Positions 1-64,000 of a DNA stretch of 64,000 bases are shown piece by piece (the first letter of the stretch is position 1; every line of letters starts with the position of its first letter). The DNA lies in the NCBI GenBank assembly GCA_037447605.1, contig CM074821.1, forward strand, positions 1,178,001 to 1,242,000. The letters run 5' to 3'. The notes under the pieces are model-generated. The model saw nothing but the letters and a program-made list of their open reading frames with translations, was not told where the DNA came from and ran no database searches. The translations under genes and the position numbers were made by a program. The stretch comes from Zygnema circumcarinatum SAG 698-1b (taxonomy: Eukaryota; Plantae; Zygnematophyceae).

Positions 1-675
1 AGCAACAGTACAACCATTTTAATAAACTAGAAATTATACTTTGAGTGAAAAAATGCGCATGCAACTAAAGGCGCATGGGGGTAGGGGTGGGGGTGGGAGT
101 AGGGGAGAGGGCAGCTATTGGGGTTGAAGGAGGCGAAAGGAATCGTCTTTTGTTTCTGGTTGTTTGGTTTTTATTTTATTTTTATTTTTTCCGGGACATG
201 GAACCAGTGTCCAGCCTGTTTGCTTTCGGCCCAAGAGTGTGAACGATACTTCAAAACTGTGACTAGGATATAGCAGGAACTTAAAGCCCCCAATTGGTCC
301 AAAGCACAGCCAACAATGTGTGAACTGAATGGTGTTTAAAACTTTTATGGCAATATGAGTTTTGTAACTCGCTACTGTATTGAATTTTGGAGTTTTGACC
401 TTCTGGGTTACCTCAAAACTCATAAACTCCTCTCCCCCTTCCCTCCCCTCCCCCTCTCTCTTCTTTGGAAGCAGACTCCCTCTTTGCTACTCTCCTCGGG
501 CTGCTTCTCATTTTTCGCATGAACCTCAGCTATTCGGTCTGACCCCTGCCCTTCTCTTTCACAAACTCTAGACCCTCTTGCTGCTCCCTCTTTTTGCTGC
601 AATCGGAATGTCTTTATCGTAAATCTTTACTCGTACTTTTTGTAAGACCGACGAGTTCTGCATGTGAGGGAGCAG

Positions 676-2741
676 CGGTACTGGGAGGGACGCACTATGG
701 TAGCTCAGCTGAGGTGGGTCAGACCAGATACCTCCCTAACGCGCTAACTCGCATCTTCTATTCTTCAATTCTATTATGAATCAAAGGGCTCACAGCGAGG
801 TTTGAACCTTAGTCTTAACATGGCTGTGATGGCTCCGAGGAGACAGGGAAAGATACGTCCTTTTTAATCTCACTATCTCTGTTTGTTTGTTTGTTTGTTT
901 TTTTTGCTCATGGAACTGCTGAGGTTAACAGCACGAAGTGGGCAGATGCCGCCATTCAGGTAACGACCTCTCTCATCTTTTTGCCTGCATTGCAGAGGGA
1001 GAAACGCAGAGGCTTACCGGGTATACTTGTGGAGGAAAGACGAGCGTAGATTTTAAGGGTCTTCACGTTTACGAGTTATAGATTTTGGGGACTTTTCAAA
1101 TTCGACTATGTCATGTGTTGGTGTTTCGTACAGTCGCATTTTGGAATTTTTCGAGATGAAAGAGAAGAGTATGTGGAAAGTGCAGGTGCTGTCATTCGAT
1201 GAGGCTGCAAAGGAGCCGGCGATTCCCGGAGGGACGCAATTTCGTGCGGAGTTTGTTCACACGATGAGTCTCATGCATGCACTCGCTATGCAGGTGAGAT
1301 ATAAGCAGAGATCTAGGTATCTTTTCAAACTCTAAAAGCCATGGTTAGGTTGTTGGAAAGCACTTTTTAAAAGACAGTGAACAAGGAAACAAATCGTGAA
1401 CACTTCAGTAGTATTTTGCGTCTTAATGAAGGAGAGAGAAACGAGGGCGGTCGTGACCTGAAAGCCGTAAGATCTTATCTTTAGGAGCTTCAATGCATTG
1501 ACAGATGAAGAGGAGAGAAATTCATACATTTGTTTGAAGGCAGTTTGGATGGGAGGGTGCTTCATGCAGAGACTTCGTGGAGATTTTGACCTCTCAAATC
1601 TCACATATGGTAAGCCCATATAGCCACACATGCATGTACAACTCTACATTTCTGTTTCTATTTCTTGAGACGCGCGTGTCCTTGAGGCAGGCAAAGGCCC
1701 TTACTTGCCTAATGGAACTGCAAGTGGTGGAGTTCAGCATCCTTTTCTGATATTCCGGACCCCCCCCCTGTGGATTCTGCTCAAATCGCTGAGTGGCTTA
1801 AGGTCCGAGGAATGAAGTGAGTAAAACTTTCCTTCCGTTATAAGACTTCCCTTCATTCAATAAGGATTTCAGGGCAGATGCCACAGCATACGAACTAGCA
1901 GGACGATAAAAGGTTGAGGCATAACACTAATAGGTAGTACCTAAACGTGGAAACTACAAAGCAATAAAGGTGCATCATTCGTGCTTTGTTTATCTGCATA
2001 GTCATGTAAGGAATCATGTTTACTGTTTGTAGTAATTGGTTAGTTTTAACCACTAGCATTAGTTTTCTTTCTACCGACCTGCGAGTAGTGAATTACAAGC
2101 AGCAAAGCGAAACGAAAAATGGCACTGTCATAGACTTGAACGCTCCCTCGCAAACTCTGATTTTTGACTTTCCTTAAATTACCAATTCAAAACTTAGAAA
2201 CCCTAAGGCCTCCCACCACCCTGGAAACACCCTCCCTCCCTCCCTCCCTCCCTCCCTTCCTTCCTCCTCCCTCGTAGACATGTCCAAATATGAAGACGGG
2301 GATACATGTGTGGGAAAGGGCAGATCATATGTGGTTCTGCGAATGAAGGATCATCATTATGAAAAGTACTTTCGGAGCCTTCCCCTTCCTGTCATCGGAG
2401 GCATCAATCCCACCGAACTCTCCATTCTCTCCTCTTCGGAACAGGAGGCAGTGTTTCTGCTCTTCTGTTGGCTGCATCGCCTCATAGTGGAGCGCCGAAT
2501 GGCGGGGGGAATCCGGGAAGATGCTCCCATTGTTTCTCGCATTCATCAAGTGCTTTCAGGTTCAGCTTCTCTCGCATTCTTCATCAATCCATTGCTTGAA
2601 ATTTGAGGAAAAGTACTTAGCAGGAACAAGCCGCTAAGGTCTCAAGATGCTGAAACTCTGGGAAGGTGTGAGGAAATATGTAAGCCTGGGATTTATTAGA
2701 TCGTATGCAGAGCCTCACGAGGGTCTAGTGCTCATATCGAA

Positions 2742-2790
<49 letters not shown>

Positions 2791-4260
2791 NNNNNNNNNN
2801 CTCTCCCTCTCCCTCTATCCCTCTGCCTTGTCTTTCTTTCTTCTCTCCTCCCCCTTTTCCTCATCTCCGCTGTCACTCGTCCCTTTCTCTCATCGTTTTC
2901 GACCCTCTCTCTCCCTCCCTTTCTCTTCCCCACCTCATGTCCTTCTCACTCCCTCCTCCCTTCCCCTTTCCCCTTCTCCCCCACCTCTCGCTTTCCTCTC
3001 CCTCTGGCCCCCCTCTCTTCTCTCTTCTCCTCTCTCCCCCCATCTGCTTCCCTGAGCAGACGGCATGTTGGGGTACGAGAACGCCCGGAAGCTGTGCGAC
3101 ACTCCGTTCCCATTTCCGTACGCACAGGGAGTGGCCCTCCTCCTCCATCTCAATGCGGTGGGGTTGCCTGTTCTCATGGCGGACTATGTGGGGCAGACTT
3201 GGCTCTGTGTGGTGGCTACTTTCTTCGCCATTATGGCCTTCTACCTCATAAACGAGGTCAGCTCCTTGCCCCAAAAAGCAGGCAGACTATGGCTCCTCAT
3301 AGTCAGGATAGTGTAGAAGTTGGAGCACACTGAATGCAGAGACGTGGGAAGGCTGAACAAACCAAACCAATAGCTTAGAAACCAGATTGTAGCCCAATAC
3401 AAAGAGAGTCTCGATACTCAGTTTGCAATACCCACTTATTGGATATGCTCCTGCTAAAACCCACTTCTGGTTTTTACTCATTCGGCGAAACCCACTTCCT
3501 GTTCACACTCGTTCTACGAAACCCATTTCTCCTTTCTCCTCGTTCTGCTGAACCCATTTCCCACTTTTTGTTTTAACCGTCTGCATTGCAGGTGGCGAGG
3601 GAGATAGAAGAGCCGTTCAAGTTTGATCCCAACGAGCTGCCGGTGGCCCACTACCAGTTCAAGTTCAACGCTCGCCTCGTGACAGCGTTCGTGAAGAGCC
3701 TCATCCCCGAGGGGGGACTCTTCTCCCACATCAACAGCAAGGAGATAAAGGCGATGATCTCTCGCAACCGGCCCATCACCGTCTGTAAAGGCCCCGAGAG
3801 TCCCAGCAGCTCCTCTGAGTCCCAACCTCCAATGCTGAAGCCTCTGAGGAGACCCACTTTGCCAGGCAGCGCGAGCCTTGAGAGGTAAGAGCCGAATGAA
3901 CCATTGGGGGCTTGTTAGGGACTTTACATTACATTCCATTACAGGTTAGTCATCGCCTGGGGTGAAGAAAAAAGAAGAAAGATGAAAGCCTCTAAACCGT
4001 TTTGAAAATGGAAAAGTATCCGAAGAAGCCGGAAAAGCCCAAGCAGGCAGAGTTCAATTTGCGGAGTTGCTGCTAAAGTAGAAGCTGGACGCTGCCGTCA
4101 GCTATGTAGATGCTAACGTAGAATGGGCAATTGGGACAGAACACGCATGCAGTTGCTGACGTCATTAATACACTTGCTGATAACAACCCTATGTTTGCGG
4201 ACTGTTATGTTGTTCCTCAGGTCGAGCCGCCCGAGCTCTCCTCTTGCGAAGCGCTCATGA
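676..4260 (+). CDS. Bestrophin-family (UPF0187-like) anion channel, multi-exon; 5' end not resolved
   Basis: Exons with GT/AG ends encode RYWEGR (676-693), FRAEFVHTMSLMHALAMQ|RLRGDFDLSNL, LPVIGG...APIVSRIHQVLSG, MLGYENARKLCDTPFPFPYAQ and EIEEPFKFDPNELP (3591-3884); probable last exon 4221-4260. Confidence 0.8.
2746..2790. repeat. (CT)n microsatellite in bestrophin intron, ending at an N gap
   Basis: Directly visible. Confidence 0.95.
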
Positions 4261-4499
4261 GCTGCCAAGTGGCTATGTGGGCACGGACTGGTGTCCATCA
4301 TGATGATGATAAAATGTAAAGGTAAGTCAATTAGGTTGGAGCCGGTGTATACCTTCAATCCTTTGGCAGGTAGGGCTCATTCCGGCTCTGGGGGGGGGGC
4401 ATCAAATTGCTAGCAATAGCGCCTAATAGGCGCAAAAGATATCCATTTTTTGTATTTGAGGTGTAGCTGTGTGACGATGCCCGTGTATGTAGCAACTCT

Positions 4500-4635
4500 A
4501 TTTATTCGTTGTAGGCGTCTAGGCCCATTCGATAGGAGATTGGAGAACTGCGTTGAAGGCATACCCTAGGAAAAAGTCCCATTTATTCGTTGTAGGCGAC
4601 TAGGCCCATTCGATAAAGACATACCCTAGGAAAAA
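4500..4635. repeat. Imperfect tandem duplication (81-bp unit plus internally deleted copy)
   Basis: atttattcgttgtaggcg(t/a)ctaggcccattcgata at 4500 and 4581; cataccctaggaaaaa at 4560 and 4620. Confidence 0.9.
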
Positions 4636-5014
4636 TTATTGACCCGACTTGACTAGTCTATGCCGGCTGTAGCTGCTAAGGACTCCTAAGCCGAGTGAGC
4701 TGAGCCGAGGTGGGCATAGACCAGGTTGTATTTATCTGTAAGCTTCAATGTACTTTGATTTTGTGAGGAGGAAATAGATTTTGATTCTCCGTCGATCCAT
4801 TTACATTTATCTGAAACTCAGAATAAAGTTGGGAAGGGAGTGAGGGAGAGGTATTCAAAAGACAAGTTGTGCTCATTTACAAGAGGGTGCATCAAATGTT
4901 ACAACAAAAAGAATCACTCAATTCTACTGCTGGTCTCAGCATTCACTCATACTTGTCATCTCAACGAAGGGCCTTGTTCAAGCCTCTACTTCTGCTTCTA
5001 TCTCGACTCCCCCT

Positions 5015-6619
5015 TCACCTTATGGTCGAATACATGGTGAATTCGAGGGTGCTGAAATGCGGCAAAGCGGTGACCCTCCCTTCAGACCTGCCCCCATAGA
5101 GGACGATCTCAACGCATGAAAACACAGCTCAAAAGCATCACACTACTCAAAACTGCTTATGCAGTGCTTCTGATGCAATTATGATGCAATCATGGCTGAA
5201 AAAATGCAAACAGCTCCACATTGAACATAGAAGAAGCTGTCTCTAAATTGAGAATAATATGCAACTGCCAAAGACTCACTGCTTTGGGCCGTAAATGTTT
5301 ATTTGTCGGATATGGGTGTCTCGGCCATTCTGATGGTTGGAGAGCACCGCCAGCTGTACAAAATAAGCGCGTAAATCTTCTCTGCAGTCAATCACCAAAC
5401 CTAAAATTCATCGTTAGCATTTTCTCTGTGATGCCAAACTGCTGCATTGAAGTTTGACTGCAGCAGAGTAAGGATTGACCATCAGGAACGGCCTGAAGTT
5501 CTCTTACCCAGAGTCTCTGTCATGCAGAGGGATGTGCACCCAGCCACTTGGTTCATTGATCTCTATCACCTTCAATTCCTGAAAAGAAGGCGCACGACAA
5601 GCTGTGTATGGTCAGCACTTCCTCCTCGAGTCGTGCGTGGTGCCCTCACTCATCTCCGCTCTCTCCCTTCTCTCTCCTCCACCCTCTCTTATACACTTGA
5701 TTCGCTATGCCCCATCCTTTCTCTTCTCCCGCCTCACCTTGTCCATTCCCTTGACTTTCCTCCCACCTCCTCCCTCCACTCCTCTCATCTTCATCATTTA
5801 CAAGAAGCATCTGTCTAACTGATAGGTGTTCCAGGTTACGCAAGCTCACCCGCAAATCGTGAAAAGAATTGCCCGCTCGAATTGAGATGCGCTGCGGTGT
5901 ATAACTTTCATCTAGCTTTATATCTGTGTACAATGATACTTGCTGCTCTATCCCCGCCAGCCTTCCCACACAGTTCCTTCAGCCTTCTTCAAGTGTTCAA
6001 AAAATAAACAATTGACGCTTTAAAGAATGATTTCTTGCGACCATACTCTTGAACGCGTCCATGCTACTAGAAACTAAGAAACTGACCTGCAATCGCACTT
6101 TCTTTTGGAACTGAATGTTCACAAGGTGAGGCTGGGCTCCATCAGATCTGCAACGACAACAAATGGTACATCATAGTAACTGAGTGAAACTTGACTGGAA
6201 CTACATAAGCTATGTTCAAATCCTCAGCAGAAGAAAGCACACGTAAACAAGAACAGACCAATCGCGATTATTGGTCAGAAAAGTGAGACAATGTCAAAAC
6301 ACCTGTCATCCGGATGCAGCCTTGTAACATGCAACATCCGCTAATGCTGCATTACATGACAGTAATGCATCGGGAGGGGCAAGCCGTTCAGAGGCAGGGG
6401 CAGAAGCAGGAGCAGGAGCAGCAGCAGCACCCACTGCCAGAAGGTCTTGGTGCTCCCGTCCCGCAGCAGCTCCACGCCGTTCCCGGGCTTGGCCGTGCTC
6501 ACGCTCCACACGGCCAGCCGCCCCATCTCGCGCCGCTCCTCGCCCCCCCGCGTCCCCTCCTCGCCCGCGCTCGCCCCCTCTCCGCCGTCGTCCGCGCCGC
6601 TCCTCCGCATGTCCGCCAT
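5015..6619 (-). CDS. APC10: Anaphase-promoting complex subunit 10 (DOC domain), multi-exon
   Basis: Spliced exons give [105 protein letters not shown]. Confidence 0.95.
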
Positions 6620-7305
6620 GGCTCCCTCCCTCCTCTCCTACGCCGCCTCCTGCTCCATCCCCTTGCACGACCGCCATTGCAGAAAAAGCAGGTGGTTCAA
6701 AATAGTCAGTGGTAACTAGTAACTAATGACTACAGACATGGTGCAGTTAGCATGTCGAATCGCTGAACAAATGACTAGACTAGTGACTAACTGGCTTGGC
6801 CAAGTTCGGTTCTGGCCATCTTGTCAGATAATCTATGGTTTGCAGTAACCATTTCCAATGGCATGCATGCTATGGCTCATGGGGGACTAGAACATTGTAC
6901 ACATTCAACAAGTTTAGGACATAGTGAGACATTGAACTTGTGCATCATACTAGTGTACAGATTGTGACGTCCCATGTTGATGCAATGTGTTATCTGTGTA
7001 CCTGTGTTCGCATGTTCAGTCGGCTCTTAGGGTCGTGTGTCCCATGAAGTGTTCGTTGCTGCCCTTGTTTGCACGTCGGTGTTGCCGCGCCCTGCCATCG
7101 CGAGGTCTGAATTAAAGTGCTTATTTGAGTGGGTGGTGTTAGGCTGAAGGGATTTGGCGTTGACCTCACGATGGCGATGATGATGATGATGTATACCAAA
7201 AGTTGTGCTAGCGAGGCCGAGGCGCCCTCCCATTGGCTCTCACATGGAAGCTGGTGACAATTGAAATGCCGGTTGGGCCCGCAACGCGCGGCGGAGGGAG
7301 AGGCC

Positions 7306-7400
7306 GGCATGGCATGGCATGGCATGGCATGGCACATTGCATGGCATGGCATGGCATGGCAGGGCGTGGCATGGCCGGCATTATGGCATGGCAGGCATGG
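7306..7400. repeat. (GGCAT)n pentanucleotide microsatellite; reverse copy at 7735-7757
   Basis: Directly visible; explains the MAWHG/MPCHA pseudo-ORFs. Confidence 0.9.
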
Positions 7401-7910
7401 CACTTTGCTCATAAAGAACGAAATTCGAGAGGATATGCGTCCTTCAGCGGTGGCCTCCTCGCTTGCACGCTCCTTCGGCGAGGCGCAGACAAGTTGTTGG
7501 TGGCCGACCCGGTGGGCCTCCGCCTCTCCCTCCCTGGCGACCTTCGCGGCTGCGTCTAAGCAAGGGCCGGAAGCGTAGGTGAGCCTAGGCGTCGTTTTCC
7601 ACTAATAGACTTCTCTTGTCCTCAGGTCCTTCGTGACCAGTTCGTTCCTCGTGGTTCCCCATGATGATTTTGTCCACGCACATATTTGAGGGCATCGCCA
7701 TGTGTGGTGAGATCAATGCCACATCATTCTCTATGCCCATGCCATGCCATGCCATGCTGCGCCCATCCGGCCCTGTACGGACGGGAGGCGACACGCCCGC
7801 CGCCGCGACGTGGCGCGCGCCCCGCGATCCCGCCCGTTCGCCCACACGTGCGCCCGTAGGGAGACCGTACAAATAGCCCTCCCGGGCGGCCGGGCGGGCG
7901 GCAGGCCGAA

Positions 7911-8537
7911 TACCGTAAAACCGATTAAGTTGAAAATTTGAGCAACGAGTTTACTTAATTTCTTGATTCTCAATAATGTTATTATTGAACAGGGTTGAAC
8001 TTTCAACACGCGAGGTCGAAACTTTTTCGTTTTAAGAAAGCGAAAAGTCTTAAGAAAAAAGTTCAAAGACTCAATGTCATTCGGTCGCCCGTGTGGATTC
8101 CACTTTGGTTCATTAGGTTTCCTATTCTACTCCACGTTGGTTCCGTGCGATTCGAAGGATCCGGTTTACCCGGGGCCCATTTTTTTTCGTACAGCTCTCC
8201 CGGCGAGCCGATCAACAATTTTTGTACGAACAACCGGGTCTACGCGCTTTGCGATCCGCTAAAATCTCATTATTGATTGGTGGACCCAAGGAAAACAAAT
8301 TGAACACGAACGATAATTAATTGTTCTAAGGTCAATTGGTTCTCCATAAAAATTGCATTAATGGCCTCGCCATCGTGAGTTCAATGAAATTTTCCCTGGT
8401 TGCATTGAGAAAAAAATTTAGAATTCATTTCTCACTCCTCAAAATGAATCGAAGGTTTTTTTTGAGAAACTGGTTTTGAACGTTTCTTTTTTTTGAGAAG
8501 CCATTTTTTTTTTCTCAGCCTGTACGGTTTTACGGTA
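7911..8537. mobile_element. Possible non-autonomous element bounded by a 13-bp inverted repeat
   Basis: taccgtaaaaccg (7911-7923) is the reverse complement of cggttttacggta (8525-8537); AT-rich non-coding interior; no TSD seen. Confidence 0.35.
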
Positions 8538-8870
8538 AGTCCGAGAAATTCCGCGACCCTTGGCGGGGGTGCCCGTACAGATTCTGTACGGTCAATGGAC
8601 CGACGCGGCCATGTGTCCGTACGTTCGTATTACCGTACGGTTGCGTCGCCTGAACCGCCGCATGTCCCGGCGACCGCCACGTGGCGCCGACTAGGGGACC
8701 GTGCGACGGCCTGCGACGTCGCATTGCGTTTCAGGTCCGTGCGACTCGGCCAGTCGCGCGGGCAGATAGAAATGTTTTCAGAGCCTGCCCGTATTTTTTG
8801 TTCCAGGAAATTTGGAAGGGAGCAGAGGGGGGAGATGGAGAGAGAGAGGGAGAGGGAAGCTCGGCAAGCC

Positions 8871-11800
8871 ATGGCAGCCATGGAGGTGCTGGACTGGAGG
8901 AAGTTCTTGGCGGCGTCAGGGGAGGACATATGGACCGTGGTGCAAAAGTCTATAGCCATAGCTCTGGAGGACAGGCCGGAGGAGGTGCGGCAGAGGAGGG
9001 AGGCCATCACGGAGCAGCTCTATGCGCCTCAGTTCAGCAGTAGGGTAGGACGGGAGAGTCCGCCGGGAAGTCACGAGGAAACTTCGCGGGGGAGGAATGG
9101 CGCCAGCTTGTCAAGTGCTCTGGAGAGTCCTGATGAGGTGGGGAGGGGGATGGGAGGGGAGGAGAGAGAGAGGAAGGAGGAGGGCGGGGTGGGAGGAAGG
9201 GAGAGGGAGGGGGAGGAGGAGAATGTGGAGTATGTGGAGCGAGAAGGAGGGCTGAAGGATGAGGTGGATGCGCTTGCGGAAGATATGGAGGAGGAGGAGA
9301 GGCAGTTGGAGGAGTTATTCCGGCTCAAGCGGGAGATTCAAGCAGGAGGACTGGTAGGGGCTTGCTATAGTTTTGCCGCTCTCTGTACATGCAGCAAGCA
9401 GTGATTTTGCCTTTATTTAAGATCGTTTGACTTCTTTCTGGGCCAGACCTTCTATCGTGCTTAGTTTGAGTTGCTATGCCTGAGGTGTGTGGTGGTTTTG
9501 AGGTGTTTGGCTAACTTGTTGGAGGGGAAGGGGTCGGCTGCTCACTGGGGTTTGAAAGGGGCTTTGGCGGCAGACGGAGGCGCAGGCTTTGCGACTCATT
9601 GAGCAGCTTGAAGAGTTCAAAATGACTCTGGCAGCCATGCAGGTGTGCTTACATGATGATGGTGATGATGGAAAAATCATCAAATGACGATGATGATGAC
9701 GACGGCCTTGTCGACGATGATGCTAATGTTGGTCATTACGATGGTGATGGTCATGACCATCATGATGAGTTGACGGTCATGTTGATGATGCTAGTTATGG
9801 CATAATGATAGGGACGACTTCGGCAAGGATCATGGAAGTGATGCTAATGATGGTGGTGTGAACGACATTGTGATGCTGCCGATCCAGAGGGATATGCCGG
9901 TAGTGAAGACGGTAGAGAGGAGAGATTGGGAGATTTGACAATGGCATTCCGTGTGTTGAGTCCCTGCAGCGGACTCAGATTGGCTTGGCGGTGAAGCGGT
10001 TGGGTCAAAACCATTCGGCTCAATCAGTACGGATGAGGTGCAAGCAGCTTGTCAGGTGGGTCCTCCCTGAGTGTTTTGGACAGTGCGCGGAGATTTAGTA
10101 TTCTTTTGAATGCAGATATACAATCACAGCTGTGGCACCAACTTCGTTTGCCTTACCTCTATCTGTTTCTTGTAAACATTTTCTTTGCATGCACCAGTAT
10201 CGGGAGTGAGCTCTACGTTTAAGTCCATGGTGTATAATTTTTGTACGCTTGCTTCGAGAAGTAGCTGCGTTATTGAACTAGGGAAGTTGCGTGTGGTTTG
10301 AACACGTTGCACCTATGAGAATGAAGGTTGAACGTAGGCAGAGGCCTTCCTGTTCAACCTGTCCAGTCAGGGCTTCTTATTGGCTGACTATCTGCATGAA
10401 GGAATGGTGTCAAGAAGGGCGTTTCTCGACATTTTTTATCCAAATAACTTTGATGGAACTTCTGTGTGCAGGGTCTGGAAAGGCCTGGCCAATGACTGGA
10501 TTGACAGTGCTGCAAATACAGTGCTTGCTGGTGAGAGGAGTTCCGGCCCCTTCATGTAGTATATGTGTATTGAGAGCGGTATATGATTCGCCGAAGAAAG
10601 TACTATTGGAACGAAACTCAGCATGAATTTAAAGACTTTTGTCAAAGGGCATTGAAACGTCCCCTGAAACTTAAGTATTGTTTGAGCAACCTTTAAATCG
10701 AAAGCGGTGAATCCATCAAAGCCCCAGCTTTTGGGACCCGGTGAATTCCTTCGCGCTGGACCAAAGTTGTTAGTGACTTTGTGTATCTTAGCATTGTTTT
10801 GGTTTACTGAATCAAGTGTCTATGATTCCGTCAATCTGTCTATTCCTCCCTTTCCCTCGTCCTCCACATGCACCTGCCATGACTCTCCCTCCCTTCCCGC
10901 CTCGCACTTCCATTTTCTCCTCGTCTTGAGTTTGTTGCTGTCCTTCTTGGATTGCTTTTTTTCATTATTAGCTTTTGATTTTTGCAGAAGAGAGTGTTCC
11001 TCGTGGAGGAGAGGCTGGGGAAGAGGAGGCAGCTCTGCCTTCCCCTCCCATGGATGCTCAGGTCCTGCTTGCTGATCGAGACGACCTTGCATCGGATGAA
11101 ATGAGCAATGTAAGTCATTGCTTATTATGGGTGTGCAAAAATCCTGAAATTATATGAGCAGTAGCCCAGGTGGAGGCTGGAAAAGTTACATCTGGTGACA
11201 GATGAAGCATCTCAATTCTGCTTCAAAGTAGAGCTTTGGATGCCATACTATTCTGATGCCTTTGGTTGGGGCAGCTCAGTTATTGCGGGGCTTTGACAGA
11301 CTCGAAGAAGAGCTCTGTAAGTACACAGAAGCCATTTCTTTGTCGAATTCCCTTTAGCAAACAAAGATAAAAGCATGTATTGATAATGCTTATCGGTTTC
11401 GGTGATTTAGGTGTTCTCTTTTCAGAAATTGACTTCTTATTTGTGTTTGGATGCACAGCTGAACCGGAGGGAGGGACCAAGCGGCGTGCAAGTAACGTGA
11501 CCGAGCGAGCTATCAAGCATCCAGGCACGGAATTGAAGCGGGGAAGCTCAGTGGAGAGGACGCCTGTAGAGAGCAGGAGGGAGGAAGGGAGGAGGGAGGA
11601 AGGGAGGAGGGAGGTGAGGAGGGAGGGAGCAGGCAGGGATGAGCGGGTACAAAACATCTTGCGGAAAGACAGAGATGGGATGAAGCAAGGGGAGAAAGAA
11701 AGAGGGAAAGCCGTGGAGAAACGTGAAGAGAGGAGAATGTCCTCAGACAGTGCTGTCAGCCGAGAGAACAGTGCAGGGGACCTTAAGGCCCTGATCGATA

Positions 11801-12237
11801 AAGAGAGAGAGGTTAATGGAAGGGAGGGAAGCAGTAGAGGAATGGGAAAACCAGGAGTGTCTGGTAGAAGCAGTGTTAGGCCTGGTACACCGGAACCGCC
11901 ACACGGAGTGAGAGTTGCAGCTGAGAGTATGAAGCCTCTAAGTCGGGCCAGTGTGGAGGAGCAACTGGCTGTGGCGAAACGGAAAATGAAGGAGTGCTAT
12001 GTAGAGAAGGAGATGGGTAAGTAGTTTCCCACTTGCTCTGACTTCAATTTCCTTGTTCTGGGTGATGGGAGAAAGGGGGAGTGGTGGTTTGTTTCAGAAT
12101 GGAATGTCTCAGTGAGTGCTACTTGTCCTTTTGCAGCAAAGAGGCAGCGCGTGATTCAAGTGCTTGAGGGAGATGTGGGGAAGGGGCGGCCAAAACATAC
12201 TGTGGTGAAGGCACGCGGCTCAGCTGCAAGATGGTGA
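8871..12237 (+). CDS. MED26: Plant Mediator subunit 26-like protein (TFIIS N-terminal domain), multi-exon
   Basis: LDWRKFLAASGEDIWTVVQKSIAIA...RREAITEQLY N-terminus, central exons at ~9550-10055, LPSPPMD motif, C-terminal LAVAKRKMKECY...AKRQRVIQVL. Confidence 0.85.
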
Positions 12238-14904
12238 GGAAGCTTCTGGAAGCCCCCCTGGCGGGAGGGCTCGCTTACAGGAGGGAAGGAGAGAGAAGGA
12301 AGGAGTGATGGGCAAATATATGTGTGGCAGCATGTTGTACATATGTACATGCTGAGCATGGCCTGGAGGGAAAGGAGTGAGCCGTGTTTGAGCTGGTGGG
12401 ATGAGAGCGTCTGTGGAGTGAAGGACGCATTTTTTCCAGGTCGGCCGTTCTACTATGGAGACGTAAATAGTAACTCAGGCAGCAAACTCTGAGGCTCACA
12501 GCTGCTTGAGATTCCTTTTTAGAAAATATAAATAATGTAATATTTCCCAACTGTGAGTGCTGCGTGTTGATGCCTTAGAAACCTCTTAGTCACCACAGAG
12601 GGCGGTTAGGACTGTTTGATGGATCGCGTCTGATCTGAGCTTATCTCTTCTCTTCTGCGAGCGCACGTCAAGGAGCGTGCGAGATAAGAGGAGAAAGATG
12701 GAGAGAGCGAGAGAGAACGAGAGAGAGAGAGAGAACGAAAGGGAGAGAGGTAGAAAGCGAGAGAGTGACCGAGAGAGAGCGAGAGCGAAAGAGAGAGGGA
12801 GGGGGAAAGAATGAAGCATATGAGGCTAAGTTGGAGTCAGGCAGTAGAGTTAGGAGCTGATAAGCGACATTTCTTTGTCATTGAAGTATCGTTCACTGAC
12901 TCCTTTTATATGGCTTCGTTTGTCTTCCCTCTCAGTAGAGTTTAGGTAGCGGTTTTTTTTGGCGGAGGGGGGGGGGGTGGTCAGGGTTGGCTTTAATGGG
13001 TGCTGGTTGAGGCCACGGGGTACTTAGAGCCCTCAGATGTGAGCTGTGGGAGACATTGCGGTCTGTGAGTGACTTTAAACTCGGCGATTTTTTTTATGAA
13101 GCTTGACCTTCCAAGCTGTTCCTCACGCCTTCGGCGTAATTTTGTCTCGGTTTCGTATTTTTGTAGAACTTAAGGTCCGTTTTTCATGTCCAAAATTATC
13201 TGACGTTTTGAGCAAGTCAGCAGTACTGATGCGTATGGTCCCAGATATCAATTTGGCGTCTTCATCCATGCTCGCACTCAATGGGATAAAGCGGCCATTG
13301 TGTGGCCGCCATTGACGTAAGAGATATCACTTGCTATTGCGTAGCAGCCATTATCGGCTTACTGCCACGTGGTAGCCAAGTGGTTTGTTAAATATGTCTG
13401 CTTAACTTCTGTCCCGTTTCCGGCCTCCCCTTCAGTTTCAAGTAGAATACATTCGGATAACTCCTGATTTTTGTGAAAAATACTTGAACTGGCTGGGTTC
13501 GCACCTCCGGAAGAAAACTGGAAAACAAAGTCTGACCTGGAAAGGGACCCTTCGTTTATTGATTAAGCCTGAATCCACCCCTGCGTAGTCAAGTTTCAAA
13601 ATGGGGTTTCCTACCAAGGAGAGAAGGAAAGAGAATGCCATAGGACAGTTATGTTGCATCACTTAAACCACGACTGTACTGCGTTTGGCGGATGGCCCAG
13701 GCTTCGGTGTCCCGCTTCCACCCAATGAGCGAATGAGAAGCCATGTAACAGCAGAGGATTGTTTCTTGCTACGTAGCAACTGGGAGAGTTTGATCTCCCA
13801 CATTTCCGCAAGTGCCCAGATCTTCCTATTGTTCACGGCGATCGGAAAAATCAAAAGCCAGAAACCCAAAATTGTTCCTAAGTGATTGCAGCTTTAGCAG
13901 GTTGGTAACTTACCCCTTGATGGACCTTAACAGGCAACCGACGTTAAAAAAAAACGTTAGCAAAGCCGAAATCTTTGGCCCGAGTCGAAAACATGGAAAG
14001 GGAGGGCTCTAAAGCCGACACTTCCCCCTCCCACTTCCTAAACCTGCCCTCCATATCTTGATGACCTCTAATAGCATCTCAACTAGAAATGGTACGGAGA
14101 GGACAAACAATTGGGACGGACAGGTAATGTCGCGAAATAGGAGTACTGACCCTATCAAGTTATAGAGGCTGGTGCAGATTTGCCCCCCATCCCCCATCTC
14201 AAGCTACGCTCTGAGTGAGCGAAGGACTGCCTTTTTTATTCAGTCATATTATATCGAGTTTCGCAAGTTATTTGACGTGTTTTCTCAAGCGCAAACCTCT
14301 CAGACAACTGGGAAAAGGAAAGCATAGATAAACGAAGGAACTTTCGAACATGCATTAAAATTTCCAAAGCAGGCGGCTGCTTTAACAGCTCGTCATTTTA
14401 CTTTTGAGTCCAAGCGACAGACATAACATCATCAGATTGCCAGAAAATGACGATCCATTGAGCATCAGCCTGAACTGAACCGATGGCGCTTCCCCACCAG
14501 AAATGGCTATGAACTTATTTAAGGACGTCCCCGACACCATAAAGAGTTCCTACTGGAGAAGAAGACTATGTGATCTAAAGGCTATTCTGGAGGAAGAAAT
14601 CTGTAGTGCACTGCTGGAGTAGGAGTCCCAAGAAGTCCGTCCCCTTATTACGACCCACCTCGAATCTTCACACCCTATGATGTTTCTGCATGTTTCGACG
14701 TGACCTAAGGCTCCCACGCTCTCTCCCACACACACACACACACACGCTCTATCTCTCTCTCTCTCGCTCTTCCACGCAGCTTAAGTTACGACAATAAATT
14801 GGGGCAGGCATGAGGCAGTCACCTACCCACGGCACAACCTTGCTGTCGTGTTCAACTCCAGCTTCTCAGTTCAGAAGGTACCCTCCCTTGCTTTGCAGCT
14901 TGGC

Positions 14905-16584
14905 TTACTCGGAGCCCCTCTTCATCTTGGCTGCAACTTTTGCGGTGTATTGTCCCTGGTAGAAGGCCTGTTCAAGCTCAATCTTGGTGGGCTGCCGAGT
15001 GCCATCCCCTGCCAAGGTGCCTGCTCCATAGGGGGAGCCGCCCTTCACCTCATCCAGGACGAACATGTTGGCACCATATGTGTAGCCGATGGGGACAAAG
15101 ATCATTCCATGATGGGCGAGCTGTGTAATTGCAGTAAATCTGCAAAGTTACGCACTCTTGAAAGTGATCAGGTTTTGCCTCGCAACCGGTAGACTGGAAG
15201 GCCTTGCTTCTGTTATCTTTAGCCTTGATTGACTGCTAAGGATATGAGCAAAAGCAGCAAAGAGTGATTATAAATTGTTCCACACTCAGAAACCCGGAGC
15301 ATAAAAAGCGGATTAACAATGGTATAAACAACTTACGCAGTCGTCTCCTGCCCTCCGCCCTGCGAGCCTGTGCTGAAGAAGAACCCCGCAGGTTTTCCAG
15401 CCAAGGCTTGGGTCCTCCATAGCCCGCCAGTGGCATCAAAAAAGGCTTTCATTTGAGCTGCCATCATGCCATAACGAGTTGGGAAGCCGAAAATAATGCA
15501 GTCTGCTTCAGCCAACTGGTTTGCTTCAATGATTGGCACTTCAAGCTTCGGGGGCGCATGCATCTTTCCGAGTACTTCTGAAGGAAGCGTTTCCGGGACC
15601 TGCACAAATAGACAAGGAACCAAATCATTCTTAAAAGCCAAAACAAAGTGCTGTCACTTTACAGAAAAGGTCTGATTTGGAGACCACGGCAAAAGCGGAA
15701 TCTCTTATACAGATCCAGTGAAAAATGAGCATGCATAAGGCTGGGCAAACCAACAGGCAAATAGCATACGGGTATGCACAAACGCTTGCACGTTACAGTC
15801 CACAGCTGAAAGCCTTCTAACTTCAACTGTTCCACATTTTACAGGTGTGTTCACATCATGAGGATCTTCCAACGCCGCCTGTAACTACTCCTGCCAATCA
15901 AATTACAGAGGACTTAAGATAACCCTTTCTCATATATGATCATTAATTTCGACTTGGGGGCCAAAGAGGTAAGTCACCTGAAACAAAATAGCCTCGACTC
16001 CCTCAACAGTCTCAGCGCCTTTCTTTATCTCCTGCGCAAGTGTTGCAACATGTCCGTACATGGAGTAATACCTGCATTGAGACAGCCAAAAAAAAGAAAA
16101 TGACTACCTCAACATCCATGTCAGGAAATTCCCATGCCAACAACATTTTCTCTGATATCTTTGACAAAAACAGGCCAAAAGAAATGAAAACTTCTGACTT
16201 GACCTAACTTAGTTCGAGACAGTTGTGCTTGACTATACTTGACTTATCAAGACTGACTTACCTAAAATGGTGCATCTCTACTGTATAGGAGAAGAAAATG
16301 CTGCAAATTTCAAACTTGGACACTATGCATGCATAGTGAAGGACAGCTCAACATTCAAGACCGTCAGCGAACACTGGAACTCTTCTTAAATTTGAAGCAG
16401 GCAAAAACCAGGCTTATTCATTGCATATCCCTTACGCCGCCACTCACCTGAACCATTCCAAAATGCAACTAAACTATTCTGCAGTCAAGACGTCCGACAG
16501 TGAGTGTGCGTGCGGCAGAGAGCGAGAGAGAGTGCGAGAGAGAGAGATCCAAGGCACTTACACGACATAGACCTTGGTGGCCAT
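14905..16584 (-). CDS. FQR1: NAD(P)H:quinone oxidoreductase, flavodoxin WrbA family, 4 exons
   Basis: MATKVYVV|[75 protein letters not shown]. Confidence 0.95.
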
Positions 16585-16917
16585 GGAGAAACAAAAGAAA
16601 GCGGAACGCCGGAGGCGAGAGAGAGGGAGCGGATGAGGGAGAAGCGGAGTGAGAGAAAGAGAGAGATAGGGTGATGCTGGAGGCAGAAAGCTCTGGTCCC
16701 CGCTGACGTCAACCTTGTCAGTCGGCGACACCGCCTGGCCGGGACTTGCCTTCCTCCTTCCTCTTCCATAGAATCACGCTGTTCCATGTTTAGCAGTCCC
16801 GTCTCGACGAGAAATTTAGACAGTTCAACCAGATTTGGAACTTTTTTAACAGTGATATATACGTGGGAGTCGCCGTTACAGTTAGGTCTTAGAGAAAGCC
16901 TTTAAACCAATGAGTGG

Positions 16918-17148
16918 TGACCACGTGTAATAATTCAAGTAAGCTGACACGTGGTAAAATGTGAGTGGCTGATATTCAGAGCTGTGTCGCTAGACAATTT
17001 TTCTGTTCATGTGACCTGCTCCGCGATCTCTATGCAATTCCTTGAGGCTCTAACTGTAACTGGAATTAGTCGTCCAGTACCTAAATCTACTACGGACGGT
17101 TCCAACCAATCACAACTGTCCACGTCGACAAATTTCTGACGTGGCACA
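16918..17148. promoter_or_regulatory. G-box/ABRE-like ACGTG cluster upstream of FQR1
   Basis: accacgtgt (~16920) and acacgtggt (~16948) form an inverted pair; also ccacgtc and tgacgtggc. Function inferred only. Confidence 0.35.
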
Positions 17149-17269
17149 CTTTCATTGGCCATTACATGGAACCAAACCCCGAACGACATGCCAATCCCGG
17201 TGGTTCTACGCCGATATCTCGATACACCGATATTAGATACTAGGGATGGATATTATAATGGGGAAATCA

Positions 17270-17392
17270 CTAGTTACACACCATTTTTGTTTAGATACAC
17301 GTCTTAAAAAGAGCCCCAACACCATAAAAAAGACAATAAAATCTGACTGGCGAGGAAAGGTGCGTATCTAGACAAAAAAAGTGTGTAAATAG
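17270..17392. mobile_element. MITE-like element with ~31-bp imperfect terminal inverted repeats
   Basis: 17270-17300 matches the reverse complement of 17362-17392 at 26/31 positions. Confidence 0.65.
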
Positions 17393-17454
17393 CATTTTCG
17401 TTATAGTGCAGGGTCGTGTATAGATTTCCGATCAAAAGTTTTAAGAGTCAGGCC

Positions 17455-17613
17455 GCTTTATAAAACACTTTTAGAACGGTCGTAAAGTCATACGGCCATA
17501 CGGTCGTACGGTAGCCTCTCTGTTGATGCCACCGCCAATTCGCCAATCGTACGACCGTACGTGTCGTTCAATTTCAACGGGCGTACGGCCATTCTAAAAG
17601 TGCTTTAAAAAGC
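17455..17613. mobile_element. MITE-like element with 30-bp TIRs and an inner 12-bp inverted repeat
   Basis: 17455-17484 vs reverse complement of 17584-17613: 26/30 identical; inner tacggtcgtacg / cgtacgaccgta pair is perfect. Confidence 0.7.
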
Positions 17614-17845
17614 TGAAATTCTTAGATATGAGAACGTTCTAGGTCTGAAATCTAAAACTCTAAAAGTCCCTTGTACGGACTTTTTGCCATCCCTGTTCGG
17701 TGTATGGTATTTATCCATTCAAAATTAATTGTGAGTATCGAGATATTATTACATATCGTATCGTAACGTTTGAAGCCCCTTCTATTGAGGGCCAGCCCAT
17801 GGGGTCGTTTGCCTTGCAGGAGCCGTCTCCTCGAGGCAGGAAGCC

Positions 17846-20663
17846 ATGGCGTCTGGGCGGGCATCCATGGCGGCTTCTCGAGTGCCGGCACGCGGCCGCA
17901 GCTTCCGGGACAGTTCAATACCATGGATTCTCTTTCTCGGATTTCTCTTCTTTGCTTGGCGGGGCCTCCGCCCGACCTCCTCTCCCTCTGCTACAGGTCA
18001 GGCAGCATCCTGCACTTGACCACTCCGGGAATGGCTGGAGAAATGTGTTCTGAGAACGATCGTTTTACCTTTTTGGAGTGCTTTATTTTAATAATCGATT
18101 GTTTGGAAGTTAAGCTGCGCGTGTCTAATGACTGTTGGAACACCACAGCGCAGGTGATGGAGATAACAGTTCTTGTTGTTGTGTGTTTCTCGACTGCAAG
18201 CTTGTTTTCAATTCCAAGTTGGGCCTTGAATGCTGATGCAATGCTGCATTGCAACTGAGGGACGATTATCCTTATCCAAGCTCATACGAGACGTCTGGCA
18301 TATCGAGTTTTTCTCGTGCAGCTGCTTCCGTTTAAGCATTAATCCTGAAATACAATACAAATCGATTCTTTGAGCTGAAATGTGGTAGCTTTCAGGTCCT
18401 TCTAACTGTAAAAAGTGCAGAAACCTGCAGTCGAAGAGGGTCTGGAATATAGGTACGATTGCTTTTTCAAGCTTGTCTGAAACAAAAATTAGTTTGCCTG
18501 GCCAGTTCTGCCATTTGATTTTTTTTCATGTAGAGACGAAAGCCTTCCTTTGCAGCAAACACCGTACAAGCGTTGGCTTGAGATCTCCGTGGCATCCTTG
18601 GAAGTTTGTCGTGAGCTCTTGTTCGACGCCCATTATCAAAATTTATTAACTGATGTGAATGCCATCAAATAAACATGTCAATGTCAGCTAGCAATATGAG
18701 TTTATCGCCCTGATCACCTATTTGTACACGGAGTCACAATGACATGTGCTGTCATTGATTGGCTTTGCCCAGAATGAACGCGTAACTTTACACTTGCAAA
18801 ATTCACACATGGGTCTCCCTGGTGACAGGGTGTGCCTTCTAAACTTATGGATTCCCACTTGGTCACCAAATCATCAATGCATTCGGTTGGAACATCTTTA
18901 AAGCCTTTTTGATAGCCCGTCCTGCACTCTATCCCAAACTTCCATATCTCTCGGCGAACAATGCTGCGAGGTGACATCTCTGGAAGGGCGATCCTGAATT
19001 GCTGTGTGTTCAAACAGGCCAAATATCCATAACCAATCGCGTATGGACTGAGGAGGATGGTGACCCCATGTGGGAGGGCCTCAGAATATGCGCCAAAGCT
19101 GGATGGCCATGAAGGAAGGAGGTCTTCGGTAGGTCCAATTCGCCGTATGGACTTCACCTTCTCGGAGGACCTCCAAAGAGCGATGCGTCCTCATCAGAAT
19201 CTATCCTTCAAGGAAAGTAGGTGGGCAGAGAAACCATCCAGTCTCTGCTTCGGCCACGGCAATATTACCATTCTCACAGTCGCTGTGGACCTTCCTGAAG
19301 TGGGTTTCCGCACTCCCTTTCGTCTCTCTCTCCCTCCTCTCTCCCCCCATCTGTCTTTCTTTCTTCCTCTTTCTTTCCTTCTTCCGCCACCTCTTTCTTC
19401 TCTCTCTCTCTCTCCGCTCTCACCCGCTCGCTCTCTCTCTTTCTCGATCTTCCCCCTCCCTCTCTCGCATTTTCGGTTCCCCTGTATCGTCCTTCGCCCG
19501 CTTCTAGTTTAGATTCTCCTTTAGTTGCTGCAGAAGCTGAGAGGGGGTATCCAGGAGGGGCAGGGCAGGCATACATGGTGCAGTTGCGCAAAAACCGACT
19601 GCGCTATATTGCCCGCCACACCTATCGCTACTGTGAAGTGACCACCAACCTTGACTACTTCCGGCCGATTGCCTGGTCAAAGGTGAGTCCCGGACATACT
19701 GTGTGCCCCTATGACCACTTGTTGCGCTGAACATACTAATATGCAAGTGTAGGCATTAAGAAAGAATCTTGAAACATAGCTCAGAAAGAGTTGCTTGCTT
19801 CTGTGGGTGAGCTCATTTTCGTCGTTTCGCCACAATCCTTTGTTTATGCGTGCAGGTCCGAGCTATGCTTCTTGTGCTCAGCTTCTCTGCGACTGTAGTG
19901 CAGATGGATGCAGACGCCCTTATAGCCAACATGTCTTGTAGCTTTGAAAGCATCCTCTCCTCATTGACGGCCTATAACACCACAAAAAAAGATTTGGTTT
20001 ACACCACAGATTTTAAGGCAGGAAGGACAGCAGAACCAACAAGCAGGTCACTGATCAACACAGGGGTTTACATTATGCATAGCACGCCATGGTCCAAGGT
20101 GAGTGTAATCTTGTTGTCTGTCAGGCACCCGAGACACAAGCTTGAATCTTTCTCTTTTAAGTTGTTATTGATTTCAATGAGAGCTCCGTTGAGCATTCTA
20201 GAGCTGCATTGGTGGCATGTGGGGGTGTAGGCTTTTCTAGAGGTGCATTACCGCTTTTATTTCAGCTCCATCTTCCACAAATTTTGGGATCAAGATGCTG
20301 TAATGCTGTACCGCATCAAGCACCGCCGTGAATTCGCTGAGCATGTAGCTCTCATTCCATACAGGTGAGGTAAGGCGAGAGGGCGCAGGGGATATGCTGC
20401 CACCATCTGTATTGCAATTATTATAAAATTTGAGTGTTTTTGAGCCCAGTGTTATAAGTCCAATCTAGTCTCTTAAATGTTCACTCGTTGTGGTAATACT
20501 GACGCCATACTGTCAAGAATGGGCCGAACGCAGGTACATGAATGTGCCCTGCAGTCACAAATACAACGACTACCAGCCGGGGGACTTCATCGTGCACTAT
20601 GCGGGAGGCCATGATTTGCGAAAGTATGAAAAGCTGGTCGAGTTCTTGAGTTCTGGGCACTGA
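17846..20663 (+). CDS. Glycosyltransferase family 34 (GMA12/MNN10-like), type II membrane protein, multi-exon
   Basis: N-terminal TM segment (PWILFLGFLFFAW), KNRLRYIARHTY...RPIAWSK, QMDADALI (DxD), INTGVYIMHSTPWSK, FWDQDAV, GDFIVHYAG. Confidence 0.85.
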
Positions 20664-21840
20664 AATTTCCTCGCTCTACTCTTTCACTGGTATTGCATTC
20701 TGCCCTTTTCGCCCATCCGTTTGCTGCCTTTGCTGTTTCATCGAATGCCAAGCCTTCCCTCTCTGCCATGAGGGGAAGATGTACGGTACTTCGCATTGCG
20801 TTTTTTGTTACTGCATAGAACCCCTGCATTCATCCTGTGCCTGAACAACGAAAATTGGGAGTTTTTGTAAAATTCTACTGGGGAGAGGTTTTGGGTTGAT
20901 GCGCATCTAACTTTGGTCTGTAGGTGATCTGTGGCCCCAGGAAGCTGTTAAGCACCTCCTTGTTCCTGTACTGTTCATTCTTTTTTTTGGGTATCCACGG
21001 CCCTTCCTTGATTTGGAAAACTGCGGGGGCATCCATGGCTCTTAGCTGTGAGGATGTCATATGGTCGACCATCAATCAGCCCCTTGGAGCGTGACCATGT
21101 CCTGTACGGCATTTGGGTTTTTTAGGGTTCAGAAGTTAAATCACTAAACCTTCGCATCCTCGCTCAAAGCTATCTATCCAGTCATGTCGCAAGCGTTGCG
21201 TGCTCCTTGCTGTTTGTTGTACTTTATTGCCATTGTAGTTTCGAACATGCTTCCTGAATCCTATTATATGCTGTGCGTGCCGCCTTGAAAGGGGCAGCAG
21301 GCGAGTGCCCTTTCAGCTTTCAACTTTGTGGTGAAGACCTGACCTATGGAAACCTGACCAATTTCTATGGAAAATTCATCCATGGCGCGATGATTATGAT
21401 TGAGCATGCCACATGTGTCATGCCATGTCTCTAGCATGCTGCTCTTGTTCTTGGTGACTTCCAAACAAAGAATAACACGAGTCCAATCACGATGCATGCA
21501 TGCATGCATGTCGACCACATGGCGCACATCGATCCGGTCGTCGGCCTGTTCTACGGCCCGTAGTTCATTTCGAGCCCTTTCGATGTCCGGACGCTACCGT
21601 GAACAGCTCACATAGAGCCGCACCCTCCCCTCCCTCCCTCCCTCCCTCCCGCCGCCCTCTGCCGGCAACCTCTCCCTCTCCCTCACCCACTCTGCCTCCC
21701 AACCCTAATCGAGGGAAATTGCAGCCCCTATTGCACTTAAAAGAGCTCGCAAGAGTGGGTTAAGAAGCCTCATCGTCACTCTGCAGTGAGAAAGAGAGAG
21801 CCGCTGTTCCTGTCGGCGTTGCGCCTGCAGCGAAGCAGAC

Positions 21841-22023
21841 ATGACTCATATCCTTCTCTGCATGCATCAGTGATCAGGCTATGGCATTTGAAACCCGGCC
21901 TGGGTGCTCCTGTGCGCTTCTGTNNNNNNNNNNNNNNNNNNNNNNNNNNNNNNNNNNNNNNNNNNNNNNNNNNNNNNNNNNNNNNNNNNNNNNNNNNNNN
22001 NNNNNNNNNNNNNNNNNNNNNNN

Positions 22024-22104
<81 letters not shown>

Positions 22105-22271
22105 ACAGCATGTGATGACTTCAAACCTGAGCTTAATGTGATTTTTGTTCCGTTTTGAGGATTATTTTTGGCAGGGATGCTAAGGCTCTTCAGGAAAAAA
22201 CTGCAAAAAAAGCTGCGCAAGGTGAAGGTGGAGGTGGGCAGGATGCAGGAAACAAGGCTGTAAAGAAATAA
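21841..22271 (+). CDS. SERF: Small EDRK-rich factor (SERF/4F5) family protein; middle exon presumably in the N gap
   Basis: Exon 22175-22271 encodes DAKALQEKTAKKAAQGEGGGG...KK*, matching the plant 4F5 C-terminus as recalled; ATGACTC (M-T-R start) at 21841; gap at 21924-22023. Confidence 0.8.
22024..22103. repeat. (AG)n microsatellite after the 100-N gap
   Basis: Directly visible. Confidence 0.95.
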
Positions 22272-23693
22272 TAGGAGCTGGATTGCTTGGTGAGTGCAAG
22301 TTCTGCCTTTTTCTAGCATTCAGACAATGCATGGAACTCTAATCTTCCAGCATTGAGCCCTCAGGGTGCCAGCTAGGATGTTATTCATGTTCTGGCGAGG
22401 CTTCTCAGGCGCATCTGCATTCGTGCTGTTGAGAGACAGAACTGTCTCCTTGCTTGCCGATCGAAATGTTTATTTTTTTCGTTTTTAAGCAACAGTTTCA
22501 CAATCTTTGCTGTTTGCAGGGGCATGCACGACTTTACACGGGAGGGAAGGATTTGTGGAAGGCTTCTTGAGATGTTGTGAATCAGCCCAACTTCAGTTCA
22601 GTGCAAATTGTCAGGGATGGTGAGGCGATCTAATCGACATGATTTCCAACTCAGTTTTTGTCGGCTCTTGTTACTCTGGAGACCTTTTTTGATACGATTG
22701 GAAACGGCACGCGGACCCTCTATTCAAGGGTCTGCATGTGACCAGAAGTTATCTATTGATGGAACCCTAAGATCCAGATTATCAGAGATTAAATGGTTCC
22801 CTATCATCATTTGATGTATTGCTCGCCCGCATCCAGGAGCTATTGTTGCTTTAAGGGAACCTTATACAAAGTATTTTTTTTCAGTAATTGACTATCCATT
22901 TTAATGACTCTTATCAGTATCAGGACGGCCATCTCATGTAGATGCTTTTCACATTGTTATGCCGCTGCCCTGATTTTACCTATTTTATTCTGGGATCCAC
23001 CAGTATGTGCACACATTGAGTGGATCCCCAGATCCACCTCTTCCTTCCCCCTTCTCCCTTCCCCTTCTCTCATAGCCCTGAACCCAAAATGTCGCCTTGG
23101 TGATTTCTGCACCTTCGCCACTAAGTTACAGAGGTATCATATTCTTTATTTGCTAAAGAAGATCCAAAGAAATTCAAAGTGAATGCTTAGTAAATGTCAC
23201 GGTTACAGCTAAACATTTTGAGCATTTTAACATGTTTTCGGAAAATGTTATTTTTATTTAATCAATTCAATAATATTGAATATGCGATGCGGAGATTTGG
23301 ATCTTTTCTCGTTAAGGTTGAACACAAATGTTCAAATAGTTCATTCACAGGTGTAGATTCAAACCTTTTGCGGCTTACAACTCAGATAATGGATTCGTCA
23401 GAAGGGGAATTCAAATTTTCCAATATCCCAAAACAACCAAAAGAAGAATACCCTAAAAGGCTTTATTATAGAACAAAGTAGACGCGGCTCAAAAGGAGGA
23501 ACCACAATCAAACGGAACTAAACACGTCTCCTTCCAAAGCCCCCTCCATTCTGCCTAAAAAATCATAAAGAAATAAACAATGGACTCGATATAAGTGCTG
23601 CTTGTAGATTGTATATATGGGTACCTAGACTGCTTTAGCTACATACATTATTCTCTCCCTATTTTAATAGAGTGATTCCTCACTCCCCAGCCC

Positions 23694-26600
23694 TCACAGG
23701 CGTCTCAACACTTCCACAGGCACAGAGAGGAAGGCCGCAGGCTTCCCCAGCTTGAGCTCAAATTCAGCGACTGCAGATGCCCCTCCCCTCCCCATCCCCT
23801 TCTCCCTCCCCATCGTAACTCCCTCGTCCGAGGAATCACCACCATCCAATCGCCCGTTTCCAGCATGCCCATTTACAACAGGCACGCCACCCTCCCACCG
23901 GCTGTACCCTCTCTCTTCCTCCCTCCCTCTCTCTTCCTCCCTCCCTCTCTCCCTCTCGCTATCTTCCCACTCCTCTGTCTCCCATCGCAGATCCATCGCC
24001 TCTTCCATGAAGCTCTGCAGCTCATCGGAGTGTTCCGCGGATCGTGTCCGCATAAGCGGTGTGTGTATTCGCTGCACTGTGATTGGTCGAAAAAGAGCTA
24101 TTCCCACAGGTTCATGCCAGGACTTTCCATCGCTCCCTAAAGTCACTTTTGCAGGCCTGTGTGAGATGAAGGACTTTTGTCCCCCCCCTCCTCCCCTCCC
24201 CTTCCCCCTTCCTGGCCAGCTTGCTCCATCTACCACTCTTCCAGAAGGGTTCCAATACACTTTTTGCTTCTCTTCAGAGCCAAACTTCCCAGAGTCCTCT
24301 GTCAGATCAACATACTGCTTGCCCAGAAACACATCGTCGGCTGACTTTCTCCTCCCTCCCGTCTCTCTCCCTGTCTCTCTGCCCATTTTCTCCTCCTCTG
24401 CTGCTAGCAGCTGTGACTTCTTCTCAAGCTTCCTCGTGAGAGCCTCCCTCTGTTCGATGATATCGACTGTCGCCTGTGTTAAGGGCACCACCGTGCCATC
24501 TCCCCGAAGAAGTCTAAGCCCCCCCTCTCTCCAATCATACAAATCCTCCTCAACCTCTACCTGCCTCACCACTTTGCTGCTTCCTTTCCTCCCACTCGGC
24601 CCACTCTCCTGATGCCCACTCGACTGTGTATGCTCAATTCTCTCTCCCACAGTGCCATCCCCCCTATTGTTTGCTCGAGATGCCCCTTCTCCCGATCTCC
24701 ACCTTCTCGCTTCACTCTCCTGCCTCCTTTCCTCTTTCGTTGCCGCCTCTTCTGACACCTCTCTTCCCTCATTCGGAAAGTTCGCAGGCTCTGCAAGAGT
24801 CTGCAAGTCTCCCGAGAATTTCGCTCTTGTTCCTGCCGCTCCTTTTGCAGCAGAATTCAAAACTGCCATGCTCTGCTTTATTTTTCTCGCCTGCTTTTCC
24901 GCTGCAAACTGTCCTTCTAACATAGGTCGACTGCGGTCTAAACTCGGATCCTGTGCTGCAGACTCCTCTACAGACCAGGAAACTTTCTGGCGGGAAGAGG
25001 GGGGACCCCCCTTGGAAGCAGAAGAAGCAGCTGCAGGAGGAGGAGGAGGAGGGAGGATGACCTCCTCCCCCTGCTGCATGTCTGAGCTTAGAGGAGAGAC
25101 ACGCACAGGACCCGGAAATGCTAAGTCCTTCAAACGGTTTCCTGGGCCTTCTGCACCATACCTCTTTCTCCTTGAATGTTTCTGAGCGGCATATTGCCCT
25201 TCAGAAATAGTCTGGCTGCGTTCCAAACTGGGCTCCAAACCGCTCTCATCGTCTTCCGCAATTGGGTATGTCGAAGTTAACGCTGCCGACTTCTTTCTCG
25301 GCAAAGTTCTCTTATCTACGGAAGCCCCTTGGCGGCTCTCTGTAGCAGAAAGTACCATCCGAACTGCACCTCTGCTTTCGTGCGAATCCTCCTTCAATTT
25401 GCCATGTGGCCCATTGGCATTTGAGACTCCACTCCCCGCTCCCAATTTCTTTCTCCTCGCCTGCTTCGACGCTGCAAACTGCCCCTCCGAAATACTCTCA
25501 CAGCGGTCTAAGCTGGGCTCCTCTTCTACGAAACTCCTACCAAATTCCCCCTTTTTTGCGCTCCTTCCTTCTTCAGGACCTCTCGACCTCACACGACTCT
25601 CCGGCACATTCATCCTGCTCCCATCTTCCGCTCTGTTATAAGACCCCCCACCTCCCCCTCCGAGTCGCTTCTTCCTCACTCTCTTCTGCGCTGCAAACTG
25701 ACCCTCTGAAATAGTCTGACTCCTATCCAAGCTCGGCACCCCCCCAATATCACTTTCTACATCCGAACGTCTCGACAAGTTTCCCCACCCTTCCTGCCCC
25801 CCTCCCTCCTCCTCTCCCTCCTCCAAACTCATCTTACTAAGAGCCGCTGCAGGCGGCCTTCTCCTCAATTGGAGCCGCGAGAATGCCGGCTCCTTGAAAG
25901 TAAAAAATGACCCCTCACTGCCTGTAACAGAATGCATGTCATGCTCAAGCCGTACAGTTCCTACAGAGTGCCGCAATCGACCAATCATGCGCTGCCAGCA
26001 AGTCAGCTCTCCGGGCCCGGGGCCCACTCCTGCCTCGAAATATAACTGCTGCCCAGAAGACTCCAAACTATCTGAAGAAGCCATTACAGGCTGTGAGCCC
26101 CTCATAATGCAGGGCTGCCTTTCTGCAGAAGCATCTCCCCATAAATGCGCACAGTTCAATTCAGCAGAAGAATTTGATTTAGTTCTCTCACAGCAGGAGA
26201 GCCGCGGGAGGATATGGCTCTGGTGAACTGCATAGGCTCGAGGGGGAGACTGCTGCGACTGCGAAGTCGCAGTGTCTGAGAACCGCAGCTTTTCCATAGA
26301 GCGTGGCTTTGAAACTTTCAGGCTTCCAGACTGCGGCCCCCCTCCATTCCGCCGCATCTCCTTGTCTCCAAATTTGCGCATCCAAGCCCTGTGAGCTTGT
26401 GCAATCACGGTCACAGCCAGCTGGCAGTCACCCGCGGTGCCGTCGAGCCCAAAATACACTTCAGGATCACCTGCTCCCACCGTTTATTAAGCAAATTAAA
26501 ACGTAATTCAGCATTTTCAGGAAAGAAAGCCTCAAGCCTCAAGCTAAGAAGCCCTAAGAATGCACCCTCCACAAGTGCCGAAGACGCCCCTGCCATCCCA

Positions 26601-27534
26601 TAAAGCCAGCCCCACTTGCAACAAAGCCCAAATATTAGGGCTAAAATAATATTAATATTATTAAGGCGTTTTTCTTACCAGACTGCTTCCACATGCACGT
26701 CCTTAGCCACTCCCACACATCTCCCAGAGCCTCCGGCATCTTCTCCTGAATGTCATCCACATTATTGAGCTCCCCAGCTATCGGATCATCTAGCGCAATG
26801 GCAATAACCTTCCAAGACAGCGTGGAGCCGCCATGGATTACTGCAAAAGCGGCAAGAGGCTTTGCCGCGTACACCTGCCCCGTTCTTGCAGGCCTCCCCC
26901 CTATGTCCAAAACCTCCAGAGGCAACCCGTCTTGCTGAACCCCGTCTGAAGCTCCCTGAGGGTCCGCCCATGTCTGCGGAAGCAGCCCCACGTGGCAGGG
27001 AGGGTTGGACGTGTAGTATGCGGGCCGGCCGGGCTGCTTGCTGAGCTTCAAGGGGGTGCAGGCCTCGTCCTTGGCGGCTTCGAAGATGAAGCCCGAGTCC
27101 CGGGGGGTCTTGCAGACCGCGTGAAGCGCACCGAGCTCCTCCGCATACAGGGAGATGCCGTGCCAAGGCGAGACCTCGCGGCAGCTGCGCCACTCGAATA
27201 TGCGCGCGCGGTAGCTCAGGCTGCCGGGCTTGCCGGACTCCACGATCTGGTAGGAGGGGAGCTCGGGGATGGGGGAGAGGAGGGGGGAGGGGGAGGAGGC
27301 GCGCGGCTTGGAGGGCTTCGAGAGGGACTCAGGGGAGGGAGAGGGGGGGGCGAGGAGGGGCCCGCCCTCCATGGCGGAGAGGGAGGAGGGAGGGAGGGAG
27401 GGAGGAAGGAGGGCAGGGAGGGAGAGAGTAGGGGGGGAGGGGGAAGGAGCGTTGATTGAGGATCCACTGAAGGGATCGGATCCACCTAATTTTGGATCAA
27501 CTGGCGGTGGAATCGAGTGGTGATCTGGGGCCAC
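23694..27534 (-). CDS. Two-exon gene: degenerate family-I inorganic pyrophosphatase domain plus ~885-aa low-complexity tail with four internal repeats
   Basis: Exon 1 27534 (or 27372) to 26679, phase-1 intron 26678-26471 (GTAAG...GAGCAG), exon 2 26470-23694. The PPase-like sequence (SPWHG, GLLPQTWADP, WKVIAI, DDP) continues across the junction as GDPEVYFGL...AVTVIAQAHRAW. Confidence 0.85.
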
Positions 27535-29214
27535 ACGTCCGGGGCTCAGCGGGCGTCGGCGAGCCCGGAGGAGCCCGGCAGATGCGACATGGGTCTAGTA
27601 AGACAAACAAGTACGAATAGACGTACGGCCTGCTTTTTAGCTTGTCATGTAGTGAGGGACTTGTCGGCGGGGACGGGATCCAGATGGGCCATGCCAGCTG
27701 GATTAGTACCGATTAGAGATTCGGGTGGGCCATGACAGCTGGATTCGTACTTTCTTGTCCTCCTAAAAAGGAGCTGAGGCAATCAGAGACAGGCTTGACG
27801 CGTGCAAAGAATCTAGGTTTTTGATGTTTTTCATGAGTAATAAATGTCAAGATTCTGAAAAGCGCCATGTTCGGACCACCAGAGCCCGCCGTACAGAGAT
27901 GAACAGTGCCGTACATAAATGTGTACGATACGTACGGACCAATCCCGGGGCGCGAAATGTTCGCTTAATTATTGTTGCCCGAAAAGGACCGATCGAAGTT
28001 TGACCGGAAATTTGGAAGCCGACGTGGCCGTATAGGCGATCCTACGTGGCGTAATTAAACCAATCAAAGTATGCCACGCGCAGAATTGTGCCAGCGTGAC
28101 AATGTCGTCAATGGACAACCACAACATTGTCGAGCATGTCCTAATTCTGATTGGCCTCGTCCTTGACGCTTTTTATACACGTGGCAGGTTTCCATTGGAC
28201 GGCATCTGGTCAAAGTTGGTGGCCGACCAGTAGCCGTACAATATTTCGGTTCTTGACAAGTCACAATTTTTGCCGGTCGGCGCCAAAGTTACCGTACATA
28301 ATTATACGACAAATCCCGCCCTTCCCACCAACTGTAGCCGGCCACCGGCAGTGGAAGTAACCGGCCGCCTGGGCCAGCTGGCGAGTTGCAGTCAGCGGCC
28401 GGCAGGTCACGCTCAAATGATTGCGCGCGGCTGCCGGCCGGCAGCGCCTGGCCGGCGCGGCTGGCCTGGGCCTGAGCGGCACCGACAGGGCGGCCGTGCC
28501 ACCTTGCGGCCCTGAGGCTGTGCCACGTGGCGGCCAGTGACGCCTGCATCGTGGGCGCCACGTGGAGCCTGGCGGCGGCCGGGGGAGGGAGGGGCGGCCG
28601 CGCACGGCGGCCTGACGAGGGCAGTTCTGCGTTGGGGCTGATGGGGGGCCGTACGGTAAGTCCGTACGGTACGAAATGGGAGAGCCGTACAACAGTGGGC
28701 GCCATCGAGCGACCCATGCGGCCATTGGCCATGGCCATGCACCTCGTTCATGTGCACATGTCACCATGGGAAGTGGCTCTAGGGAATGCTTGCACGTATG
28801 GGAAGGTTGGGGCAGGAGGGCGTGTCAGACTTTGACATTGCGCGGCGGGATTCATGCAACACCATTACTGTTGGATGGATCTGACTCGCCCGTCTAAACT
28901 TGCTAGGAGAGCATGTACCAACTCGTTTTGAACCGACATGTTCGGAAAATGTAGAAGCTAGGACACGCCCTACATGACAAACAAATTGGCATTGTCCTTG
29001 CGATGACGATGCTATGAAAATGGACATGCACAACAACAACATCATGTTGAACCAAGATTAGCCGCTAGCAAGGTTTGAACCACGCCTTATGGGCAAAGGT
29101 ACTATGAACATGGGATGAGTGGCGGACACCATCATGTCATCAAGCCAATCCATCATACGTGCCATGGGTCGGCCGAGCATCCATGGTGCCCATTATTACC
29201 ATACATTGACCACG

Positions 29215-29292
29215 ACCTGACCATGCCCATGACCTGACCATGCCCATGACCTGACCATGACTATGCCCATGATCATGACCTGACCATGCCTA
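29215..29292. repeat. Short tandem repeat with ~17-bp unit (ccatgcccatgacctga)
   Basis: Directly visible just upstream of SHPRH. Confidence 0.85.
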
Positions 29293-29360
29293 TGACCATG
29301 ACCATGAGAGCTTGGAGCAGGAACGAGCCTGGCGGAGCATTTCCTCAGATAACTGGCGTC

Positions 29361-30906
29361 ATGGGCGGGAGGAAGCAGGCGGCCCCTCAGCGCAGCCATG
29401 GCGGCCTCAGCCATGGCCACTCAGGCCCCACACCGCAGCTGGCAGCTCCAGAAGTTCCGTCTGCTCAGCTCTCGCCTTCTGGAAATCGCCGGGGGGAGAC
29501 CAAACATGGCGACCATGGCGACAAGTCTGACGAAACCGCGCAGGATTTGGAGAGCTCCAGAAATTTTAGGGTGTGGAGCGTTGTGGAATTTTCTGCTAAC
29601 GTTGAAGAAGGAGAAGGAGAAGGATTTCAAGTGGCTGAGATAACAGAGCTTGTTGCTGTTCCTGGAGGAAGAGCTGCGGGAGAGGGAGAGGGCGGAGAGA
29701 GTGAGACTACGGGAGAGAGGGCGTCACCTCAAGGGGGACTGCTTCAGGATTCGCCACTGCTTCTTCGACTATGGCTCGCAAAAGCAAAAAAAACTGTGAG
29801 TAAGCGCTTTTCAAGGCGGACCGAGGATTTGCTACTTGAGATACTTCCCAGCTCAAAAGAAACAATAAAAAAGGAGTTCACGGAACCGGAATGCGGAAGG
29901 TCTGCGCTGTTTTTTGGACGAATAAACGGTTCAGATGAAGAGGTTGCAGCATTAGGGGAGCTGATCCTGGAGAAGAGGGTAATCCTAAAAGTAGTGAGTA
30001 GAAGCAGCAGCAGCTTCCAAACACAGCCCCCTGAAAGCAGCAATGCGACATCCTTCTCTCTGTTAGTCACTATTACTCCTCTTGCGTTATCGGACTCCCC
30101 TGAGCACCCGTTCAGTGCAGCACAGCTGGCTTTACACAAATATATGGCCACACTCATAACTTGGCTCCGCCCAGAACATGCAGCGGAGGCGGTGCTAAAC
30201 ACGCCGACGTCAAATGTTATGGTTGCAAATAAAGTGGCATTTGAAAAAGGTGCAGCTGATGATGGTGGTACGGAGGAGTCGGAGGTTCTGGAATCAAGTC
30301 ACGTTGGGGAGCAGGAAACGCCTGCATGCTCTCGACTTCGAGTCCCGAACGACATCGGGAGGGAGAAGGCCAACGAAGGAGACTTTGATCCTGAGGAGCT
30401 TTACGCAGCGGTGAAGCCGACGGGGTGCGTTTTTAGAAATGCTCAGTGCGGAGATGCAGTGTTTTAGTAGACGTAATTGAGTCCGGGAGAGAAGCAAACC
30501 TGTAGCTATTTTCTTTATATTGGGATGATTCGGTTCGTCAATGCCAGAAGGACTTTCTTCACTTTAGTGCAAGAGAAAATTTGAAACAGTACTACGCTAC
30601 TTTAAAGTAAGAATTGACCCAAGCGAATGTTTGACGGCATCACAGGATGCACAAGTTCTCGTCCACCAGCTCTTGACTTTAAAGTGCTCTGCCGGTTTTA
30701 AGGATCGTTTTTCCTTTTTATATCAATCACATGCTGTTACTATAGTAACAGCAGACTAGCATATTCCTCCGTTTTCAGGTCGTTTTTTCTAGTTTGGCTT
30801 GGCTGCTTGCCCACGACTGAACTTTTCCTTAAATTTTGTTTTTTCATTTTCTTTCGAAGGTTATAACGTGTCTATTCGATACGATCAAGTCCCACTAGAC
30901 ATACAT

Positions 30907-30979
<73 letters not shown>

Positions 30980-33900
30980 TTTATACGTTTTTTCTAGCTT
31001 CAAGAACCTTCGTATCCCCGCGTAGAGTCCCAACATTTGGCAAAATGCTGAGCATGCGTCTGACGGGGTGGCAGGCAGGAGGAGCAGCTGGAGGGGAGTC
31101 TCCCGGAGCTGCTGCCTGAGCTGCGCCCCTATCAGCGCAGGGCAGCACTCTGGATGCTGCAAAGGGAGGGTCGGAGGCATCTCCTACATCGCTCTCCTGC
31201 ACTGAGCGCTGATAGTGATGTTTCAAGTATTAAAGACGAGGAAGTTCAACTTGGCGAACGCGGCTTAATGGATGAAAAAGTGCACTATCTTTGGAGGAAA
31301 ATGTGTTCCTTGGAGGGAGGCCAACAAGTGCTGTACAACCCTTTTACGTAAGCTCTGTTCCTTTTTCGCACGTTGAACCTGAATCATGACTTTGTTACAC
31401 GGAGGGTTTGCAACTTTGGCTGTGCTTATGTAAAGCACACCGTCTATTCATTAGTAGCTAGTCTGCTGGTTTGATGGTGTCTGTTCAGAGGCCGATTTTC
31501 AGTAAACACTTTTGAACCTTTGGAGGATGTTCGAGGAGGCATTTTAGCTGACGAGATGGGCCTTGGGAAGACTGTGGAGCTGCTCGCCTGCATTGTGGCC
31601 CATCGCCGAGGGGGGCCCCCTGTGGCAGCAGCGGAGGCGAGGGAGAGAGTGGAGAGGTTGCTGAGAGAGAGGAGGAGGGAGAGGGTTGGGTGCCCGTGTG
31701 GGACTGAGGAGAGTGGAGGAGAGCGGCAGGCTGCTGACCTATGGGTTCAGTGTGACTCCTGCCTTGCATGGCAGCATGCGGCATGCGTGGGGTACAGACC
31801 TGCTTCAAAGAATATGAAAGATACTAGCTGTAAATATGAACTCAAAGTTGGCAGCTCTTGTTTGAAGGAAGTTGAATTAGACCAAGGTAAGGTGCAGGAA
31901 AAGGAGTTGTGTGCTGATGGTGCTGTAGGAGGAGGCTGCAAAGTTGGGCTGGAGACTGACCTGAGGTCAGAGGAAGAATGCGTAGATAGTACTAAGGTCC
32001 GGGAATACACCCCATCAACGAAATCCAAACGGAGAGCAATCAAGGTGGTAGGGACGGGAAGTGGGGGAGAAGTGAGGGAGAGTGGGAGGCCGCAGAAGAG
32101 GAAGAGAGAAGCGTCTGCAGCAGCAGACGCGAGCTCAAGCAGTAAGAGAAAGGGTGTTCCTCGGGTCTTGGAAGGAGGTGAAGTGAGGGAGGAGACGCCA
32201 ATGGCTGAGGCTGAGGAAGATGGAGGTGAAAGATTTATGTGTGGAGAGTGCTCTCAGATTGTGGGAGGCACGAAGGTAGAAGGGGAGTGTGGAGCCACCT
32301 TGGTGGTTTGCCCTGCTGCAATTCTGCAGCAGTGGCAGGACGAGATTCTCAGGTACAATGCTCCTAGACACAGAGAGTGAAGATTTATCTTGTGTTGATG
32401 TTAAGGCTTTGAACCCCTCTCAAAGTCAATGAAGAAAACAGAGGATGGGAAGGGGGTTTTGGCCTGCAGGCAAGTTCGACCTGGGGCACTGCGAGTGGTG
32501 GTGTACCACGGGGTTCAGACAGGCTGGTCGATCATATCCGCACGGAGCGGTAGCGGCAGCGGGAGAGAAGGGGGCAGAGAGGAGGAGGAGAGAGGAGCTG
32601 CTTTAGTGGGAGCTTACGACCTAGCAGGGGCAGACATTGTTCTCACAACCTACGATACTTTGCGCACTGACCTTGCACACGACTGTCAACAGGCAGAAGC
32701 CCGGAACATGCGCTTCCAGAAAAGGTTCATACTTCTTCCAAAACCCTAACAGTTCGAATCCCTCGAAACCTTAGATCCCTTCTAGTTCGTCACCCCTTCT
32801 ATTGCGTCTCAACACTTCACTGCGCTTCAATATGAAGACTTTGCTCTTCAACATGAAACCTTTGCTCTTCAATATGAAGACTATGCTCTTCAACATGAAA
32901 CCTTTGCTCTTCAATATGAAGACTATGCTCTTCAACATGAAACCTTTGCTCTTCAATATGAAGACTATGCTCTTCAACATGAAACCTTTGCTCTTCAATA
33001 TGAAGACTATGCTCTTCAACATGAAACCTTGGCACTTCAATACGAAGACTATGCTCTTCAACTTGAAACCTTTGCACTTCAATACGAAGACTATGCACTT
33101 CAACATGAAACCTTTGCTCTTCAATACGAAAACTATGAAATGCGGTGGTTCTGAGTATGAATGTGTGGGAGGGGGTGCAGGTATCATGTGGTGCCCTCAC
33201 CCTTAACAAGGCTGTGCTGGTGGAGGGTGTGTTTGGATGAAGCGCAGCTTGTAGAGCGATCGACAGCAAGAGCTGCAGAGATGGCTCTCCGCCTCTCAGC
33301 TGTAAACAGATGGTGTATTAGTGGAACGCCCCTTCAAAGGGGATTGGATGATCTCTATGGGCTGCTCTCCTTTCTGAGGGCGGAGCCTTTCTGTCACCGA
33401 CATTGGTGGACACGTGTCCTGCACCGCCCCTATCAGGTGAGCTATTATAGAAATGCTGGAGAGAATATGCGAGAATGTTGACGACTTGGGAGGGGAAGAA
33501 TGGGAGAATCTGCCTTGCAGACACCCGCAGTTCTAAGGGCAGTATTTCCGAAGTCTTGTTGTGATTTGAAGATTTCTGAAGTTTAAGACTTGGAAACCCT
33601 TCAACTTTATAAAAATTGAAATCAGCTTGAGGACGACAAAAACCTGCTATCGTTGGTATCTTCAGAAATTTTGTAACCCAAATCCATGCAACCCTAACCC
33701 TGAACCATCTGCACTGCCCCCCTTCTTCCAAAGTTTTGCCCCTCCCCTGCCCGTCTTAATGCATTTCAAACTCCAAGGAGTTTTCTTGCTGAAATGTATG
33801 ATTGTTTATGCTGCTGCAGGAGGGTGCTCTGGGTGCTAAGGAGTGCATGCACTCCTTCCTACGAGCCCTCATGTGGCGACATTCAAAGGCAGATGTTGCC

Positions 33901-36900
33901 TCTGAGCTTAACCTCCCCCCTCAGCAGGTCTTACTCTCCAGACTCCACTTCTCTCCCGTAGAAGCTCACTTCTATGGTCGCCAGCATCAAGCCTGCGCAT
34001 CGACAGCACAAGAGATCATTTCACGGCATATGCGATCGAAGCTTAAGTTTTCCCAAAAGCATGAAAAAGCACTTCAATTTGAGGAAACTCCTGTGAAAGT
34101 GAATCACGGGGATGAGAGCGAATGCAGGTCCTTAGTCACTGCAGTTTCGAACACGGAGTCGACCAAAAAGTCTGGGGAAAGTATCGGTATGAGAAAGAGT
34201 TTGGAGCAATCTGCTCTCTCTCATTCAGAACTTGCAAAGCTGGCAGGGCCCCTTTTGAGACTTCGGCAAGCATGCTGTCACCCTCAGGTTGGAATGGCAG
34301 GGCTCCGTTCTCTGCAAACAGGTCGGCAACCTATGAGCATGGATGAGGTTCTGCAGGTAAGCCCTTTGAAGATTGGGGATAGGAGGATTAGAGTTTCAAT
34401 GATTCAAGGACAGTAAGAAGAAGAAACTATCTTTGGGTTTCCTTAAATAATGTATCGGTCGTTTTCTGCGTGTTTTTCTATGCATGATTTGTGAAGGTGC
34501 TGATAGACAAGGCGCGACTGGAAGCAGAAGAAGCCCAACGGCTGCTTATAAGTGCTTTGAATGGGCTTGCGGCTTTGGCGGCACTTGAAGGGTCAAAATT
34601 GCAAGCAGTGGAATGCTATCGGGAAGCAATTCGAATAGCAGAGGAAAATTCTGCTGAGTTTAGATCAGACCCTTTGCAGAAGCTGCACACTCTGCACAAC
34701 TTAGCCCTACAGCTCGGCCTCAATCCCTCTTATAACCCTGAAAATTCAACAGGAAAAAATAGAGGTGTTTCAGAGGAGGGGCAGGATGCTAGTTGCTTGC
34801 ATGAAGGAGAATTAGAGAAGGAGTTAGACAAGAATTTGAATAAGGAGGTTAAGGGAATAGAGAGGTGGGGAGTGGCACGGACTCTTCGAGATGAGCTGCT
34901 TGTACAACAGTGTATAGAAATTCGAGAAAAATATATGGGGCCTTTCCATGCCAAGCTCGCTGCTGCTCAGAAAGAGTTCGAGCGTCTCAACAAACAGGTG
35001 CAACTTTTACCCCTGTCTGCTTCAATCTAAGTTTAGGGAAAAAAATGTGAAGTGGGAAATGAATGGGGGAGCACCAAAACAAAACAAAGCTCCCTCCCTT
35101 ACCCCCTACTCCTCTCTCTTGCCCTCCCTATTCTTTTTCATTTTTGAAAAATGCATGCGCAGATGCGTGAGGCTGAAGCAGCAGTGAAACGACAAGATGG
35201 GGTCTCTCCTTGGTGGCTTTCTGCCTTAGCCATAGCGGCTAAAGGAGCTGATGGAGGGAGAGATCTTGCCTCCCGTTTGAAAGGCTCTCTCTTAGAGACA
35301 GGCCACCTTGGAGCAGGCCATCAAAATGCTTCCAGTATAGCACTCCGGTAAACCATTTAACCCCTTCAATTCCTTCAATGGCTCCAAATTTCTTACCACT
35401 TCAAACCCTTCAATGGTTCCAAAGTCCTAACTTACCCCTAATTACCCTAAAAACCCTAAAAACCCTAATTACACCCACTTATCAGAGGGAGAAGGGAGGG
35501 TGGGAGGGCAGGTTCGATACTATCCATGGCCTCCAGTTGGTCTTGCAGAGGGAGCTGCAAGCCATAGAAAAAGGGAGAGCAGCAGTGCTTAGTTCTTTGA
35601 GCTTATTGGCGAAAAAGGTGGATCAGCAGGATGCTATTGCAGTGGAGGAAATTGCAAATTGCAGAGTCTGCGATTCCAATATGAAAGGCCCCCCTTGTGA
35701 GCACTGCCGCCTGCAAGAGCTTTTTGAGGTAAGAAATGAAGGGGCCCTGCTAATCTTGTTGAGTTTCTGCTTTACTTGTTTACCTGTGTTTGGCTAGAAG
35801 TGGGGTTGGGTCTTGTTTGCAGGCAAAAGTGCTCTCAATTCGCCTTCTTTTTGTAATGTTTGTTTTTTTTTATCAAATATGTTTTTGGGGTGTGTGGTTA
35901 TTGCCCAGCACTACGAAGCTCGACTGTTTCTGTTGAGAACTACGGCTGCAGAGAGAGGGACTCTTGTGTCGGCTTCTGAGGCAGTACGGGCACAACAGAA
36001 ACGTGATGGGGGAGCCTTAAATTCCGCTCGCCGGAATGTGGGATCAACTGGTGTTTCCTCAGTACAAGTAAAACCGAAAAACTCTAAAATATCTTAGAAA
36101 AAAGTCAATATTTCATCGGGGGGGGGGGGGGGGNNNNNNNNNNGGGGGGGGGGAGTGGGGGGAAACCCAGATTTCTGAAATGGCTAAAGAGCATGAATTC
36201 TCTTGCCGAATATGTGAAATTTCTATCTGTGCTGAAGATTTGAGAGGACATTTTGCAATGGGGGAGGGGACAGGTTACTTGGGCACCCTCAGAGACGGAG
36301 AGGCTCCTACGATTGCTTTCTGGGAGTCTGCGCTTGCTACCAGGAGGGAGGGGAGAGGGAGAGAGAGAAGGAGAGAGTCTCGCAGCGGCAGCCAAGAGAC
36401 ATCTGGATGTGTGCGAGGTGGGAGAGAGAGAGAAGCTGTGGATGCCTGAAACTTTGGGAGAACTTTGTTTGAACTTTGTTTGTTTGTTTGCCCCTCTTCA
36501 ATGTGGCTTTGGCAGTTCATTTGTTGATTTGGGTGAAGGAAGGAACCGATTTGATTGCAATGTTTCTTCTGTGAATGCGAGAAATAGAGCTTATCTACTA
36601 AAACGAAGCGACTACTACTACTACCGCTACTGTTACTGCTATTGCTACTATTACTACTATTATTACTATTACTATTACTATTGCTATTGCTGTTGCTGCT
36701 GTTGCCACTCTTTAAAGGGATTATGTATATATTTTACCATGCAGGCAATGCGGCGAGAATTTGGAGCTGCTCGAGCTCAAGCAGAGGCTCAGCGACAAGT
36801 CTTGAGGGCTTTGGATGAACTGCACATGGCCACCACGAGACTCCGTCTGCTCTGTCCCGAGGAGGAGGAGGGAGAGAGTGGGAGAGGGAGAGGGAGAGGA

Positions 36901-39900
36901 GTGGAGGAACGCATCTCGCTCCTCCCTGCAGAGATTCCGCAAATGAGTGTTCAATTCACGCAGGATAAGTTTGCAGCTCTGGAAGCTCTGAAAAAGGCTC
37001 AGTCCCAACTGCGATATTTGAAGGTAATTTTACTCTGCCTTTCTCTGGAAAAGGAGCAGAAAAATGAGGTTCAAAGTCAAAGTCGAAGTCTGTGTGCATA
37101 TGTGCAGATACATGTGAAATATGTTAACGCAGCTTAAGATCTTGCCTTTGTGTTTTTGGGGGAATAAGCTGAAATGTTTAGGGCCAATATGTTGAATGTT
37201 GGGGGTAGCAGGGACTGGCAGCTGCTCGGCAGCGAGGAGCGGGAGAGGAAGGAAGGAGAGAGGAGGAGGATATCTGTCCTATCTGCAGGGAGGGGCAGGG
37301 AGAGGGAGAGCGCGCTGTGCTGTACTGTGGCCACCTGCTCTGCATTCGCTGTACAGCATCATAAAACAAACCCTTAAGAACTGACCCGAAGGAAACTCTC
37401 AACTTAGAATACTATAAACAATGAAGTCCTAAGGTTGTCAGTTTATTATCCAAATCTGGAGGGAAGGAGAGTGGGAGGTAGGGAGACATGGAAGGAAGGA
37501 GCAAGGGAGGGAGATTCCCAGTAGACCCCGTTAGCTTGCTTTCTCCATTCCCACTATCTTAGCCCCCCCCAGCTAATCCTGTAGACTTCCCGCACACCCT
37601 AAGGTGCTTTTAGGGTTTGGATAATTTTTCGCAGGCTTTCTGCGCATGGCGGAGGCTACGAAAGATGGCCACGTGGCATGCCCTTCATGCCGAAGCCGCC
37701 AGGTGGTGGCTGACGTGGCGATCACTCAGCCAATGGGGAGCAGTTCCGCTCTGTCGGAGGAGGAGGCCATGGAGGCGAGTGTGGAGGTGAAGGGGTCGTA
37801 TGGAACTAAGGTCAGGAGCGAACTGCATAGGATATGGGAGTAGTGGGGGTGGGAGGGAGGGAGAGGGAGATGGTAATAAAAGGGAAAGTGAAAAAAAAAA
37901 CTGTTGACAAGATGTCCGCAATTAGAGTTTTTTTCACAAGCGTGAAGTTAAAGAACTTAGGGAATTGTGCAGAAAGGTTGTAATTGTGGACTTGTCAGTA
38001 AGGATTGACTAGTTTTCTGTTTTGAAAAGGGTTTTTTTGGTACTGAGGGATGCAAAGCTATAGATTTCATCATCTCTTCTTATTGGGTGTGCAATCGGCT
38101 CGCGGAATAGCGAAAGAAATCTGAAGAAAGATCAAATTCAGGAAACTAATGGGCTTTCAATATTTTCAGATTGAAGCTGTTCTACGACGACTGAAGCGAA
38201 TTTTACTACAAAATGCGGAGGCCAAAATTTTAGTATTCAGCAGCTGGGAGGAGGTCCTCTCTCTCGTAGAGCATGCCTTGCAAGCCAACTCCATCAGCTA
38301 TGCTCGAGGCAGAGGGAGAAGGTAAGGGAATCTCAATGTACTCCCTTCAACCAGCATTTACCCCATAGACATTCCTTTCAAACTCCTCTGAAGAAGGTCA
38401 TTTGTTCGGTCCTCAAACTAGGGAGCTCAAGACCCTTAGAATCACCTGCTTTTTCTCCAGTTCCAAGCGTTCTACTAAGTCTAAGACTCTTGCAGGTTGA
38501 AGACAGAGGTTTGACCTAACTTCAAGTCCCTCATTTCGGCTGCAGAAGTTTGAGTGAAGCCATTAGCCTGTTCAGAGGAGAGGGTGCAGTCCTGAAAGAC
38601 CCACAAAGTGGTTGGAAACGATCGAGGACCCCAAAAACCCGCCTTTTCTATACTGGGGCTGAGCCCTTCTTAGGGGGTGTTGAGGAGGGAGAGGCTTCTG
38701 GAATTGCGGTTTTGCTGCTTCCTGTGAAGGAGGGGGCCAATGGGCTGAACCTGGTGGAGGCGCAGCATGTGTTTCTCATCGAGCCTCTTCTGAACACGGC
38801 GGCGGAAGCGCAGGCTGTGAATCGCGTGCACCGGATTGGCCAGAAATTGCCGACTTTTGTTCATCGTTTCATTGTAAGCTTTCGTACTCCAACGCCCTTA
38901 TACATACATACATACATACATACCTACTCACAAACAAACATAGACACATATGTACATATTATATTACATACATACATACATACATACATATATACATAGA
39001 TACATACATACATACCTACCCACAAACACACATAGACACATATGTACATACACCATGTATGTATGTATTTATGTTATGTGTGTATGTGGGTATGTTATTT
39101 ATGTTATGTATGACTGTGTATATGCCTATTATCCTCGATAGAATGTATACATGTCTCCTGCTCATGCTTCCTAAGTGAAGGAGGTAAGAGACGCAGAGGA
39201 AGGGTTTTATAGCCATTGTTGAATGCAGGTTCATGGCGGGCAACTGAGAAGCTGTTTGCTGTATTGTTCAATGGAGCAGTCTGCATGGATGGCTCCGCTC
39301 AATAGATAGTACTGCCATGTTTGCGGTGCCCTATGAGTTTCTTGTCATTGTCTTTACTTGAAGTTTTGCTATCTCCTCTTGTTTTGTCCGACTACAGAAG
39401 CTCCCAAACATAGTTTGCAGAATTCCGAGCAGCTTAGCTGATTAGAGAAAATACATATCTCAGTTTGTATTGTGTACTTTTGTCTCAAAATTGAAAAAGG
39501 TACATTAAGATAGTAAGGGTTTTTCGCCGCCGCAACATTATTGTATCAAATATTGCCACCAGCTTGCTGACCGTAAATCAAATGCTGTCTATCCGTTCTG
39601 CTGGTTGTCGGGTTCCTTCGTTTTCTTTTGGCTTTTTTTTAGGTTGGAAGAATTTCACTTGACGGTTTCCTTAGAAGCCTTAGCACCACCCAAGCTCTTG
39701 ATAAAGTCATTGAGTTGAAGCGAAGGGTGGTCCTCCAGATAGACTTCATTTTTTTTTTTTTTTTTCCCCTGAATCCTTGCAAGCCATATTCATGCCTCGA
39801 TATAAACGATGCTTGTTGGGTTTGAACACTGTTTGGAAGTGTTTCTCTATAGACGCAATCAGTCTGTCAGAAAAAGATTAGAGGGGGGGGGGGGAGGGGA

Positions 39901-40352
39901 AGGGGGAAGATGATGTAGTTCATGCGTATTGTTGTTGCCCCAAATCTCTAATAAAGGCGCTAAAACCCTTCAACCCTTTCCTTACATTCTAAAAACAATT
40001 CTGAAGACCCTGAACCCTGACTGAATGCAATGCCGTTCTTTGACTTGTGCAGGTCGACAAGACGGTTGAAACGGCAATCTATGAGTTGGGCCTGAAGGGC
40101 CGGAATAGAACCAAAAACAAATTAGCATTGGCATCCAGTGGGGTTGGCGGTACACATGCTGACGTGGAGCATTTGACTGTTGCTGATGTCGATTCCCTCT
40201 TTAAATATGATGAACAAAAAATAGATAATGAGGGAGCTGCAGATTTGACCAGTTTAGAGAGCGGGGCAGCGAGAAACCACGAGTTGGCACCTGCAGAGGC
40301 GGCTGCAAGAGCAGCTGAGAAGAGACTGGCGGAGGGAATGGAGAAAGCATAA
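29361..40352 (+). CDS. SHPRH: SHPRH-like SNF2 helicase / PHD / RING E3 ubiquitin ligase, many exons
   Basis: MGGRKQAAPQR start, GGILADEMGLGKTVE, PHD (WVQCDSCLAWQHAACVGY), VCLDEAQ, WCISGTP, LRQACCHPQ, RING (CPIC...CGHLLCIRC...CPSCR), GANGLNLVEAQHV, QAVNRVHRIGQ. Confidence 0.95.
30911..30976. repeat. (TA)n microsatellite in SHPRH intron
   Basis: Directly visible. Confidence 0.95.
32826..33138. repeat. Intronic minisatellite, 42-bp unit made of two diverged 21-mers, ~7.5 copies
   Basis: cttcaatatgaagactatgct + cttcaacatgaaacctttgct repeated, inside the GT-AG intron between ...RFQKR and YHVVPSP... Confidence 0.95.
38901..39110. repeat. (CATA)n / (TATG)n degenerate microsatellite in the last SHPRH intron
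   Basis: Directly visible. Confidence 0.85.
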
Positions 40353-40493
40353 GTTTTTTTTTGCAGGTTGACAATTTTTTTCGCATTTAGAAGGAAAAGA
40401 ATTGTACGATCAGAAATGTACAAATTCAACGCGCGGGGAGCCTTGCCACGAGTACACCTCTACCCTCCTAAACCCTATTTTTTTTGTTCCAAT

Positions 40494-43400
40494 TTATGCT
40501 ATTTTATTTATCACAGTTTGGTGCAATGACTTCAGCTGCGTCGTCCACTTGTCGACCGCTGAGTACTTTCTCAATCCTCGGGATCTGCAACCATTCTCCC
40601 TCTCAAAAACAATGGGTCATGCGGAAACACTACTGTCACAATCCTTATTATTACTCAAGGTGTCATTTAAGGCGGCGATGCCCATCAATGATCCGTCTCA
40701 CTCATGCATGAGCAGAACTCACCGAAGAGTGAGAGGGGTGCGAGGAATGAGAGTTACGGGATTGAGAGAGTGGGAGTGAGAGTGAGGAGAGCGAGAGTGC
40801 GAGTGAGGGGAGTAGGACGAGGAGAGTGCGAGCGAGAGTGACCGTGAGAGTGAACGTGAGACGAGTGAGGGTGAGGAGAGTGGGAGTGAGGAGAGAATGA
40901 GGGGAGTGGGAGGAGGGCACCTGTCACCCAATTCTAGCAGCTGGTTCACTTGGTCAATGTGCCCCTGCACGCGGTTGTCTAGAATGAGGGAGACCAACAG
41001 ATGCTCCACGTCCTTCTCGGGAATGTTAAGCTCCTGCACGGAGGAGTGAGACTATTTCTTCGTGTGTAAGTCAGGGCTTTGACTGCATCTGGGTACATCA
41101 GAACATTTGTCTGATAAAGTTGGGGCAAAGCGCAAATAATAATAGTAAAAGGAACGAGAACACGGCGGGAACGAAAGCCAAGGGACACCGACCTTCGAGA
41201 CGAAGGGAATACGAATTCGCGTGTACGGTTTGATGAGTTTCAGAAGAACCTGCGTCCGGATCTTCTTCAGAAGGTCTTCTATGTAATTTCTGATGAACGG
41301 ATCGTCCATGATGGTTTTCCCGTTTGTCTGCAGCACCGCATGAAGCAACCCCTTGCTCAAACTTGCCGCTGAGGGAAGCTCATGACGCGAGATACACAGC
41401 GAGTACTTTTGGAAGGTGAGCAGCAAAGTGCTGCACCTTGAAGTGAAGGCATATACACACTCCCCAGACACTCACCCACCTTCAATATCTTCTCAAACTC
41501 CAAGATTTCGTTTCGTTGATACGCTGCAACAAGGTTGGTCATTGCCAGAATCTCCGGGTCGTTCTTGTACCTGCATTGCATGCTCAGAAGGATAAGCCAA
41601 GGATGAGCGGAAGCCCACAACATGGTTAACCTAATTTCAATAAACTGATGACAGATTGGCACTTAGAGAAGGAGGGGGGGAGGTGGGCAGGGGGGGATGG
41701 GGGATGGAGGATGGGAGATGGGGGATGGGGGATGGGGGATGGGGGATGGGGGGCATGGGGATGGGGGATGGGGGATGGGGGATGGGGGATGGGGGATGGG
41801 GGATGGGGGATGGGGGATGGAGGATGGAGGATGGAGGATGGGGGAGGGGGAGGGGGAGGGGGAGGGAGAGGGAGTGGCAGAGGGAGAGGAGAGGGGAGGA
41901 CGGCAGTGGAGAGGAGAGGAGAGCAGAGGGAGAGAGGGGGAGGCGCCATCTCCTGCACGTTCTTTGAAACCGTTAACACTAGGGTTAAAGAAGCTGAAGT
42001 TCCTATGTTTAGTATGCACGGTGATGGTTGAGGAGACGTACGGCTTTGCCTCCTGTGCATCGAAGGGGTTGACTTCGGACTCCATCAACATGTTGGCCAG
42101 CACAAGGTACCTACTCCCACACACTCCCTCTCACTCACTCCCACTAAGCATTTCAAGTGCGAAGGCACCATAAAGTAAGAAAAGAAAGGAAAGTGCAAAG
42201 CTAGAAAACGACAGGGAAGGAATCTTTCAAAACACAAGTTGACATTGTCCCCTTCGACTGCAACTGCAACTTCCCAGAACAAGGAAACACCATTATGTGG
42301 ACTTAAGAGGGAAGGCCGGAGGAGGAGACGAGAGAGGAAGAGAAGAGGGAGGAGGAGAGACGAGAGGAAACGAAAGAAGAGAAGAGGGAAGCGGAGAAGT
42401 GAGAGGAGGAGAAGTGAGAGGAGGAGAAGTGAGAGCAGGAGAAGAGTGGAGGAGAAGCGAGAGGAGAAGAAGTGAGACAAGGAGAAGAAAAAGGACCACA
42501 TACTTTAAGCACTGAATGCGGCGCTGTGTTCCGGCTTCATCGTAGTTCTTAAAAGCTTCAAAGAAGTCAGTGGATGCCTCCTCCCACTGCCCATCCGCCA
42601 TGTGCATCTTCCCCCCACACTCTCTGATGATCCCCATAATGCGTGGATGAGGAATGGCGGATCGGATGGTCAGTGCTCGGTTGTACAGTTGCTGCACAGC
42701 ACAATGGGAAGGGGGGAAAAACTGAGAGGTCGCTGCAGATTGCTTGGTTTGGTCATCTTGACCACAAAATAAGTATATACATCAGTCAGTCGATCTCGCT
42801 TCGGATTTCTTGGAGTCCAAGAATCTGCACAGGTTGAAGCTTGGTGGTGAAGTGTCTGTAGTAGGAATACTTCCTGGTAGTTACGATGCTTTACGAGAGA
42901 AGAGCTCTCTACTGGGAGTAAGAGTGAAAAGAAGAGCAGATTAGGACAAGGAGGGACCAATGGAGAGAAGTGGCGAGAGAGAGAGTAAGAGAGAGAGAGA
43001 GTGAGAGCGGGAGAAGAGAACAGAAGTGAAGAGAAGTGAGGGCCAGAGGAGAGGGTGGAAGGAGGGTTTTTAGGGTTTTTACAAAGATATTGAAGATATT
43101 GAAATTATTGTAATCCTTCCAAGCTATTCGCAGTGAAACTCTTTGGTCCAATTTTGAAAAATAGGCAGTAATCTGAGAAACCCCTTCGCGGAGTTATGGT
43201 GCCAAAATTTGTGGCGATGTGAGGGACCGCACCTTCAGCTTCTTGTTGTTCTTCGTTTCAGTGTACATTTGAATTTCAATCGCATATACTTCCAGGAGCT
43301 GCGTTCCTTTCCGTTGATCATCAGTCCCATCGTCTTTCTGGCATGACTTGTGCAGCTCCTTCAAAATCTGAAACATCCACATGGCTAGAAGTAACTCTTG

Positions 43401-45595
43401 CTTAGCAATCTGATAATATGCCTACAATAGAACAGACTCAAAGATCGGAAACGATTCATACGATGACACAGCCATGATGAATAACGAGCAGTTCACGTGA
43501 CTTCAGTATTTTGCATAAAACAATAGCCTAGAACAACGTGCAGTGTTAGTTAGGCTTCAGCATATACTAATTGCATATTGACGAAGTGAAAACGTACATC
43601 CTTGCACAAGTGAACAACATATTAACTACAAAACTATTTTGCAGATGAATGACAAGTTCACCCTTCTAAATCAAAATGTCTCCAAACGAAAGCTGGACCA
43701 TACCTTGTTCATTCGGCCGTACTCTCCCATGTCAAACCAAAGTTTACAAAGTTTCAAATTCGTTTTGAACCAGAGCCTCTGCAGCCAAACGGTCCCCACT
43801 CCAAAACTATCATCAAACCCTAAAAGAGTACACAATGTACGCACAGAAAAGACACTGTGGATGGTAAATAACTTCCTTAGAAAGGAGGTTACAGGTGCAA
43901 TAACTACTCCCTGGAGGAAAAAAACCATTGAGCTTTCGCCCGAGTGACAGTGAGGAACTCACAGACAAACAAAATCTTGAAAACTGAAACATAGAAACTG
44001 CCTAACCGGCAGTGCTGTTAACCAATTTTATCGATTTTCCGAATGAAATTTTGGAGCAACGACGGGTCCAACATCTCATGAGTGTGGTTGTTGCAAATCA
44101 AGCTCTACTGCAACTTCTGTTCCCCTAGTGCTATAACGACTCTTAGCTTCTGTAATGCAATGCAATGCATGACTTCACAAAGGTCTCTTCTTGCAAGGAG
44201 AAGGACCCCACCTCATTCTTTGCTTCCTCCAGCGCCCACAAAGTTGTTTGGTAAAACTCTTGCAGCAGTTGCAGGTTCTGACTTGTTGAAACCACGTCGA
44301 GAATCTTGTTGATGCATTTCTCGCTGTAATTACGCGTGATGGCAGATTTGATGTATGTCAACATTTGGCGGTACGCTTCCATCATCTCCTTGAAATTACC
44401 ATCGCGATAGTGCAGCTTCACCGTCTGCTTCAGAGCCTTGAATCCCCTGTAATTTTTCACGTTTACACGCTTTAACTCTTATAGAACCAGGAAAGTGACT
44501 CAAAGGGAGGCTGCAAAATCTAAATTGTCTCCAGAGAGAGGGGAGGGAGGAGCGGAGGAAGAGAGAGCGAGAGAGAGAGAGAGCGAGAGAGAGATCCAGC
44601 TAGAATTTGAATGCATTTCAAGGATGTAAGCTGCTTCAAGGTGTTATCCTGATCGAGAGCTTCGCCTTCCAATACTACAATGCAAAGTAGGTCTAAACGA
44701 TCAAGAGTACGAAATATAAAAATAAGAATGGCTAATTAAGCTAGCTATTGCAGACTTCTGGCGAACACTGAGGCAGAATCAGAAAATGCTCTGCCGAAAA
44801 GAAAAAAGAAAGCGGGGGGGGAAGCATGTTTCAACTTTCAGCGTACCATTCACCTTTCTCGCCCTCCATTCTGACAACGTCCGCAAAGCCCTTCAACGCC
44901 GCCGCGGCGTCACTCTCCACGAGTCCTGCAGCTCAGGTTGGCAAAAAAAGTCAGCAAATTCCCCCTCCCCCCTCCCCCTCCCTCTCCTTTCCCACCCTCT
45001 CCACATCTCTCCCTCTCCCTCTCTCATCCCCTCCCCCGTCTCCCCCTCCCCCTCCCCCTCCCCCTCCCTCACCCTCCCCCTCTCATCCCCTCCCCCCTCC
45101 CCCTTCTCCCCTCCCNNNNNNNNNNCCCCCTCCCCCTTCTCCCCCTCCCTCTCCCTCTCCCTCCCCCTCTCCCACCTTTGGAATTATAGTACTGATTCTC
45201 AATGTCCACATCTTGCTCCTCCGGCTCCTCGTCCGAATACTCAAACCCGTAGTCCTCCATGTCTGCTCAAGCACGCGCGCATGCAAAAAACAAAACGATT
45301 GGAAATGCGCTTTCTGATCCCATAGACTCCATAAAACTCCAAACCCTAAACCACTTTCAAACCTTCTAAAACTCAGATTACTTTCCTTTAGGGTTCCAAC
45401 ATTTTAGGGTTCAAAACAGCAGCACTCTGCGATATGAAAATTTTAGGGTTTCTACGATTTGGATCTCCATTAGTCTCAAAGATTTCCATTTTTCAGTTTC
45501 CAAATTTCTAATTTCTAATAATTTCTTAATAATATTGACTATATGTCAAAAAACGTTGACTTTACGATGTGTAAACGCAGCGTACCTTCCTCCAT
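40494..45595 (-). CDS. CSN2: COP9 signalosome subunit 2 (PCI domain), ~12 exons
   Basis: Probable 10-nt first exon ATGGAGGAAG|GTACGC at 45595-45586, then [111 protein letters not shown]. Confidence 0.95.
41693..41900. repeat. (GGGGAT/GGGGGAT)n and (GGGGA)n G-rich tandem repeat in CSN2 intron
   Basis: Directly visible. Confidence 0.9.
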
Positions 45596-46907
45596 GGCTG
45601 CCCCCTCCCTCTTCCGGAAGGCCCCTGCTGCCTCCTGCTGCCTCCTGCTGCCTGCTCACGTGTACCCCCTTTGTACCCAACACAAAGGGTCAAAAGAATA
45701 TGGTGATAACAAGAACGGGCCGGCTTCGAGGTTCGAACTCGGCCTCCGCAGTTCGTTACTCGATGCCTTTATCTCGGATATCGATGCGATCTCGATATAT
45801 CATCAGTATCGACATGGCCGACATTTTTTTGGACCGTTGGATTCACCTCCGGGTTTTGCGGGACCTTTGTGAACCGTCCGATGGATCCCACGTGGCCCCG
45901 CACATAGAAATTGCAAAATGGTGGCCGCGAAATTCCGTAGCAGTTCTGAAACCTGTAAGAGGCGACTGCAAACTACGAACTGTAACATGGAGCACCGAAA
46001 ACCTTCTGTACGGCAGATCCCCCCTAGAGCTTCGCAAGTCCTTGTTGAAACTTGAAACCACGCGCCATGCCTTTAGAATTGGTAAGGTTGGACCATTCCC
46101 ATAGTTAGTGCGTCACTTCTGCTAGAAGCAGAACCCCTCTCAGTTTCTCATGGCTTTTTCTTCGGTCCTTAGGTTATTTGTGAGCGGTTGGTTCCTCGTG
46201 GTTCCCCATGTCCATGTCCATGTCATGTCCATTTTGAAGACATAGCCATCGTGAGATCAAGCCCAATTCACTTGTTGTTCTAAGTGAAAGCAAATGAAAG
46301 CATATGTATGTGTACAAACTTTCGCCATCTATTGAGCCTTCATGAGCACTAATCATAAGACAGGCAGACTGTTCAAAGGGCGCATAGAAAGCCGTTTCAG
46401 TTAGACTGCTGGCACATGTGACCGGTTCTTCAAGCCATTGACAGGCAGATGCTCTCACATTCGGCTGTGGAAAGTTGGAAGAGAATTTACTCCTTAATTC
46501 AAAAATGGGGAAACAACCCTAATTTCATGGAAGCTTCCGCAACTCTCCTGGGCAGAGGAAGATCCTTAACCCTAAAAACACTATTTTGGGCATTTTTGTT
46601 TGAACTTTTTGGTACCTTTGTGAGGACATTCCAACTTCCGTTCCAAGCTTGAGGAGGAACGCGTTGGCGTGCTATCAAAATATATAAAGAACATCACAAC
46701 TTCCAAACTTCCATCCAAACTTTGACCGAACTTTGACCTAAGTTGGGTCTGCACCATGGTTCAAACCAATGCTGCGAGTCCACAACCGGCTGGCAGTCGT
46801 GGGCCACTTGCATTGACGCTATGTGAGAAGGAGAGGGAGGTACAGAGAGAGAGAGAGAGAGGGGGGGAGAGAGAGAGAGACAGAGAGGGAGAGAAAGAGA
46901 GAGAGCC

Positions 46908-49900
46908 TTAAGAGAGTTCTTTGCTTCGCTTGGCCGCAGCAAGGACTGCATTCATAAGGAGCGATCTGAAGCCGCCCTTCTCAAGCTCGTGGATTCCGGC
47001 GATGGTTGTTCCTGTCAGATCGCAAAGCCAAAAACATGTGGGCCATCCTTCAAAAAGGAAAAGTAGGCTGTTGATGAAGTCACCAGAAAAAAAAAAAAAA
47101 AAACAAACAAACAAACAACGGAATTACCTCCGGGAGAGGTAACTTGGTCCTTCAAAACCCCCGGATGCTGACCGGTTTTGATCACCATCTCTGCCGACCC
47201 CAACACCTGCACAGGCCACGGAGACCCACTCCATCCTCTGCCTCTTGAAAGATTTCGAAGGAAAAAAAGTTTGCTCTGACTTAGCCCCAGCAACTCTTCG
47301 GTGAGGTGCCTTCCTTCCAAACATGTCATGTCACGTCATGGGTCTTGTGATGTTATGCGATGTGATGTGATGTGATGTGATGTGATGTGATGTGATGTGA
47401 TGTGATGTGATGTGATGTCATGTGGTGTCATGTCGTGTGCTGTCATGCGATGTGATAACATGTGATGTCATGTGATGTCATGTCTTGTGATGTCATGTGA
47501 TGTCATGTCTTGTGAGATGTCATGCGATGTGATAACATGTGATGTCATGTGATGTCATGTGATGTCATGTCTTGTGATGTCATGTGATGTCATGTGATGT
47601 CATGTGATGTCATGTCTTGTGATGTCATGTGATGTCATGTGATGTCATGTCTTGTGAGATGTCATGCGATGTGATAACATGTGATGTCATGTGATGTCAT
47701 GTCTTGTGATGTCATGTGATGTCATGTGATGTCATGTCTTGTGAGATGTCATGCGATGTGATAACATGTGATGTCATGTGATGTCATGTCATGTGATGTC
47801 ATGTGATGTCATGTGATGTCATGTGATGTCATGTGATGTCATGTCTTGTGAGATGTCATGCGATGTGATATCATGTGATGTCATGTGATGTCATGTCTTG
47901 TGATGTCATGTGATGTCATGTCTTGTGAGATGTCATGCGATGTGATATCATGTGATGTCATATGATGTTATGTGATGTCATCTCATGTCATGGGTCACCT
48001 CATGTCATGGGTCATGTCATGTCATGAGTCATGGGTCATGGGTCATGGGTCATGTCGAGTGATAAGCCCATGCATGCATGCATGCAGGTCGTACCGTCTG
48101 CGCCGCCAGCGAGAGCGCCACGTCCCTGGGGAGGCCCGCCGCGACGCCGCCGTCCGCCAGCGCCTCGATCGCCACGAACACGTACGCCGGCCCGCTCCCG
48201 CTGCGCGTTCCGTTCCGTTCCGTTCCGTTCCGTTCCCCGTTCCGTTCCGTTGCCAACCCCAAAGCATGGCGCATTCATTCATCAGAGAAGCCAAACTCGC
48301 ACCAGCGACGCACTTTCTCTAAAGCCAGACGAAGCCTTCGCTGTGAACAAGACAAGCTGCATGGTTTGCTTGTGGACGATGTGAGATAGCATTCCGAACT
48401 TGTGTTTTTTGTGCCATGAGGGAGTGGGAGGGGGAGGGGAGGGGGGGTGTACCTGAGGCCCGTGACTGCGTCAAGCAGCTTTTCGTCCACCGTGTGAATC
48501 TTCCCGATGGCGCTGAACATTGTACGGACGAGCTCTTCATCGCCCGCATGTGCGCACGGCCCCACACTCATCGCTGTTGCTCCAAAAATTTCAAAAAAAA
48601 AAAGGGGGTGGGGTGAAAAAATAAAAAAACTTACCCATCAAAAGGTTCGCAATGCACAGATGCTGAACTAAGTAAAGACCCGCAAGCTCCAATAGGGAGC
48701 TGTCTACTGTCCGTACAGAAGCCCTGTGCAATGCAAAGTCTCTTCAAGTTCGTGGCCTGCTTTATTCCTTATCTGCGCAGCCAATAGGAGGGTGGTGCAG
48801 AGCGCACCCGCAGCAGTCTGCCCCACAAGGCAGGGCGTGTTGGGCATGACCCGCACGAGGGACACTTTGTCTCCTGCCCACAACTGCATCCCAAAACTTT
48901 CTCGGTTAAGTTCACCAATTTAACTAGGTCGCAGCATTTGTACGCTCTTGAGTTGCTCAAAAACACACAGGAAATAGAGGTGGAATAGAACTAAGGAAAG
49001 AGTGAGAAAGGCTAGTGAGGGAGGGGAGAGAAAGAGCGAGAGAGAGAGAGAGAGAGATGGAGAGAGAGAGAGAGAGGGAGAGAGGGGCAGCAGTTCTACC
49101 TGCATTTTGGCGAGCGTGACGCCTGCTGCTATGGATATGACAAGGTGGCGGTCTTGAAGGGAGCCCGAATCGCGCAGGGCAGTCAGCACCTGCTGCACTG
49201 CAACTCAAGCTCTTCATCAGGGCTTGAAAAAATGCCCAAACCCTTCGAATTCCTGCTAGTTTTGAAGCGCATCAAAGACATGATACTTGATAAGGTTCCG
49301 GCTTTGCATTTCGCACTCTTATGCTACAAAAGACACTAATTACCCTCATCCTTCATTTCTTTTCTCTAAATTGTCTTCGTTATCTTTAGAAAAAAGTCAC
49401 AACACCAAAAACCACATTGGTCAAGCAATGACTTAAATGCCTACACACCTTGAAGTTAGGGGTCTTCGATCCTTGTGCAAAAATAGGCAGCATTAAAGAA
49501 GAAAAATTTGAATGCAGTACCTGTGTACGGCTTCACTGCAATGAGGATGACATCGCTGTGCTCGGCCACCTGAAACCAAAACAAACAAAAGAGAATGCTG
49601 AGGTCTTCGCTTATGCAAAGTTTTATCAATTGCATTTGGAAGCCGCTTCGACCAAAGCAAAAAATGTGGGCTTTGGGGCTAGTTCCGAAAAAGTTTTAAT
49701 CACACCTCCTTGAAATCCTTTACAGGATTTGCGCCGAACCCGCGGAAAACCTCCAACCTTTGAGGGTTTGGGTCCGTACAAAAGATTTTCGAAGAGTGAA
49801 TCAGTCCCTGCTTCTCCCAGCCTCTCGCCAGCGCTTCCGCCATCTGCCCCGCGCCTGCAAAAACAAAAATATATATAAATGTATATATATGTGAACTAAA

Positions 49901-50773
49901 AATTGTTAAAGATATAAGGATATATGTATTCAGACATACTCATTTTATAGTTAATAAATGGGCATTTGAAGTGTATATATATGTGAACTAAAATTTGTTA
50001 AAGATATAAGGATATATGTATTCAGACATACTCATTTTATAGTTAATAAATGGGCATTTGAAGTTTTAGATTGAATTATAACCCAAAAAAAAGACAGTTC
50101 AAAAGACGCACGTGCCGCCCAAACCGAACTGTTCTTCAATTGGCCCATAAATCTCGAAGGAGAAGGCTGCCTTTTTGCTGTTTTTAGTTAATTTAACGTT
50201 TTTGGGTTGTAAGTTATTTTTGGGGTTTGGTCGTAGAAGCCTTCGAAAAACTGAGAGTTATGGCACAAATGCCAAAACAATCGCAAAAATTTAAAAGTAA
50301 ACACTTGCACCCCAAATCCCCGATCCTCTACAAAGCCTAGAAACACTCAAGGAAGCAGAACATCCCCTGTTTAATTCTTTAATTAACTTTTTTAATCCGT
50401 ACGCACCCACAAAACCGATACTCTTCAGCTGGTGCTCCTGCGGAAGCCCCTCCGCCATGGCTACACAGCAGCTGCTGCTCCCGCTCCTTCTCCCCCTTCC
50501 TTCCAAAACCCTAAACTCCCAAAAGGGAAGTTCCAGCAGCCGCCGTCTCCTTCCAGGCACCCTGAACCCCCCTTTAGGGTTTCCGCGTTCTCCTCCTTCA
50601 GCGGCTCGGAGAGAGCCCGGAGGGGGCTTGCAGCGCTGAGGCAATGGGAACGCGCCACGTGGCGGGGCGGAAGAGGGGTGGAGCAGGTGACACGTGGCAG
50701 TAGGGCAAGAGCGGAGGATATGGCGAGAGGCAGCGGCGGCGGCGAAGCGCAGAGCGGGCGACAGCTGGCGCAT
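46908..50773 (-). CDS. P5CR: Pyrroline-5-carboxylate reductase, multi-exon; core starts at 50458, in-frame upstream ATG at 50773
   Basis: IGFVG|[46 protein letters not shown]|[39 protein letters not shown]|[11 protein letters not shown]. Confidence 0.95.
47325..48052. repeat. ~730-bp (TGTGA/TGTCA)-based satellite filling a P5CR intron
   Basis: Mostly tgtgatgtca decamers with a recurring gagatgtcatgcgatgtgata block. Confidence 0.95.
49880..50063. repeat. 92-bp tandem duplication in P5CR intron 1
   Basis: 49880-49971 and 49972-50063, one mismatch seen. Confidence 0.95.
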
Positions 50774-51706
50774 AGCAGGCAGGGGACGGGCGGAGGGGGA
50801 GGGGGGCGGGGGAGTTCTACGGAGGGAGGGCGAGGGAGGGAAGGACGGAGGGAGCGCATGTAGACGCAGTTCGCAGGTCGGAGCGACGGAGGATGGCATA
50901 AGGCATGCATGCATGCATGGATGGATGGATGGGCTGTTCTGGGTTAATGATGGAGAAATGATGACTAGGGAAGTTCAACATAGAGACGATGTATTGCCTG
51001 CATTTGGATCCAGATGAGAGCGAAAGAAAGTTGCGGCATTGATCTCACGATGGCGACTGAGAGCACATTTGATGGCACAGGCCAAGCTGGGATTGAGATA
51101 GAGGAATTTTGTGGAGGGCTATGAATGGGTAGCCCTCGGTGGCTTTTACATTGGAGCAGTGGACAAATGATTGCATGTGAAATGGAGTTGGAAACACTTT
51201 CTGTCGGGGGAGTCAATCTTCACGATTTTCCACTAAAAGAACAGAAATTTCCGTGAGGAAGACATAAGTTTTTGGTGAAGACGATGGATTCGCTCATGAA
51301 ACAGTGCGGAATGTGTTCAAGTGAACAGGAAGTCTACTCCGTTACATAGGACTTATTTTATTACAAGCATATGCCCTAAAGCCCTACAACCCTTCACGAG
51401 AGGGTTCAGAAACTACATAATGCTCAAAACTTTGAGGCTCCAGCCACCCGGTTCTTCACTCGTCCTTCTCCAACCCCTATAACGAGCCTCAATTTGCTGT
51501 CGACAGTCTCAGCGACCAAGTGCCCAAAAATGAAGTCTATTCTCCCCCCCCACCCACCCGTTTTTTTTTTTTTTCCTTTTTTCCTTATTCATTAGATGTA
51601 TGCCAGAGTAGGCCTTGACGGACTATTCTCTCCGTTCCCCCTCCCCTCTCTCTCTCTCTCTCGCTCTCTCTCGCTCTCTCAACTACAAGACATAAAGCAG
51701 AAAGCA

Positions 51707-54700
51707 TCACAACCCGCCCTCCAGTTGAGTTTCAATCCACGTTCTTATGAGCACCGAGGAGTGCAGCGGTTGGTCCACCGGGACCTGTCCCCACCAGCCA
51801 CTCAATGAGTGACACGTGGCACATCTCAGCAGGCCTCAACATCCAGCTTCAATATGTCATCTCTTTGTGTTTTCGCTCGCTCTCTCTCACACTCTCCCCC
51901 CATCTTTCTCTCACTCTCTCTCCCCCATCTCTCACTTTCTCCCTTTCTCTGCTCTGCTATCCACCGACTGCTCTTCAACGTCTCTCATGAAGAAACCCAA
52001 CAAAAGAAACTCTCCTCTTCACATGTCGCATTCTTCCCAAAGCTTAACAAAATAGTCCATCTTTATGCATATCCTTCCATGCATGTACAGCCCATTCCAT
52101 CCCAAGCCCGAGACCCACCTGATGCCCTGCGCCTGCCACCACCACATGGGTCAAATTGGCCCATTCTCGCCAGTACCCGGCTCGCCTTCCCTCCACTACC
52201 CACACCTTCCTCTCTGCCGCCCAAAAGCGGCCGCTTTCCCTCCATAGTAAAGAGCGCATCCATGCCTCACTGCTTGGGGGCCCGTCCTTGGCATCATGCA
52301 GTCCTTGGTAAAGCAGCACAGGGAGCCCTACTGCAAGGATAGCCTCCACTTGGGCTCGGCTGCTCTTCATGGTATCCTACAAACAGACAATAAGAAGTGG
52401 GGATTTTTGGGCATGGAATGTAGAGGAGTAGAGATGGGGTTTTCAGAAAGTAACTGGTAGGCTATTCGGACAACCTTTTTAAGGAGAAAAAGGTGAAATG
52501 TGACCTTACCGAGGCGAGATGGGTACGCAAAAAGGGTCGGCAGCTGACCCATTCCAGGTCAGATCGAGCATTGAGAGCTGCTTTCACTTCCGGGCGATTC
52601 AAGAAAGGAGCAAGGTACTCTGTTCCATCCTGCATGTACCAAACATGGCCACCAACTCCATTGAAAGGGCAATCAAAATTGGTTGCTCTCACTTCCAAGC
52701 ATGTGAGCTCTCGACATGCATTCATTTGGTGGGAATATGTGTGTGTCATTCATATGCATATGTGCACAAGAGACCTTGGTTCGTCCCATGCTTTCGCAGT
52801 ATTTTGCCAACTCTAGCTTGAAGTTACCATACATTATATGATTCTACGCACAATGTAATACAAAAAGAGAACGACAACTTATTCAGCCCCCTAGATGAGT
52901 CCACGCTATCATGCACTCTGAGCTGCTGCAGCTACAAACACTAAGCTCACGAAGATCTGCATGCCTGTGTCCCGAATACTATCCGCTAATGTGTGTGTGA
53001 ATGCGCTATGCTGTGTGAGTGCCTGTGTAAAAAAACGCCTCTAGGTACGTATATTCATTTGCCTGCGCATGTCTCAATGTGCATATGTGCATGCTAGCAG
53101 TTTGCTCGTTCTGTTTCGAAATGAGGCTACATTGAGTCCATGCTTCGACAGCCAAAGGTAAAGCAAGCAACTTTGCATTTCCACTTGGAAAGCAGAGCCT
53201 ATTTGTTCTGTTGAGTTACGCTCAATACGCTCTTGTCGTAACATTTGAAGATATGCTTGAGAAAGCGAGTATATGAATGCAACGAGAACTGAAACACTGA
53301 TAACTCAAAGGTTTGCTTTACTTTGCAGTCAAAGTTTGATGAAGTGATATTATTTGCATCGAAGTTGATCGAACAAAGTGGTAAAAGAAAATTACCTAAG
53401 AGATGCATATAGATAACCAAGATTGTAGATCGACACGTTTTAGCATGGGTCAATATAAGTGTATGGTTTGTTCCAAGAGGAACTTCTTCGGTTTCAAGCT
53501 TGCTCAAAGTAGTAGCTAGCTAAAATAGACCTAGTACACTTATGTTCGTGTTCGCACAATAAGTGTACATTGAAGAAAAAGCAAAAATCAATCCCCAGAA
53601 TTCTGAACCAATATGTTGCAAAAAAGAACGTGTTTATTGGCTTTTAGGATAAGTGATAGTTCTAATGACTGAGCACATTTTGTAACGTAATTGACACAAA
53701 TATCCAATAAATCCAAACAAACAAGCTTACTAACCCAACCAATGCTAAAAAATTCACTTGCTCTGTTTGAATATAGGTACATAACAGAATTAAAGGGAGC
53801 AATGTAGGTAAGGTCGTAAAATGTTGTAGACTATTCCAAGAATTGGATTGAAGTGCTACAGTTAAGCTAGAATGAATACCACATATAAGTGTAAACACAA
53901 GACTTCCTAGAATCATAGTAATGCAGATTGCTTTTGATTGTTCAAAATGATACACTGAGCTCAAAAGCGGAAAAGTACACAAAATTCCGCTTATTTTTAA
54001 ACACCAATAGCCCAACAATTTCGAAATGAAAATAGGCTGTATCGAACAACTGCTTAAGAAATACAACTCAAGAGTTCCATCTTCGAAATCTTGTTGAAAT
54101 AAACGTTCAGGCAGAAACGCAAATAATATACACAACCAAATAAGGCCGTAATAAAAATGATAAATAAATTCAGGTGAAAATCCAATTAATAGAGGTATTA
54201 TTATACTATATAACAAAAATAAACAAAAACTCATTATGATTGTAGACAAATTCAATCGAATTTCATAAAGACATAATTGAAGCATTTGATTCGACTTTTG
54301 TTAGGATTGTTTTGACGGCTGGGCGCTCCTACACAAAACTTGAACAACACGCGTTTCCTAGATCAATCTCTTTTTTATGAACTTGTTTGTTACGTTTGAG
54401 CTAAGAACAAGCAAACTGAAGGAACGCTATCGCACCACACTTACGACGTAGGCTGGCTATCGGTTGCTGGCCAGTCACTTTGTCACGGGACTTGTCCGCG
54501 CTTGCAAAAAAACCACGGTAAAAACAAGCGAGCTGGCTCGCGCGGCGCTCACTGCGTTCGCTTGTTTCACCGTGAGCTTCGCGAACAGGCGACCGNNNNN
54601 NNNNNGTTTTACGGTGAAACAAGCGAACGCAGTGAGCGCCGGGCGAGCGAGGTCGCCCGCCTACGGCCCTACGGTCGCCTGCTCCCTTCGGTCGCGGCGC

Positions 54701-57272
54701 TCGCTGCGCTCGCTTGTTTTACTGCGCTCCCTACGGTCGCTTGCCTACGGCCCTTAGGTCGCTTGCTCTGCGCTCCCTTCGGTCGCTTGCTCCCTTGGTC
54801 GCCCTCTGGTCGCCCTTACGGTCGCCTGTGACTTCGTCACCCAAACGGTCGCCTGCCTACGGCAAAAAGTGTATACGCGACCACTTGAGCACACACCAAG
54901 AACACTGTATATGAGTTAGCGCACTCTTAGTCCTGCTGATAGCAGTTTGCTCGTTCTGTTTCGAAATGAGGCTACATTGAGTCCATTCAATAACCTTTGA
55001 TGAAATCTCCAATGTCTCCATGACATGACATGACATGCTCGTCACTGTATGTATGTATGTATGTATGTATGTATGTATGTATGTGCGTGTGTGCATGTGA
55101 CCCTCATGTACTGCCTACCCCAGGTAGGCAATGACCTCAGTGGCATGATACTTGGCATCGCGGCGCACATCCAACAGAGTGGGAATGCCCGCCGTGCGCT
55201 CGATCCACCCGCAGAGTTCCGTCCGCTGCCGGTGGGCCTCCGCCCACTCCTCTCTGCCCCGCCAAGAGAGGCAGATTAGCCTCTGATTAGCCAACGGAGA
55301 CATTGCTGCATGAATGGCACTGGTCGATGGGTTGGACTGTTGTTCGATCAAACTAGAGATGAAGACTTAGACTTAAGTTTAAGTTTTGAAGCAAAAAGCA
55401 TCACAAGGAGACACAAAAACAATCTCATCCACGAAACCATTTGCAAAATGACTGCAAACGATGGTCGATTTGATTTGCAAACGGACCGAAAGTCTGTTAG
55501 AATTTGCCCTCGAAGTCGTACCACCAATACTATCTCCTCCATCTTCACTCCCTTCGACAACCTCATCTCCATAAGGGTTATAGTGCTTGACTGAATATCG
55601 CCTATCGCAGCTCACCTGTCAATCAGCTTAACAACCTCCGCAGCCCTTTTTTCAACCTCCAAAGCTTGCTCCTTGTCCAGTAAGCCAAGGTTGTGTGACA
55701 CATCCGCATGCACTTGAACCTGGCATAAAACAGCAGCAGATTTTACTCCAATGCTGACATAGAAAGTCTGCTTCATGAAGTATGCCTCTTCTCCTTCATT
55801 TCGTCGGTTCAAAAGGTAATCGCTGCCTCCTGAGAAGGACTTTCTCTATTGCCATTGTACCACAGTTACACGAATCAACTCATTATGCAGATTTTCATGT
55901 CTAGCAGATTCTTCATATCCTAAAACCTAACGCATTTGGCTGGTGTAGAAAGTTCACATCCTACTTTTCACAGGCCATGCTCGCTGGCCGTACAAAAAAA
56001 GAAGGAGAAACCCATGTGAGACTTAAACACCAAGAGTGAGCCATGGAAAATGACTCCCCTTTTTCAAATTTACTGAAGGCAGAGAAGTAGTTACCTGAGC
56101 CCGAGGATCCGTGAAGCCGTTACCCACAGCTATGCCACGCAAAGGACATGGAAGGCCCTCTCCCCGTTCCGTAGCAGCCAACAGGACGGACGCCAGCCAT
56201 GGAACGTACTTTCCGGCATACGACTCTCCAGTCAGGAACAGAGGCCTGCCCTTCAGTTCCGGATTTTGTTCCAGAAAAACACTTAAAGCATGGAACAGGT
56301 GGCCTGCAACGGTAGGCTGATCTGTTGGAATTTCTTCCACGGAGCTCGCATAGCTAAAACCGGTTCCAATGGGGTTGTCCATAAATAGGACGCCATATCT
56401 GCAGCACTTGCATGCGAGACAAAAGACTCAGAAGTTCCATCTATTTAACGAAAAGGAGGAACAGAAAAGTAGATTGTCCCCGAAAACCTCCCATCCTCCT
56501 TGAGCTTAGAGCTTACCGCTCGTTCCATGCGTGTTCGTTGCGTTCCAGTTGGCCACTGAGCCCCTGTACACGCCATGGGCCGAGCTCATAGAAACAGCCT
56601 ATGAGACTGGAGCAGCCAGGCCCTCCATTCAGCCAGAGGAGGATGGGTGTCTCTGACAGTGCACGCTGTGGATACTCAGCTTCATAGAAGACGTAAAAGA
56701 GGCTGCTCTTGGAAGCAGAGCCCACTTCAAGGTAGCCTGAGCGTGTGGGCAGAGCTTCACTGGGGAAAGGACCTGCACCCCCTTCTAAAGTAGTCGCCTG
56801 CGTAGCATACTTAGCGGAGACTTGCAGCAGTGCAGGCACCTGCATAACCCATAAATGTGAAAGATCAGCTAATCCGTCAACCATACCAATCACTTCACAG
56901 AATGTGAGCTAAAGACTTGAAGATGACAGTGTTTTGCACAGTAACTTTAGAAATGCAGCTCACTCATCAAGCTGAAGCTACTATGAAGTAGCAATGAACT
57001 GGCCAAGCCATGTCTCAAAAATGCTTAATCTCAACTCCAAGTGCGTGCATTGCCTGTAGGGTGACGTACCTGCGTCCTGATGTGATGACATGGTGCCTTG
57101 GGATAGCGGAAAGATACTGCAGGCCGCCGGATGATGGCCCCACGCGATGGCCACCTTGATAAAGTCTTCCATGCGGCGATGCCTGCCATAGCTTCCATGC
57201 ATCATATTGGAGAAGCTCCATGGCTTCATGCTGTTGCAAGGCAAGGACTAACACTGGGGGGGAGAACGCCAT
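51707..57272 (-). CDS. Serine carboxypeptidase-like (S10) protein, multi-exon
   Basis: SGYLEV...LFYVFYEAE, PILLWLNGGPGCSSLIGCFYELGP, LFMDNPIGTGFS, TGESYAGKYVP (nucleophile), GIAVGNGFTDP, VLLYQGLHD, LTHVVVAGAGHQ|VPVDQP. Confidence 0.92.
53662..54285 (-). CDS. ccmB: Mitochondrial-type heme exporter protein B, intact 207-aa ORF (probably an NUMT copy)
   Basis: GLIWLCILFAFLPERLFQQDFEDGTLELYFLS, SKLLGYW, LGSLVFTLICGIHSSL, TTLPTLLPLIL; hydrophobic, intronless, AT-rich. Confidence 0.92.
   Translation of the reverse strand: MLQLCLYEIRLNLSTIIMSFCLFLLYSIIIPLLIGFSPEFIYHFYYGLIWLCILFAFLPERLFQQDFEDGTLELYFLSSCSIQPIFISKLLGYWCLKISGILCTFPLLSSVYHFEQSKAICITMILGSLVFTLICGIHSSLTVALQSNSWNSLQHFTTLPTLLPLILLCTYIQTEQVNFLALVGLVSLFVWIYWIFVSITLQNVLSH
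54500..54860. repeat. GC-rich short dispersed repeats (cggtcgc, cgcttg, cctacgg) with a 30-bp perfect inverted repeat
   Basis: 54544-54573 is the reverse complement of 54611-54640, spanning an N gap. Confidence 0.85.
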
Positions 57273-57654
57273 AGAGAGCACAGAGCGCGAGGTGCAGAGT
57301 TCTGAATATTAGGGCCAGAAGCTCAGACCTTACAGGCTGCATGCCAAAAAGGGGAGTTTTATACCAAAAATAATGCTATAATTTTCAGCACATAAAGAGA
57401 AAGTATTTCCCTTTCCGTCACTCCCTCCCTTTCACTTCTGCTTCAGCTGATAACATCTCAAATGTCCATTCCCTCGCCCGGAAAAAAAATATGTTTGGTG
57501 CGAGGAATTTCAGGGTTTGAGGACAGGCTGCGAGCAGCTGCTGCAGAGCGCCTCTCACCTGCTCTGGGCCCAGCCAGCGCCACGTGGCAGCCTGTCAGCA
57601 GCGCCATGGGGGGGCGTCGCAGGGAAGGGAGGGAGGGAGGGACAACACCGCTCT

Positions 57655-57905
57655 GTCGCGTATCGGGATGCTACCGCGAGTATCGAAACAATATTTATAC
57701 GATATGCCGCTATAACGACTTTGTTGATATATCTCGATACGATATCAAGACGGTGAGGTGATGAAGTGACCTTTACGATATATCCCAATAGGATATTTTG
57801 ACAATATCAAGCTGAGATGATTTTGGAAATATACCGCGGTACGATATTTTACGATATACTGATGAGATTTCTTTGCCGATATACCGTGGAGCGTTATATC
57901 GGAGG
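57655..57905. repeat. CGATA(T/C)-rich degenerate repeat, likely a DNA-transposon remnant
   Basis: Dense cgatat/gtatcg words, also seen at 17210-17240, 17735-17765, 45760-45815 and 62790-62985. Confidence 0.5.
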
Positions 57906-59119
57906 GTACCTCCCTTGCCCTCCATTCCCCCAAGCCTCTCTCCCTCGCAGGTAGAGGCAGGCTCCAGACAGGGAGACAGACAGTGAGCGAGAGAGAGTGA
58001 CAGACTTGCAGAGTGAGCATGCCGGCAGGGTTTTGGGGTTTCTGGCGATTTAGGGTTTTGGGTCCTTAGGATTCCGGGAGTTTTTAGGGTTCGCCATCCT
58101 CCTCATCTGTGGTGCATTCCTTCCGCGCCCTCTCTCCCTGTCTGCGCTCTGCCTCTCTCCTCAGGGAGGTCCATGAAGGTTGCTGCGCTCTCGTAGCGAG
58201 CTGAGCTGCTGTGAGCTTCTGGAGCCTCGTGCTCCAACAACGATTAGCACCATTTCTCGCCTACTTTGTAATGCCTCGTTTACTTGAGCTCCCTACTGTG
58301 AAGTGTGAGCGAGATATCTGTCGATGGACCATATTGCGATATATGCAGAACGATGTATCGTTGCTTTCGCTTCCGTCGTTTGCTCTCTATCTGCAACGAA
58401 TGCTTTTTGGGAGGCATTCACAACTTTCGGAGCCGGTTACCCCATGTTTGTTTCTCCGAAGTTTTTTTTTGGGGCTACTACGTTGGAAGGAAGATTTCAG
58501 ATGGTATTGGGGAGGGAGTTGTTGAATGGGCATCCAACTCTTTCGTGTGCTGGAGCGAGTTCAATTGTTGAATCGTTGTTTGGAGCTTCGACATGAGGTT
58601 AATGTGGCAATGCTGCAACACTTGGAGAAGAAGAGAGAGAGATGAGAGGAGAAGGGGAATGGACAAGTTTGCTCTCTGAAACGTGTTGATGACTTCGTGT
58701 ATCATCCTGATTCGTTTCGTTTCACCCTCCTTCCTTTCACTTCTAGATACTGCGCCCTTTCGTGCGTTTGTTTAAACCTCCTCAACCAAAAAAATGCCGA
58801 ATTGTGGTTGCCTGTTCATTCTTCATTCAAATTTCTTTAAGTAAACTGGCCCATTTCTTCCTTTTGTTCGTCTCTTGCTCCTTTATGGGGGGGGGGGGGG
58901 GGGGGGGGGGGGGGGNNNNNNNNNNGGGGGGGGGGGGGGGGGGGGGGGGGGCGAGATGGGGAAGAGGAAGGACTATGAGGGGCCCTAAATTTAGCTTCAA
59001 GTCACTGACTCCTTGTGCCTGCGACTTGTAAACCTCAAATAGCCCATTCTTCATGCAAAATCTTACTGTTTTCCCGCACTTCTTCCCACCATCTCTACCG
59101 CCTCTCTATCTCCGTCTAG

Positions 59120-61334
59120 CTTTGTTGAAGAGCATGTTGAGAAGCAAGGCGGAGAAGACGAATCTGCCTGGATTGAGCATAAAGTTCAAGGACCTTCAGA
59201 AAGCCACCAATGGCTTTTCAGAAGAGAATTTGCTCGGAGAAGGAAGCTTTGGGAAAGTTTACAAGGGCGAGTTGGCGGACCCTGCAGCGCCTAAGTCCAT
59301 GTGGGGGACTACGGCAGATGTTGCCAAGTTGCCAGTGGCAGTGAAAAAGTTGGATCCTGAAAGCTTTCAGGGCTATGAAGAGTGGCTGGTGAGCTCATAA
59401 GCTTTCTTTCTGTTGAACTTCTGTTTTTGCGCTTAATATCGTAATCTCTATCTCTCTGTTGTTCTTAGTAACGTTGGTAATCCCTTTCTTTTCCTTTTTC
59501 CTGAGAGCTTTGCACTCGCAACTAAGATTTTTTCTTCGGAGAGTAAGGTTGAAACTGGCATGTTCAGAACATGCTAGAAAAATCTCCCTAACTTGTGGGT
59601 TGCTTCTCTTATGCAGGCAGAGGTCCTTATTCTCAATAAACTGCAGCATTCCAATTTGGTCCGTTTGATTGGCTACTGCAATGAAAAGAACGAGTCTTTG
59701 CTCGTCTACGAGCTATGTCCGAACGGCAGCTTGGAGAGCTGTCTTTTTCAAAGTACGGAAAAGCTGTCGTTACTCCTCTTTCGAAAGCTTGTGCTCTTGG
59801 CCGCACTTTTTGCTCACGTTGCACGCATCTTTTTTTGCAATTTTTTCGGTAGTACTTTCGGCATGCAAGCTGCCTTGTATAAGTTGGCCTGTGGAGGGGC
59901 TACTATCGTTAGTTTTTGCCAAATTTCGACATTTATGGTGGGAAATGTATGTGCTTGGCAACATGTGTAACTGCAGGTGAAAAGTGTCCGTTGGATTGGG
60001 AGATGCGTGTGGAAGTAGCTCTTGGAGCTGCACGAGGACTCGCATTTCTCCACAAGAAGAATGTGATTCACCGAGATTTCAAGACAAGCAATGTTCTGCT
60101 TGCAGAGGTAGTATTTCCATTGTATATGTTTTGTTTCTCAGTGAATTTTCATCTAAGGCAATAGGTGACCATAATCTGCATTTTTGAAGTTCACTAAGCC
60201 GCTATGTTTAGCATGCTGATTTCTCTTATTGCACATTTCAAATATCATTATCAATAACGTTTCGGTTTATACTATTTTGGAGGAGCACACTGTCTAAGTA
60301 GGCACATGATAGAAAGAGTAAAAAACTTTGTTTCGTTATGAGAAACCAAGAGACCAGGTTATCTATACTGTTCATTCACTCAATCTTGAACTCGACCTAA
60401 GAAAATCCTCCTCCTGAGAATCTGCAAACAAAACCCTAAAAAAATCTGTTTGGTCTGCTCAGAAACTGAATACTACAATCCATTCTTTCTACAGTGAACG
60501 AATACATTCTGCTGCTTTTGAGTGTGCAGGATTATCAGGTGCGAGTTACCGATTTCGGCCTGGCAAAAGCAGGTCCTGCAGGAGACAAAACACACGTGTC
60601 AACTCGCGTTCTAGGGACTTTGGGGTATCTGGACCCCACATATATGGAAACAGGTAAAAAAAAAATGTCTCTGAATCTCAATGCTAGAAGTTCCGGAATT
60701 GCTGATCCTTCTCATGGCGAATTGAGATGCGCTCACAGAAAAGATGCACAACGGCAAGCATAGCTGCGGCATTCTAACTGGTTATTATCAAGTGCTGCCG
60801 AGATGTGAGAATGTAAAGGGAGGGAGAGGGGAAGGGTGAGGGAGAACGGGGGAGGGGGAAAGGGGAAGGGGGAAGTGAGGGAGAGTGGGGGGGAGGCGGG
60901 GAGGAACAGAGGGAGCGAGGGAGAGGGAGAGGGAGAGGGAGAGGGAGAGGGAGAGGGAGAGGGAGAGGGAGAGGGAGAGGGAGAGCGAGAGCCTGAATGT
61001 ACTGTATTGTGGGGGGGGGTGACTACTCGCAGGCCGCCTTACAGCTAAGAGCGACACCTTCGCCTTTGGAGTGATGTTGCTCGAACTGATCACAGGGAGG
61101 CCCTCTATGAACGACTCGGGAACGATGAGTCTTGCAGCGTTCATGCGCCCTCACCTTGCAGAAAGGAGGCCCGATTTCCGCCTCTTTGCGGACCCGAGAT
61201 TGGGCGACTCGTTCTCCAAGACAGGGATGGTAAAGATGGCGATACTTGCAAAATATTGTATACACGACGACCCTGCGAGACGGCCTGAAATGGAGACCCT
61301 TGTGGAGAACTTGGAGAAGATAGAAAGAGTGTAG
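59120..61334 (+). CDS. Receptor-like cytoplasmic kinase (RLCK-VII/PBL-like), 5 visible coding exons; start codon uncertain
   Basis: [34 protein letters not shown]...QGYEEWL|[19 protein letters not shown]...[49 protein letters not shown]. Confidence 0.93.
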
Positions 61335-62356
61335 AGTAAGGGGGCATGGTTGACTTCGTCGTGGGGGAAGGAGGAGGAGGTAGTGGTAGTGGTAGTGGTA
61401 GTGGTAGTGGTAGTGTAGGAGGGGGGCTTGACTAGGAGTTCCCGCTTCCCCCCCCCCCCTTCCCCCCTTTCCTTTTTTTCCTTATGTTTTTTCTCGTGCA
61501 GGTAGATGAGGTTTCATTTTTCCTTCATGCAAGTCAGAGCCTTGCTTCTGCGGCCCAAGGACGAGGCGGTGAAAAACTGCTGCCAAGGGTCAGGCGGAGG
61601 CCTTTAAATGTGAACAGCTAGGGTTTACGCTTCTGCTAAGGAAAGGTATTTATCCCTTTCTGTAGGGGATGTTCTGTTGTATATAATTACTCGTGGTTCT
61701 CGACGAGACGGTCGATTGCCTTTGTTGTGGCATTCCATAGGGAATGTGTGGAAACTATGCGTGCCCTAAAACCGTAAACACCTAAAACCCTAAATACTTC
61801 ATGTGTAGTAATCTTGTGTGATTTTATGAGTCCAGTAAAAAGGAGGAATGAAGGAGGAAAGGGGAGGGAGGGAGAGGGTCTTAGTCTTAGCGTTTGCATT
61901 GTGAAATCAGAATTCGTGACGGGCTCTATGGAACTTCACGTGGTCTGTGGAATCAGTCAAAACTCAAAACGCCAACTAGTGGAGTGTGGTCGTTAAGCTT
62001 AAGAAAATTTTGGATGGGCTCCGCTCCATAAGTCCATGGCCCTGCAGGGCCGTGGAATCGGCGTTACACAATGGGGGTTCTCTTTAGTTTTTTGGGGTCG
62101 TGATGTATCGCTAAGGAAGCTGATAATTTTTGCTTAAGGCTGCAAGTCTTGACGCGCTGGAGCTACAGGTTGTCACGAGGCTGATATACTGATTTCTAAT
62201 TTCAGATATATGGCGCGTAACTATGTCTGACACCACGTGTTTGAAGCTCGACATCAGTGAACATTCTCCCGCAGAATCAATAACAACAAGCAAAAATAAA
62301 TACTGCTCTTGAACCAGATCCCATCCCAATTTCGGCGAGCTGTAAAGCACAAACTA

Positions 62357-62547
62357 GAGTAGACCCCCCCAATATTTTCGCCATGGTTTCGGCAAATATT
62401 GGGCGAAAATATTGGGTAGCGAAAATGTAAGGGTGCGTGTTAACAATAGGCGGGCGGTATTATATTAAAAAGTGGTTTTGGCAAATTCAGGGCGAAAATA
62501 TTGGGGAGCGAAAATAAGAGGGGCGAAAATATTGGGGGGGTCTACTG
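62357..62547. mobile_element. Tc1/mariner-type MITE with TA target-site duplication
   Basis: TA|gagtagacccccccaatattttcgcc ... ggcgaaaatattgggggggtctactg|TA (one terminal mismatch). Confidence 0.85.
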
Positions 62548-62549
62548 TA

Positions 62550-63110
62550 CAGTGGGGGGTCCTCGTATTTACCACCCCAAGGAGTGCGCCCTCAATATTT
62601 TCGCCCCAATTTTGCCGAAACCACTTTTTGTACGGTAACTTGTGTTAGCCGTACTTTCCGTACTATTCGTACTCTCCGTACTGTCCGTACTATCTGTACT
62701 AGCCGTTACGGGCTTACGCAAAACTCACCTAATCTCCCCGCTCGTGCCGCCGTAAGAGGCGCTCGCTCTTCTCCCCGTCTTCTTGACTTCGATACGATAC
62801 GATACGATATGTTCGATACGATACGAAACTCCCCGATACGTTACTATCCGTAATACGGCATCATCGATGAGACGAACAACATAGTCCTAAAAACTCCGCT
62901 TACGCGTCACGATATGTCACGGTACGATACGATACTAAATGGTACAATACGATACGGTACGATATGGTGCAGTACGATACGTACGGTTCAACATGAACTC
63001 TAACATAATACCGCCCGTCTATTCGTAACACGAACCTTATATATGCAAATTTAATATTTTCGCCTCATATTGGCCGGAACCAGGGTGAAAAATATGAGGA
63101 CCCCCTACTG
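62550..63110. mobile_element. Second related TA-flanked MITE, inverted relative to the first, carrying a ~370-bp nested insertion
   Basis: TA|cagtggggggtcctcgtattt ... aaatatgaggaccccctactg|TA; the arms align to the reverse complement of 62357-62547. Confidence 0.8.
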
Positions 63111-63613
63111 TATGTGATGTTCCTGGCAAGTTTGTACGGCCTTGAGGCGCCGGGCACGAGGCCACCGCCCTATGTAATGTCGTTTCTTTGTTCTTGCAGC
63201 GTTCACATGCGCATGCAGGCCCATATCCTCGTGTGCTTCACGCATGCACGTTTATATGTAACAGGAGACTGGATAAGCCTATATGCCCACAAGCAGTGCT
63301 ATAGCTCGTCGTTTAAGGATAGGGGTAAAATTAGGCGGCGAAAGATCCACAATTGCATGTCGGCAGTCCCCGATCTGACCCTCTATGCAATCCCAACCCT
63401 AACCCTTGCTGGGAGGAGCTCATATCGTTCCAGACGCTACGAGCCTCCACTAAGGCACTGGCTGCACCTAAAGTGATAGCATGGAACTTCCCGGAGGTCG
63501 AGAAACTGCAAACGGGACCAAGAGAACAACGAGCCGCTCACCCGTCAGCTGTAACAGAAGTCACTACTCGTTTAGCCCCACATCCCTTCTCTCATAGAAC
63601 TGCTGCAAATTTT

Positions 63614-63711
63614 TTAGGCGCAGGTCACGTCATGGCGGAGGCGAGAAAAGTTTCCTGCGAAAACTGCCGCACCATCACTGTCTTCACATTTCCAGAGGCT
63701 ACAAAGATCCC
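63614..63711 (-). other. Possible terminal exon of a gene that starts beyond the window
   Basis: Strong acceptor tttttccattgcag| followed by DLCSLWKCEDSDGAAVFAGNFSRLRHDVTCA*; no family recognised. Confidence 0.25.
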
Positions 63712-64000
63712 CTGCAATGGAAAAACATGTGCAGACAAGTTATAATCTTTCAAAAAAAATCATAGGCTAGTAAATCCTTTGCTGCAATCCACTTCTTGTA
63801 CTTCAAAGGCAAGGATGGTTACGCCCAGAAAAATGGCTGTGAATTCTAATCACATATTCCTCTAGAGTTCAATTCCGGCAGTGAAGACATTGTCCACAAA
63901 GGATGAATTCGCAGCATCATAATTCGAAAAAACCAAACAATGCCTGTGAATATGGAGTACCTGCCCAGCTCTCAGAGCTGCTGCTTGCGTGCATGCTGAA

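Follow-up and report, generated by a model that had tools for sequence, protein, structure and literature searches.

Eukaryote-type family-I inorganic pyrophosphatases (PPases) include the plastid enzymes of the green lineage, Arabidopsis PPA6 and Chlamydomonas IPP1, and the canonical eukaryotic soluble PPase is a homodimer. Fusion of the catalytic domain to an extra region is exemplified by the trypanosomatid soluble PPase VSP1, which is an active enzyme carrying an N-terminal EF-hand domain. Pseudoenzymes of other folds often act as scaffolds or regulators of their active paralogues. Here we analyzed a window of 64,000 nucleotides from Zygnema circumcarinatum SAG 698-1b (contig CM074821.1, positions 1,178,001 to 1,242,000; positions below are those of the window), in which a minus-strand gene encodes a PPase-fold domain deprived of most of its catalytic residues and followed by a long, mostly disordered tail as judged by prediction.

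Two minus-strand open reading frames, of 297 aa (26641-27534) and 928 aa (23694-26480), had been proposed in the earlier note to be joined by a 208-nt phase-1 GT-AG intron, and sequence and transcript contigs agreed on this. The intron occupies 26471-26678 on the minus strand (donor GT, 26678-26677; acceptor AG, 26472-26471), and the junction reads ...AAG CAG TCT G/GTAAG...GGGAGCAG/GT GAT CCT..., splitting the codon of Gly232 to yield ...WKQS-G-DPEVYFGLDG in the spliced product. RNA evidence across 26678/26471, named beforehand as the check on this junction, came from transcript contigs of four runs in three studies, which lack precisely 208 nt between positions 26468 and 26677; the joint reads CT..AC on the plus strand, a 'cut +2' placement fitting equally well. 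In the four runs, transcript depth was zero within the intron and in intergenic DNA. Exon 2 was unbroken in the contigs from 23336 to 26468, and no second intron was found in those of the same four runs.

Counting from the first in-frame ATG (27372-27370, context GCCATGG), the coding part of exon 1 (26679-27372) comprises 231 codons plus 1 nt, and that of exon 2 (23694-26470) comprises 2 nt, 924 codons and the stop at 23694-23696, encoding the last PPase helix plus a tail of ~890 aa. The product is thus 231+1+924 = 1156 aa long; the long fused protein anticipated earlier is borne out, at a length slightly below the ~1160-1210 aa then claimed. The transcribed gene as seen spans 23336-27372, from the start codon to the 3′ end of the contigs (~23336-23404), giving a 3′ UTR of ~290-360 nt (23336-23693), and the 5′ UTR reaches upstream of 27372. 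Since the contigs of the four runs appear cut at ~27270, with 94-143 further unaligned letters, an upstream intron was considered there; it was rejected, as the AG acceptor is absent at 27271-27272 and the stop adjoins a (GAGG)n repeat (27279-27449) that is masked in the transcript alignment. The locus holds a genuine nuclear gene that has two exons and is expressed.

The plus-strand reading frames over the tail (286 aa, 177 aa and others) are not genes but Ser/Pro/Leu-rich reflections of a coding strand rich in purines. A transposon-borne origin was likewise rejected, the flanks being devoid of transposon domains. The nearest recognizable neighbor is an SNF2/PHD gene.

The protein begins with a Ser/Pro/Leu-rich stretch (aa 1-40, 27253-27372; 30% Pro, 25% Ser) containing LSPIPE at aa 32-37, followed by the intron-interrupted family-I PPase-fold domain (aa ~41-262, 26379-27252), which was recognized by Pfam, by a search of solved structures, by AlphaFold and by Foldseek. 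The match to PF00719 scored 53.8 bits against a gathering cut-off of 23.5 (E 2.4e-14), and yeast Ipp1 chains matched residues 100-280 of the reading frame with E 3e-22 in the sequence search of solved structures. The AlphaFold model of the domain, built from a 75-sequence alignment, reached a pLDDT of 95 and a pTM of 0.90, and Foldseek superposed it on PPases of T. brucei, human, yeast, Toxoplasma and Plasmodium with TM scores of 0.85-0.88 and rmsd of 1.6-2.4 Å. The start of exon 2 aligned ungapped to the canonical C-terminal 'DGKPxNxFGLxE...THxxW' segment, as had been claimed for the C-terminal helix. A family-I PPase fold is therefore predicted with confidence for the domain, in keeping with the folded domain postulated earlier.

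The active site was assessed against a canonical set of 62 alignment rows carrying at least 12 of the 13 catalytic residues, most of which have all 13. At the 13 catalytic columns the query reads KIEAVDLEHSKCM and the canonical set EKERYDDDDDKYK, which reproduced exactly the ten replacements listed in the earlier note (yeast Ipp1 numbering: E48K, K56I, R78A, Y93V, D117L, D120E, D147H, D152S, Y192C and K193M) and left only E58, D115 and K154 in place. The metal-binding signature D-x-D-x-x-D reads D-G-L-P-L-E. The structural signatures SPWH, LPQTW, WK, DDP and the C-terminal H..W helix are retained, the gene is intact as had been stated, and 37 of 42 conserved non-catalytic positions persist versus three of 13 catalytic ones (Fisher p = 2e-5), which supports a selective dismantling of the active site. 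In the yeast enzyme the single conservative substitutions E48D, Y93F, D115E, D117E, D120E/N, D152E and R78K already cripple catalysis, and structures of these variants were among the solved-structure matches. Because the query has lost three metal ligands (D117, D147 and D152) together with all four residues that bind the substrate (K56, R78, Y192 and K193), the domain should neither hydrolyze nor bind pyrophosphate in the canonical way. As for the sensing role floated earlier, a pyrophosphate sensor is unlikely, K56, R78, Y192 and K193 all being gone.

The remodelled site was common to ~65 public protein clusters at the 50% identity level. An unrooted FastTree phylogeny of the domain (138 rows, no bootstrap) placed 65 rows including the query on one side and 73 canonical or intermediate rows on the other, separated by a branch with 100% SH-like support; 64 rows of the former side are degenerate, and one retains six of the 13 catalytic residues. 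From this tree the family appears to have arisen from a eukaryote-type PPase. The clade to which the locus belongs is old and diversified, and its named members all come from the Zygnematophyceae. These members number 14 (Closterium, 7; Mesotaenium endlicherianum, 5; Netrium digitus and Spirogloea muscicola), are labelled only hypothetical or unnamed, and include Closterium CAI5526166.1 (1176 aa), M. endlicherianum ME000124S00201 (2006 aa) and ME000420S07042, S. muscicola SM000001S04607 and N. digitus EP00270_P008978. The taxonomic range was drawn from 30 cluster look-ups; searches for named members with a 22-sequence alignment and with a region-restricted relative (P0007) gave three matches each, low-complexity words having probably crowded out candidates. 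The nearest relatives are 41-48% identical to the query in the domain, with none above 48%.

Within the degenerate set of 68 alignment rows, the query among them, the replacements recur: E48 becomes K/T, R78 becomes A/S, D120 becomes E (48 rows), D152 becomes S/A/T (59 rows) and Y192 becomes C (38 rows), whereas E58 and K154 are retained in 51 and 55 rows, respectively. With K48, A78, E120, S152, C192, E58 and K154 the query carries the clade's remodelled site, and it has the commonest residue of the clade at positions 48, 58, 78, 115, 120, 152, 154 and 192. Further clade-specific conserved positions include Y168 (94%), T89, W126 and E153. Conservation of the new residues throughout the clade speaks for a surface that has been remodelled and selected, and against decay. 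The family layout also recurs, with the domain at or near the N-terminus (aa 41-262 of 1156 in the query) and a long low-complexity tail behind it: 35 of the 68 degenerate rows, those with names being from Zygnematophyceae, are at least 600 aa long, compared with two of the 62 canonical rows. A fusion of this kind, which the earlier note had suggested seeking in relatives, does occur there. The note had also failed to recognize the architecture; our literature search found no published description of the family, but the architecture is not unique to the locus, being that of a clade of ~65 clusters of which about half are long-tailed. Many relatives share a conserved extension of ~45-70 aa after the domain, to which BLAST gave no match in the query at E <1e-4, so that this extension may have diverged or been lost there. 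After WLR, the query has CMW where many clade members have CxC.

Such conservation could also mean that the pocket has acquired a new specificity, the domain being an enzyme or small-ligand sensor for something other than pyrophosphate (for example polyphosphate, a phospho-monoester, a metal or an inositol pyrophosphate), with the tail in a regulatory role. The pocket would comprise K48, E58, D115, E120, S152, K154 and C192. The non-random replacements at 120, 152 and 192, the retention of K154 and the additional clade-specific positions speak for this, and so does one metal site that keeps two of its three ligand positions (D115, and D120 as Glu). One metal or another small ligand could still be held by D115, E120, S152, K154 and E58, so that a new catalytic or ligand-binding role is possible. 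Against it stand the loss of the four canonical substrate-binding residues and three Asp ligands in the query, and the absence of a coherent new catalytic constellation in the clade, where position 56 is variable (E, R, K or Q) and position 117 is frequently occupied by Arg or Gly. We consider a new specificity of this kind rather unlikely.

The C-terminal tail of ~890 aa is low in complexity and mostly predicted to be disordered, as had been proposed: its charge-hydropathy is mostly disorder-like, and 764 of 924 residues have pLDDT <50 in a single-sequence model. The 928-codon open frame has a probability of ~8e-21 at local composition, and the other two frames of the strand contain 37 and 39 stops. 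In the same, weak, single-sequence model the best-scoring part of the tail is a short hairpin plus long helix at aa ~882-934 (24363-24521, pLDDT 62-89), and a long acidic/Arg-rich helix follows at aa ~1046-1086 (23907-24029, pLDDT 59-85). No Pfam family was found in the tail, and a language-model atlas search with its C-terminal third gave uninformative scores of at most 0.63. A word-indexed search with the 924-aa query returned nothing, missing even the protein itself, and phmmer against the relatives' tails gave nothing at E <1e-3. The tail thus appears to be lineage-specific.

Embedded in it are four copies of a ~25-aa module, all on the minus strand: PSLDRSQTISEGQFAAQKRVRKKRLGG (aa 477-503, 25656-25736), PSLDRCESISEGQFAASKQARRKKLGA (aa 550-576, 25437-25517), PSLERSQTISEGQYAAQKHSRRKRYGA (aa 645-671, 25152-25232) and PSLDRSRPMLEGQFAAEKQARKIKQSM (aa 740-766, 24867-24947). 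Each has, in order, L-x-R-x-x-S/T (in three of the copies), EGQ-[FY]-AA and a Lys/Arg cluster. The first element we take to be a putative site of the basophilic-kinase type, and the Lys/Arg cluster presumably resembles a nuclear-localization or calmodulin/acidic-ligand-binding element. Copy 4 lacks the Ser/Thr at the putative phospho-site and overlaps a helix starting at aa 748 in the single-sequence model. In all six pairwise comparisons pS was 0.60-0.99 and pN 0.12-0.20; as synonymous sites are saturated while the peptide is conserved, the four copies are under selection. An HMM of the motif gave scores in 49 degenerate relatives that did not exceed those in canonical controls, and a weak resemblance was seen in one relative (P0012, 'NRTISEGGYQRRRVS'). 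Being absent above control from these relatives and lying in a tail without a detected homologue, the motif may be specific to this paralogue or lineage.

We therefore favor, with a probability of about 0.65, a 1156-aa pseudoenzyme in which a dead PPase docking domain is combined with a multivalent, possibly phospho-regulated tail. An interaction-module role of the domain, as proposed earlier, would be reasonable, and the scaffold mechanism is suggested by the anatomy of the protein: the dead domain would serve as a folded docking unit, and the tail as a multivalent platform recruiting or localizing partners, possibly switched by phosphorylation.

An alternative role would be that of a regulator of active soluble PPase, the dead domain pairing with the canonical enzyme to inhibit, activate or relocate it. 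An almost intact fold in the AlphaFold and Foldseek analyses, descent from a eukaryote-type PPase in the domain tree and the general frequency with which pseudoenzymes control active paralogues would suit such pairing. The yeast dimer contact, however, presumably involves W52 together with a C-terminal segment containing W279; the query has Asp at position 52, where the clade mostly has Gly, and no C-terminal extension was detected in it, which makes this role quite improbable. A transcribed, decaying duplicate with a meaningless low-complexity tail is strongly disfavored, for although ten of 13 catalytic residues are lost and the tail is low in complexity and without homologues, the 1156-codon frame is intact (the improbability of the open tail frame alone weighing against chance), splicing is clean in four runs, 37 of 42 non-catalytic conserved positions are kept in a domain modelled at pLDDT 95, the remodelled site is common to ~65 divergent clusters, and pN of the motif copies lies far below pS.

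Extended from this protein to its relatives, the pseudoenzyme-scaffold reading would describe a family of dead-PPase scaffolds of the Zygnematophyceae in which the pocket is a new ligand or partner site and, in this member, the repeated motif a new phospho-switched, multivalent short linear motif; we put this combination forward only tentatively. The modules L-x-R-x-x-S/T, EGQ-[FY]-AA and basic cluster would then form a previously unrecognized short linear motif, with partners such as 14-3-3 proteins, importin, calmodulin or nucleic acid, and, on the same tentative footing, the scaffold family would so far be known only from the algal lineage that is sister to land plants.

The family is sizeable and diversified, with ~65 clusters at 50% identity and at least five paralogues in Mesotaenium, and judging from its residues it almost certainly hydrolyzes no pyrophosphate. 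Databases tag its members 'Pyrophosphatase' or 'hypothetical', so that its recognition corrects a misannotation and also bears on readings of GO enrichment. The term 'pyrophosphatase activity' is enriched among Zygnematophyceae-specific orthogroups in Feng et al. 2024 (PMC11096116), whose text supplements make no mention of the pseudo-PPase family. This enrichment may stem from the family, although the GO term is a broad one; were the scaffold-family reading true, the published enrichment would partly reflect non-enzymes. The protein further offers a testable object, combining a domain of confidently predicted fold, whose remodelled pocket is conserved, with a repeated motif under purifying selection.

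Compared with eukaryote-type family-I PPases such as yeast Ipp1 and human PPA1, the query has the same predicted fold at ~30-32% identity and keeps their SPWH, LPQTW, WK, DDP and H..W helix signatures, but of 13 catalytic residues retains none except E58, D115 and K154, and adds a mostly disordered tail of ~890 aa, the median length of the canonical rows being 356 aa. Its best structural match is the acidocalcisomal/vacuolar VSP1 (PDB 5cuy, 5cuu), which likewise fuses a family-I PPase domain to an extra region; that region lies N-terminal of the PPase domain in VSP1, whereas in the query it is a C-terminal disordered tail and the catalytic set is gone. Within the degenerate clade, the query's tail and four-copy motif set it apart from its relatives. 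No published pseudoenzyme with the fold of inorganic pyrophosphatases turned up in the literature search. As in STYX, dead myotubularins and pseudokinases, which have different folds, the fold appears to be kept and retained under selection while catalytic residues are lost, and the PPase fold would thereby be added to those known to have given rise to pseudoenzymes.

Two minus-strand ORFs of 297 aa (window 26641-27534) and 928 aa (window 23694-26480) had been proposed in an earlier note to be joined in frame by a 208-bp phase-1 GT-AG intron (26678-26471), giving a catalytically dead family-I inorganic pyrophosphatase (PPase) domain with a long disordered tail. Both ORFs are present, with GT at 26678-26677 and AG at 26472-26471 on the minus strand, and excision of the 208 nt joins ...WKQS to DPEVYFGLDG via a split Gly codon, which places the intron in phase 1. 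Transcript contigs from four public runs of three studies were aligned to window 22800-28300, and contigs of all four runs skip exactly these 208 nt across the 26678/26471 junction (the gap ends in CT..AC on the plus strand, a cut two places further being equally compatible). Contig depth was 0 inside the intron and across 27400-28135, and at 23168-23351 it was 0 in three of the four runs and 2.8 in the run X3; the zero depth in the intron and flanking stretches indicates that the runs represent transcripts rather than DNA. In the contigs exon 2 runs unbroken between 26468 and 23336-23404, without a further joint. The apparent contig stop at about 27270 coincides with the border of a (GAGG)n repeat passed over in the alignment; since the contigs carry 94-143 extra letters and the sequence offers no acceptor AG at the stop, the transcript most likely extends beyond the first in-frame ATG at 27372 (context GCCATGG), from which the spliced CDS of 3471 nt encodes 1156 aa. 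Short contigs with loose ends from X3 and a second run, X1, touch two sites (24183-24200 and 25799-25824) on opposite strands, and because both sites are CT-rich and of low complexity, these contigs are probably assembly chimeras rather than alternative transcripts.

Directly downstream of the 3′ UTR, window 22800-23011 holds the end of a far more abundant transcript (contig word depth 266-1397, versus 17-115 for the pseudo-PPase gene). Upstream, transcript cover is almost nil (27400-28300, four runs), and window 27600-30500 is G+C-rich (0.56); it contains tandem repeats of 13-19 bp (28433-28481) and an ATG ORF of 393 aa (29286-30467) that gave no Pfam match. The nearest recognisable neighbour is a set of plus-strand ORF fragments at 31520-37137 (SNF2-related, E 2e-15; PHD-finger, E 7e-9), probably a multi-exon chromatin-remodeller gene.

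The N-terminal domain matched Pfam PF00719 (53.8 bits, cut-off 23.5; E 2.4e-14) and, among sequences of solved structures, yeast Ipp1 (E 3e-22, ORF residues 100-280). An AlphaFold2 model of exon-1 residues 34-231, built on a 75-sequence alignment, reached pLDDT 95 and pTM 0.90, and Foldseek superposed it on the PPases of T. brucei (VSP1), human (PPA1), yeast, Toxoplasma and Plasmodium with TM 0.85-0.88 and rmsd 1.6-2.4 Å. The start of exon 2, noted earlier as the C-terminal PPase helix, aligned without gaps to the canonical 'DGKPxNxFGLxE...THxxW' segment. The PPase fold is thus predicted by the model to be retained.

Of 148 domains aligned with MAFFT, 62 canonical rows keep 12 or 13 catalytic residues. 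The 13 catalytic columns read EKERYDDDDDKYK in most canonical rows and KIEAVDLEHSKCM in our protein, which keeps only E58, D115 and K154 (yeast Ipp1 numbering); the ten replacements are exactly those listed in the earlier note. By contrast, of 42 non-catalytic positions that canonical and degenerate rows alike conserve, it keeps 37 (Fisher p = 2e-5 versus catalytic). The loss is targeted at the active site and spares the fold. In yeast PPase, single conservative substitutions at these positions already cripple catalysis, and variant structures for several of them are among the solved-structure matches. Since the ten lost residues include three Asp metal ligands and each of the four that bind substrate, neither hydrolysis nor canonical binding of PPi should remain. 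The pseudoenzyme reading is well supported, and the earlier observation was correct in all checkable details.

The architecture, which the earlier note did not recognise, recurs beyond this locus. When 1.84 billion representative proteins were searched exhaustively with HMMER, 1340 matched, and the best 150 of these include about 65 clusters degenerate like the query (0-4 of 13 catalytic residues kept). They are closer to it than most canonical PPases, the nearest being 41-48% identical (130-172 bits) and canonical PPases commonly 31-37%. In a FastTree of 138 domains, these clusters and the query were divided from 73 canonical or intermediate rows by a branch with 100% SH-like support; the tree, quick and unrooted, speaks for one group and not for a dated origin. 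The residues that stand in for the catalytic ones are conserved in their own right across the 68 degenerate rows, query included: Glu for D120 (48 rows), Ser/Ala/Thr for D152 (59), Cys for Y192 (38), Ala/Ser for R78 (43) and Lys/Thr for E48 (44), with E58 kept in 51 and K154 in 55. The clade also has conserved positions of its own, e.g. Tyr168 (94%), Thr89, Trp126 and Leu223. The usual place of the PPase-like domain is at the N-terminus or close to it, and 35 of 68 degenerate rows are at least 600 aa long, versus 2 of 62 canonical ones. Thirty of the ~65 clusters were looked up, and among them all organism-named members are zygnematophyte (Closterium strains, Netrium digitus, Spirogloea muscicola and five paralogues of Mesotaenium endlicherianum), annotated as 'hypothetical protein' or 'unnamed protein product'; the remainder come from unlabelled transcriptomes, Logan assemblies and ENA metagenome assemblies. 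Land plants and chlorophytes were not represented among the 30. The query thus belongs, as one paralogue, to a sizeable family for which our literature search found no published description and in which every named member is zygnematophyte.

Several other public proteins from the search deserve mention. P0001 (NCBI source, 18,685-bp contig; left out of the FastTree) has 5113 aa with 18 matched PPase-like stretches, the best of them also degenerate (TKDVVDHTLSY--, 2 of 13 catalytic residues). Tandem PPase domains, two to four per protein, occur in P0014, P0026 and P0067 (980-1320 aa) and in P0004, P0005 and P0016 (532-672 aa); the scored domain keeps 11-13 of 13 catalytic residues in five of them (canonical or near-canonical) and 8 in P0016. 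An intermediate set with 7-8 of 13 (P0034, P0101, P0115, P0149 and P0041) suggests other, independent partial active-site losses.

The tail frame is certainly coding: at the base composition of the frame itself, 928 codons would stay open by chance with a probability of ~8e-21, and the two remaining frames on the strand carry 37 and 39 stops across it. Gly, Ser, Glu and Arg abound in the tail, which is, as claimed earlier, mostly disorder-like by charge-hydropathy; a single-sequence model, weak evidence either way, gave pLDDT below 50 for 764 of 924 tail residues and better scores only for two longer helical segments (aa ~882-934 and ~1046-1086). No tail homologue was found by sequence search, comparison with relatives' tails or language-model atlas search. 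Conservation between relatives stops 45-70 residues past the domain, and the query gave no match even to that stretch; by these comparisons, the family's tails evolve fast.

Within the tail, a motif (P-S-L-[DE]-R-x-x-[ST]-I-S-E-G-Q-[FY]-A-A-x-K, then a Lys/Arg cluster) begins at aa 477, 550, 645 and 740, the fourth copy deviating by Pro for Ser/Thr and Met-Leu for Ile-Ser; relatives' tails gave no signal for it above control level. Nei-Gojobori counts over the 19-codon core gave saturated synonymous differences (0.60-0.99 per site) against 0.12-0.20 non-synonymous differences per site in all six pairs, indicating that the copies are old and that the peptide rather than the DNA is conserved, an independent sign that the frame is translated. 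The motif is thus under selection. For CDPK, SnRK and AMPK-type kinases the minimal site reads L-x-R-x-x-S/T, a pattern that overlaps 14-3-3 mode-1 sites and makes the motif a candidate site for such kinases; the aromatic-Ala-Ala and basic cluster that follows resembles a signal for nuclear localisation or else a basic amphipathic helix binding calmodulin or acidic ligands. In the Ser/Pro-rich N-terminus, LSPIPE (aa 32-37, window 27262-27279, minus strand) fits the L-x-x-I-x-E docking motif of PP2A-B56 phosphatase; relatives lack it in their N-termini, so the match may be chance in a P/S/L-rich stretch.

A role of the dead domain as a putative interaction module is plausible and the most likely reading: PPi would no longer be turned over or bound, the domain would offer a folded docking surface, and the tail would supply a set of like modules for binding or localisation, which phosphorylation may switch. 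The strongest alternative, though unlikely, is that the remodelled and conserved pocket has a new ligand or activity, a chance it owes to the persistence of D115, Glu at 120, Ser at 152, K154 and E58. It is more doubtful still that the protein pairs with the active PPase as a regulator, because the residues of the yeast dimer contact (W52 and a C-terminal Trp segment) do not seem to be conserved in the query. A decaying pseudogene is highly improbable given the intact frame, clean splicing, fold-specific conservation, clade-wide remodelling pattern and selection on the four-copy motif.

Our literature search found no published description of a PPase-fold pseudoenzyme, and by that search the query is a pseudoenzyme on a fold without an earlier report of yielding one. 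The only pointer in the papers found comes from Feng et al. 2024 (PMC11096116), who report 1,359 orthogroups specific to Zygnematophyceae with an enrichment of the GO term 'pyrophosphatase activity'. The term is broad and the searched text of that paper's supplements makes no mention of this family, so we can only infer a link; the enrichment may in part reflect this family, auto-annotated as enzymes.
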